Source: Lama glama (taxonomy: Eukaryota). From it: a stretch of 64,000 bases of DNA. Positions 1-64,000 of this stretch are shown here, piece after piece (position 1 is the first letter of the stretch; every line of letters begins with the position of its first letter). Under the pieces are notes generated by a model, which did no database searches, was not told the DNA's origin, and saw only the letters and a program-made list of their open reading frames with translations. Position numbers and translations under genes: made by a program. The stretch covers positions 7,690,001 to 7,754,000 of the forward strand of contig CM052816.1 in assembly GCA_028534125.1 (NCBI GenBank), written 5' to 3'.

Positions 1-205
1 CAACTATAAAGCTTATGCTTTTGAGAGGTAGAAGTTCTTTTTCAGGTCACCCATCCCCTGCTTTTCCTCCCACTTTCCATCTGTTCCTGGTCCTCCCAAG
101 TCAAGGCCCTGGATGAATTGTGGGCAAGTCAGGTCCTTAAGCTTCACCCCAGGCTCTAAGCCCTACCTACTTCCTTGCCTTTTCCAAAACCAGCCTCTGC
201 ATCTA

Positions 206-586
206 CCCCAACTCTAGCCAGCAGGACCATCCCCGTCGTGGTCAAAGCTATCATCAGGCCTGGCATGCAGCAAAAAGTGCCTGGAGAAGGGCTCCCCCTC
301 CCCCAAATGCCCAAGAAATGTGGGGACCTCATTTTTGAGTTTGAAGTGGCCTTCCCCTGAGAATCCCCCAGACATCAAATACTGCACTCAAGCAGGGTCT
401 TCTTCTATAGCTGCCCATTGTCCCCAAGGACTGACCAGGGGCCTTTCCAGGGCTCCAGGATTTCTGGATCATCCCACCACCTGTGGACCTGTGAGAGGAT
501 GGGAGGGCCCAGGGTGGACTTTTGTACTGCTTAATGTTTTCCAGAGAATGTATTACAATCTTTCAAAGTCGTGAAAAAAAAAAAAA
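206..586 (+). pseudogene. DNAJB1: 5'-truncated processed pseudogene of DNAJB1 (Hsp40 C-terminus, start of 3'UTR, poly-A)
   Basis: Translation RTIPVVVKAIIRPGMQQKVPGEGLPLPQMPKKCGDLIFEFEVAFP matches the recalled DNAJB1 C-terminus. A frameshift near 358 is followed by RIPQTS and a TAG at 408-410, then DNAJB1-like 3'UTR and an A13 tract at 574-586. Confidence 0.9.
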
Positions 587-799
587 GTGGGGACAGACAG
601 CATCGAGGCAGGGCCCCTGAAGGAAAGGGCCTGCTCTCCTGCACAGGGTCTGGTCTCTCACGGTGGCTTGTGGGTCCGGGTAGACAGGGTCAGAGAGACG
701 GCTGGAAGTCCAGGCTCATCCATGGCTATGATCTGCTTGGCCACCAGCTCAGTCAGACGGGGGGAATGATCCTTGTTCTGGGGGCTATTAGGCACTGGG

Positions 800-3150
800 A
801 AGCGTCTAGCTGGCTTTGGCATCAGGGAAACCTGTATTTATACCCTAGATCTGGCCCCTTCTTGGGCAAGGCATCTTTCCTCATTTGTAAAGTGGAGATT
901 TTGTGTGGACTCAGAGAACACATGGGAAAACATTTGGTGCCGCCCACGTGGGATATATTCCCTCCTCATTACGTGGTTGTTATTGTTGGTGGTACCAGTG
1001 ATGACCCCAAGTACCTTAGCCGTGCAGTGGGTGCTTGAACCCAGCATCCTCAAGCCCCAGAGCCTGGGGCTCTGATCCTTAGCGTCCAACTATCCCATTG
1101 CCCCCTCGAATCCCTCCCTGCCCTGCGTATCGCCACCTGGAATTCCACAACCCCTCCCAGCTCTGTGATCTCAGACAAGTCCTTGCGGTCTCTCTGGTCC
1201 TTCCTGCCCTTTCTGCACCGGGAGAAATTGGACCAGATAACCTCTAAGGGTTCCATCTGACTTGGAAAGCCTTTTGACTAGTTTCCTGCGGTCTCTCTGG
1301 GACAGCCAAGTACTTTGTGTACAAGATTCCGACCTCTGACCAGAGGTCAGCAAAGAGGAGGAATGTGGGGTTTCAGGACTCTGGGGTACCCTGAGAGGAT
1401 GTCCAGCTCTCCCACGTGCACACAGACCCCTGCTCTGCCTCTCCATTGACATATAATAGCTAAGATGAACTGAGTGCCTTGTATGGGCTAGGCTCTGCTC
1501 TAAGTGTTTTAACAGACAAAGTTATTTAATCCTCATAACAGCCCTGTAAAATACATATAAATTCCATATTAAAATGGAGGAAACTAGGGTATAGAATGGT
1601 TAGTAACCCAAGCTAGTAAGTGGTGGAGATGGAGTTCCATCTCAGACAACCTGGCTCCAGGGCCCGCACTCTCCACGTCTATCCCACACTGTACTGAGTT
1701 CAGAGAGTGAAGGGGACATGCCCAAAGTCACACAGCAATGTACACAATGATCTCCAGCCGTTAAGCCACCAGAAGAGTCATACTGAGGGCAAAAATGAGC
1801 CAAAGGGTAAAATATCTTGGCCTCTCCCTTTCTATTTCCTCCCTCCACCCCCAAATCCTGTGAGAATTTTTTTGTTTTACTAAAAGCAGAGAGACGAGGG
1901 TGCGGCCTTATGGGTTAGTGCCAGGGCTGGGCTGGCTGGGCGGGCCCCGCAGTGGTCAGCCCTCCTCAGAGCTAAGCCTGGCTGCCCGTCCCACCCTTTC
2001 AGGCAGCAGAAGCACAGTCAGAGGGGGTGGAAGTGCCCGGGCTGGAGGTGGGGGCAGGACTGGAGCAGAAAAACAGAAACGGAAAAGGGCAGGGCCAGGA
2101 TTAGGGACAAGGGATGGAGTGGAGCGGGTACAGGGAAAGACAACAACGTTTTAAATATGCACCTTCCTATACACCCTGCAGGGAGGGCCCTGTCATTACC
2201 CTGTATTACAAGGGAGGGAGCTGGGACTCAGAGGCATGGATTACCTGCCCGAAGTTATCAAGTGTGTCTACTATGAAAATGTCTCCTCTTTCCATTATAG
2301 AAGAAAAGAAAGGAGCGACAGGAGAAAGGAAAGAGGAGAGTGGGGAGAAAAGAGGAGGACACGAGGGGCGGGGGCCCGGCCCAGAGTTGTGCCTGTGTCC
2401 CAGAAGGCTCCTTGGGGGAATGTTTATGAGAAACCTCAACATTCAGAAGGAGCGTGACCTCCCAGCCTGTGTGTTCCTGCCCCATGACTGCTTCTGGCTA
2501 TAAACAGCCTGTTTATTAACCCCAGGAAACTGGGTCCTCTGCCACTTAGTTTATCTCCTGGGATGGGCAGGCTAGGAGAACAGGGGGTGTCTGGCCAAGA
2601 GTTCCCAGCCTGGGAGGAGTGGCTGCTAGGAATTTGGCAATCCTTAAGAGCTGGGCCAAGAGAAGCCACAGCCAGCATGCATTCTGTCTGCGTCCACCCC
2701 CTGCAGACTTGCTCAAGGCCGCAGGATGGGTTAATAGGCCCTGGGCGCCCTTGACCCAAGGGTCGCCACTTTAAGGGAATTAAAGCTTGACTCATCTCAC
2801 TATTTTCCTTAATGACCCCCATCATTAGATCACTGTGGTGACACCGAATGAAATCATGGCTATAAATGCACTTGGCAAATTGGAACTCCCACCTCAGCAC
2901 CTGGAAGTTGTTCCTTCGTCCAGTCCCTTCCATCCCCCAGTCTCCCTGCCCCCCATTCATTCACTCAGGACAAACTCGCATAGTGAGACCCCCACACACT
3001 CACCCACCAGCTCCTTACCACCACACGCCAAGCCTGAAATGAGGGTTATAATCGTATTGGCCTACTAGGTTGTTGGAAGGCTTTAATGAGATACTTTCTA
3101 TGAAGTTTAGCACCGTGCCTGGCCCCTCTATGGGCTCGGTGTTAGCGACA
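800..3150. repeat. Several degenerate MIR SINE fragments (~800-960, 1140-1270, 1450-1790, 2160-2270, 3030-3150)
   Basis: MIR core motifs such as 'tttcctcatttgtaaagtggag', 'ttaatcctcataacagccctgta' and 'gaggaaact'. Boundaries approximate. Confidence 0.65.
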
Positions 3151-3689
3151 CCTACGCCGGCTGTGTCTTGAGAAATTCCGTAAATGTTCTTACAAGGGAC
3201 CTGAAGAGGGAATGTTTTTGAATGGGAGACAAGAGATGAGGCAGGAATTGGCTGGGACTGGAACGAGAGGAAGTGGATTTCACTGGCAGCTTGAAGGACT
3301 GGAATGAAAACACCAAGAACGCTGGAATTTCTGGGAAAGGGAGGGCATGTGCAAACAAGAGTTGGATGAAAAGTCACAGGATATTTACAACTCAGAAAAA
3401 GAACAGAACAAACACTGCCTCATTCCAAGGCTACTGGTGGGACATGGTGACCTTTCAAGGACACAGAGGCTTGTGGCTATAATTGAAAGGTGTTGAAAAC
3501 TAGCTGAGCTCACAAGGCTCATCCTGCGGGCTGCCTCTGCAGGGCTGGGGAGTGTTGTGATCCCCCCTCCGCTTTGCACTTCCAGAAACTTCTCCCAGGG
3601 TTCCCAATGATACTGCTTTACCCGGAGCCTTGGAATATGTCCCTGTCTCTTCCATCCTCTCTTATTCCCATTGAATCTCTATACTTTTT

Positions 3690-4240
3690 TTTTTTTAACA
3701 GTTTGGAAATTTTTATCCACATAAGTAATTATGATTACATTCTTCTTACAAAATTAAAACTTGGCATCTAAGGCTAAAATCCCATTTCATCCCTTCTGCT
3801 CTTCATATTTGTCACAGCTCTTCTCCAGCATAATTAACAGTATGTTTATCCTCCCAGAATTTTCTCTGTGCACACACACCCCCACACCCACATCATGTAA
3901 AATATATGTGATGGCATTTTTTTGTTTGGCTTTTTTCCTTCTTTTTTTCGTAAGTAGTGTTGCACATTATCATTGTGCTACAACATGCTTTTCTCACCCA
4001 CTATATATGTTGGAGATCTGTCCATGTTAGCTTTTTTAAATCTACTTAATTTTTAACCACTGCACAATGTGGATGTTTTATGGTTTATTTACTCACTCCT
4101 CCTCTCAGCCTGACTTGCACTGCTACAAACAATGCTTCTGTGAACATCCTTTACACACTTTCTTGTGCACATGTGAATTTATTTTTCTACAACAGAAACC
4201 TGGTGATGGAATTACAGGTTATCAGGGTATGAACATCTTC
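3690..4240 (-). mobile_element. Old L1 (L1ME-like) 3' fragment
   Basis: Antisense L1 3' motifs 'tgctacaaacaatgcttctgtgaacatcctt' and 'ggaattacaggttatcagggtatg'. Confidence 0.6.
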
Positions 4241-4279
4241 TGTTGAATCTTAAGTAGAGATTCTCCCTGGCCAGCTCCC

Positions 4280-5520
4280 AGTCATTTCTTCTGATTCTCG
4301 GGTACCACCTCTAAATCACCAGCTTCCTTCAGAACATCTCTACCCAGCGGTCTCTCAGGTTCCTCAGTCTCGTATAAGAAAAGTGACCTTGTCTCTTCCC
4401 TCCCTGCAGCCCCTCTCCTGGGTGTACACACTCAAATTCTCCCAGTTGCCCAAACATGGAAACCATAATCATCATTCTGTCCTCTCTCCCCAGCGTCTAA
4501 TGAGATGTCAGATCTTGTGGTGTTCATCTCAATAATGTTTGCAGCTCTCATTTTTTTCTCTGGTTATCTTTTACCAGGATTATTTGAACAATCCCCTAAT
4601 AGTCTCTTTGTTCCCTCATGCAACACACCCAATTAATCGTCATAAAGCACTGGTGATGTCACTTTCTTTGGTTGGCTTCCTCCCGGAATACAAAGCACAG
4701 TAGGCTTTCATTGGCTTACTCTTCACAGACTTCTCCAGTCTGGCTCAGTTTTCTCCCTCTAGTTTTTATCTCGTCAGATCCCTCCTCTTTCACACTCCAG
4801 GCACACCGACTCCTTTGCATTCCCCAATGTGCCTGTATTTCTTGCCTCCAAAACTTTGTTTCTGTGTTTCCTCTCCTAGACGTCTCTCTGCTAGCTCTGC
4901 CCATGGGGGCTCTAGGTCCTGCCGAAGAGACATTAAGGATGTGGGTTCCAGTGTTCTGTCACAAATAGCAGTTTCTTAACTTTTCTGACCATCAATTTTC
5001 TTCCCTGTAAAAGGATAGTACACCTTCCAGGTCTATGGGGACCTTTTAATGAGATTATGCGTATAAAGCACTGAGTACAGTGCCTCCTACAGTGAATGCT
5101 AAATAGACCTTAGTGCTTATTCGCATCATTCACGCTTCTCTTCTAAAGCCATGCCCAGTCTCAGTGTCAAAGGGACTTTCCTGCCTTCCTGGGCGCTCTC
5201 TGATCTAATGGGCATTTACTTAGTCATTCAGTTACTTATGTTTGTCCTCACACCTCACACAGGGATAATGAACCCTCAGGGGTCACTTCTGCATGTCGCA
5301 TAGGATCCCCAGCACAGTGCCTGGAACGGAATGGAATGTAAAAAGAATGCTGCACTGCTGTCAACCCGGAAGTGCTGTGAAGAGAAGAGAGCCAGCTGCC
5401 TGGAGTCTCAAGACAGATTCAGCTCCACCTTGGCCCTCCCTGGTGGGTGTCTCTGTACATGTCACTTAGTCTCCCCATTCCCAGTTTCCTTATCCATCAA
5501 ATGGGGACAACAGTGCTCCC
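4280..5520 (+). repeat. L2 and MIR fragments
   Basis: L2-like pyrimidine-rich segments with a 3' end 'cagcacagtgcctgga...gaatggaatg'; MIR cores at ~4960-5130 and ~5390-5520. Confidence 0.55.
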
Positions 5521-6949
5521 CACCTCACAAGTTTGGCATGAGCTTATGTATGCCAAAGAACTTTCTAGTTTTTTTTTTTTTAATCTTAGATTGTCTTCTC
5601 ACAGTAGCCTGCTTCCCCCTTGTGGTAAAATTCAAATTGCATATTAAAATCAGTCCATATAAATAACCTAGGAGCCAGAGGTTTATCTCAGCATGATTTA
5701 TATTACTGAAAAACTGAAAACAAACCAGGCCTTCAAATAAGAGTTTGGGTAAACATAGATGCACAGAGGCGGAAATCATCGAGCCATTTGAATATAATGA
5801 AACAGATGTCTGTGGTGTAGAGCTAAGTAAAAACTTAGTTATAAACATGCACACTATGTGCCATTTTTGTAAGTGTCTATACACATATACATTAATGTTA
5901 CATTAAATGTTAATGGTGCTTATGTTGGTAGTGAAACTCAGTTGCTTTTCACCTTCTCTATAGTTGTATGTCTGAGTTTTTAACATTGAACATTATTGCA
6001 ATTAGAAATATTTAATTGTGGGGGCAATTAGCTGTGAAATAAGAAATTCCTTAGTTACCTGTTGTGACAGGCCAGTCTGAGTCAGGGAGTAGTCTGAGTC
6101 ATGCGTTCTAAAAATATTTCATGCTCCACGCAATGCACGGTAGCACATGTTGAAGTCAGCCCCAGATATGTGGACCCCACTGAGAGGCAGTGTCAACAGT
6201 CAAATGATAACAGACAAATATCTGCTCCTTGGGCCTGCTGCATGCACAGCGCCTGGGCAGGAGAAGGTGGGAATTGCAAGCCAATGGGAATAAAGCATCT
6301 GGGGCTGGCGTTCTGGGAGCCTCTCAGAAGTGGGCTGATGGGAGTTGCGCACCCACTGTTCCTGTACAGGCTGATCTGAAGTCCTGAACCCGACCTTTTG
6401 TTCCCAGCCCCTGGCAGGACCACAGCCTAGACAAAATCCTAGAACTGTCCAGGCCTAGATGGATACGAGGACTGACAAGTCTCTCCTCTAGGGCTCACAG
6501 TCTAGGCTGGAGGAGCACGGGAGTGTGAAGAGGATAAGTGTGGTAAGCATTGAAGCCCAGGGGCACCTTTGGAGCTGAGGGGACAGAAAGAACCTCCTGG
6601 GGGTCAGGGGGTTGGGAAAGTTCCTGGAGGGGGTGGCAAATGAGTTGGATGCACATTTGTTCAGTGTTTACCCAGCATTTCTCAAAGATCCAGCACTCAA
6701 GGGCCACTTAATGGATGGCAGAGCATGAAGACTATACCTTTCAAGATTTCTGCTAATTGCTACTTAAAACAAAATTTAAATTATATAAAAATAATACTCT
6801 CAGATCAATGAGAGGGACGATCCTGTTTTCAGTCTCTAACGGGAGTATGTGTATCTGGCTCCACAAGGGAAGGTCCGTTCTACTTCTGGTTGTTTTCTTT
6901 TTCTTTCTGCTATATTAGAAAGTCTGAACTTAAAACTGTAGGTCATCAG

Positions 6950-9055
6950 TCACTGTGGAAAACATTACAGTAGTTCCTCAAAAAATTAAACACAGAATTA
7001 CCATGTGATCCAGCATTCCCACTTCTAGGTATATACCTAGAAGAACTGGAAGCCAGAACTCAGTCTTGCACTTTCAACCACTGAGCTATACAACTTCCCC
7101 AGGTGTCCAGAGAGCTTTTAAAACTTGAATGACAAAAACTGATTTCCGTAGTACCAGAGGGCAACTGGTCCTAATTGACAGTTATATTCAGTGGCTCTGG
7201 GGAGAACAGCCACTTATAGAGCCATGAATATATGAGGCAAGCTTAAGTATAGCTGCTTGGTGCCTTCACTGCAAACAGAAGCTCATTCCTTGCTAAACAG
7301 GGAGTGTGATCTCAGAGTTCTAAGTCACAGACTTGTACAAGCAGCAGAGTTAGCCTGCTCTCCAGAGTTTACGACACAGTGTCCTCCTGCCCTTTCCTTC
7401 TGTCCAGAACACTGAGAAATCGAGATAATATCTGCAAGCCAGAATACAAGGCTGATTCAACATTCATAAATCAGTGTAATTCATCCTATTAACAGACTGA
7501 ATCAGAAAAAGCATGAGGTCATATCTATAGATGCACAAAATGTATTCAACAAAATTCAGCCCCTATGCGTGATAAACGATCTAGAAATTGAAGAGAACTG
7601 GTACATCAAGACACTGGAATATTATTTAGCACTAAAAAGAAATGACCTATCAAGCCATGAAAAGACACAGGCACTTGAAATGCACACAACTAAGTGAAAG
7701 AAACCAGTCTGAAAAGATTATATGATTCCAACTTATGACATTATGGAAAGGGTGAAAGTGAGGAGACAGGGGTTGCCAGGGGTTAGGGGGAGGGAAGGAT
7801 GCATTGGCAGAGCATTGAGAATTTTTAGGGCAGTAAAACTGTTCTGTGTGATACCATAACGGTGGATACATGTTATTACACATTTGTAAAAACCTGTAGA
7901 ATATACAGCATCAAGAGTAAACCATAATGTAAACTATGGACCTTGAGTGATTATGATATGTCCACGTAGGTTCATCAGTTGTAACAAATGTACCACTCTG
8001 GTAGGATATTAGTAGCAGAGAAGGCTATGTGTGTAGGGGAAGTCTGTACTTCCTGTTCAATTTTGCTGTGAACCTGAAATTGATCTAAAGAGTTGTCTAT
8101 TAAAAATAACTGGTACATCCATACAATGAAATAATGTCCAGTGACACAATAAATGAGCTATCAAGCCACACAAAAAGATGGATGATTCTTGAATGCATAT
8201 TGCTAAATAAAAAGAGCCAATCTGAAAAGGCTACATGCTGTGTGATTCCATTTATATGACATCATGGAAAAGGAAAAGCTATACAGACAGTAAAAGTGTC
8301 AGTTTTCAGGGGTTTGTTGGTGAAGGGAGAGTTGAATAAGCGAAGCACAGGTGATTTTTAGGGTGTGAAACTTCTGTGTGATGCTATAATGATGGATATA
8401 CATTATCCTATGAAATTGTCAAAGCCCATAGAACTTTACAGCACAAACTTTGGACCTATGTTCCATTTTTTAAATGTATCAATTAAAATGTAATTTATGC
8501 AGTAGGGGGACCTCAAGATGGAATTTAAACTTTGATAAAAGGATTGGACCATGCTACACATGTATGAAACAGCCTCACTGCAGGGGGTGAGAGGAAAGGG
8601 TGTTGACCTGATGAGCTTGGAAATGAGTGGAGAAATAAGACTAGAGGCAAATAAACTATACATAAACACTGTACTCTAGTTACAAAGGTTATTTTCCATG
8701 GGGCTTATAATTCTGAAGCCATTATACACATATACAGGAACTGAACAATTAAATAAATGAATGGCAGATGGTGGGAGCCCGGTTTCTCACTGTCAGAGTG
8801 AGAGGTTACCATTAAACAAGTGGGGAAGGCTAGAATGACCTACGTGACATTGGATTAGAGTTGGAGACATCAGTATGAAATCATGGTTAGCTTAATGTTC
8901 TTACCAATGGGTATATATATCCAGATATTTACAGGCATGTGTGCATACATAGATTAGTATAAACACATCTATTTCTTTGCTCTTTCAGCTGGGAGAGCCT
9001 AGAAGCTGTGAAACTCCGAAAGCAATAATAAGCACACCCAACACCCAGATCTTGG
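6950..9055 (+). mobile_element. L1 (L1MC/MD-like) ORF2-end and 3'UTR fragments
   Basis: 'cacagaattaccatgtgatccagcattcccacttctaggtatatacc', 'caagccatgaaaagacac' and 'aatgtaaactatggacctt' are typical L1M 3' regions. Confidence 0.75.
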
Positions 9056-9059
9056 TTTC

Positions 9060-10140
9060 ATTTTTGTATAACAGCTTTGTTGAGATTTAATTCAGACATA
9101 ATTCACCCACTTAAAGTATACATTTCAATGGTTTTAGTATACATATTTAGTATATTTTAATATATTATTGGTTTAACTATCACCATAATCAATTTTAGAA
9201 CATTTTCATCACCCCCAAAGAAACTCTGTCCCCATTATCAGTCACTCTCCATACCACCCCAGCCCTCCCATCCCTAGACAACCACCAATATACTTAGACT
9301 CTGGATTTGCCTAGCCTAGTAAATGGAACATTACAGCATGTGGTCCTTGTGGCTGGTTTGTTTCACTTAGCGTAGTATTTCAGGGTTCATCCCTGTTGTA
9401 ATATGTATTAGTGTGTCACTTCTCTTCATAGCCAAATAATATTCTGTTGTATGGATATGCCAGATTTTCTTTATCTATTCATCAGTTTATGGACAGTTAA
9501 GTTCTTTCCACATTTTGGCTACTATGAATAATGCTGCTATAAACATTTGTGTACAAGTTTTTGGGTGGATATATGTTTCCATTTCTCTCAGATGTATACC
9601 TAGAAGTGAATTAATCTTTTGAGGAGATGTCAGACTGTTTACTAAAGCAGTTGCACTTTTTCGCATTTCTATCAGGAAAGTAGTGTGTAAAGCTTCCAAT
9701 TTCTATACAGCCTTTCCAATAGTTTCTGTGGTCCTTCTTTTCAGTTATAGCCATCTTTGTGGATATGAGATGGTTATCTCACTGCGATCTTGATTTGCAT
9801 TTCCCTGATGGCTTATGATGTTCAGCATATTTTCATGTGCTTCTTGGTCATTTGTCTTCTTTACAAAAGTGTTTGGCCAGATCCTAGATCTATTTTTAAA
9901 CTGGGTTATTTTTCTTTTCAATTGGAGTTCTTTATGTATTCTTTATATATTCCTTATCATATATAATTTACAAAAAATTTTCTCCCTTTTTTTCATCTGT
10001 ATTTATTCACTTTCTTGATGGTGTCCTTTGAAGCACAAAATATAAAAATTTTGATAAAATCCAATTTATCTATTTTTTCATTTTGTTGCTTGTGCTTTGG
10101 GTGTCATATTTAGGTATCTATTGTCTTTGCAAAGTCATGA
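9060..10140 (-). mobile_element. L1MB-like 3' end, antisense
   Basis: 'acagctttgttgagattta', 'ttagaacattttcatcacccc' and 'ggctactatgaataatgctgctat' are antisense L1 3'UTR/ORF2-end motifs. Confidence 0.8.
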
Positions 10141-11799
10141 AGATAAACAAGGCAAGCTGTTACAGACTGGGGATTATGAGAACTTGATTTCAGAAGTAGT
10201 AGCTGTGTTAAGATAAAGTTCATATCTTGTATGTTAAATTCAAAGGCAAATTAATGAAAGTCTGAATTATGAAGAAATTTCAAGGGAAGTGATAAAGGAA
10301 GTAGCTGTGTTGATCTCCTTAACCCGCCTCAATTACCTTCAATTATCCACTTTCAGCATCTCCAAATCCTGATCCAGTAAATGCTTCTGATTCTCATGAC
10401 CAAATAATTTTCCTTTTTACCCATAGCTGCTGGTATGTCAGGGTTTCAAGTTTATTTTATGCTTTTACCAGGTAACCAAACAAGGTATTTCCACTCTTAT
10501 CCCTTTGTTCAAGTTCAAACAAACAATCTACATGGGTAAAAACTTCTAATCAGTAAATAAGGATTTTTTTTTTGTAAATAAGGATTTTGTTGTTGTTGTT
10601 AAGGTGTTAGATTATGTGAGGTTTCTCGTGGCACCCAGACCCAAAATTCTGTGATTCAGTCTCCATGGTGCTATGATTTTTAAGATTCTAAACCACTGGC
10701 GGTTTAGTTGTCAAGGCCGTTATAGGCAGCCTCACCCTGTTCTCTGGGCTCTCTTGTGTCTGGAATTTCAGACATGGTTGTCTGGTATTCGCAAGCCAAC
10801 AGACATCTTCTTAGAGAAACACAGCCCGTCTGTGGGTCTGTGTGACCTACTTGGTAAGGAGGAGACCACAAAGACCATCCTTGTGCTCCATAAGGCAGGT
10901 AAGTTCCAGTGAGAAGGAGGACAGACATAAAAAAAGTACCCTGGGTAAGGTTTTTTGTTTCTGTTTTTTCCTTGAGAAAGAGAAACAGTCATAGGCCACT
11001 AGACTCAGATGGCTTTGTGAGGAGAGCTGTAAGCATGAATGGAGTGGTCAACATGGCCTTATAAGGGACCCATCTTAGAACACAAGATGTCGACTCTTTC
11101 CAAGGGCCAAGTCTGCATGATAAAATGAATCCGTGGAAGAGGATAAGACTCAGCCGAATTTTGCCCTACGGCAGTCCAGGGCCGGAAGGAAAAGTGGTCA
11201 CCTGGGAGCCACAGCAATGGAGCTCTGGGTCTTCCATCATGGTTTTTCTTATTCAAGGGATTTTGTTGTTCTAAGAGGTGAACAGAGGGTAAGACTTGGG
11301 GCTTCAAATTGTTTCTAAAATCACTCTAACCCCAGATTCATAGCGCCCACTCTGCCACACGCTTCCCTGTCCCCTCTTCATGCGTGCATTCCATCTGCTA
11401 ACCTAACAGAAATATGCCATGGAACGCCTTTCCCCGTCACGTGTCTCCCCTAGACACCTCAGCTCACCCTTTCAACATATCCCCTTCAGAGTGTTACTCA
11501 GTCTTCACACCGTTCTTCAGACCATCTCCTCCAGGTGTCTCATGCTTTCATCTTCACACACGTAGGTCTCCCCAGTCCTGCCGACTCTGTCTCTCTCCAT
11601 TGTGCTCGGTATGTGGGCGGTGTCAGGATGCTTCACAGATATTTCCTGTTAAAGAAAAAAGGAAGAGGGCCAGCAGCCTCCTACCCTGCCTCTTTTGTTC
11701 AACTCCACAGGGCTTTCTCTGAAACTTCCAGAGAATGATTCCATTTGTTGAGGACTCCACTTATAGATTCTCCGGCATGTAGATCAAGAGTCAAGAGTT

Positions 11800-14700
11800 T
11801 ATATACTATTGGTTCCATTATTTGAAGCAGTTTCCCTGCTATTAACATATTATATTACTGTGTTATATTTGTTACAATAAATGAACCAGTGGTGATACAT
11901 CATTATTAACTAAAGTCCATACTTTATTCAGATTCCTTTAGTTTTTATCTGATGTCCTTTTTCGGTTCCAGGATTCCATCCAGGATACTACATTATTTTT
12001 AGCCATCATGTCTCCTTAGGCTCCTCTTGGCTGAAGCAGTTTCTCTGGCTTTCCTTGTTTTCATAATTTCAACAGTTTTGAGAAGTCCCGGTCATGTATT
12101 CTGTGAAATGCTCCCCTATTGGGATTGTCCCGTTGTTTTTCTCATGCTTAGACTGCAGTTATGTGTTCTGGGGAGGGAGACCACAGAGGCAAAGTACCAT
12201 TTCATCATATTATATCAAGGGTTCATGCTATGAACGTGACTTATCGGTGTTGACATTGATGTTGGTCCTCCGTCTGAGGTAGTGTTTGTCAGCGTTTCTC
12301 CACTGTAAAGCTGCTTTTCCCACCCTCTCTTTCCACGTTATTCACTTTAGAGTCACTGTGCATAGCACACACTTAAGGACTGAGAAGTTATGCTCTCCAT
12401 TCTTGAAGACTGAGTATCTACTGATTTTTAAACTATTTGTTATGTTGCTCTAGGGTTTAGACAGTCTCTCTCAATTAATCATAATCTCCTTCAGATTAGT
12501 ATGAATTTAATTCTGGTGATATATAGAAAACTTGCTTCATTCTGCCTACCTTTGTGCTATTATTGTCATATATATAATGTCTCTAAACATTAAAATCCAA
12601 AGTACAGTGTTGTAACTGTTGCTTTATATAATTTTATGTCTTTTGAAGAAACTAAGAGAAGAAAGGACACACATACATAATTTGTTAAAAAATGATCATT
12701 TCTGGCACTCTTCAGTTTTTTCTGTGGTTTCAAGTTACCATCTGATGTCACATCTTTATTCCCCTAGAACTTCTCTGTTTCTCCCCTCCTTTGCACTGTA
12801 AAATATATTATACCTCTCTATATAGGTATATATAGGCCCAACAATTCACTTTTTAAAAACATTTATAGAGATACTGTTCACATACCATACAATTCACCTA
12901 CTGAATGTGTACAATTCAGTGGTTTCAGAATATTTACAGACATGTGCAACCATCACCACAGTCAATATTAGAACATTTTCCTTTAGCCACCATCCCCCTA
13001 TCTCCTCTCCCCCTCCTCTAGCCCTAAGCAGCCACTAGTCTACCCCTTGTCTCTAGAGAATTGTGTATTCTGGACATTTCATATAACTTGAATCATACGA
13101 TATGTGGTCTTTTGTGACTGACTTCAATTCACTTAGCATAATGTTTTCAAGTTTCATCTATGTTGTACTGTGTAATTCATTCTTTTTTGTGGCTGAATAA
13201 TGTTCCATTATATAGATATACCACATTTTGCTTATTCATTCCTCAGTTAGTGGACATTTGGGTGGTTTATACCTTTTACCTATTGTGAATAGTGGTGCTT
13301 TGAGCATTTATGTACAAGGTCTTGCATGGACATATATTTTCATTCCTCTTGGGTGTATACCTAGGAGTGGAGTTGCTGGGTTCTATGGTAGCCCTGTGTT
13401 CAGTCATTTGAGGAATTTGAGTGTTTTCCAAATCGGCTGCATCATTTTACATTCCTACCAGCAGTGTATATTGTCTACAAGAAACTCACTGAAATATAAA
13501 GACACAGATTAAAAGACAGTTCCTCCCACCGATCCCTATGACATTACTGTCATTCCTTCCACTTGGCATTATAGGCTATAATCAACCAATATATTACCAT
13601 TAGTCTTTTGAACAAACTTATTAGTTAGATCACTTAAGGCTACAAAAAAAATTAAAGCTTGTATTTTGCCTTCACTTATTCCTTTTCTAACACTCTTCCT
13701 TCCCTTATTATTATTTTTCACTATTATTTTTCCTTCCTTTATTTTGATTTTCTGACCTAGATTGTTTTCCTTCTTTCTGTGAAGCTCTTTTAACATTTCT
13801 TGCAAGGCAGGTCTACTGGCAACAAAGTCCCTCCATTTTTGTATGTCTGAGGGGGCATGTCTCCTTAAACTTTTGGAGGGTCCAGTCTTTTTCTTTGTTT
13901 TTCAGACACCACTTCTGACACCAAATATGGTTTTTCCGTACCAATTCTCCAACACTAATTTTAGGTTTACCTGGCTAGGACTTTGGCTAAGGTTTATGTT
14001 TGCTGTAGTTGTAAGAGGCTAAAATTTCCTCCAGTGTCCTTATTTTTGTCTCCTCTGTTATCTTCAGTTTTCTCTTGAAACTCCCGCTCAAAGAGCATCT
14101 GAGCTTTGCAGTTATCTTAGCTATGCTTATACAGGCTGACTGATACGATGGTATGATGTGGAGGGAGGGGAGCATCCTATAATCCTCTGATGAGGTACCA
14201 ATCTTAGTGAGGCTGTGCTCCTGGGCTGGGGCTTAAAAGCGCTCTCAGCATCTCCCACCCATCAGGTAAGACACTAAGTTTAAAGGGAGCTGGAGTTGGA
14301 TATTTCTTTCCCTCCATGTACATAAAAGGCTAGAGAGGAGTGGAACTGAATTATTTTCCTTCCCTCAAGTTAAAACAGTTTCTTTTGAGGCAAGCCCTTT
14401 CTTAAAACAGTTTCTTCCCTTAGGTTCTGGTTAAAAGTTTCTTCTGTTGCAAGTCCTATCTTAAAAAGAACAGAATGCTCTGGGTATATTTCAAAACGGT
14501 TACTTTACTGCTCCCTCTGCCAGAATTTTTCCCTGATTTTCACCAGAAGAACCTGGTAGGATTCCTGGAGGTAGGATTCATGAAAGTGTGGTGGGCCCCC
14601 TAAGACTGAACCCCTAGTTTTTAACTCTCACGCTAGTTCACCGTGAGTCTCTAGCAGTTCATCAGTTACAATCTAAGTGTTCCTACCGATACTGGCTCCA

Positions 14701-15130
14701 CTGGTGAGCTTCTGTTCCTAGTAACCTCTCCCTATTTGCCTTTCTCTCCAGTTTTCGGGAAAGCAGTTTGTCCTGTGACCTAAATTCTCTGCAGGAAACA
14801 AGAAGAATTAGTTGTTGATTTCCACTTTGTTCAGATTTTTTTTTTTATATTGAAGATGAGAGTGGCAAGTTCTAAGATTTTCCTGTGTTGGATAAGAAAC
14901 CAGAAGTCTGGTCAGTTTATTTTTCTTCGATCTTTTTTTCTCTCTGTTCTCAGATTCCATCATCTCTAATGATCTTATTTTCAAATTTACTAATTCTTCT
15001 GCCAACTTAAATCTACTGTTGATCCCTACAGTGAACTTTATTTCAGGTATTGCACTTTTCAACTCCAGAATTCATTTGGTTCTTTCAAATAATCTTATGT
15101 ATTGGTATTCTCTATTTGACGAGTTACTTT
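11800..15130 (-). mobile_element. Antisense L1M mosaic with a nested L1MB-like 3' end (~12850-13470)
   Basis: L1 3'UTR motifs ('ccaggattccatccaggatactacatt'); ORF1-like peptide in ORF 14808-15062 (GINSRFKLAEE). Confidence 0.7.
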
Positions 15131-15149
15131 CATGAACATCGTTTCCTTT

Positions 15150-15565
15150 TACTTGGTTGCCATACAAAACAGAAATTTATTTTCTCACAGTTCTGGAGGT
15201 TGGAAGTCCAAGATCAAGGTGCAGGCAGGGCTGGTTTCCTCTGAGGCCTCCCTCTGTGTAACTGCATCACTGGTATCCTAATCCCTTATAAGGACAGCAG
15301 TCAGATTGGATTAGACCTAACGGCCTCATTTAAATTTAATTACTCTTTTTTATGGGGGGGGGTAACTAGGTTTACTTATTTATTTATTCTTAGAGTAAGT
15401 ACTGGGGATTGAACCCAGGACCTCATGCATGCTAAGCATGCACTCCACCACTGAGCTATACCCTCCCCTCTAAACTTAATTACACTTTAAAAGCCCTATC
15501 TCCAAATACAGTTACATTATGAGGGACTGGGGGTTAGGACCTCAACATATGGATTTGGGGGGACA
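15150..15565. mobile_element. MaLR LTR (MLT1A/B-like) interrupted by a SINE
   Basis: 'aacagaaatttattttctcacagttctggaggttggaagtccaagatcaaggtg' and end 'gttaggacctcaacatatggatttgggggga-ca'. Confidence 0.8.
15349..15470 (-). mobile_element. tRNA-derived SINE (vic-1-like, camelid)
   Basis: Reverse strand reads GAGGGGAGGGTATAGCTCAGTGG...GGTTCAATCCCCAGTAC (A and B boxes) with an AT-rich tail. Flanked by an 18-bp TSD taaa(t/c)ttaattac(t/a)cttt at 15331-15348 and 15471-15488. Confidence 0.9.
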
Positions 15566-16648
15566 ATAATAATATATAAGAAGGGGGTAATTTAGTCACC
15601 AAAAACAACTATTTAAATTGTAGTGAGTGTTGTAAGAGGCTATGGCCATTTTCTTTTGCTCACTCTCATATAATATCTATCTCCTACTTATATACGTTAG
15701 TTAATAACAACACCTTTACATGCTCTATCGCTGAACAAGAAGTAGCAGAAGTCTTTTATATATACCAAAAAGCAACAGGAAAAAAGTCCATTTTACACTT
15801 TAGAATTGTATAGTATTTAGAATACAATTCATGGAAAAGAAGAAAGTCGTATTTAATGTGGAAAATCTTGATAGATAGCATTCTACATATAATACTTGTT
15901 TTACATTCACAATTGTTAGCTTCACATGTGCAATTCCAACATGTATATGATTATGTAAAGTGCGTAACATAATTTAGTACAGCTGGGAATATAATGCCTT
16001 CATATTTTGCAGATTTTCCACATATGATTTTCCAATTTTGTTCTGATTAGTGCACTTATTAATATTTCAAGTCTTTGTAATCCACAGTGAGCATTTATCA
16101 TTTAACAAGGAGGTGTACTTTCTGTAATGTTTTCTAGAAATACTTTGGCATCACATCTGAAATACGATTGCTACAGAAACAGAGCTATACATTTTCCTAA
16201 ATATGTTGAATTAATAGGAGTCTTCTTATTAGGACATCTTGGTATCTAATAAGGTTTGATTCCTAGTGAAGGCTGTCACTGTAATTTTTAGTTGAACATA
16301 TTCCCACATTAGTTTCTCTTTTAGGGAACTCTTCCTTTGTGAGTCCTCTTATGGCGACAAGAGGGCTAAGCTATGTCGGAAGGCCTTCCCACACTGATCG
16401 CATTCATAGCGTTTTTCTCCTGTGTGAGTTCTGTGATGTATAATGAGGTCAGACTTTTCAGAAAAGGCTTTTTTATATTCATTACATTCATAAGGTTTCT
16501 CCCCAGTATGGATTTTCTTATGTCTCATAAGGCCAGATACTTCACTGAAAGCTTTCTCACACTTGATACGTATGCAAGGCTTCTCTCCTGTGTGTATCCT
16601 CTGATGTACAAAGAGGTGCGACTTCATGCTGAAGGCTCTCCCACATTA

Positions 16649-16783
<135 letters not shown>

Positions 16784-18074
16784 TTATGGGAGAAAGCTTT
16801 TCTACATTCAGTACACTCATAAGGCTTCTCTTGGGTATGGATGCTCAGATGTATAATGAGATTTGATTTCCTGCTGAAAGCTTTTCCATAGTCAGTACAT
16901 ACAAAGGGCTTTTCTCCTGAATGAGTTCTCTGATGTATAAGGTCTGACTTCTGGAAGAAGGCTTTCCCACACTCACTACATTCATTTTTTTCTTGCGTAT
17001 TTTCTATTGCCACTAAATAAGTCTAAATAGTTCAGACTTTTACCATAATACGAGTCATATCTCTGGAGTCTTTGTTTTGAAGAAACAAAATTTGTGCTCA
17101 GATGACATCTATTTTCAAGTGCATTACAACTGTTTGTTACCCTTTTCTTTAGTCACAGTTTCCTGGTCAGTGAATACAACACGCCTCAAAAGTGTTTCTT
17201 GGTTCTCTTGGTGCCTCTCCATGCGGTCGTCAACTTGCCAGACTTCTTCTAGAATGAAGCATAATAAACTATATGTTGGTGAATATTTCTGCTAATGTAT
17301 TATGTATGGCTCATGACTTTTTGCTCTGCTGTGAGCCTGAAGCTTTACTTTGAGGGCAAATGTCCATATCTAAAAGAAATACCAAGGCTGAGTGGAATCT
17401 ATATCCCTGAGCTTAGCAGGAAAGCCACATTAAAAAAAAATTGTACTAGTAGAAACAGAACCAGATAATATGATGATGAGCATAAATATATCTGGCTATA
17501 TGCAAACAAGACTTTGCAAACTGGGGAGAAAGATGGAAATAATGCCAAGGAGTAGTAAAAAGGAACAAAGAAGAACAGCTGCGACTGGGTCAGTGAGAAG
17601 GTCCATCTAGGAGAATTAAAAGTGACGAGGGTAAAATGATGATTAGAGGAAATAAAGGAAGGACTGGATGAGGAACAGAGAGATGTGAGCTAGTGTCTCA
17701 GCAACTCACTGTTGGATTGCTGTAATTTAACCTTCACTTGCCTCTGCTTCCAGTGTCTTGGAGCTCTTGTCTAGTTATCTATCAGTATGAAACTGATTTT
17801 TATGAAACCATCAATTCCAGCTGCCAACAGGAATACTTTTGTAGCCAGTGCTTTAAAAAGCCTTATAATAGTAATTCATTCCTGTATGGGTATGAGGGCC
17901 CAGGAACTCATGTCCAGTGAGAGGAAAACAGGCCATGGGATAAATCAAATACTACTTGACTCAGAATTAGATTCACTGCTGAATTCTGATTGCTGAGTGT
18001 ACCATCTTATTCTGTAATAGTTCACAAATACTGCATTGATCCTGATTTTTAACTGCTCTCTACCTACCAAATAT

Positions 18075-18370
18075 GGAAAAGACATGAGGACAAATATTGT
18101 ATGATTCTACTTATATGAGGTACCTAGAATAGTCAAAGCATAGTAATAGGAAGTAGAATATTGGTTACAAGTGCCTGGGGGAAGGTAGAACAGAGAGTTA
18201 TTTTTTTAATGGGTACAGAGTTTCAGTCTGTGGTGATGCAGAGTTTTCTGGAGATGGATGGTGGTGATGGTTGCAACAATACAAATGTACTTAATACTAC
18301 TAAACTGTACACTTAAAAATGGTTAAAATGGTAAATTTTGTTATCTATATTTTGCCACAATTTAAAAAAA
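18075..18370 (+). mobile_element. L1MB-like 3' end
   Basis: 'ggacaaatattgtatgattctacttatatgaggtacctag...tgtacacttaaaaatggttaaaatgg' followed by an A-rich tail. Confidence 0.85.
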
Positions 18371-18911
18371 GAGAAAAATATCTCCTCAAGATCCTTAATG
18401 AAGTTGATAGGAATGACAGGCAGAATACACCAAAAAGGGAAAATGTAAGTCTCTAACAGTCTTGCAAAAAAAGCACATTAATATGGGAAGATGGTACAGA
18501 GAAATGGTGTTAACTTATGTTAACTGTTCCCAGTTATTTCCAAAGGTTCAAGGCCTTTAGAAGAGAGTCTGAAGTATGTTTCTCAAAGACGCCAGCCCTC
18601 ATTGACCAGATGTGACCATCATTTCATTCACTTCTATCTGCACAATTTTTCACCTAACTCACCTGGGTATCTCTTACTTGGGATTTCTCTCTCCACCATC
18701 CATGGTTCTCCTTGTTCCAACTTGTGGATCACAGCAGACTTGGTGGTTTGATAACCTGTCAATGGAAAATGATACGGGATTTGGACCTAGCTGCCTGGGT
18801 TTCAGATCTTTTGAACTCTTAACTTCATCATGGATTGCCTGATAAAGGTGCCCATTTGTACCTAAAAAGAAGAAGTTCTTTTGTTTTTGTTTTTTTGTTT
18901 TTGAAGAGAGG

Positions 18912-19106
18912 TTTTTTGCTTGTTTGTTTTTGTTTTTCACATTTTTAACACTTTATTTTTTTCTTGTGCTTTTTTTTAGGGGGGGAAGGGAGGTAATTAG
19001 GTTTATTTATTTATTATTATTTATTTTAATGGAGGTACTGGGGATTGAATCCAGGACCTTGTGCACGCTAAGCACGTGCTCTACCACTGAGCTATACCCT
19101 CCCCTC
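18912..19106 (-). mobile_element. tRNA-derived SINE (vic-1-like) in the KRAB-A/B intron
   Basis: 'ggaggtactggggattgaatccaggacc...ccactgagctataccctcccctc' with a long T-rich tail; flanking near-repeat aagagagg(a)tttt. Confidence 0.9.
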
Positions 19107-21989
19107 TAAAGAGAGGATTTTAAACAAACATGTAGCCATGCCTCTCAAGAGACTGTCAGTCTTAGTCTACTGAGACTCAGAGCCACACTTTTAAAAGTGT
19201 TTCAAAGGATTGGCAATTTGGGGCAACTGAGAAAGGAATAGCAGTCAGCCAGGTACATGCCAATCAACACTGGGAAATGTCCTCACCCACTGAGATGAGG
19301 TTGATACAGTTCTCCAGCATCATATCCCTGTACAGATCCCTCTTGGGAGGGTCCAGGTACTGCCATTCCTCCTGGGTGAAATCCACAGCCATAACCTGGA
19401 ATGATCCTGGTCCCTGTAACAACACATTCTTATTCCAACTAAAATGATCTATATTGCATAAAATGTAAAACAAATTGCATGGCAACTTGTTCCTAAGCAT
19501 GTTCATTAGTTGGTCATGCTTCCTGAAATTTAGCTCCATTTCATTTTGGGTGACATCACACTAAACTGGTCACACTCTGTTTCTCTAGCACTGAGCTTTG
19601 ATGCCTATTTGTCTAGTTTATATTCCATTTTGTGGGCGATACAGAACTCATATCTGAAATACTTTATACTTGTAAAGTAATTACCCATTCATTTAGTAAG
19701 TCATTAAACATTTATTGAGTACCCACTACATGTACAGAACTGGTCGTCTTAGACACAAAGGATAAAATATTGGAAGCTGATCCAATTTGCAAATATGCCA
19801 AGCCATAGAAAAAATGCTTACTCAGTATCAAAAGTTATAGAATGATTAGACACTGTTCAGACTGCTCCCATAAGCTTTTAAGCAAAGAATAAAACACTTC
19901 AATTCTCAATGTTTCAAATTATGGTGTACTAAATATTTATCTTTATTATTTTTCATTTCCCTAGACTTGTATAACCAATAGTAAGAGATAATTTAACGTT
20001 TTGAAAAAAATTTTAAGGTGACAGAATAGTAGTAACCAATGGGGAAAATCTCATTGATTATCACAATTGCTTTGCACTATTTCAGGTCATGTGGTCATTT
20101 TTTACAATCCTGCATTACTCTTCCTGTATAGCAAAACTAACTTACCTGGGACTTTGTCATTTTCTGTAGCCCTTAGGTGAAGGCAGAGATCTATGAAGAC
20201 AAAGACAGGATGAGAGACTGAGCCATGAGAGACCAGGTATGACTTGAAGATTCCAGAATCACTGGTGTAATAACCCCCAACAGAGGTACCCATACAAACC
20301 CATACACAGGTGCTTTGACAGTTGGGCTGAAGAAGCCACTCTGTGAGAGAATGTCCCTTGGGTCCTCTAGAATTCATTGAGAGAAAACCACAGATTTGCA
20401 CTAAAATTTAGATACAGGATATCTGTTGTAGTACTTTTTCACATACTGAAAGTTGAAACAAATTAAGGAACTGGTTAAACAAATAGATATATACCCCAGA
20501 GATAAATCTGCAGTCATCAGAAATGATGTTGCTAAATATTTATCGGAATGTAAATGGTAGTTGATGCACACCCTTCTCTAACTCTCTAGCCATGCCTTCT
20601 GCGGAGCAGGGCTATAGGAACAGAGACAGGCTGGAGTCTGAAAGTAGGGTGTAGCAGTAACAAGTTCTCAGTGGGACACAGGAACTAGGCAGAAACATCA
20701 ACAGACTTGAAAATATAGTTTCCACAAGGTGAGATTCATTCCACAGTCCCTCTGGAATCTTCCCCAGGGGAACTGAGATGCAGGTGCCTGTGGTTTAAGC
20801 TGAAGAGCCGCAGAGTTCAGTCAAATGCTGTGCTTTAGGTTGGGAGACACTCTGTAAGGAGGAGGTGATCTGGAGACAAATATCTGGGCTTGAATTTACC
20901 TGCTGGCTATTTGACCTTGGGCAAGTCACTTCACTCTTCTGAGCCTCAGTAAAATTGGAAATAATACCTGTGTTGTACCAGTGACTTTTATCTTTTTTTA
21001 AAAAAATTAATGTAACAAATATATTTACAAAACAACCTAATGTTAATGTAGGTGTTTGTGGGTGTGTGTGTGATGTGCATGCATCCATGCTAGCTGTTCC
21101 CTCTGCCTGGCACAGACATCCACTATGTCATCAAGACTTTGCTCAAATGTCAAGGATGTCTCCCTGTCTACCTAATTTAAACTTAACCCTTTCTCCATTT
21201 CCCTTATCCTGATCTACTTTTTCTTTGTGTATAACACGTTACCTTCTAGTATACTATATAATTTACTGATTTATTATGCTTATTGTTTATTGACTGTCTC
21301 TACTCGCTAAAACTAAAATTTCATGAAGGCAGGGAATTTTGTCTGAATGGTGGTGTATCCCCAGCACCAGGGGACAGTGTTTGGCTCATAGATGCTCAGT
21401 AGTCATTGGAAAAAATACGTTTGTAGCAGTAGCAAGTTTCATAAAACAATGCTTGTCACATGGATAGGTATGTGATAGTTTACAGACTTTATTTCATTTT
21501 TTAAAGGCTCACATACAAGTGTACATACTATAGTATTCCATTTATATGATCTAGAAAGGCAAAATTAACCTACAGAAATAGAAATTGGAAAACTGGTTGT
21601 TTCTTGAGCATGTGGCGAGAAGGACTGTGGAAAGGGCAGGACTTTCTGGGGGATTAAAATGTTCTGTATTTTGATGGAACGGTAGTCAAAAGGGTGTATA
21701 CAACAAATTTTACATTTTTATTCTCTGTAAGTTATGTGCAAGTCATTCTATGTAAATTATAACCCAACTTTAAAAAAGTACTGGCAAATAAAAATACTAG
21801 TCTTGACTCACTAAAGAGATTTCATCACTCATACTCACTACTATACTGGGTTTCAGCCCACAGTTTGAAAAACTGACTTTCAGAATTGCTGTGGGGTTAA
21901 AGTTAGACACCTTTGGAAAAGCAGGGAGCACTCGACGGACAACATTTCAGACCTTCAGTAAAGCTTGGTTCTCTTTCCACACCTTGTAG

Positions 21990-22640
21990 GGCGCTCCTCA
22001 CTGAGATGTCAGCCACTTGCGCGCTCAGGATACTGCTGGATGCGCTCCGGGCCATGACACCTGCAGCGCCCGCGCACCGCGCCGGGTCCCCGAACCCGCA
22101 AGCACGCAGTCCAGGGAGTCTGCCCATCCGGGGCTCACGGACTCGGGTAGGGAAAGGCCACTGCAGCTTTTGACACACCTCGGTCTACGCCTATACTCCA
22201 AAGTCTGGCTGCGCCCTACTGTTTTCCCCCCTCATACCCGCGCCATCTTCCTTCCCACGGCGCACCTCCAGTCCCCACCAAGGCGAAACAGGTGAGGAGC
22301 TTAAACTTTCCGGACTCATCCCAGTCTGGGGGCACCGCCCTGAGGAGTTGGGGGGCACACATGCGCAGAAGAAGCCGCCAGGGGTAGGCTCGCCCTAGCG
22401 CGGTCCCTCCGACTGCAAACTACATTTCCCACAATGCCCGCGCCGCGCTGCTGCACATGCGCAGCGAGAGGCCAGGTGCGCGCGAGGTGGAGTCCCGGCG
22501 CATTCTACCTGATTGGAGCGCTGCCAAGCCCCTTCCCCGCTGAAGCCCGTGAGCGGCTGACACGCAAGCTCCGTGCGCCACGAACGTAGCGGTGGGGTCC
22601 GGGCCTGCTTCGCTTGGAGAATTCTCCCCGTTGGATCGCG
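21990..22640 (-). promoter_or_regulatory. CpG-island promoter of the minus-strand KRAB-ZNF locus
   Basis: CpG-dense region. ZNF143/THAP11-type composite AACTACATTTCCCACAATGC at 22418-22437, NRF1-like (TGC)ACATGCGCA at ~22360 and ~22452, inverted CCAAT at ~22511. Confidence 0.8.
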
Positions 22641-22999
22641 TTTGGCTAAAAATTTGGGGACTTAACTCTGGAGTTTGAGTTGGAGCTCAAGGCCTTTTGA
22701 GTTTCTTGCCGTCACCCTTTCCACTTCTCTGAGTGGGCCTGTGAGTATAAAGTTATGACAGAAAAGGGGACTATATCGCAGAGATTTCAGTAAAATGCCT
22801 ACAAATTGAAGCTAACAATGGTTGAAGTTAGTATTCTGTGACCAAGTGGGATAATTCCTAAGAACACAGACAGTAGTTTATACTGATTACACAAAGTTAA
22901 TGACCAGTAGCAAACTCATCTGAGTAATATTTAAAAAGAAAAACCTGAAAAAGCTTCGAGACGTTTTCCTCCATGTGGCAGTTCAGTATCAAGGAGATG

Positions 23000-23416
23000 T
23001 GTTATCAACCCTTTCAAATTGGGCCTCAACAAGGGTCCTCCTCAGAAGCAAATGAAAGCTTTATTCTTCTGTCAAAAGAGAGGTGCCAGCTCACGCTGTG
23101 GGTCACGTGCTCTCCTGAAATGTCACTAGCAGGCTGCTTTATAGGGTATTTGCCTGCAGGAGGAGGGCAAATTTTTCCCCAGTGGGCGCAGGTGTGTCTG
23201 AGCCCGGTATCTCTGCACAGGTGCGCTGCTGCCATTTTGAACTGAGGTGGAATTGAGAAGCGTTTCTGCACACTCCAAGCCAAGTTGGGGTGCCGAGCAC
23301 AGCGGTTCTGCATTGGGAACTCTAACCTGACGTGTTAGGTGCAAGGCCTCTGCACGCAGCCCTCTACAGGCAAGTGAAACAAGACTAAGCGCTAAAGATG
23401 AGGTTAGACCTTATCA
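23000..23416 (-). mobile_element. 3' LTR of a gamma-like (ERV1) provirus
   Basis: Minus strand runs TGATAAGG...GATAACA with TATAAAG (23143-23137) then AATAAA (23065-23060). A purine-rich tract and the env tail lie immediately upstream. Confidence 0.8.
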
Positions 23417-26075
23417 TGTAGATTCCATCTTACTTTTCCCGGGGACCCCAGTGGCCTTTGCCAGTGACAAATCCCTCTTCTGTCTTTTGTCCTGTCCGTC
23501 ATTCTTGAGGGGCGCCAAGAGGCGGTGGTCTGTCTTCTGTAACTGCTTCCTGCTGAGTTTGGGCATCATCATAACTGGGAGTAGAGAAGCAGAGCTTTTC
23601 CCTAGCTGCCTTTGGGCGTGTTTAATTGTCAACAGGCCTGACTGTATCCCCGAGCAATCACCATTTGAAGTTTTATAGATGCTAACCTTTTGGAGACTAA
23701 AGACACCAGACAGTTTAAGATACATAGCCCAAAGGTCAGCAAGAGGACAGGGGTTATTAAGGGGAGGGGGAGGGGGAGGGCTTGTTTTACCCCTGCTCCA
23801 GGTTTGTTTGGCCAAATTAGGCTGGCTTGCTTCTGTTGCCCAAGTTGCTTTTTCTTGTAGCTTGGTTGCACTTTCTTCAATCAGGCCACTGTGGGTTCTG
23901 TTTGTTGTGGGTTTTGTCCAGCAAAAGTACCACTGAAGAAGAATGAAATTACTCAGACTTTATCAAGTCAAGAGAGTGAGGGGGAGCCAGAGACCAACTC
24001 CCCAAGCTCCTCCAAAGCTCTTGTATTTATTGAGAATAGTTAAAGAATCAAAGTAAAATACGTCATAGGAATGAGTAAGGGGCATGGTGTATGTACAGAG
24101 ATGTAGATCAGCAGTTTCAGTTCGTGAAAAATGGAAACATTATAATCTCTCAGGAAGTAGACAATTGATAGTACAAATGGTTATTTTAAACCTCGAACTA
24201 TCATGAGCAAGGTTATAGTGTTCCGAACGATTGACAATGAAAACCAGACCATCATAGAATCTCCACACAATGATCAAAAATTGTCTAAGCATGCGAAGCA
24301 GCCCAGCTATTCCCCGCTAAGGGCTAAGTCACAGTTTTCTGTGAGCAAGAGCAGCCTACTCTATCCACCTACGCCTGATTAGTGAAGCATGTCCTGCCAG
24401 TAAGGGCAAGGGACGAGTTACAATTTTCCATAAGCACAAGCAGCCCTGAACCTATGACCTAGAGCTAAGCAAAGCAAGCAAAGCATGTCTCTGCTTTTTG
24501 TGGCAATGAGACAGATTGTAGCAGATTCCTGCGAGCAAAGCAGCTTTAAGGCAACTAAGCTAAATTTCATAGATAAGGTGATGACTGGTACTGAGAGATC
24601 GGTCTTTTGTGCGCTTAGACATTTTGCTTTGAAGTAGCAGGATAAAGACAAATATAGAAAGCATTGGTTTTGATTATACATTTCTTATGTGCTTACATAA
24701 AGGTGAGAATATGATTTGGTAAAAACAATCGTTAACAATATCAAAGTTTGTTAACCCAAGTTTGCGCTCCCACAGGCCACTAGTACTGATGTAAAAGCAA
24801 CATGATGTATTGACCAGCACACAGACTCCTTCCCTGGGCAGCTAGCAGATAATCTAGGACAGTCCAGTTACCCTAAAATCCCTGCTGCTGGGCAAGGCAT
24901 ATACAGCTACTTATCTTTTGCCATTTCTCAGGAAAGGAGTTTTAGGTCGGAGAGAGGTTCACGAGTGTAGTCGGGGTGGGGCGGGGCAGTGCAGTCTGTT
25001 GTCTCAGGTTATTTCTCTGGAGGTTGGGGCTCAGGAGTCCACTTCATTTGAGTGTCATGTACACACGGAGTAATCCTGTGCAACTTCAGGGCAGAATGGA
25101 TGTTTAGGATCACTAAGTGGATTCCCGTCCCCTTAGGAGTGATCTGATCTTGTGGCCTTCCTGTTTTCCAGGCTTTTGGGTACACTCAGTGTCCTGGCTG
25201 GAAGGGATGTAGGGCCAGGTCAGTAGGTTTGGGCAGCACCTGGTTACCATGTTTTGTGAGACTTTCAATGCTTTCTCCTACCTGGAGAGCATATGTGAGT
25301 TGTTCCATTTTCAAGGGGTTTAAGGAATCCCTTCTTTGAGGCTTGGGGAATGGGTCTACCACACGAATTCAAATATACTTAAACTTATCTCTTGGGGCTA
25401 ACCATACTTGAAGCAGAGCAATCAGAAGCAACTTAATCCTTTTTTTTTTTTTAATTTCCTAACATAGCTTGGCTAAGCACCATTTCAAGGTCTGATTGCA
25501 TCGCTCTACCTTCCCCAGTGATTGCGGTCTCTAGGCTGAGTGTAAGTTCCATTTTATGCCCAGGACACTCGTTATCCCCTTTGTCACTTGAGACACAAAT
25601 GCTGGGCCATTATTGCTTTGTAGGGATCCTGGGAGCCCAAACCTGGGGATTATGTCTTTTAGCCTTAGCCACTTCGGCTGCTGTTTCAGTTCTAGAAGTG
25701 AATGCTGATACATGTAATTTCTTGATACTGTCAACGTTAACAGTGAAATCAGTCTGCCAGCCTTCTCCAGATTATATCCCTCTGGTTTGAATGGGTCTTA
25801 TCTGGGGGCCTCCAGGCAGTCTGGTGTTGGGTTATTTATTGCACAAATGGGGCAGATCTCAACTACCCAACTGATGATGTTTTTGATGCTCGGGTTATAG
25901 GGAAGCCAGTTATATAAGGCTTCCTTGCCATAGTGAGCTCCTTAATGGGCCTCCCCACTGGCTTGGCAAGCTACAGTTTGGGGCATTAAGAAGCCACTCA
26001 TGGCTCCCCAAATCCCTATTGAAGCCCCATTTTTGGGCGTTGTCTAATTCTTCCTTTGTGTAGGTTGGGGAATAA
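23417..26075 (-). mobile_element. ERV1 internal remnant: integrase and env TM, with SU largely deleted
   Basis: Integrase core IIPRFGLPGSLQSNNGPAFVSQVTK...KWNLHSA (ORF 25531-25734). Env ISD and CX6CC 'TVLDYLLAAQG-GVCVLVNTSCCFY' at ~24872-24781. Env tail LLLTFGLCILNCLVSLVSKRLASIKLQMV (ORF 23629-23880). Many stops and frameshifts. Confidence 0.9.
23890..24774 (-). mobile_element. 885-bp solo LTR (ERV2-like) inserted in the ERV1 env
   Basis: Ends TGTGGG...CCCACA with a perfect 6-bp TSD GGCCAC (23884-23889 and 24775-24780); minus-strand AATAAA near 24030. Env reading continues across the excised element (STSGLIEES). Confidence 0.9.
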
Positions 26076-26084
26076 TTGGATGCA

Positions 26085-26582
26085 TCTGTGCTACACAGTA
26101 TAAACTTGTTGTTTATCTATTTTATACATGGTAGTTAGTATCTGCAAATCTTGAACTCCCAATTTATCCCTTCCCCGCCGGTAACCATAAGTTTGTTTTC
26201 TATGTCTGTGAGGCTGTTCCTGTTTTGTAAATAAGTTCATGTTTTTTTTTTTAAGATTCTACATAAAAGTGATATCATATGGTATTTTTCTTCCTCTTTC
26301 TGCCTTACTTCACTTACTGGCTTACTCCAGGTCCATCCGTGTTGCTGCAAATGGCATTATTTTATTCTTTTTTATGGCTGAGTAATATTCTTTTGTATAA
26401 ATATACCACAGCTTCTTTATCCAGTCATCTGTTGATGGACACTTAGGTTGTTTCCATGTCTTGGCTATTGTAAATAGTGTTGCTATGAGCATTGGGTTGC
26501 ATATATCTTTTTGAATTAAGGTTCTCTCTGGCTATATGCCCAGGAGTGGGATTGCTGGAGCATATGGTAAGTCTATTTTTAG
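26085..26582 (-). mobile_element. L1 3' region (cetartiodactyl-type), lacking the extreme 3' end and poly-A
   Basis: 'gttgctgcaaatggcattattttattcttttttatggctgag' and 'cccaggagtgggattgctgg'. Confidence 0.85.
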
Positions 26583-29353
26583 GTTTTGTGTGTGTGGTTT
26601 TTTTTAAACATCACTGATACATATATGGTAGTCTGGACCTGCTCGTGGTATCAAAATCAGTGCCTCTTCATATGGCAATAACAATGCATTTAATATTAAC
26701 TCACAGGTTAAGTCTGCAAAGGACCTCATAACATTACTTTGGCTAAACTTAAAATTACACAGCAATTTTAGACAACACTCAGATAAACATAAATATGTGG
26801 AGTGTGAAGCACTTATTTTATGGAGCTTAAATTATGGTAAAAACTATCAAGTGAAAACTGAAAATAAAAGTAAAAGCACTTTACAGTAGAAAACTTTTGT
26901 TAAGGGTACCTTTTAAAGTCTTTATAGCACACTGTTAGTAACTTTTGTTTTTAACACTATTATGGAATACCCTACTTTGTGTTAAAAGATTTTTGAAATA
27001 AGAAAATAGTGAAGTTTTCCATGTGGTTGTCTAAAAATCTAATAACACATTTATATGTACAGCATCCTTAGTAGCTGCTAAAACGAATGTGAAGTTTACA
27101 GGATCTAACATCGTACACAGCGATAAACAGTAGAAAAAACATTCTCCCAATGAAGGCAAAAATAGGACTTAAAAGAATGTAATCTCAGTTGACTTTATAG
27201 CATTCCTATAAGAAATACATGCATATTGCACAAACAGTGAGAGCAAATGTTCTACTAAGGAATTCATTTCCAGCTGGGAGATAAAACAGCATTAGCCTAT
27301 AGATGGCAATGATCTCAGAAAAGCATATGTTCTTTTCTGTACATGATAGAGATGTGAAAACAGAGAAGTGTCTGCCACGTGAAGAGTTAGAAAAAACCCA
27401 AACCCAAACTTAGATATAAAGCAAAAAACTAAATGTTGGAAAACTGAAAACTGTGGCAGACCCAAAAATGTTGAATAACTGTCTTTCGTGAGAGCTGAAA
27501 GTTTCTGTTGACACAAAAGTATTTATGTACAACTAAGGCTTACTGGTTAAATATCTGAGGCATATCTGAGGCATATCTGTCCTTAAACATTTTATATGCT
27601 GGAGGTGTGTAGGTGTCTGAAGTGTATTTAAAACAATAAGAATAATAGGTAATTTAGGTTGCAACTGGTGTAAAAATTGACAATTTAAAGCTTTATTAAC
27701 CTTTTTAAATTTTTTGATAGCTTCAGGGGTTAATGTACGTAATGAGGCAGGTTTTTTATCTCCTTTTAACAATTGAAATAAATGATATAATTGGACTGTA
27801 GATACTTCTAAAAAAAGGTCTGATCCAGTTAATATGTCCTAGCAATTGTTGTAATTGAACTAATGTTATACAAGGCTTGATATCTCATTTTATATTGTGT
27901 GACCTAATAGTTTGTGCGTTAATAGTTATCCCAAGAAACTCTCAAGGTTGCATTTTTTGTACTTTATCTTGAGCAACAAAAAGGCCCTTAGTTTGTAAAA
28001 ATGTAACAGTTTTTTGAAATAATAAAAGGAGATTAGGTTTGTCTTTCATAGCCAGTAAAGTGTCATCCATATAATGAAAACAGCTTTGTGCAAAGGGAAT
28101 GAGAAAAAACAATTTCTTATGTCAATAACAATTAAGGGCCAAGAGTCAGGAATAAGTGAAGGATTGGGTAGCCCCTTCTGTAAGGGTCCCATAGGTTGCA
28201 TTATAGCATTTATAGCACGCAAATCTTGCAATAACCTCCATTTTTTAAATTTTTTTCTTGATTACAAAAACAGGTGTGTTTCAAGGACTAGTAGAAGGTT
28301 TTAAATGACCCAACTTTTGTTGTTTTGCAACCAGTTTTTGTAATGCTTGTAGTTTTTCTTTAGGAAGGGGCCATTGCTCCATCCAAATAGGTTGTTATTG
28401 GGTCCATGTTAGAGCAATGGGGTTAATATTTGGGATAGTAGCGGCAGTCCCTATTAAAAAGGATCAATCTTTAAGGTTAGGTTTTACTGAGCAAGAAGGT
28501 CCTTGCCCCACAGAGTGCAGGGTATTGGTAATATAAAAGAAGTTACAAAGGCCATTTTATTTTTAGGCCCTCGGACCTCTAGTGGGTGAGAACTTATTTT
28601 AGGTGCCATTAGTCTATAAACTCTTTGTACAGTAATATCAGATTTGTGTTTTTGCCAATCAGAAGGCCAATGAAAACTAGAAATAATAGTTTTGTCCACT
28701 CCTGTGTCCAATAACCCCGTAAATTGCTTTTCTTGTATCAAAACTGTTAATATAGGTCTGTTACCAGTTAATGAATGTGTCCAAAAAGCTTGCTGTCCTT
28801 TCCGAAGCCTTTATCTCCTCTATTATTTTTAGCAAATTTTTGAGCCGGTAAATAAGGTATTAAAATAGTTTGAGCAATTTGAGATTGCTTAGGAGTAATG
28901 TAATAAGAGGCATGAACAATAATTTTAATTTCTCCAGTATAATCATTATCAATAACACCAGGTAAAACTGTTAACCCTTTTAAGCCCACAGATGATCTCC
29001 CTATTAACACTCCAAAATACCCAGAAAATAAAGGTCCCCAGACTCCAGTAGAGATTAAATAGGTTTTATTACTGTTACTTATCAACTCATTATCAATAGT
29101 ATCTAAACTTGTGCTCCTGGGGGAAGCTGTGATGAGGTCAGAAATGGTGGGATGGGACATTGGCTGACAGCGATTTCCTATATTTGTTTTTGAGGGACAC
29201 CTGGGAGGGTGCCCCACTTTGAAATAGCCTTTAAATAAACCCTCTGTTGTACTGTCAGCTGCTGTCCCATGGTTAGTTCGCGGCACACCTGATAGGCTGA
29301 AAAATCCCTGATATAAATTTTTCCCCTTACTTACATGTAGTCGCCGTGCTGAT

Positions 29354-29372
29354 ATCACATCGGTGGTCACCA
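29354..29372 (-). promoter_or_regulatory. Primer-binding site, tRNA-Trp-like
   Basis: TGGTGACCACCGATGTGAT compared with the tRNA-Trp complement TGGTGACCCCGACGTGAT: one insertion and one C>T. Confidence 0.75.
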
Positions 29373-29374
29373 AA

Positions 29375-29789
29375 TGATGGTGTCACGGTATCATGTACAC
29401 ATAGACACCGTATGCAGAGAGAGCTGATGGCTACTCTGAAGCTTTATTAAGTTACACAATCTTATGTAGCAAAGAAGAACGACAAGGGAGATGGTTAACA
29501 GGCAGTGTCTGGCTCAAGGTCAGAAGACTTTTTATGTTTTGGTAAATCATGTTCATGTTGGCACCAGCGAGCCTTACAGCTTATCAAGGCAGAATGTATG
29601 AGAAACGGCTGCTTCACAACATTCTTCTTGGACTCAGGCGGCTGTGCCTGCCTCAGGTTGCCCCCCTCTGGGGATCTTACCCGTCCTTGGCTAACCAGCC
29701 TTCTCACCTCTGAGTCTGCAGCTTTTTATAACTTGTTTACCCTTCCGGCCCAAGGCTCGTTCCTTTGTTCCCACAGTTAGGGGCCTACA
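29375..29789 (-). mobile_element. 5' LTR (415 bp) of the beta-like provirus
   Basis: Minus strand runs TGTAGG...ACACCATCA, AATAAA near 29445, followed by TT and the PBS. Confidence 0.85.
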
Positions 29790-31164
29790 GAGGTGTAAAC
29801 ATGTTTTCTCAGCTATTTTTGAAAAATCATACAACCCACTTCTCAGCACCTGCCTTAACGTGAAACAATGGCCTTGATACAAGAAAAAAAATTAAACAAG
29901 TGAAAGAAAAATCCCAGATAAGTGGGCATTTGGCAGGATATCCCAAAAGTGGTCGTCTCCAGAAATTCTTCCCAGGTTTCCAGTGACTTTGAGTTATGGT
30001 ACACTGGGTTACAAATATGTGCAATTCCATTACTTGCTGCTTCTGAGTTAATTTGAAAAGATTGCAATGACTCTGATCAAGGCCCCATTTTCATCCTTTA
30101 GGCTCTGGTTTTCTGTGTTAGATCTGGTGACATGTTGAGCTCTTCTTTCGATTCAGATATTCTCCTTTTTAGAGCTTAGTTCCCTTTCCCCCATTTCCAT
30201 TAATAACCTCTCTGCAAATCTTTCTTGTCGCTGGGTGGTCTTTTCCATTGGAAATTTAAGACCTGTCCGTTCCATATTTGTATCATGTCGCTGTGCTTTC
30301 AGCTTTTCATTTTCAGTTACAATTTGTTCTTAATGCTTTTTAAAGTCAGTGGAGTCACCCCTTTCTAGCCTACTACTTTTAAATCTTTCTTTTTTCTAAG
30401 TAACGGTATGATCCAGAGCAACCCGACAAGGAATCATACCAATCACGAGCTGACATGAAACTTGTTTTACATCTAGAAATGGAATCCGAGTTTCTTTCTT
30501 ATTGGAATCCTCTTCTGTACCTTTTTCATTCTCGTCGCTGTCTTGTGTCGCAAGTGAAACTCCTGTGGATCTTGATCACTGTCCTTCTCTGATTGATTTA
30601 GGTTGTGATTTATTTTCTCCTTCTTTTCCCTCTACTCTCTTCTCTCTCTCTTTTTCTTTTGTTAATCTCTGGAAGAAGCAGAAATATACCTACAAGATTA
30701 TTTGGCCTGTTTAGTTGACTTGAACCATAGAGTGAACTGTTCATGGTAGAAAGTGAGTAGGGTGGAGTGGAGCTTGAGGTTGACTGTGGTCTATAAGGCT
30801 GAGAAGTCTCATCGTATATTATATCCTGGAGTACTTTTGCTTATATTCATCTTCTCTAGATGTTTCTGATTCCTTCTTTTCTTCTTGCTTCTCTTTATCT
30901 TGTTTCTCTTTTTCTCCATTTTCTTGTTCTCTGATTTGGGTATAATGATTCTTGCTATTGTTTTTTTCAGCTTCCTGAAGATCAGTCATTGTCACCCCCC
31001 TGAGTTGATCTTCTAGACTGTCCTGCTTGTGTAGATCTTGCTTTCCTTTGAGATTCAAACTCTTCATCTTGAACAGGAGTGAAGTATGACCTGTGTGTCT
31101 CCCTAAGCTCTGATGTGGAGCAAGCAGTGCCAGCAGCAGTTGTAGTCAGGGTTATTCGCTGGGG

Positions 31165-31555
31165 GAGTTTTGATTACTTATTCAGTCTCCTTACTGGCTT
31201 TAAATCTATTCAGATATTCTATTTCTTCATTATTTAGTCTTGCTAAGTTTTGAGTTTCCAGGAATTTGTTTATTTCATCTAGATTATTCCATTCGTTGGT
31301 GTGCAATTGTTCATCATAGTCTCTTACAGTCTTTTTTAATTCTGTAAAATCAGTTGTAATGCCCCCTCTTTCATTTCTGATTTTAGTTATTTGAATATTT
31401 TCTCTCTTTCTTAGTCAGTTTAGTTAAAGGTTTGCCAATTTTGTTGATCTTTTTGAAGAACTAATTCTCGGTTTCATTGATTTTCTCTGTTGGTTTTTAT
31501 TGTCTATTTTGTTTATGTCTGCTCTAATCTTTATTATTCTCTTTCTTCTGGTAGC
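31165..31555 (-). mobile_element. L1 ORF2 fragment
   Basis: 'tctattcagatattctatttcttc...aggtttgccaattttgttgatcttt' is antisense L1 ORF2. Confidence 0.8.
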
Positions 31556-32299
31556 CTGGAGGAGCAGACACTCTTAATTATCATCATACAGTATTTTATC
31601 ACATTAGAATTACATTGTATTATGACACTGTGTTCTTAGATGACTAATTACATCTCAGTTCTCTAAGGCTAGCAGACCTCCATGTGTGACACCCCCAAGT
31701 ATTCCTAGTTATCCTTGCTTTATTTTATTTCTTAAATGGCACTTTTGTAGCATTGTAGTTTATTTTGCTTATTGTCTATCTATCTTGGTAGCATTTAAGC
31801 ATGACTGGGACAGGAATATTTAGTTATATTAAAATGATATAGCTCAAGTACTAGAAGAGAGCATGACACATAGTAGATGTTCACTAAAAATTTGCTGAAT
31901 GACTAAATGATAGTGTGAATGAACAGTTTTACTGGTTTAACAACCTGTGTGGAATTACATTCCAAAATTTTATAGATCAGAAAGCTTATAACATGTGGAT
32001 AAACTGGGATTAAGAATGACCAGAATAGAAATGAAGACCAGAAGAAAAAGGTATTTTCGTTTTGGGGAGATAATCTAAATCTTTCTAACTTGCTCTGGTA
32101 CTTGGTGAGAGTAGGAATAAATCTGTATGCTAGTAAGAGGAGTGTTCTCAAAAGCCCTGAGGTGAAGGTGAATTAGGGAAGAACAAGAATGTCTGAAGTG
32201 GAATGAACGAGGGGAAGTGATTTATAATGATGTCAAAAAAGCGAGGAAGAAGCAGATAATGTAGGGCATCTTAAGGCATGGTGCAGAGGTTTTTTGTTT

Positions 32300-35200
32300 T
32301 TTTTTTTAAGCAGATTTATTAAAGTTTAATAGACAAACAATAAATCACACAGTTTGATAGCACTGGCATATGTATACACCAGTGAAACTATCACCACGAT
32401 CAAGATAATGAAAATGTCCATCATCTCCCAAAATGTCTTCTTATCCCTTGGAAATTTCTCTTCCCCTACTGGCTCTCCATCTCGTCCCCCCAGGCAACCA
32501 CTGACCTGCTTTCTGCCACTATATAGTCATTTGCATTTTCTAGAATTTGATGTAAGTAGAATCATAAAGTGCATACTCTTATTTTTACTGATTTTTTTCA
32601 CTCAGCATACTTATTTTGAATTTAATGTAATTTTCTGTGTGTATCCTTTATTTTTCATTTAAAAAATTTATTTTTGGTTAGAGGAGGTAATTAGGTATAT
32701 TTATTTGATTTTTGTCTTTTAAATGGAGGTACTGGGGATTGACCCCATGGCCTCAGGCATGCTAAGATTGTGCTCTACCACTTGAGCTCTACCCTCCCCT
32801 CTAAGAGTTCATTCCTTTCTATTGCTGAATGGTATTACATTGTATGGACAGTTTATCTAATTGTCTCTGATGGACATTTAAGTTAACTTTCAGTTTTTGG
32901 CTTTTACAAATAAAGCTGCTATGAGCATTCCTGTGCAAATGTTCACATGCACACAAGTTTTGGTTATGTATGTTGTATGCATGCATGCCTAATTCTTATT
33001 CTCTTGGATAAATATTAGGAATGGGATGGCTGGATCATATAGGTAGTGAATATTTGACCTGAGAAATTGCCTGTTTTCCAAAGGGATTGCACCATTTTAC
33101 AATTCTACTAGCTGTGTGTAAAAGTTCATTTCTCTACATCCTTGCCAGTACTTGGTAATAGTAGTTTTTAAAATTTTAGTCATTTTAGTAAGTGATTAAT
33201 GATATCTCATTGTGATTTAAATTAGCATTTCCCTGAGGACTAATGACATTGGATATCTTTTCATGTTCTCATTTGCTGTCAGTATATCTTTGGTGAAATG
33301 TCTGTTTAAATCTTTGGCTCAGTTTTTAATAGTAGTTAGAGGTAGTTAGAGGTCTTCATATATTCTGGCTGATGTTTCTTTATTAGATATATGATTTGGA
33401 AACACTTTCTCCTAGTCTGTGACTTGTCTTTTCATTCTCTTAAGTGGTATCTTTTGAAGACCAGAAGTCCAATTTATCATTTTTTTCTTTTATGGTTCAT
33501 GCTTTTCGTGTCAAGTAGGAACTATTTGCTTAATCCTAAGTCACATAGGATTTCTCCTACATTTTATTCTGGGAGTTTTATAGTTTCAGATTTTATATTT
33601 AGGGCTATGATCCACTTTGAGTTAATTTCTTTGTATATATTACAAAGAATGGATTGAGATTCTGTTTAAAACATAGATATCCCATTATTCCAGCACTGTT
33701 TTTTGAAAAGGCTATTCTTTTCCCAACAGAATTGCTTTTGTTGTCATTATATTAGTTGGCTGTATTTCTGAACTATGTGCTCTGTTTCATTTATCCATTT
33801 TTTTAGTCTTTACACCAATACCACACTCTCTTATTATTGTAATGTGTGTATAGTAAGTCTTGAGATTAGGTAGTGTTAAGCCTCAAACTTTTTTTTTTTT
33901 TTGCAAAGTTGCTTTGGCAATTCTTGGTTCTTTTCCCTTTTATATGAATATAAAACTGTCCTTTGCATATAGGGACAGTTTTATTTCTTTCCCTGTCAGT
34001 TTCTTCTCCAAAGTTTGCTGCAGTTTTGAATGGATTGCACTGAACCTGTAAATCAATTTGCAGAATTTGACATAGTAATAGTGATGAGGCTCCGAAACCT
34101 GAACATGACATAGCTCCTTTTATTTAAGTCTTCTTTCATTTCTATTAGCATCATTCTATAGTTTTCAGTGTACAGGTGTTTCACATCTTTTGTCAGATTT
34201 GCCCCCAAACCTTTTGTATTTAAAAATTCTACTGAAGATGTTTTAAATTTTAATTTCTAATTATTTATTAATAGTATATGGAAGTACAACTAATTATTGT
34301 ATATTGATCTAGTATACTTCAACTTTCCTAAGCTTACTAATTAGTTCTAGTACTTTTTTTTTGTAGAATACCTTGGATTTTTCTATATAGATCATGTTAT
34401 CTACAAATGAATATGATTTTTTTCCTTTCCAAACCAGGCATTTTAAATTTCTTTATTTTTTTAACCTTATTGCACTATGTAGAACCTCCAATACAATGTT
34501 GAATAGAAGTTGTCTGAGTAATTCCTTCCACCTTATTCTTCATTGTTAGATTGTTTTAGCTATTCTAGGGCCTGTTCCTTTCCATGTAAATTTTAAAATA
34601 GTTTTGTCTAAGTCTACAAAAAAAAAACTTGCTGTAATTTTTAAAAGAAATTTAAAGCTAGAGATCAACTTGAAGACAATTTAAATCTATATTATTTATA
34701 GTCTTCAAATCTGTGACCATGGTCTGTCTCTCCAATTATTTGATTTCTTTCAATGGCATTTAGTAGTTTTCTTCTTAAAGATCCTACATGTTTTGATAAG
34801 TGTAAGCCTGCAGTTTCTTTGGAGTGACTAAAAATGGTTTTATGTTTTTATTTCCATTTCCATGTTTTTAGTAGTAGTATATAGAATATGATTGATTTTT
34901 GTGTTGATCATGTATTCTGTTATTTGCTGAACTCAGTTGTTAGTTTTAGGCATAATTTTGGTAAATGCCTTTGGATTTCCTACATAGACAATCATTCATG
35001 TTATTTGCATGTGGGAACAGCTTTCTTTCCTTTTTGATCTATATGCTTCTAATTTTGCTTTTTTCTATTTTTATCTTATGTATTTTTTATTGAAGTGTTG
35101 TTGATTTACAGTGTTGTGATAACCTTACTTTCTTGTGTTATTTTAGTGGGTAGAATTTCCAGTACTATGTTAATTTCTAGTGGTGAAAGCAAACATCATG

Positions 35201-36620
35201 GTCTTGTTCCTGACCTAAGAGACGAATTGTTCAGTCTGTCTTCATTAAGTATTATATTTTCTGTGTGGGTTTTTTTTTTTTTGAGATGGTCTTTATCATA
35301 ATGAGGAATTCCTCTCTGTACTATTTTGCTGAGAGTTTTATTCATGCATGAGTGTTGGATTTTTGTCAAATGTCTATTCTTTGTCAATTGATATGGTCAT
35401 ACACTTTTTCTTTCTATCTTGTTGGCTCATAGGTTAACTGATTAATTTTTAATTTTGAGCCAGCTATGAGTACTTGGAATACATTTCACTTGGTCATAGT
35501 GTATAATTCTTTTAATAGATTGTTAGATTTGGTTTGCTAATATTTTGTTGAGGGTTTTTCTGTGTAAGTTCATGGGTGACAATGGTCTGCAGTTTTGATT
35601 CATTGTACTATTTTGGTAATAATTTCCCTATAAACTAATTGGGGAAATATTCCCTTCTCTTCTATTTTCTGAAAGACATTGTGTAAAATCAATGTTAATT
35701 CTTTAAATTTTGGTAGGCATCACCAGTGAAATCATCTTTTCTTTTTTGCAAGGTCTTTAAGAATCAGCTTTTTACATAGTTATAGGACTCTGCAGATGAG
35801 TCCTTTTTCATCTTGGTTGAGTTTTGGTGTTTGAAGAAATGGTTCATTTTTCTACCTTGTCAAATTTATGAGGCTAAAGTTGTTCATAATATTCTCATAT
35901 TATCCTTTTAATGACTATAAAATCTATATTAATTTGTTACTATTCAGCTCTACAATTTCCAACATCTTTTTTCATTCTGATCTGTTTTTTTTTCCTTTGA
36001 TTGACTTTGCTCTTCATTATGAGTATCATTCTCCAGTTTCTATAATAATAGATTTATTATTGTTATAATAGGTCAGGAACAAGACATGATAATTCTTGAT
36101 TTGATGGCAGATGTAAATTTTACCTTGTGGGCGCTAAATACTTTTGTGTTCCAATAAATATTTTTGAAGCCTTTTTCTGTAGTTCAGTTAAGTTACTTGG
36201 AAACAGTTGTTAGGCGGCACCAGAGCGAGATTTAAATGTAGAGCTAATAATTTCCCACTATTGAGGCAAGGCCCTTCTGTGTATTCTTCCCAATGCCCCA
36301 TGAATTGTAGTGTTCCAGTCTGGCTGGTGGGAGCAGGCATTAATCTTGGCTTTTTGTGAGCTCATTACTGTTTCCTCCTTCCTTTCTGGTGTCTTTTTTC
36401 CCAGACTCTGCTTTTCCTTACATACATGCACTGACCATTACTCAGCTGAATATCTGAAGTGGACCCTCTGCAAGTCTCTGGAGCTGTCTTTCTGTGCAGT
36501 GTTCTCCTCTTTGGTCCTCTGCTCTCTGAATATAGCTGCCTTGGTCTCTCTGTACTGTTAGTTCTTTCTCTTCCACTGTGGAAGTCTGCTGGCTCCTGCA
36601 TGGGTTCCCTTTTGCTGTGT
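32300..36620 (-). mobile_element. Large antisense L1M mosaic (3'UTR, ORF2 and 5' fragments)
   Basis: Antisense L1 motifs throughout. Degenerate ORF2 peptides in ORFs 35196-35387 (KIQHSCMNKTL...NIILNEDRL...LRSGTR) and 33866-34111. Confidence 0.8.
32655..32801 (-). mobile_element. tRNA-derived SINE (vic-1-like), more diverged copy
   Basis: 'ggaggtactggggattgaccccatggcc...gagctctaccctcccctc' with the same 'gtaattagg' tail motif as the other copies. Confidence 0.85.
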
Positions 36621-36679
36621 TAGGTAAAAAGGATTAGGTATTCTCCCTATCCCTTCTATCTTATTTCCTTTCTGCCTCG

Positions 36680-37235
36680 GGTAGAAAGTATCTAAGATAG
36701 CTACCAGTGATTCCCACCTTCTGGTATTCGTGGCCTTTTGTAATAATGCCCTCTGCATAGAAGCAGCTTCTAATCAATAGAATATGGTAAAATTGAGGGG
36801 ATGTCACATATGTCACAAGGTTATGAAAGACTGTGACTTCCGTCTTGCCTACAGACTCTTCCTCTTGTCTCCTTAAATAAGCAAGTTGCAAATTGAAGAG
36901 TCCTATGTGGCAAAGTACTGTGGGTGGCTTCCATCTAAAAACCAGCAAGGACACAAATGCCCTCAGTTCAGCATTCCTTGAGGCACTGAATTCTGCTAAC
37001 AATCATGTAATTGAGCTTGCAAGTGAGTATTTCCCCATTTGTATCTTCAGATGAGAGAGACTGCAGCCTGGGCCAATACCTTGATTATAGATTTGTGGAA
37101 GACCCTGAAGCAGAGGACCCAGATAATCCATGTCCAGATTCCTGACCCACAGAAAGTGTGGAACAATAGATGTGTGCTGTTTTAAGCCACTAAATTTCGG
37201 GGTAAGTTGCCACTTTTCAATAGATAACTAATAGT
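36680..37235. mobile_element. MaLR LTR (MLT1-type)
   Basis: 'gattcctgacccacagaaagtgtgg...tgctgttttaagccactaaatttcggggtaagttg...tagataactaata' is the MLT1 end. Confidence 0.8.
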
Positions 37236-37312
37236 ACCTTTTGGAGATTATATTTTATTTGATGGCTTATGCTTCCATCATTTGCTTTTTATTTTTATGG
37301 TAAGCATATATA

Positions 37313-37883
37313 CAGTTGATATTTATTATTCACAGATACTGTATCTGCAAATTCACCTACTTACTAAAATGTATTTCTAACCCCAAAATCAATGCTCACA
37401 GTGCTTTTGCAGTCATTAACAGACACGTGCAGAGCAGCAAAAAATTTGACTTGCCCCTTGCACACATTCCCAGCTGAGGTTAAACAAGGGGATGCTTGGC
37501 CTTGTTCCAGCTCTCATACAGAGATGACTAGAGGATGGAGACGGTAGGGGCAGTGCAGCGTAGTGCAAGGAACTCCAGCTCTGAGGCCAGTTGGACAGGT
37601 TTTAAATCTAACTCTGGCCCTAGTTGTTGGAGTGACCCCAGGCAAATCACTTAACTCTTCTGAAGCTTGTTTTTTCTTTTGTAAAGAAAAAAAAAAAAAA
37701 GGAATCCACCAAGATGAGTTGTTTTTAAGATTATAATCTTCAGTTACACAAAGCTGTAACTGAAGATTATAATGTATTTTGTTTTTATTCATTTCCCTTT
37801 GGAGAAATTGTTCAGTATTCACTAATTATGTGTTTGCAGCAACTTAATAGAACATAGCTACCATGGATAACAAGAATTAACAG
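37313..37883. mobile_element. Tigger-like (TcMar) DNA transposon remnant with an internal MIR-like segment
   Basis: TA-flanked imperfect TIRs (ta|cagttgatatttattattcacag ... ccatggataacaagaattaacag|ta) and Tigger-like subterminal sequence. Confidence 0.6.
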
Positions 37884-38264
37884 TATACATATTCATTTTT
37901 ACATTTTTAAAAACTAAATGGTAACAGCAAACTATTTTCATTTTTTCCCTACTTTTTTTTTCCTCATATAACATTATATCCTAAAGTTACCTCCATATGA
38001 GTGTGTAGAGTCATTTCTCTCTGTCTCTCTCTTATAGCTGAATAATACTGTTTCATGTGTATACCGTAATGTAAACCAACAAGACCTCTGTTAGTAGATA
38101 TTCAGGTTGACTGCTGTCTTTTGGTATTAAAAATAGTACTGCAATAAGTAACCTGTATATATGTATATGTGTGTGTGTGTGTGTGTATTTTTTTCCCCCG
38201 TGTATCTCTGAGCTATATTCGTGGAAGTGGAATTTCTGAATTAAAGGGCAAAAGCTTATATGTA

Positions 38265-38855
38265 GTGTTGTAGTTTTAGAGATATGTCCATACGTTCTTT
38301 GATAATCCTCCTGTTAAGAAGTGAAACTTATTTCCTATCCCTTTGATTGTGGGTATCCTTAGCGACTCACTTGTAGCAAATATAGAAATAATGAGATGTC
38401 ATTTCCAATTTAGGGTATAAGAAGACTGTGGCTTCCATCTTAAGTGTACTCTCTCACTCTCTTTCCCTTGACTCACTTGGTCTGGACAGAAGCCAGCTAC
38501 CATACTATGAGGCAGGCTTGGGAGAGGGAAGACCCCTACTATGACATGAAGATAATCACGTAGCCTAAGGAAGTGTCCCCATGGAGAGGAACTAAGCTTG
38601 AAATTGAAATTCTGAGGCTTGTCATCAGCCACTTACTGAGTTTAGAAGCGTAACCTCCTCCATTTGAGCCTTGAAATAACTGCAGTCCTGGCTGACAGCT
38701 TGACTGCAACCTCATGAGAGACGAGACCTGAACCACCCTGCTAAACTATTCCTAGATTCTTAATTCCCAGAAATTATGAATAAAATAATTACATTTATGC
38801 TTTCAAACTGCTAAATTTCAGGTAATCTGTTATAAAGCAACAGATAGCAAATACA
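38265..38855. mobile_element. MaLR LTR (MLT1-type)
   Basis: 'tgcagtcctggctgacagcttgactgcaacctcatgagagac...atagcaaataca'. Confidence 0.75.
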
Positions 38856-39309
38856 GGTAGTTTTGCTACCTGTTGCCCAATCTCCTATATAAGGGCTATA
38901 CCATGTTTCTGTCCCATTAGTAATATATGAAAAGTTCCAGATTCCCATGGCCTTACTAACACTATGTATTTCTAAACTTAGAATCCTTTTTTTTTTAACA
39001 AGCTAATAGATGGAAAATAGTACCTTACCATGACTTTAATTTTTCTTTCATTATGAAAGAGGCTTCCTCTCCCTTCAACTTCTTTTTAAATGAAATATTA
39101 GCTTGTGCTTCTCATCAGTCTTAGGATAAAGAACTAATGTTTTCACAATTTCTGCCTGGTTCTCCATGATTTGGCCCTTTCCCATATCAACTTCCACTGG
39201 CATCATTGCTTGAGGATTCTGAATTAATCATTACCATACCCTTAGTGTGTAATACAGTGAGTGACTACACTGTCTTAAGCACAAGACATGCAATAAAGAT
39301 TGATGTAAC

Positions 39310-39724
39310 TGTGGAAGTTTAAACTGGAGTGATGATAGTTGCCCATTCTTACCCTTATCTTTGTCTTGACCAAATGTTAAGCCTCTTTCCTCCCCACATA
39401 CCCTAAATTTTGGCTTGCCCCCAAGTTTAAACATACACTAAAGGACTAAGGATATGCAGAACATCCTCCCTCAACAGGGTTTTCTCAGAATCTGAGGGCC
39501 GTAGAAACATTTCCTGTTGAAGTGCCCTGGTTTTGCCACTTGCACACCTCCACCTCTTGAAAGTACCTGTTAACTCTTCTTACCCCTCCCTATTAAATAA
39601 AAAGCCTTTTTCTGTTTGATTCTGTGCGATGCTCGCAGATTTCTGAGATTAGTGCATTCTCCCTATTGCAGTCTTTCTGAATAAAATCTCTTCATATCTA
39701 AATCCAGATGTTCTTTTATTTGCA
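39310..39724 (+). mobile_element. Probable ERV1-type solo LTR ~1 kb upstream of the ZNF300 promoter
   Basis: TATA-like 'tattaaataaaaagcc', then 'ccctattgca...tgaataaaatctc' and a T-rich U5 ending in tgca. The 5' end is uncertain. Confidence 0.55.
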
Positions 39725-40619
39725 CGGGAGACATAACTGCTAATATAAAATTGATGCTCATTTAATTACACACAAGCCAAAAATAAATCATGGGTCTTGT
39801 AAAATCTGTGATGATTCAAAATTGCATCTTTTCATGCACATGAAGATCAGTTTGTTAGTGTGCATTTTAAAAAAAAGTGTAAAAGGTTGATGTAAGGTAA
39901 AGGTTATGTTAACAAGTGTTGTAATTGTTCATTTTTTTAAGCAAGCGATCTTTTTTCCTGAAACCTCTTAACTACCTCACTCTCGTCCTCTCCTTTTCTC
40001 CTTCTGTTGTTTTGGTGTCCTCTGTCTCAGCCTGCCTCAGAGTCTCCCGTGTTGTGTCCTGTCCCGTAGCTTCCCACTTTTGTTTCTGTACTTCCATTTT
40101 TCACCTTTCAGTCTCTCATCTCTCTTCCTACACAGGCCTCTCCTCTGCCCCCATTATCTTTCTCCTAGTCTCTGATTCTCTGCATCTCCGCTTCCCTGTC
40201 TCTCAGTTTTACTTTTTTTCTTCAGTCCGCCTCTGCAGCTTGCTACTCAGTAGTAATTTCCCCTACAGAATTCCTTATAACTGTTTTTTGCGTAAAGTTC
40301 ATCATTATTGTGGATTCTCGCATCTCTTTGCCCCCTCTTCCCCACAGTGGAAGCTCCCGGGAGAGGACCATACTATTTCGTGTTTCCACCTGTCTCGGCA
40401 AGTAGAATCTCCCGATATAGGGCTGTACCTTTTACACTTTTAAGTGAAGTCGCCAGTGAGACTATTTTACCACTTCATATTCTTGCTCTTTCATCAAGTG
40501 CAGTTTTCTAATAGATGACGTTATCTGTCAAATTTCCTGCCCAATCCTCCTGTAAAAGTCTTTCTGCAAAATTTTACACGTTACTGGTTTGTATAATCCT
40601 CCTTTTTGTCACCTTTCCC

Positions 40620-40900
40620 CCACCCCGCTGCCACAGTGGTACAGCCCAGCCTCGGGTTTAGCGTAAACTTGGCTCCTCCGCTTGTACGGAACTGGCCGGC
40701 CTCTCAAGATGGCGGCCCCCTGGGAGGCACAGCGCACGGGGGCAGCCATATTGCCTCCTGAACAAAGCACCGGAGGATGCGGAGTGGGCAAAACCGTCCG
40801 GTAGGCCTGGGAGCGCCGCGCTTTGCTCACCCAGACAGGAAGCGGGAGAGTTCGCCACTATGGATGTGACAGCCGTCCTGGGTTAAGCTGCGACGGGCGT
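40620..40900 (+). promoter_or_regulatory. ZNF300: ZNF300 CpG promoter and probable non-coding exon 1 (donor ccg|gtaggc at 40800/40801)
   Basis: Local CpG cluster, YY1 motif CAAGATGGCGGC at 40705-40716, plausible 5' splice site, upstream of the coding exons. Confidence 0.7.
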
Positions 40901-41684
40901 TTCTGGATCTGGATTTGATAAATGAACTGCAGGTCAGAGGGCGGAAATGTGTGGTGATGAATGAGTCTTTCGGATTGTAATGGAACGAGAGGGGTCCGTG
41001 AGTGTCATTGATTGGATGTTTATGAAGTTCCTGGCGGGGGGGAAGGTATGTGGGAATAGGGTTGGGTTTATTTGAGAGTCAGAGATTGGGTGAGCTGTGA
41101 GATTAGTAACTGGATAATGTGTCAGTGACGGGGTTGTCTGTGGGATCAGAAATGGCATGAAGGGGAACTGACTGGTGGAGATGACTGTGTCGGGGATTTA
41201 TGAGACTCTGAGGAATCAGTGATTGGTGAGGGGGGCTGTGGACTAAATGACGGGACATCCATGTGATTGTCAGTGATGTGGTGAGCTTGGGGGAGTTCTG
41301 AGGGATGTATGATGGGTAGGCCGAGGATGCAGAGGTTTGGAGGGAGCAGTAGTGGGATCAGGGTGTCATGCTGATCAGCCCTAATTTTTTTTAACATACA
41401 TTACATTTACACAGGTAATAAATAGGCAGCCTTATAGGTCAAATCCCTCCTCAATCCACCATTATGCCCCTAGCCTGGTGCCCTCTCCTCCACAAAAATG
41501 ATAATTTTGAAACAAGACCAAACAAATCAAAAAAGATAGGATTATGATGAAAAGTGTAATTTTAGTCCCTCTTCCTTCTAAGTTTATTGAAATCATTTTA
41601 TATTTTATTCAAAAAACATTTATTGAGCAACTGCTGGGTGTTCAGAGATGAGTATGACTATTTTTCCTGATTGTTTCCTTCCAG

Positions 41685-41811
41685 ATCTAATTTGACATAG
41701 CTTGGAATACCCCATATAAAACAGCCTCCGTGGCGTGGGAGCACTCACTTCCTCTGAACAAGTTCAGTCATGTCTGCATGACTCCTTCTGGGACTGAGAA
41801 AGATTTACCAG
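41685..41811 (+). other. ZNF300: Probable 5' exon 2 of ZNF300
   Basis: Polypyrimidine acceptor 'ttgtttccttccag|' and donor 'ccag|gtatgt'. Confidence 0.55.
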
Positions 41812-42538
41812 GTATGTACCTTCCTGCATTACGGTATATTCCCTTGTTGGTATCAATGGTTCCAACATATCTCTACTTTTATATGCATTTGACCATACTG
41901 TTGAAAATCAGCAATAAAAATTTAAACATAAAATATCTTAAAATTAACAATTTGGTCCATGAAAATTGATTGGTAGGAAAGTTTGCTTTTGCTCTGTTTG
42001 CTAAGAAAGAGGGGAAAATACAAGAGCTCTTGGGAGATTATCAGAATTCAGCTGCTGATTCTTTTTGGGGAACAAAGTAATAATACATTCCTCAGTTTTC
42101 CATTTGGTCATTGGCCATTCTTATTGCTTGGGAACTTTATCTTTTTATATATCTATCTGTTCATGTTTATTGCCTTATGAAAACATCGGAATGGATTTGC
42201 TGGTTCATAGAGGGGGAAAATAAGTTGTCAATAAATCAATATGAAACATATCTTCACATCTATACAATTAAAAAACTTCGTCCAGGTTCCATGTGATCAT
42301 CGTATGTAGTCACGAGAGGACTTCCTTCACTTGACACTTGCTGATCCTCTGTAAGGACCACACAATCTTCTCCCACAGGTTGGCCTATCATCTACCTGAA
42401 TTCTGTGGTAGTTGTTTCTACGCTGGTGAACATGGAAGCTGCAGTCTGGATCTGGTCTGTGAAAACATCCTTCTGATTGCCAGAATTTTGAAAAATTTTG
42501 TTTTTTCAGGCATCTGCCCTTTTAGAAGAGAGCAGAAA

Positions 42539-42553
42539 ATGATGAAGTCCCAC
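42539..42553 (+). CDS. ZNF300: ZNF300 start exon, coding part (MMKSH); exon 42510-42553
   Basis: ttttttcag| acceptor, then AAA ATG ATG AAG TCC CAC|gtgagt; matches the recalled human start MMKSQ. Confidence 0.85.
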
Positions 42554-43016
42554 GTGAGTTGCTTTGAGTTTTAATTTTTAAAATTTCCCTTTTTGGTTTT
42601 CCAAACAATCAAGTGGAAAAGAGAAGACAGTTAAAATTTGGATCAGGGAAAAGGTAGCCAAAGTAAATATCCAGACCTAGAAAGAGTTGCTAGGTGATAT
42701 GTAGATAAACCATTTTTAAAAATTGGTGTACCAATTTTTCTTATCTTTCTTGCAGGTGTCATCAGTTACAGGATTTGTAGTGCTCTAAAGAGAAGCAGAT
42801 AGATTTCCCACGGGAAGACGTTATTTCTTTCCATATAAGACTAGAACAGATTTCCTTTTGGGGTCTTTCTCTAGGTGATAGAGTCCACAGTGTTCTCACT
42901 AACACTTCTGTAGTAAATGCAATAATAAATTTCTTGTAGCTGTATCCATAAAGTGATTTCTTTTAGAGGGAGGTTATCATAATGTCATAGCCAAACTCTT
43001 TAAACTTTATCCTTTA

Positions 43017-43224
43017 TGGCTGGAGTCATCAAACTGTTGCCTGTGGGCCAAGTTCAGTTCTCCAGATGTTTTTATAAATGAAGTTTTATTGGCAGTACAG
43101 CCATGTCGTTTGTTTACATATTGTCTGTGACTTTTTTTGTGCTACAAGGGCAGACTTGGGTAAGTACCATATGGCCTGCAATGCTGAAAATATATACTTT
43201 ACTGAAAATGTCTGTTGACCTCTG
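43017..43224. mobile_element. hAT MITE (MER58A-like)
   Basis: 'caaactgttgcctgtgggccaa...aagttttattggcagtacagccatg...tggcctgcaatgctgaaaatat...gacctctg'. Confidence 0.7.
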
Positions 43225-44142
43225 CTTTAAAGGACTAGATTGATTATAGAGGCTTCTTATTGTCCAACTTTATCCACTGATAAAATCTGGATAATGGGTA
43301 CATTTTGAATGGTCTTCCAAAATATATATTTCTCTCAAAAGGCAGTTCTTAAAATATAATTATTTGACAAAACTTTGGAGAGTAAGTGTCCCTGCTGCTC
43401 TGTACCCTTTACTATGGTTTCAAAGTTTGTAGGATTACTGCCCAACTTGAGGCCAGTTTCTTCTCTGCATTTCTGTTTTTAAAAGTCTATTTTTTTCTCC
43501 CTGCCTATGTTCACTATTTATATGGTATAAAGATTTTAACCAAATAAAAAGATAAAAATTTAAAAACTGAGAGACCTTTTAAGTCCAGCTCTTTTCCTCT
43601 GAGATGATTAGTGTTAACCATTTGTCTCTAACCTTCCAAACCTTTTTCACTGTGAGTATAACTGTGATTAAGTGTGTATATGTGGTAGTACAAAGGGTGT
43701 ACTTTATTTTCTCATCCTTTTCTTTTGAGAAAATAATGTTACAGTTTTGTCTTGCAACTTGATTTTTAATTTTACTGTCTAGTACAAAGGTTTTTGTATA
43801 CATTTTGACTATCTTCCCATGTCAGTACATAGAATTCTCCTTTATTGTTTTAGCAGATGCGTAATATATCCTTGTGGCCCAGTTGAGTGAGGTGGTTTCC
43901 TCATCTTAAAATGGAGATTATAATCCTCATAGGGTTGTTGTGAGGATTAAGTGAGTAAAAACCATGCTTAGAACTGTAACTGGGGATGATTTATCTTATA
44001 TTTAAGTATTAGCTATTATTATTATTATATGAAAATTATTATTGTCAAATCTTGGAGTTCTTCGGTATATTTTACAGTAGAACTTAGCAGAGTTCTGTTG
44101 TAAAAAGGCAGATTTTTTTCCTTCTTTGGGTCTTAGTAGCTT

Positions 44143-44430
44143 TAGAGTTGTGCTGTCCAATACAAAGCCACCAGCCACATGTGGTTATTGAGCACTTGAA
44201 ATTGGTTGGTCTGAATTAAAGTGTGCTGTAAGTATAAAGTACATACTGGATTTTAAAGATTTAATTCCCAGAAGCTCCTTAACAATTTTTAAAGATTGAT
44301 CACATATTAAGGTGATATTTTGGATGTATTAAGATAAATATATATTATTGAAAAAATAATTTTTTGAACATTGCTACTCAAAAATTTAAAATTGCTTATT
44401 TGATTGACTATATTTCTATTAGAGCTGCTT
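44143..44430. mobile_element. hAT MITE (MER3/MER33-like)
   Basis: 'gtgctgtccaata...gccaccagccacatgtggttattgagcacttgaaat'. Confidence 0.7.
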
Positions 44431-46296
44431 TAAAGAATGAAAATGGATTTTTTATTAGCCCAATAAATCCAACTGTCATGGCCAATTAACTGATTATATG
44501 CTCGTTCCTTCAGGAAGAAGGATTTAAATTTTTTCCTTATGGTGCAGTAGTGCAGTTGTCATTTTCAGACCTGTCTATCCTACCTTTCTTCCTGTAACAC
44601 CTGCTGACTGCCCGTCCATCTCCTCCATCTCTTCCATTTTCCCATTCACCCAAGTTGTACAAATTGCTTGTAGCAGATACAAAAGTACAATCTTCCACTG
44701 ATTATGTACTGCATTTTACTCAAAATTAATAACAATTATACATATTTAGTATATTAAAGTATTCTAATATCATTGTTAAAGCAAAAGCAGAATGTTAGCA
44801 TTATGTCTTTTTTCCTACCAGAATAGCTTTCCTCTACATTCTACATTTATTATCTTTCTTGTGTTACTGTTCTTTAGACAACAGGAATATTATTGACTAG
44901 TTCAGAAAACTGTTGTTAACCAAACATGAACTTTATTTTCCCCTTTATAATTTTCATTCATTCCCTTTTAGCAAACATTTCTTGACTACCAAATATATGT
45001 GATAGGCACTGGCTAGCTGTGGGATATCTCAAGATTTAGGCATGGTGCGTTACTGAAAAGAATGAATAGAAAAATGGGGTAAACAGATGTGTAAACTAAC
45101 ATTAACACATTAAAGTTCTGTAATAGGGATGGGGAGCCAGCAGAGAATGGGGAGCAAACAGCTTTATAAGGAAGTTGAGAACAGGCAGCTTAAAAGATTA
45201 GTGAACTTCTGATCATGTAGGGGAGTAGGATGAGGGTGGAAAACAGCATTTGCAAAAGTAGAAAAGGCTGAAAATTTGAGGAGAACCAAAGTGAAGGGTG
45301 TTTCATGGAAAGTTTGACCAAAGGTGGTATTAAGGCAATAAAATATGGAGGATCTTGTTTACAATATCAAGGAAAGCATTGTGTACAGTGGTCAAGAACA
45401 CAAGCTACGAGTCAGAATACCTGCTTTTAAATCTGACAGTTAGTTAATTAGTCATATATTCAGTGTGTAACCTCTGGCAAGAAGTTACTTAACCACTGTA
45501 ATATCCTCAGTTTTCTCATATGTAAAGTAGTTTGATATGAGAACAAAGTAAATGCTTATTTAGCAGCTTGATGATGTGAATAGGAGACTTGGTGTGGGAT
45601 GAGAGAAACCCTAAGACTGAGATGAAACCAGATATATGTGCAAGGGTGGAACCAAAAGAGTCTTTTAGGTTGGGGAATGTTGATCTTTCAAACAATATTT
45701 TCTTTCTGAAAGCAATATTTGATAATAAGGGGATTACTAGGAAAAAACCTCAAAAATAGTTTAAAATAATAACAAATCACTAAGATTCCACTATTAGGTG
45801 ACAACTCTTATGAATGTAATGGTGACATGATTAAAATAGTCAGTTTACCCTCCAGAAACATCATATGGCTCTACAGTTGTACCCAAATCCTTTACTTCAA
45901 TGTCACATTGATAATTTGTCGTGGTTTTTTCATGAATGTTTCCTATATATTTCTTGTTGTGTTTTTCAACATTGCTGTTATAATTGATGTATCTCATTAT
46001 ATTCTTAGCTATTGCATATATATAGAACTGTTAGATTTAGGGGAAGCTAAGATTTTTTACCTATGAAATAAGGCAATTGGATTATAATCTTCAAGAACTC
46101 TGACATTCTCTGATTCTCTAAAAGTGGCTTTTCTTTTTTTTTAATGTTATACTTTAAAAAGCCTTCTTTATAATTATTAATAAAAATCCTCCCAGGTGTT
46201 GTTTTGTTATTTTATAGTTTTGGGTATTTTTAGAGTTTAAATTTTTGCTCAATCCAGAATATATTTTTTCTATTTTTCCAAAACATAAGATATTAT

Positions 46297-46712
46297 TGTA
46301 TTCATTTGCTTAGGCTGCCATACATAACAAAATACCACAAACTGAGTGGATTAAACAACAGAAATTTTTGTGTCATGGTTCTGGAGACTGGAAGTCAAAA
46401 TTCAAGGTATCAGCAGGGTTGGTTCCTTCTGAGGGCTGTGAGGGAACGATCTGTTCCAAGTCTCTTTGGCTTGTAGATGATTATCTTCTTATGTCTCTTC
46501 ATACCATCTTCCCTCTTTGTATACTTCTCTGTGTTCAGATTCCTCCTTTAATATGGACATCGGTCATATTGTATTAGGGTCCACCCTAATGACCTTAATT
46601 AACCAGTTACAACTACAGTTACCCTGTTTCCAAATAAGGTTACTTTGTCAGGTATACTAACGATTAGGAGTTCACCCTATGAATTTTTAGGGTATACAAT
46701 TCAGCCTTTAAC
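46297..46712. mobile_element. MaLR LTR (MLT1B/C-like)
   Basis: 'tgtattcatttgcttaggctgccata...aacaaaataccacaaactg...acaattcagcctttaaca'. Confidence 0.8.
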
Positions 46713-46931
46713 ATGTGGGTTCAACATTATTCTTTTCCTGTTAACTGTCCAGTTTCAGTAGTATTCATCAAATAATCTGTCTTCCTCAGTTCTTTGAATG
46801 CTGCCTTTATCGCTTATTAATTTACCATTTGTATTAGATAGGCATTTTACAATTTTGCTTTCAGTTTCCTGTTCTGTCTGGCTCTTCTTGCTGAAGGCAG
46901 GATTTTACATCATATATCCCAAACACTCTGA

Positions 46932-47165
<234 letters not shown>

Positions 47166-47376
47166 TAACTCAGACTTGTCCAGTCAAGTGCCTTTCCTTA
47201 TCAGTCGCCATGGTTAGGTGGTTCCTGAGTATATGATCTTTATACCTTCCCAAATGGAGGTCATTAGTTTGCTGAGGGCCAAATGGACTACTTCAGTGTA
47301 GACCTCCTTAAACTGCACCTTCTCTTTTGCCTTCTGTGCAGTCTATCCCAATTCCTCTGTGATTTCCATTTAATAG

Positions 47377-47472
47377 GGCATCCAGTTTCCAAACCAGATG
47401 TCATTTCCAAGTTGGAACAAGGAGAAGATCCGTGGATCATAAAGAGAGACATGCCAAATTGGGTCTATCCAG
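47377..47472 (+). CDS. ZNF300: ZNF300 KRAB-B exon (96 nt)
   Basis: GHPVSKPDVISKLEQGEDPWIIKRDMPNWVYP; aatag| acceptor and CAG|gtgaaa donor; phase-compatible with the flanking exons. Confidence 0.88.
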
Positions 47473-48645
47473 GTGAAAATCAGGCAGATGGGAAGTGAAG
47501 TATCAGTTTGTTTGTTTGTTTGTTTGTTTTACTTCATTGGTGTCTGATGCTTATGTTTGTCTCCTTAGTGAATTCTCTTATTCTTTGTTTCTGTGCTGAG
47601 AATTTAGTAGACACTCAACAAATAATTCATCAATTAAATAATTGTAAGCCTTTATAGGGGATAGCTATTTCTTATTGATCCTCCATGTATATAATATTTA
47701 TTATATTTTTTATTAAGTATTTATTACATTTCTTTACTGTATATGTAATGCCTTTTATGAAAAAGTTTAATAGGCAATAGAAGACAAACCCCTTCCAAGA
47801 GCATACATTGTACTTTAGAAGATAAGACCTCCAAATACGTGGCTGTACAAAAAAAAAAAAAAAAGGTCAAATGGTGTTATTGGTTTTAAAATTTCAGAGA
47901 AAATTAGAATCTACAGAGATGCGACGGAATTTAGAAGGCATTTTCCAGAGCATGCAGCTGTAGCTGCTTTGAAGATATATTAAATTGATGATGCTAAGGG
48001 AGGGGCTGAAGACAGACTGTAGTAGGGGTGGGCATGAAGAGTATATGAACAAAACTTTGAAGTTACAGACATATGGCTTTTCTTGGAGATCTTTGCCAGT
48101 TTTATTTGATAACATATAGAAGGAATTTATAGGGAATAGTAGAATTCAAGCTTGGATCCTTGGTGTGAATCTGATAACTGAATCAATAGCAGGATCTTGG
48201 ATTTTTCTGTTGTTTGTATTAGTTGTTAATTAGGAAAGTAGACTGAGGAGAGTTAAAGTATTGTGAGTGCAGAAGGGACCTGTTTCTTTGGATAGTGGTG
48301 GCAGGGTCACCTAGTAGGTCAAGTATATATGTAGCAAATGGTTTGTAAAATGAATTCAAAAGGTGAAGAGCATTTCCATTCAGAAAGCAGAAGAAATGGG
48401 CAAAATCTAGAAGAGTAATCCAAAATTAGAGTGATAATAATTCAGGCACTTCTCTGTCTCTTTCAGGTCTAGTTTTTCATGAGTATTTCTCTTTAACATC
48501 CTTGTCTATCCATTCCCCTGATCATACTGTATACTGTACTGTCTTATGAAATGGCTCACCTCCATCCCTGGTTTCTGAATTCATCAGCTTCATTGGATCA
48601 ATCTTTTGTTCCACTCCTCTGCATTCTGTTAATTGTTCTTAATGA

Positions 48646-50232
<1,587 letters not shown>

Positions 50233-50266
50233 ACACAGACAAGCCTTTAGTATTAGCTCAAGCCTT

Positions 50267-50272
50267 AATAAA
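50267..50272 (+). terminator. Candidate proximal polyadenylation signal AATAAA
   Basis: 35 nt after the stop codon; further AATAAA hexamers near 50549 and 50745. Actual usage unknown. Confidence 0.3.
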
Positions 50273-51834
50273 TAACAGGAACTGGATTAATTTGATAAAT
50301 TTGTGGAAGACATCTTTTTTATTTTTATTTTTATTTTTGTGGAAGACATCTTTATAGAGAAAATTTTACAATTCATGTCTATAGTGTGATACCTAACTCA
50401 GCAAAGATGATGGAAAGTATTTACATAAGTGAAGGACATTTTCACCATGGCATGTAAGACTTTCAGAGTTATGAACTGAGTGGTCAGTAGAACAAATTAT
50501 GTGTATAGAGTATTGTCAAGTTACATATTCCTTATTATACCACATAACAATAAACAGATTGTGAAATTGCTTGGCATAATTTAGGCTTTATACAGTAATT
50601 TGCCATAAAGGACATGAAGAAATCCTGAGTTAAAAAAATCAGTTCCTAGAAGTTGCATTATAAAGAGGGGCTTAGCATGACCCCTGAAGTTTCATGTCAA
50701 ATTCTTGGACAGAGATGGAGAGATAGGTTCAGTATTGATCAGATCAATAAAGGTGGTAATTATGCATTTTCCCATCTCAAGCATATAAGTTGACCTCTAT
50801 CTCTGGAAGGATCCTGGACCTTGAAATTGATGCTTCTTGACCAGGTCTCCCCTTTACTCTGCCTTACTTGGAATTTGGTATGATGAAAAGACTTTGATAC
50901 TGAACCGGATGGTCTGGGTTTTAATCCTGGCTCAACTGCTCAAAAGACTGTGTGACTTCAGGCAAGCCTACTTTACCCACCTGAATATTCTTATTGATAA
51001 ATAGAAGTGCAATGTAGAGCACATTTTCAGTTAATATTAGTCATTTTTGTCTTCCCTCTCTATCCTCCTGTAACAGGATGCTAAGACTAATGTATAAAAG
51101 CCACAACTTGCTTTGCAGTCCAGACACTCTGCTTTTATATCTTATTCCTATGACTGATTCATTTTACTGTCTTTGACCCTGGTGGCCTTGATTCTTGGTA
51201 TGTTAAAGTGACATTTTATTATACTTTTATTATTTTTTAGATTTATATAAACTGTGGTGATTGCATATAAAGACCCTGTCTAATGTCTCTTCATTTCCTT
51301 TTTGAACCCTGCCCTGCAGCCCCAACTGTTTTCCCTGGGAACCGAGGATACTTACAGAGGAAAACCCTTGGGGTAAGAATTGATGCCTGCCATAGATCTG
51401 AGAACTTAATATGTCTAAAATATCTCCTGTCCTTCCTGTGGTCCCACCTATTCCTCTATGAACAATTTGAAATGAGGACTCCTGCTGGAGGTACCCTGCA
51501 GGAGACCATACCTGGCAAGGAGGAGGGTGTCTGTATAGTTAAACATGGTTCACCCATGTTCAGATTGTCCTTTTATTGTATAGTTTTAATATTAAGAAAT
51601 GAACTAATTCTACATACAGCAACAAAGAGAAAATTTAAAGATACCATTTACATCAAAAATATAAAACACCTAAAATAAGTCTAATCATGAAGTGTGGGAC
51701 CTTTACATAGAAAATTATAAGACATCACTGAATAGAATTAAAGAAGGCTTAAATAAATTGAGGAACTTGTCAAGTTTGTTGGCTGGAAGACTCAGTATTA
51801 AAGATCCCAGATTTCCCCAAGGTGATTTGTATAT

Positions 51835-52339
51835 TGCTGGGGAGATGAGGAAAAAAATAGAAATCTGAGGGAACAAGCACATTCACAAATATAAAGTAAG
51901 CGCATTTTATTACTGAACAGCAACAACAACAAAACACCACGTAGCATGCAGGTAGCCAGCAACAGGCTGCAAATTTCTAGTGGATTTTTAGCTCCATTTA
52001 TATGGAATTAAAGCTACAGTTGTTTTAAATCATCCTGTCAATAAATGACAGCTATTTATTCATTTTTCATCCACAGTTACATAGCTTGCTCTGATATCCT
52101 GTTTTGCATAATTCTTTTTTTAATTGAAGTACAGGCAATTTACAATGTTGTGTCAGTTTCTGGTGTACAGTCATACATATGTTTTGCACAGTTCTTTATC
52201 AAATTTACTCTGATACTCTGTTCATAATTCTCTATCAGTACCTCCTCCTGTAGTTGCCCGTGACACTGTATCTAGCACATGTGATTAATCATATTCTTTG
52301 GCATTCCTCAGTAAAGTTAGATCAATTCAGTTTCCCACA
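51835..52339 (-). mobile_element. Solo LTR (ERV1-like) inserted in L1
   Basis: TGCTGGG...CCCACA termini, 4-bp TSD ATAT (51831-51834 and 52340-52343), L1 sequence resumes after it; minus-strand AATAAA near 51908. Confidence 0.65.
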
Positions 52340-52938
52340 ATATTAAATACATCCCTTATCAAAACCCCAGTAACTTAAAAAAAACTTACAATTTAATTAT
52401 AAAGTTATATGTGGAGATACTAAAAAGCAAGAATAGCCAAGACACTTCGAAGAGCAAGTTTGGGGAATTTGTCAGACTGAGAGTTCCTGTAAAGCAGTAG
52501 TAATTAAGCCAATGTGGTATTGCACATGGGAAGTCAACTAGACCATCCAGACAACGGTAAAACACAATCCAGAAATAGAAAATTACCTATAGACCCCTAA
52601 ACTATGACAAAAATGGCACAGTAGAGCAATAGGAGAAAAGTAGTAACTTGCTGGCTCAGTTAAACATCCATGTTGGTAAAATAAAAAATGAAAACAAATT
52701 TACTGCTTACCATTCACAGAATCATTTCCACCTAATAGATGGCAATAAGTAGAGATCATGTAGGAAGAAAGCCTGAAAATAAGCATCTGTCTCAATAGGT
52801 TAAATAAAAAATACTGTGAATTAAACAACAAGAAAAAGGAAGTGATAAAAATAAGGTAAAAATAGAGGGAAAAGCCATAAAATAGAAACAACAAAACAAA
52901 AACATTGTTGATTGAAAAGATTAATGCTGATGACAAAT

Positions 52939-53384
52939 TGAAACTATAATGGAGTAATCACACTTCAGGTGTACAAAAATGGTATCAGGCGGCTACTGAG
53001 GATCTGCACCACTGAGAACCTGAACTTTCTTTGAATTGTACCTGACCCCAGGACACCACCAGCTGTATTTAGAACAACACCTGCCAGCAACCTTATGGTG
53101 TCAACGTCTCCTCTTGTAACTGTGCAGCCATTTCAGATTCCAATCAGTTCTCACTTAACAAGCACCTTCTTGCCAGCTTCAGTTACAATTCTTGAGAAAC
53201 AACTCATGGAAATAACTGTCACTTTGTGGCTTTTTACCTTTATAAGCCTCCCTCACTTTGTAACCTAGCACAACACAATTCAAGTGCTTCTTGAATCTGC
53301 ATCTCCTGGGCTGAAGTCCCAGAAACTCAAAATAGACATCTTTTTATTTCAATCAAGTCGTCATTTCTGAAATTTTGGTTGACA
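52939..53384 (+). mobile_element. Probable ERV1 solo LTR
   Basis: TGAAAC...GTTGACA termini, TATA-like 'ctttataagcc' and an R-region motif 'gcttcttgaatctgcatctcctgggctg'. No clear TSD. Confidence 0.6.
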
Positions 53385-56300
53385 GTGCCATTGGTAATCC
53401 CATGGCAATACAGATAAGAAGACATAAATATCCGTTATAAGCAGTGGAAGGGAACAGCCTCACTTCAGAATCTACAGATACTTAAAAGGTTTTGAAAAGA
53501 TTTGAATATAACCAAATAAGAAAAAAATGACAATTCTACAATATCTGTTTCAGAAAAGAGAAGAGGAAGAAGGATCCCTGACATACTTTATGAGGCTAGC
53601 ATTATCCTGATGCTAAAGCCATAGAGAGACATAAGAAAAAAAAATAGTGACCAGTGTTTCTTCTGAACATAGGCACGACCATCAACAGAATATTTGCAAA
53701 TCCAATCTGGAAATATTTTGAAAAGAAAGTACATCATGGCCAAGTAGAGTTTAATTCAATAATGCAAGTTTGGTTCAACATACAAAAAAATAATTGGTGT
53801 AATTCATCATATCAGTAACCTAAAAAGAATGACCATATGATCATTTCTGTAGATGCAGGAAGTTTTTTTTGACAGAAATTCCACATCCATTTAGAACAAA
53901 AACTCAGCAACTTGCAGTAAAGGGCAGCTTCCTCAAATTGTTAAAGGACATCTATGGAAAATCTACAGTGTCATATTTAATGGTGAAAGACTAAATGCTT
54001 GCCCCAGGATTGGGAAAATGTTTAAGATGTCTGCTCTGCTCTTCCTAGTGAATATTTCACTGGTGATCTTAGCCAGTGCAACAGGAAAAACAACAAAAGT
54101 GGTGATAGTGCTGGTGGAGCATAGTCAGGAAAAGAAGAAATAAAATTGTCTTTATTTGCAGACAGCGTAGTCTTCTACACAGGAGGTTTCAAAAACCACA
54201 AACGAAAATTACTAGACCTAATAAGTGGGTTTCACAAAACATCTAAATAAATGAGGAGGTGTACTGTGTTTTCAGATAGAAAGTTTCCGTATTGATTAAG
54301 ATACCAGTTTTCCTCAAATTCATCTATATATTCAATACAATCACCCACAAAAAATATCTCAGGAGACATTTGTGTAGATTTGACAAGCTGATTCAAATAT
54401 TTATAGGGGAATGCAAGAGACCTAAAATAAACAGAACACCTTTGAAAAGAAAGAACAAGAAGACTCACATCACCTGATTTCAAGGCTTGTTATAAAGCTA
54501 GAGTAATCAAGGATATGGCATTGGCGTAAGAATAGACTGTCAGTGGAACAGTGTAGTCTAGAAATCAAACCACACGTGTGGGTAACAAATCTTTAACAAA
54601 GTTGTGACGGTAACAACAAACAAAAGGTAGTCTTTCAACAGACAATGCTGGAACATTTGGAAATCCATGTGCAAAAACAGACAAAACCCCTTGATTCTTA
54701 GCTCATACTCATACCATAAATAAAAATCAGCATGAAATAGGTCATGAGCATAAATGTAAGCATAGAAATTATAAAGAAGAAAACAAAATAACTGACTTTC
54801 ATTATGCAAAGATTTTTCAAACGACAAAAAACCCACAAAACATAAAATTAAAAATGAATAGAGTTCATCATCATGATAACTCCAAAATACACTGTCAGGA
54901 AAATGCCCTAGTTACAACCCTCTAGATTCGTCTGGCATATTTCCTCTACCAGACCTGGAGTCAGCTGTTGCTCCAAAGAGCACTGATTTCTCATAGTGGA
55001 GAATGGGATTGGAAAACCCAAATCTGCCTGCTTCATTCAGGTGCTCATGACCAATTGGATGTCACTGAGTCTAGATGACCTTCGGTGGACTTGGCAAGGG
55101 ATCAGAACATACTGTTTTAAATTATGAGTTTGTGCTGATCTGTTCATATTTTTCATAAAATCCTTGATACTATACTAGTGTTTCTTTCATCTTACACTGA
55201 AAATAATCGTTCCTAACTATATTAACAGAATTAATTAATTATTTTATCTTACAGTATGCCTAAACAAATTTAAAATTTTCAACACCAGTATTACTATAAC
55301 AATAAATGAATAAAAACAAAGCAGATGAACAAAATTTGTTCTTACGTTGATACCTTAGCTTTAATACTTTTCCATTTCAATGGCTATAAAAATTCAACCA
55401 AGGTAGAAGTAATTACATCAATAAGAGGAAAATGGAAACCTGGTAAGTATTCAAGGAAGTATAGTCATATATTAGATGATCTGTGAAAGCTCAGCCTCTC
55501 ATTTCTACCCGCAAAATTCTCTCTTTTAAAATCATCTTTACAGATGAATCCTTGAGATAGTTGTCCACACTGATTCTTAATTCTGGGTGTCTTTTTTGTT
55601 TTCTCATTGCCAGCTCATAATGCTTACATACCAGGCATAGCCAGGTTAACATTATTTCTTTCCATGCAGTTATATCTAGGAATTTCACCTTCCTCTCATG
55701 CCAGTAATAGTCTGGATGTTTGAGTCCTTACCTGCAGTAGCCCCAGAGGAACCCGTTCAGTCTTAATGAAGACTTCCTGTGGTGCATCCTAATACTGAAG
55801 ATTCCACATTCTAATGGCATGTGCTCTAAATGGATTACAGAGGTTTTGATACATTCCTCCCATAGGGAAATAACTGTATTTCTGACTTGGTGAGGAGACT
55901 GAAAGTTCACAGAACTCTCTAGGAAATCATTTAGTTACTGTCCAACAGCTAGTTTTGCAAATCTGGAGCTGTGAAGCATCTCAAGTAATTCTCCTGTCTC
56001 CTAAAGGGATTATCTCCAGTCTCCTAAAGGACTGTACCTCTTTCACACCACCAGGAGCTTCATAACCTTGTTGGTAATAGGAAGCACAGCCCTCCAAGCC
56101 TGTCTCTTCTCCATATCAGTGCCATGCCGTGCATGCCACTGTCACCACACCCTCCTCTTGGAATCTTTTCACCAGACGGAACAAGAAAGCATCTTTATGC
56201 AATGGCTGATACCAATATTTTAAAGCCAGGAAGCTGCTCTGAAGATGGTTCACGTTTTCTATTACCAAGACAAAACAAAACAAAAAACTGACTCCTTTCT

Positions 56301-56489
56301 TTTATACTTAAAAGGAAATCAAGATATCAAAAACAAAGCAAAACAAAACAAAAAGTAACTTAGTTTCCATTCTTCAGAAATCATAGTTTAAGATCAGATT
56401 TTTTTTCCAGATAGTTAACATACTGGTTATTTAATAGTAAATTGATTGGATGAGTTATTATGAATTATTATGTAGCTATCTTTAACAGT

Positions 56490-56966
56490 TCTTTTTTTTT
56501 TAATTGAAGTGTGGTTGATTTACAATGTGTTTCTCGTATACAGCGGAGTGATTCAATTATATAAAAGTGATCCAGTTTTATATACATAAATATATTCACA
56601 CTCATATATTTATATTTATATATTCTTTTCAGATTATTTTCCATTATAGGTTATTATAAAATGTTAAATATAGTTCTCTGTGCTATACAGTAGGACCTTG
56701 TTTATTTTATGTAGTGTCTGTTCATCCAAAACTCCCTCCATCCTCTTTCCTCTTTTGTAACAATAAGTTTGTTTTCTGTATCTGTGAATCTGTTTCTATT
56801 TTGTAAATAAGTTCATTTGTGTAATTCCCTCAGATTCCGCATATAAGTGATATCATATGCTATTTATCTTTCTCTGACTTACTTCAGTTAGTATTATAAT
56901 CTCTGGGTCCATCCATGTTGCTGTAAATGGCATTGTTTTATTCTTTTTATGGCTGAGTAATAGTCC

Positions 56967-57006
<40 letters not shown>

Positions 57007-57014
57007 TGTGTGTA

Positions 57015-57071
<57 letters not shown>

Positions 57072-57530
57072 CTCACATCTTCTTTGTCCATCTGTCGATG
57101 GACACTTAGATTGCTTCTATGTCTTGGCTTTTGTAAATAGTGCTGCTGTGAACATTCAGGTAAATATATCTTTTTGAGTTAGAGTTTTCTCTGGATATGC
57201 CCAGGAGTAGGATTGCTGGATCATATGATAACTCCATTTTTAGTTTTTTAAGGAATCTCCATACTGTTTTCCATAGTGGCTGCACCAAATTACATTCCCA
57301 CCAAAGTGTAGGAGGGTTCCCATTTCTCCACCCCTCTCCAGCGTTTATTATTTGTAGACTTTTTAATGATGGACATTCTGACTGGTGTGAGGTGATACCT
57401 CGTTGTAGTTTTGATTTGCATTTCTCTAGTAATTAGTGATGTTGAGCATCTTTTCATGTGCCTGTGTGCCATCTGCATGTCGTCTTTGGAGAAATGTCTA
57501 TGTAAGTCTTCTGCCCATTTTTTGATTGCC
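56490..57530 (-). mobile_element. Relatively young L1 3' end, antisense
   Basis: Poly-T then 'aattgaagtgtggttgatttacaatg'. ORF2 C-terminal peptides [28 protein letters not shown] and [16 protein letters not shown]. Confidence 0.9.
56969..57069. repeat. Compound (TG)n(TA)n microsatellite
   Basis: Directly visible TG run followed by a TA run, inside the L1. Confidence 0.95.
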
Positions 57531-58229
57531 CAGGTATTCTGATTCCACCATTCATACTCTTAAGCACTGTGTTGTGCTGCCTCTCTTGCAGACTGTTTTT
57601 TGAACTAGTTCATGATTTGTGATACCCACACAGAGTTTCTCCTGTTTAGCCAAGACTTATTATTGAAAAAAGTCTCCATTAAAAAAAACCTTTAAAAATC
57701 GCTATTTTAATCAATTTAAAGATTTAATCTTAATCCTTAAGTTTTGGTGTTCAAAAAGTACCTCTTCTGGGACCTGGAAATGAGATAACTTGTTGAGAAC
57801 ACATCTACATGGAAATCAAGCTGGATTTTTAAATGTGCTAAGAGAATCAATATCTAAAGAATATTAGGGAGGCCATTGATGCCACACTTTCAATGAACCC
57901 TGTATGCTCTGGCTCTAAGACTAAACCATCTAGAAATATAGTCCTTCTGGAGGTATGTCCTGATTGATGATACTCTTTTTTTTGCAAACAGACATTGGCT
58001 CCATATTTTGTTGAGATGATCAAGAGGAAGTCTAATCTAGTGCCTCATACTGCTTTGGTATTCCTTACCTAAGGAGACCCTTGGAGAGCTCCCATACGGC
58101 TGTCTGAAGAGTGTCATACCATCCATAATTACACCTGACCAAGGTAAGCCAAGCCAACCCTTGGAGGGGCCATGTGTTTATATAGTGGCAGAACATGACC
58201 ATGAACATACTGTAAGGCTCTTACACTAT

Positions 58230-59285
58230 AAATCAAGTGGTATATTACTTGCAGGTAGATTGGGATAGGCTAAAGGTGCATAGTGCAAATGGTAAATAAA
58301 CCACTAAAATAACAAAACAGAGTTAGTTATAGCTAATAATCCAAAAGGGGATCAAAAGGAATCACAACAAACATTCAGCTAATCCAACAGAAGCCAGAAA
58401 AAAGAAAAGAACAGATAGGACAGATAGAAAACAAAATAGAGACGATAGATTTAATCTAACAATTTAAATTATTATGTTACATATAAGTCCAAACACACCA
58501 ATTGAAAGAAGAGATTGTCATATTGACTAAAAAAGCATAGCTCAACTATATGCTGCCTACAAAAAATACACCTCATTTTTATGTAAAGACACAAATAGGT
58601 TAAAACTAAAAGGATAGAAAGATATACTAGGCTAACACAAGTCAAAAGAGAGGTGAAGGAGCTGTATTAATGTCAGACAAAATATATTTCAGAAAAAAGA
58701 TACTCAGGGATAAAGAAGACCATTTCATAATGATGAAGGGGTCAATTTATCAAGAGGATATAACCCTAAAAGTTTATGTACCTAATAGATGAGCTTTAAA
58801 ATACACAAAGCAAAAACTCATGGAACAGCAAGGAAAAATAGACAAATTTCATAGTTGTAGTTGGACCTTTCAGTCCCCTCTCAATAATTATTAGAACAAG
58901 GAAATAAACAAGTAGCAAAGATACAGTAGATAGACTTGAACATCATTGGCAACCAACTTGACTTAATTGAACATCCCACCCCAAAACTGCGGAGTGCGCT
59001 TCTGGATGCAGAACATTTACCAAGGCAGGTCACAATCTGAGGTCATAAAACAAGTCTCAACAAATTTAAAAGGTAAAGTATATTCTCTGACAACAGCAGA
59101 ATTAAGTTAGAAACAATAATAGAAAAGCATCTGTACAATCCTCAAATACTTGGAAACTAAGTAGCATCCTTTTAAATAATACACTGGTCAAAGAGAAAAT
59201 AAAAAAGGAAATGAATTATTGTGAACTGAATGAAATGAAAACACAAGGTATCTAAATTTGTGAGATGCCTCTAAAGCAGTCATGT
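58230..59285 (+). mobile_element. L1M inter-ORF and ORF2 endonuclease fragment
   Basis: 'caactatatgctgcctacaa' (TICCLQ), 'ataatgatgaaggggtcaatt' and 'attctctgacaacagcagaattaa'. Confidence 0.8.
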
Positions 59286-60269
59286 TAAATTCTGGCATCA
59301 CATTTCTTGAGCACATCTTCCTACCTTTCCACCTGTCACAATAACCTACTCCCATCATACTTTCTCTGCAATGTAAGTTCTAAGATATCATTTCTACCTC
59401 ATCCAGCAGATGGCCTCATTTGTTTCTTCATGAAGAAAATAGAGGTTTTCAGGTATGAAATTCATCAACTTCATGACTTCTCACATGCAAAATTGCAAAC
59501 CAATCATATTTTGCTCTCCAAAATTATCCAAAGGTGATCCTTACATCTCTTCCCATGTTATTATAGACCTAATTTTATATACAGATCCACTTCTCTCCTA
59601 TATCATCAGTCCCCAGTAGAACATTTTCATTGAACTAATTTAAAAAATTTCAAAACTATTATTTGTTAAAACGAGCCCCTCTTTGAGCCCACCTCTCCCT
59701 TAGCTACTTTCTTATTACTCATCTCCTCCTTAGAACCAAATGTCTTTAAAAGGTGGTCTCGAACTCCTTTATACATCTTTACTTTCTATTGACTAGTCAT
59801 TTCAATACATCCTCCTCCCATGCTCTGTCCTGTGCCAATTTCACGTCTCTCTTTCTGTGTCACATGTGAGATTCTATTTTTCAAATCTGAAAGACACTAA
59901 GCTTAAATTAGTGCAACTCTGAGAAGAATCTTTCAGTGTGACTGCTTGCCCATTATCTCTCTCTTCCATCTTACCACTGTTTTCTTTTCCTTTTTCCTCT
60001 CTGGCCATTTCCTCTCAGGTCCCTCATAACTTATTCTTCCTTCCTTTATCTGTTCCAGAAAGGTTAGCATTTTCTACATTCTGACTTTCAGCCCTCTTCT
60101 TTCTGCCAAGAGGCAGCAGCAGTCCAAGGTCAGAGAGTGGGGAGTGAGGCCAGTGTTTTCATTCCTTAGGTCCCTTCCTGTTTCCCACATCCCTCCTGGT
60201 CCAGGGAGTAGTAGCTCTGCAGTGTTGCTAGCCTCAGGATGCTTCACCCCAGAATGTGTCTCTTTGATC

Positions 60270-61975
60270 AGATGTGTCAGTCAGCTTCAGCTAAGTTATG
60301 CTGCAGTTAAAAACCTCCCCACAATCTCAGTGACTTTCAACAAAGAGTTTATTTCTTACTGCTCTTACATACCTAGAGTGGCTCAGCTCCAGGATTCAGG
60401 CTGATTAGTTATCTGGGATATTGCTAGTCTCGGGGGAAGGAAAAAAGGTGACAGAACACATGATAATTTTTAAAGCTCCTTCTTAAAAGGAGCACATATC
60501 ACTCTCATGTTCATCCATTGGCCGAAATATGTCATATGTTCATGTCTGAAGTTTATGGTGCAAAAAGTCTAATTGTCCCTCAGTGAAGGGCCTAATGTAG
60601 CAGACAGGCTCAAAGATAGTCCCCTCTTACATCCACATCTTGATAGTCACCCCTTGTGCAGTTCTCTTGAATGTGGATGGGCCTGTGACTTGTCTCTGAC
60701 ATAGACTATAGCAAAGATGATGGGGTGTTACTTCTGCTATTATGTAACAAAGATGAAAATCTCTTACTAGTAGCTGTTCTCCCTTGCTGGTTTTGCTGAA
60801 GCACTCCACTCGTGTTGAGAGCTGTGCTGTGGAGAGAGTGCCCCATGACAGGGAACTGAGGGTGGCTCTAGCTGGCAGCCAACAAGAGAAAAGCCCATAA
60901 GAAAATGAATTCTGCCAACAACCTGAGTGCCTGAGTGAGTTTGGAAGCATATCCTTGTCCACTTGAAAATTCAAATTGAGACCCCAGCCCTGGCTGACAA
61001 CTTCATTACAACCTGTGAGAAACACTGAAGCAAAGGACCCAGTTTAAGTTGTTCCTGGATTCCTGATCCACCCAATCTATAAAATAATAAACATTAATTT
61101 TTTTCAAAGAAACTAGTTTGTGGAAATTTGTTGTACAGCAACTGGTAACTAATACAGCCATGTTCAAAGGTTCTGATAGGAAAGAATAGAAAATGTTTTT
61201 GAACAATAATTCAACTTGCCCGGTCCGCTTTTATGACCACAGATATTTACCTCCTCTAAGTTAGCATGCAAAAATCCTCACCCACCTCCCAAAAGGAGGC
61301 AACCAAAATTTCTATCATTTTGGCCTATGGCCAGGAACTCATCATAGTTTCTGTTTAAGTTTCAGAGACCTGTGAACTAAAAAAAATCACATTTTCTGCC
61401 CCCCCCCCAAATCCAACATTCAGTGAAAGGAGAGAGAGAGGATAACCACAATGAACGTTTCCATTTGGAAAGAGGAAGAGCGGGAGGCTATGGTAGTCTC
61501 TTACATCAATGGCCACTAAGGGACAACTCATTCTGATGTGTCCCTAACTTAGTCCTCTCCTGTTGAATTTAAGCTGGCCTTGTGATTTAGTTAAACGGTG
61601 TAATGCTGCAGAAGTAAGTTTGTGTTAAGTCCTGTCCTAAGCCTTAAAAAGGCCTGACAGCTTCCAGTTTTGAACTTCTAGGATCCAGGCACCATGGAGA
61701 AGACGTATGATTATCCTGAAACTGCAATACTTTTAAGGAAGCCTGTGCGAGCCACCTGGAGAGATCACATGGAGGAGAACCAAAGTGCTCCGAATGATAG
61801 CCTCACATGAGATTCCAGCCTCAGCAAACACCAACTGCCACCATCCTGGATGTTCCAAACCAGTTGAGACTTGAGATGACTGCAGCCACAGCTCACATCA
61901 TGTAGAGAAAAACTATTCAGGTGAATCCAACGAGCCCACAGACTTATGAGCAGCAGTGAATGGTCGTTGCTGACT
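60270..61975. mobile_element. Cluster of MaLR (MLT1-family) LTR fragments
   Basis: MLT1 motifs at ~60273-60570, ~60600-61155 ('gaattctgccaacaacctgagtg', 'tggtaactaataca') and ~61500-61975. Confidence 0.65.
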
Positions 61976-62001
61976 GAAGCCAGTGAACAAGGTGGGTAGC
62001 A

Positions 62002-63260
62002 CAGGCCCTGACTAACTGGCTTGTCAATTGTGTCCGTATGTGCACAGGGGCACTAAGATGGGAGGCCCCAAAGCAGCAGCAGAAGCAACAGTAGGGGCAG
62101 CAGTGGGCACAGCTTCCCCATGGGACAGCACAGGAACCTGGTGGTAGACTGGCTTGCTCCCAGACCTTGTCCCTGTAGTGTCTGTAACTATTAACTCTTC
62201 ATGCTGAGCACCGGGGCAGGTACTGCGGATGGCAAGGCAGTAAGCTTTGTCAATACATTATTACAAAATAATATCATACACAGGGACATTGAAATAAAGC
62301 ATATCAGGAAGTTGTTAGAACTCATCAGAGTACAGAATCTCTGGTTTTGAAAATTGCTGGGTCATTGCAGAGCAAATACCCATAGGCTTAAAAATAGAAA
62401 TTAAATTTAAAGATAACCCAGTTTAACAGAAAAAAACCCCCCACTATTTTGATATGAAGCTTTACATAAACCAATTACTAACAACATAATTTGAAAATTA
62501 ATTTTTCCTTGTAATTGAGTGTACAGTGCAACAATGCATAAACAGGCATTTTGCACTATATCATGAAGGTAGTTTTGGTTTCTTGCATGACCTCTGCAAG
62601 TTACAGAAAATGTTATGGGAAACATTAAATTGCCATTGCATAATCTTTAAAATTAAATTCAAAGAGGAAATTCACTTGTATGGAAAGTTAAATCTTTCCA
62701 GAAAAAAATATTATGTCAGACTCATAAATTTTACATGTAGTATCATTTATACTTCAAAATAGCTTATCAGAAATATGTTCCAGAATTGTTACAGCCTATA
62801 AAGTACTCCTCACAGCTCCAGCAATAGTTGCATCGGCAGAAGGATTCGTCTCAAAATTAAAAATTATCAAAAATTAGTTACAATCTTGCATTTGCCAAGA
62901 GTAACTCATACTGCTTTCAGTTACATCAGTATGAAAATAAAGTTGCTAAAAATATAAATTGGGATGACATAATGAGTTTACAGAAAGGCAAGCCAAAGAT
63001 AATCTATAATCAATCAATATATCACAATAATCTAGTATATTACTTGTTATTTTATACAAATTATGACAACAAAATAGTATTTTTGCAGTTTAAAAATGTA
63101 TGTTCTTAAATATCACTATTACCTCTATTTTATAAGTAATAAAATATTTTAAAGGTAAAATTTTTTTATTTTAGTATCTTTAGTAGTCCTTTTTTGATTT
63201 TTGAACAAGGGTCCCCATATTTCCATTTTGCAATGGAACCTAAGATGATGCAATATATTA
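62002..63260 (+). mobile_element. hAT (Tip100/Zaphod-like) DNA transposon with a transposase C-terminal remnant
   Basis: ~62790-62900 translates VTAYKVLLTAPAIVASAEGFVSKLKIIKN, the degenerate hAT dimerisation motif (T.A..ERSFSKLK). The end 'gggtccccatatttccattttgca' resembles Zaphod/MER91 termini. Confidence 0.7.
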
Positions 63261-64000
63261 CACACAATCGTGTTTACTCAGTGGTTTTATTTTGTAATTA
63301 AAATTTTTATTTGTAGTTCAAATATAGTTTGCTTTAAAATTTTCCACTTAGTTTACATGTTGATGCATTTTTATAAGATTACATACCTTTAAGAAAATCC
63401 TAAAATTTAACATTACGCCCAGAGTGCACTGCAGTTGTATCACAGCTGTATCTGAAGAAACACTAACAGTGATTTGTTTTATTTGAAGGAAAAGTAACAG
63501 GAATATCACTACCCTGGGTTTGCTCCAGTGCTCCAGCCACTCTCTCCTCATTACTCTTCCTGGAAATGTCCCGAAAGCTTAGAACAATGTCTGTCACAGA
63601 AACATCTGCTGAATGAGTTGAATAAAAAAATTTCTTTATTCTGTGCATGGGAAAATGGAGATTTAGGTAGCTGCAGCTCTTCGGTGTATTAAGTGTTAGT
63701 TCACATATGTTCTGTAGGGGCAGAGAACATGACCTAGGATTGCCTATAGCTGAAAGGGTGGTTGTTGGAGGAAAGTTTGGCCTGGATGCTTAGAGAAGAC
63801 AATGTAAGGGTCAGTGAGCATCAGTTGAGATTGGGAGAAATGAGGTGGGTTCTATGACAAGATAGCAGCAACTGTGTAAAGACTAAATCACCCACTAATA
63901 ATGACAAGTTAACTTATATGTATGATGACTTCTATGTGTTCATGGTTCCTCCCTCCTTAACTGGCCAGAAAGCTCCATGGATCAGACCTGTTGCTGCTGG

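Follow-up and report, generated by a model that had tools for sequence, protein, structure and literature searches.

Retroviral integrase is assumed to act on the two LTR tips alone, and we know of no documented case, with both junctions available, in which it chose an internal CA resembling those tips in vivo. Does the endogenous retrovirus (ERV) described here record such a choice? It lies in a 64,000-nucleotide window of Lama glama (assembly GCA_028534125.1, contig CM052816.1, forward strand, positions 7,690,001 to 7,754,000), which is the whole stretch of DNA analysed and to which all coordinates below refer. A sequence-only reading had described a provirus with one LTR, a second end inside pol and a perfect short target-site duplication, and had attributed it to integration through a cryptic att site. 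A germline fossil for which both junctions, an empty site and the family context can be read would preserve such an event as it happened in nature, with consequences for the reading of defective or one-LTR proviruses in reservoir and vector-safety studies and for the annotation of truncated ERVs. If the internal end was produced by a later deletion, the locus would be an ordinary, though unusually tidy, decay product.

Anatomy of a one-LTR element

The insertion is a betaretrovirus-like ERV copy of 2,182 bp on the minus strand, running from 29789 to 27608 and carrying a single LTR, a primer-binding site, a gag remnant, dUTPase, protease and a broken reverse transcriptase (RT). Its features, in window order, are as follows.

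27602..27607, unstranded: target-site duplication GAGGTG (plus strand) on the side of the internal (pol) end; direct reading and paralogue on contig C6
27608..27619, minus strand: pol-derived last 12 bases, CAGACACCTACA, the att-like end of the insertion; alignment of copies
27608..27838, minus strand: RT thumb and beginning of the connection region, the final open pol stretch; Pfam RVT_thumb PF06817
27945..28261, minus strand: two RT fragments with about 170 bases absent between them; Pfam RVT_1, profile positions 2-87 and 147-192
28487..28810, minus strand: retroviral aspartyl protease; Pfam RVP PF00077, E 2.5e-18
28798..29088, minus strand: dUTPase domain, upstream of the protease; Pfam dUTPase PF00692, E 7.8e-16
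29181..29270, minus strand: gag start remnant MGQQ..., 30 codons before a stop; reading of the open reading frame
29354..29372, minus strand: primer-binding site, after the TT dinucleotide at 29373-29374
29375..29789, minus strand: sole LTR, 415 bases, TGTAGG...CCATCA; alignment of family LTRs
29790..29795, unstranded: target-site duplication GAGGTG on the side of the U3 end; direct reading and paralogue on contig C6

Between the two GAGGTG copies, the minus strand thus reads TGTAGG, the 415-bp LTR closing on CCATCA, TT, the primer-binding site (presumably for a Trp-like tRNA), the internal region and finally CTTCAGACACCTACA. A solo LTR keeps no internal sequence, and the 1,767 bases past this LTR set the element apart from that class. 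The TG...CA bounds of the LTR and a primer-binding site two bases past U5 are betaretrovirus-like features, and the order of Pfam matches on the minus strand (dUTPase, RVP, RVT_1, RVT_thumb) is the betaretrovirus-type (class II) layout. The dUTPase match covers residues 99-195 of the open reading frame at 28771-29382. The thumb match (E 2.6e-8) covers residues 10-43 of the 77 encoded at 27608..27838, so that the insertion ends 34 residues farther on, in the RT connection region. The span proposed from the sequence, from the U3 end TGTAGG at 29789 to 27608 inside that region, is therefore borne out by both homology and Pfam.

The copy falls short of an autonomous provirus, with 30 codons of gag, the gap of about 170 bases in RT and one LTR. 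Part of this loss is shared with its relatives. The family comprises about 700 LTR candidates and only about 10 copies with internal sequence, four or five of them in the subfamily. The closest two-LTR relative (L031), a provirus of 5,015 bases, is collinear with all 2,182 bases of the element and has the same RT gap, which makes both about 170 bases shorter there than L030, L032, L033, L034 and L035; positions 433-1708 of the element are collinear in these five copies. Gag beyond the start remnant is missing in all relatives examined as well. The lack of gag together with the RT deletion points to a non-autonomous element that was mobilised by proteins supplied in trans.

Target-site duplication and pol origin of the internal end

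The hexamer GAGGTG stands exactly at 27602-27607 and 29790-29795, on either side of the 2,182 bases, as the sequence-only reading had it. Neither boundary was derived from the repeat; each was set by homology. In alignments, the first bases of the LTR coincide with the TG at which family LTRs begin, and on the pol side homology to nine other copies ends exactly past CCTACA. At boundaries fixed in this way, a 6-bp match of the flanks has a chance probability of 1/4096. Moreover, both flanks, which belong to an intronless copy, map to an intron-bearing paralogue on contig C6, whose sequence at the site is ...GATGCTG GAGCTG TAAACAAG... Since the hexamer (GAGCTG) is single in this empty-site counterpart, the repeat around the ERV is a true target-site duplication, and the host flanks are collinear with the paralogue except for these six duplicated bases. 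The viral end and the target share one base (A) at the junction. The direct repeat grows from six to seven bases when the terminal viral A is counted. We take the flanking gene to be probably PPP1R12A, following the first reading and a motif in the open reading frames; Pfam and PDB sequence searches with the flanks yielded no gene name. With regard to the hallmarks of concerted integration, a short duplication of a single-copy target is present at both junctions, but the right end is RT coding sequence and not an authentic LTR tip.

The length of the duplication had been taken as that expected of a betaretroviral integrase, and 6 bp is indeed the value given for MMTV-class retroviruses in the consulted text of PMC3790719. 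This holds for the present copy but not as the rule of its family, in which 5 bp prevails: among 26 solo LTRs, 15 have an exact 5-bp duplication, 5 an exact 6-bp one and 6 none that is exact, while the proviruses L031 and L030 have 6 and 5 bp, respectively. The duplication thus fits the family as a minority length.

The internal end derives from pol. CCTACA is found at the site in eight of the nine other copies, where it continues as GGGGT..., and the ninth (L017) lacks only the last A; the site as a whole reads CAGACACC in six of the nine and CAAACACC in three. All nine run past it into pol, so that this is no fixed end of the family, and when the 400 bases that lie 3' of it in a relative were used as query, no copy starting there came up. 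The proposed pol origin of CCTACA is thereby confirmed, and this alignment together with the 400-base search leaves our element as the only copy with a terminus at this position.

This pol sequence has an exceptional likeness to the viral tips. It agrees at 9 of 10 bases with the family U5 tip (...GACACC[A/G]ACA in all 30 other LTRs), at 8 of 10 with the element's own U5 tip and at 6 of 6 with the inverted U3 tip, the last two figures being those first reported. Among 320 internal CA-ending sites of L031 it is the best match to the U5 tip, and it ranks among the top three of 353 in L030, after the primer-binding site itself. Of 122 sites in the element itself, it alone has each of its last 10 bases matched by one or other of the two tips, U5 or U3. 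Two positions are of particular use for what follows. At the fourth base from the end the element carries T, the pol base, where, of 30 U5 tips, 24 have A, 6 have G and none has T. In addition, its own U5 tip ends in TCA (T at 29377), unique among 31 LTRs since the 30 others end in ACA.

Origin of the internal end

We favour a reading in which integrase joined a pol-derived, att-like end of the viral DNA, with the U3 tip at the other end, and we hold this evenly poised between true and false. We infer that integrase rather than a later deletion made this end. In such a germline insertion, integrase would have assembled on the authentic U3 end and on the pol-derived CA end, and would have inserted both in one concerted reaction, leaving the 6-bp duplication; the 2.45-kb 3' part of the internal region and the second LTR would never have reached the chromosome. 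The internal end might have come from a truncated cDNA, from an integrase nick inside the viral DNA, whose distal arm was then lost as the gap was repaired, or from an early minus-strand jump. If the TCA tip was already present in the RNA, the normal right end would have been a poor substrate, which would have favoured a substitute. Besides, since reduction to a solo LTR is impossible for an insertion with a single LTR, such rare events may be enriched among the surviving copies with internal sequence. What speaks against this reading is that the 9/10 likeness to an att site would also be homology to the tip of the lost 3' LTR, so that a deletion or a plus-strand template switch could give the same product. 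The cryptic-att integration first proposed therefore stands as the best single reading, though not as the sole one that the sequence allows.

The most serious rival, which we judge rather unlikely, is a deletion after integration: a two-LTR provirus of about 5 kb would later have lost about 2.86 kb between the pol site GACACCTACA and the 3' LTR tip GACACCAACA, by microhomology-mediated end joining or replication slippage, with its target-site duplication kept. Illegitimate deletions between short repeats, like solo-LTR formation, remove internal sequence and an LTR from LTR elements, with short direct repeats at the breakpoints; here the would-be breakpoints, the pol site and the family U5 tip, are 9/10 identical. 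The 5,015-base L031 offers a two-LTR structure collinear with the whole element, and it has itself lost about 410 bases flanked by imperfect repeats some 25 bases long, so homology-flanked loss occurs in the family. It had been argued that a deletion would need a crossover within the final CA only. This no longer holds, because the family tip ACA extends the match to 9/10; the pol version would survive in about half of the cases of slippage or of mismatch repair on a 10-base heteroduplex, and a nascent strand that slipped from the pol side would retain the pol T. Yet the pair of sites is only one of 1,548 (L031) or 2,286 (L030) direct 10-mer pairs with at least 9/10 matches, counts that include about 400 LTR-to-LTR pairs, which makes a deletion ending at the very last base of the provirus an outcome of about 1 in 1,000. 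To our knowledge, short-repeat deletions do not normally stop at the last base of an element with its duplication intact. Moreover, use of the longest perfect block, GACACC, would leave the U5 base at the mismatch, where the pol base is observed. If the lost LTR also had a TCA tip, the match would fall to 8/10 and the crossover would be confined to CA; the unique change in the U5 tip would, for its part, be an unrelated coincidence. A variant through the ACACCT common to the pol end and the target was rejected, as it predicts a different junction.

A template switch before integration appears improbable. The plus-strand 3' end (...GACACCTACA) would leave pol during DNA synthesis, re-anneal at the 5' end of the minus strand to the sequence complementary to the U5 tip and be extended by two bases; integrase would then use a near-authentic right end, and the looped-out minus strand would be lost at replication or repair. 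This conjectural scheme draws on the same 9/10 homology and would account for the pol base observed at the mismatch. It has a parallel in HIV-1, whose proviruses commonly carry large deletions due to aberrant strand transfer (PMC12657518, parts consulted). On the other hand, integrase would have to accept as substrate a terminal duplex of 12 bases next to 2.9 kb of looped single strand, and with a TCA tip the primer end would pair by two bases only. Had the switch taken place on the minus strand, the mismatch should show the U5 base or LTR-to-pol segments should be repeated; the element has neither feature.

Two other minus-strand candidates were set aside. Mispriming at a primer-binding-like site past the pol CA would rely on a shared GGTG only, with the 3' base of the primer unpaired (judged by eye). 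An early jump after 10 U5 bases, with later recombination between the long repeats so formed, should have placed the U5 base at the mismatched position, where it is absent. Of such early jumps, only one made after three bases or fewer would fit.

One-ended integration, in which integrase joins the U3 end and host repair joins a truncated right end, seems very improbable here. As described in the sections of PMC5041404 at hand, aberrant integrations of ASLV and HIV-1 vectors often combine one normal end joined by integrase with one truncated end, and are triggered by a poor substrate at one tip, a role that the TCA U5 tip could have played here. In the same source, however, it is host enzymes that attach the second end, and the host DNA is extensively rearranged, with deletions, inversions or duplications that run from hundreds to thousands of bases. 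At the present locus exactly six bases are duplicated, the viral end is a CA at the most att-like site available, and viral end and target have only the single A in common. A germline case is HERV-K(HML-2) 21q21.1, likewise a betaretrovirus-like ERV without its 3' part, for which one-ended, inefficient integration is the cited cause (excerpt of PMC4422153). Its duplication measures 450 bp versus 6 bp here, and the consulted text of PMC4422153 reports no att-like internal end. It should be added that the experimental aberrant integrations show large host duplications or deletions and not a normal target-site duplication (PMC5041404, same sections), a precedent that also counts against the reading we prefer.

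Equally far-fetched is a cut-and-paste-like movement of the segment TGTAGG...CCTACA by integrase, its ends being taken as terminal inverted repeats. The internal site would have been nicked in double-stranded viral DNA, or even in chromosomal proviral DNA. If the segment had hopped locally out of a chromosomal donor, a close relative should be nearby, and the nearest LTR relative (98.3% identical, now a solo LTR with its own target-site duplication) is found on the same contig and strand at a distance of 1.35 Mb, a proximity with a chance of about 0.001. This is more simply explained by gene conversion in cis or by chance.

Finally, the absence of any special event is barely credible: a fixed family structure is contradicted by the nine of nine other copies that cross the site, an L1-mediated copy of an ERV transcript by the start at the U3 TG instead of R, the lack of poly(A) and a 6-bp rather than long duplication, and a chance repeat by its 1/4096 probability and the empty site in the C6 paralogue.

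Related systems and further searches

The integrase reading that we prefer has two partial precedents in HIV-1. In the consulted portion of PMC12657518, recourse to an alternative CA in the vicinity of an erroneous terminus is put forward, but called undemonstrated in the absence of matched integration sites. As here, integrase would be able to use a CA close to a non-canonical terminus; that proposal concerns the U3 end and near-terminus sites, whereas both junctions and an empty site are available for the present locus. HIV-1 integrase also cleaves the internal palindromic LTR-LTR junction (PMC1905944, consulted part), thus acting on an internal tip-like sequence. Its substrate there consists of authentic tips in a circle junction in vitro, in contrast to the coding sequence resembling tips that is found here.

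Our literature searches retrieved no described ERV in which a single LTR and an internal CA end go together with a normal target-site duplication. Likewise, the few internal copies of the family include no second one-LTR case with a similar end; the partial copies L036 and L038 have untidy ends and no informative repeats. The question can now be tested by a genome-wide count of one-LTR elements with an intact target-site duplication, whose internal ends would be scored for their likeness to the tips.

Beyond the assembly, a protein search with the last open pol stretch of the element gave no match, nor did the flank motifs in two metagenome scans. In a search of sequencing runs, 20 runs from six organisms each contained at least 0.66 of the sampled words. 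As the flanks make up 0.39 of the stretch, this share implies that the ERV part, its junctions unseen, is present in all 20.

A one-LTR element within a retrocopy

The ERV spans 2,182 bases on the minus strand between two copies of GAGGTG and lies within the 3' UTR of an old intronless retrocopy, whose orientation it shares.

Features of the element and its host locus
27602-27607 and 29790-29795, the two GAGGTG copies of the target-site duplication (TSD), by direct reading
29789 to 29375, minus strand, the single LTR of 415 bases, starting with TGTAGG and ending with CCATCA
Directly after the LTR, minus strand, a TT dinucleotide and then the primer-binding site
After the primer-binding site, minus strand, a gag start of 30 codons
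Minus strand, a dUTPase domain, then a retroviral protease, two RT fragments and an RT thumb-domain match (Pfam)
About 27100-31200, the retrocopy, with its counterpart at G000:C6:39446899-39456622

Both flanks align to a locus with introns on contig C6 of the same genome (77 to 90% identity across pieces), so the window carries an intronless retrocopy of the C6 gene; the gene name given by the sequence-only reading was confirmed by no search. The paralogous C6 site (...GATGCTG GAGCTG TAAACAAG...) contains the hexamer once, as had been anticipated for the parental empty site. This single hexamer shows the GAGGTG repeat to be a true TSD made at insertion, and a 6-bp match at boundaries fixed by homology has a chance probability of 1/4096. 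Besides, the hexamer ACACCT occurs in the viral end (GACACCTACA) as well as in the target (TTTACACCTCC) on the minus strand of window 27602-27617. This sharing is probably fortuitous (roughly 2-3% by our own estimate), since a deletion using ACACCT predicts a different junction.

The position of the dUTPase before the protease is the betaretrovirus-type layout, and the element terminates at ...CTTCAGACACCTACA, 34 residues past the thumb-domain match (Pfam). Over all its 2,182 bases it is collinear (90.6% identity) with the 5' portion of L031. This two-LTR provirus measures 5,015 bases, has the 6-bp TSD AGGTAC and contains the 2,449 internal bases and the 415-base second LTR missing from the window copy; downstream of the truncation site, L031 displays weak matches to the integrase zinc finger and core (Pfam). 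About 170 bases of RT, present in L030 and L032-L035, are missing from both the window copy and L031, and gag beyond its short start is absent from every copy with internal sequence that we examined (the window copy, L030-L035 and L037). The RT gap and the lack of gag indicate that the lineage of the window copy is non-autonomous and must have relied on proteins provided in trans to move. The family as a whole seems to be gag-less and mobilised in trans. It includes two LTR types with a common internal region, the LTRs of L032-L035 being only 70-90% like that of the window copy, over short stretches. A search of the window revealed no further pieces of a related provirus.

A right end derived from pol

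The comparison genome, G000, comprises 2.35 Gb and includes the window as part of its contig C1. An LTR search returned 703 first-look candidates, among which the 40 scored were all at least 91% identical. A query with the element's last 403 bases gave only 14 matches, the element itself among them. Homology to nine other copies ends exactly at the final A of CCTACA in the element. In these copies the site reads CCTACA in eight cases and lacks the A in the ninth, and all nine continue with GGGGT... into pol. A 400-base query taken from 3' of the site in a relative matched only copies with preceding pol. Together, these copy-by-copy comparisons, which serve the purpose of the family consensus proposed at first, show that the right end is pol sequence rather than a family structure, no other copy ending or beginning there; they confirm and sharpen the sequence-only description of one LTR, an internal CA end in pol and a perfect 6-bp TSD.

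The last ten bases of the element match its own U5 tip (the LTR end) at 8/10 positions, and its final six repeat the U3 tip (the LTR start) perfectly in inverted orientation. In the 30 other LTRs inspected, the U5 tip is always ...GACACC[A/G]ACA (A in 24, G in 6, T never). The pol site agrees with this usual family tip at 9/10. The tip of the element's own LTR reads TCA, in place of the ACA found in 30/30 others. Among 320 internal CA-ending sites of L031, the pol site is the single best U5-tip match; among 353 in the L030 provirus it is tied second, outranked by one within the primer-binding site. These rankings place the truncation at the most tip-like internal site, a coincidence expected at about 1/300 to 1/4,000 by position alone.

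Of the words sampled from 26900-30500, a fraction of at least 0.66 was present in each of 20 public runs from six organisms, whereas the flanks can supply 0.39; judged by this word content, all of these runs probably contain the ERV part. Metagenome scans with flank motifs and a protein search with the last open stretch of the element gave no matches.

Origin of the truncated insertion

Likeness to the viral tips can act in two ways, as integrase substrate or as deletion homology. The best single reading, to which we give about an even chance, is that integrase took the pol-derived end for its right-hand substrate. Integration through a cryptic att site, as first proposed, keeps its leading place short of proof, deletion and template switching giving the same product. 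It accounts directly for the CA, the resemblance to both tips (U3 included), the pol base where the one mismatch falls and the exact TSD. A TCA tip, if present in the RNA beforehand, would have left the normal right end a poor substrate, a condition making aberrant integrations frequent in the ASLV and HIV-1 experiments described in PMC5041404. The pol end might have become available in a truncated cDNA, by an internal integrase nick, for which the palindromic circle junction reported in PMC1905944 offers an in vitro precedent, or by a minus-strand jump made early, after no more than three bases. For HIV-1, it has been proposed that a different CA may serve at erroneous termini, the authors stating that this was not shown (PMC12657518).

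Alternatively, a normal provirus may have integrated and later lost the segment from the pol site to the 3' LTR tip by short-homology joining or slippage, which we regard as possible but doubtful. This needs no new enzymology and has a family example: about 410 bases are deleted in L031 (provirus positions about 2290-2330 versus 2470-2950 in L030), flanked by imperfect direct repeats about 25 bases long (CAAG.ATCCTCAAAA.TA...); the loss may predate or follow integration. However, the pair involved is one of 1,548 to 2,286 direct 10-mer pairs with at least 9/10 matches in natural relatives, use of the longest perfect block should have left the U5 base at the mismatch, and the unique TCA change is left as a coincidence. 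Survival would also favour aberrant integration over later deletion: a one-LTR insertion cannot collapse to a solo LTR, the fate of nearly all family members (about 700 LTR candidates versus about ten copies with internal sequence), and such insertions should therefore be enriched among surviving internal copies. A change of template to the U5 tip during plus-strand synthesis, before integration, would yield an identical product but requires an awkward substrate, and we consider it improbable. The exact 6-bp duplication speaks against second-end joining by the host, which is very improbable even when pooled with trivial readings. The locus would be a new variant of a known aberrant integration if integrase did use the pol end, and a tidy decay product if not.

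Close relatives and TSD length

The closest LTR relative of the window's LTR is L002 (G000:C1:6368892-6369306, minus strand), a solo LTR flanked by a 6-bp TSD of its own (ATCAAA), with 98.3% identity against at most 94% for all others scored. It lies 1,350,067 bases away on the same contig and strand, a proximity with a chance of about 0.001. Of the seven differences, five fall within 12 bases of one end or the other (binomial p about 1e-5), against two in the roughly 390-base body. Cis gene conversion sparing the tips, a young sublineage of two members or a donor-copy relationship are possible explanations, and this pattern makes LTR identity unusable for dating the insertion.

A 6-bp duplication, which the sequence-only reading took as the betaretroviral norm, falls within the family's range without being its rule: among 26 solo LTRs (L002-L008 and L041-L060), 15 have an exact 5-bp TSD, five an exact 6-bp TSD and six none exact, and the proviruses L031 and L030 have 6 and 5 bp, respectively. 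Such mixed lengths in one family may reflect two helper integrases or one flexible integrase. The window copy and L002, the two closest relatives, and the provirus L031 are all 6-bp cases.
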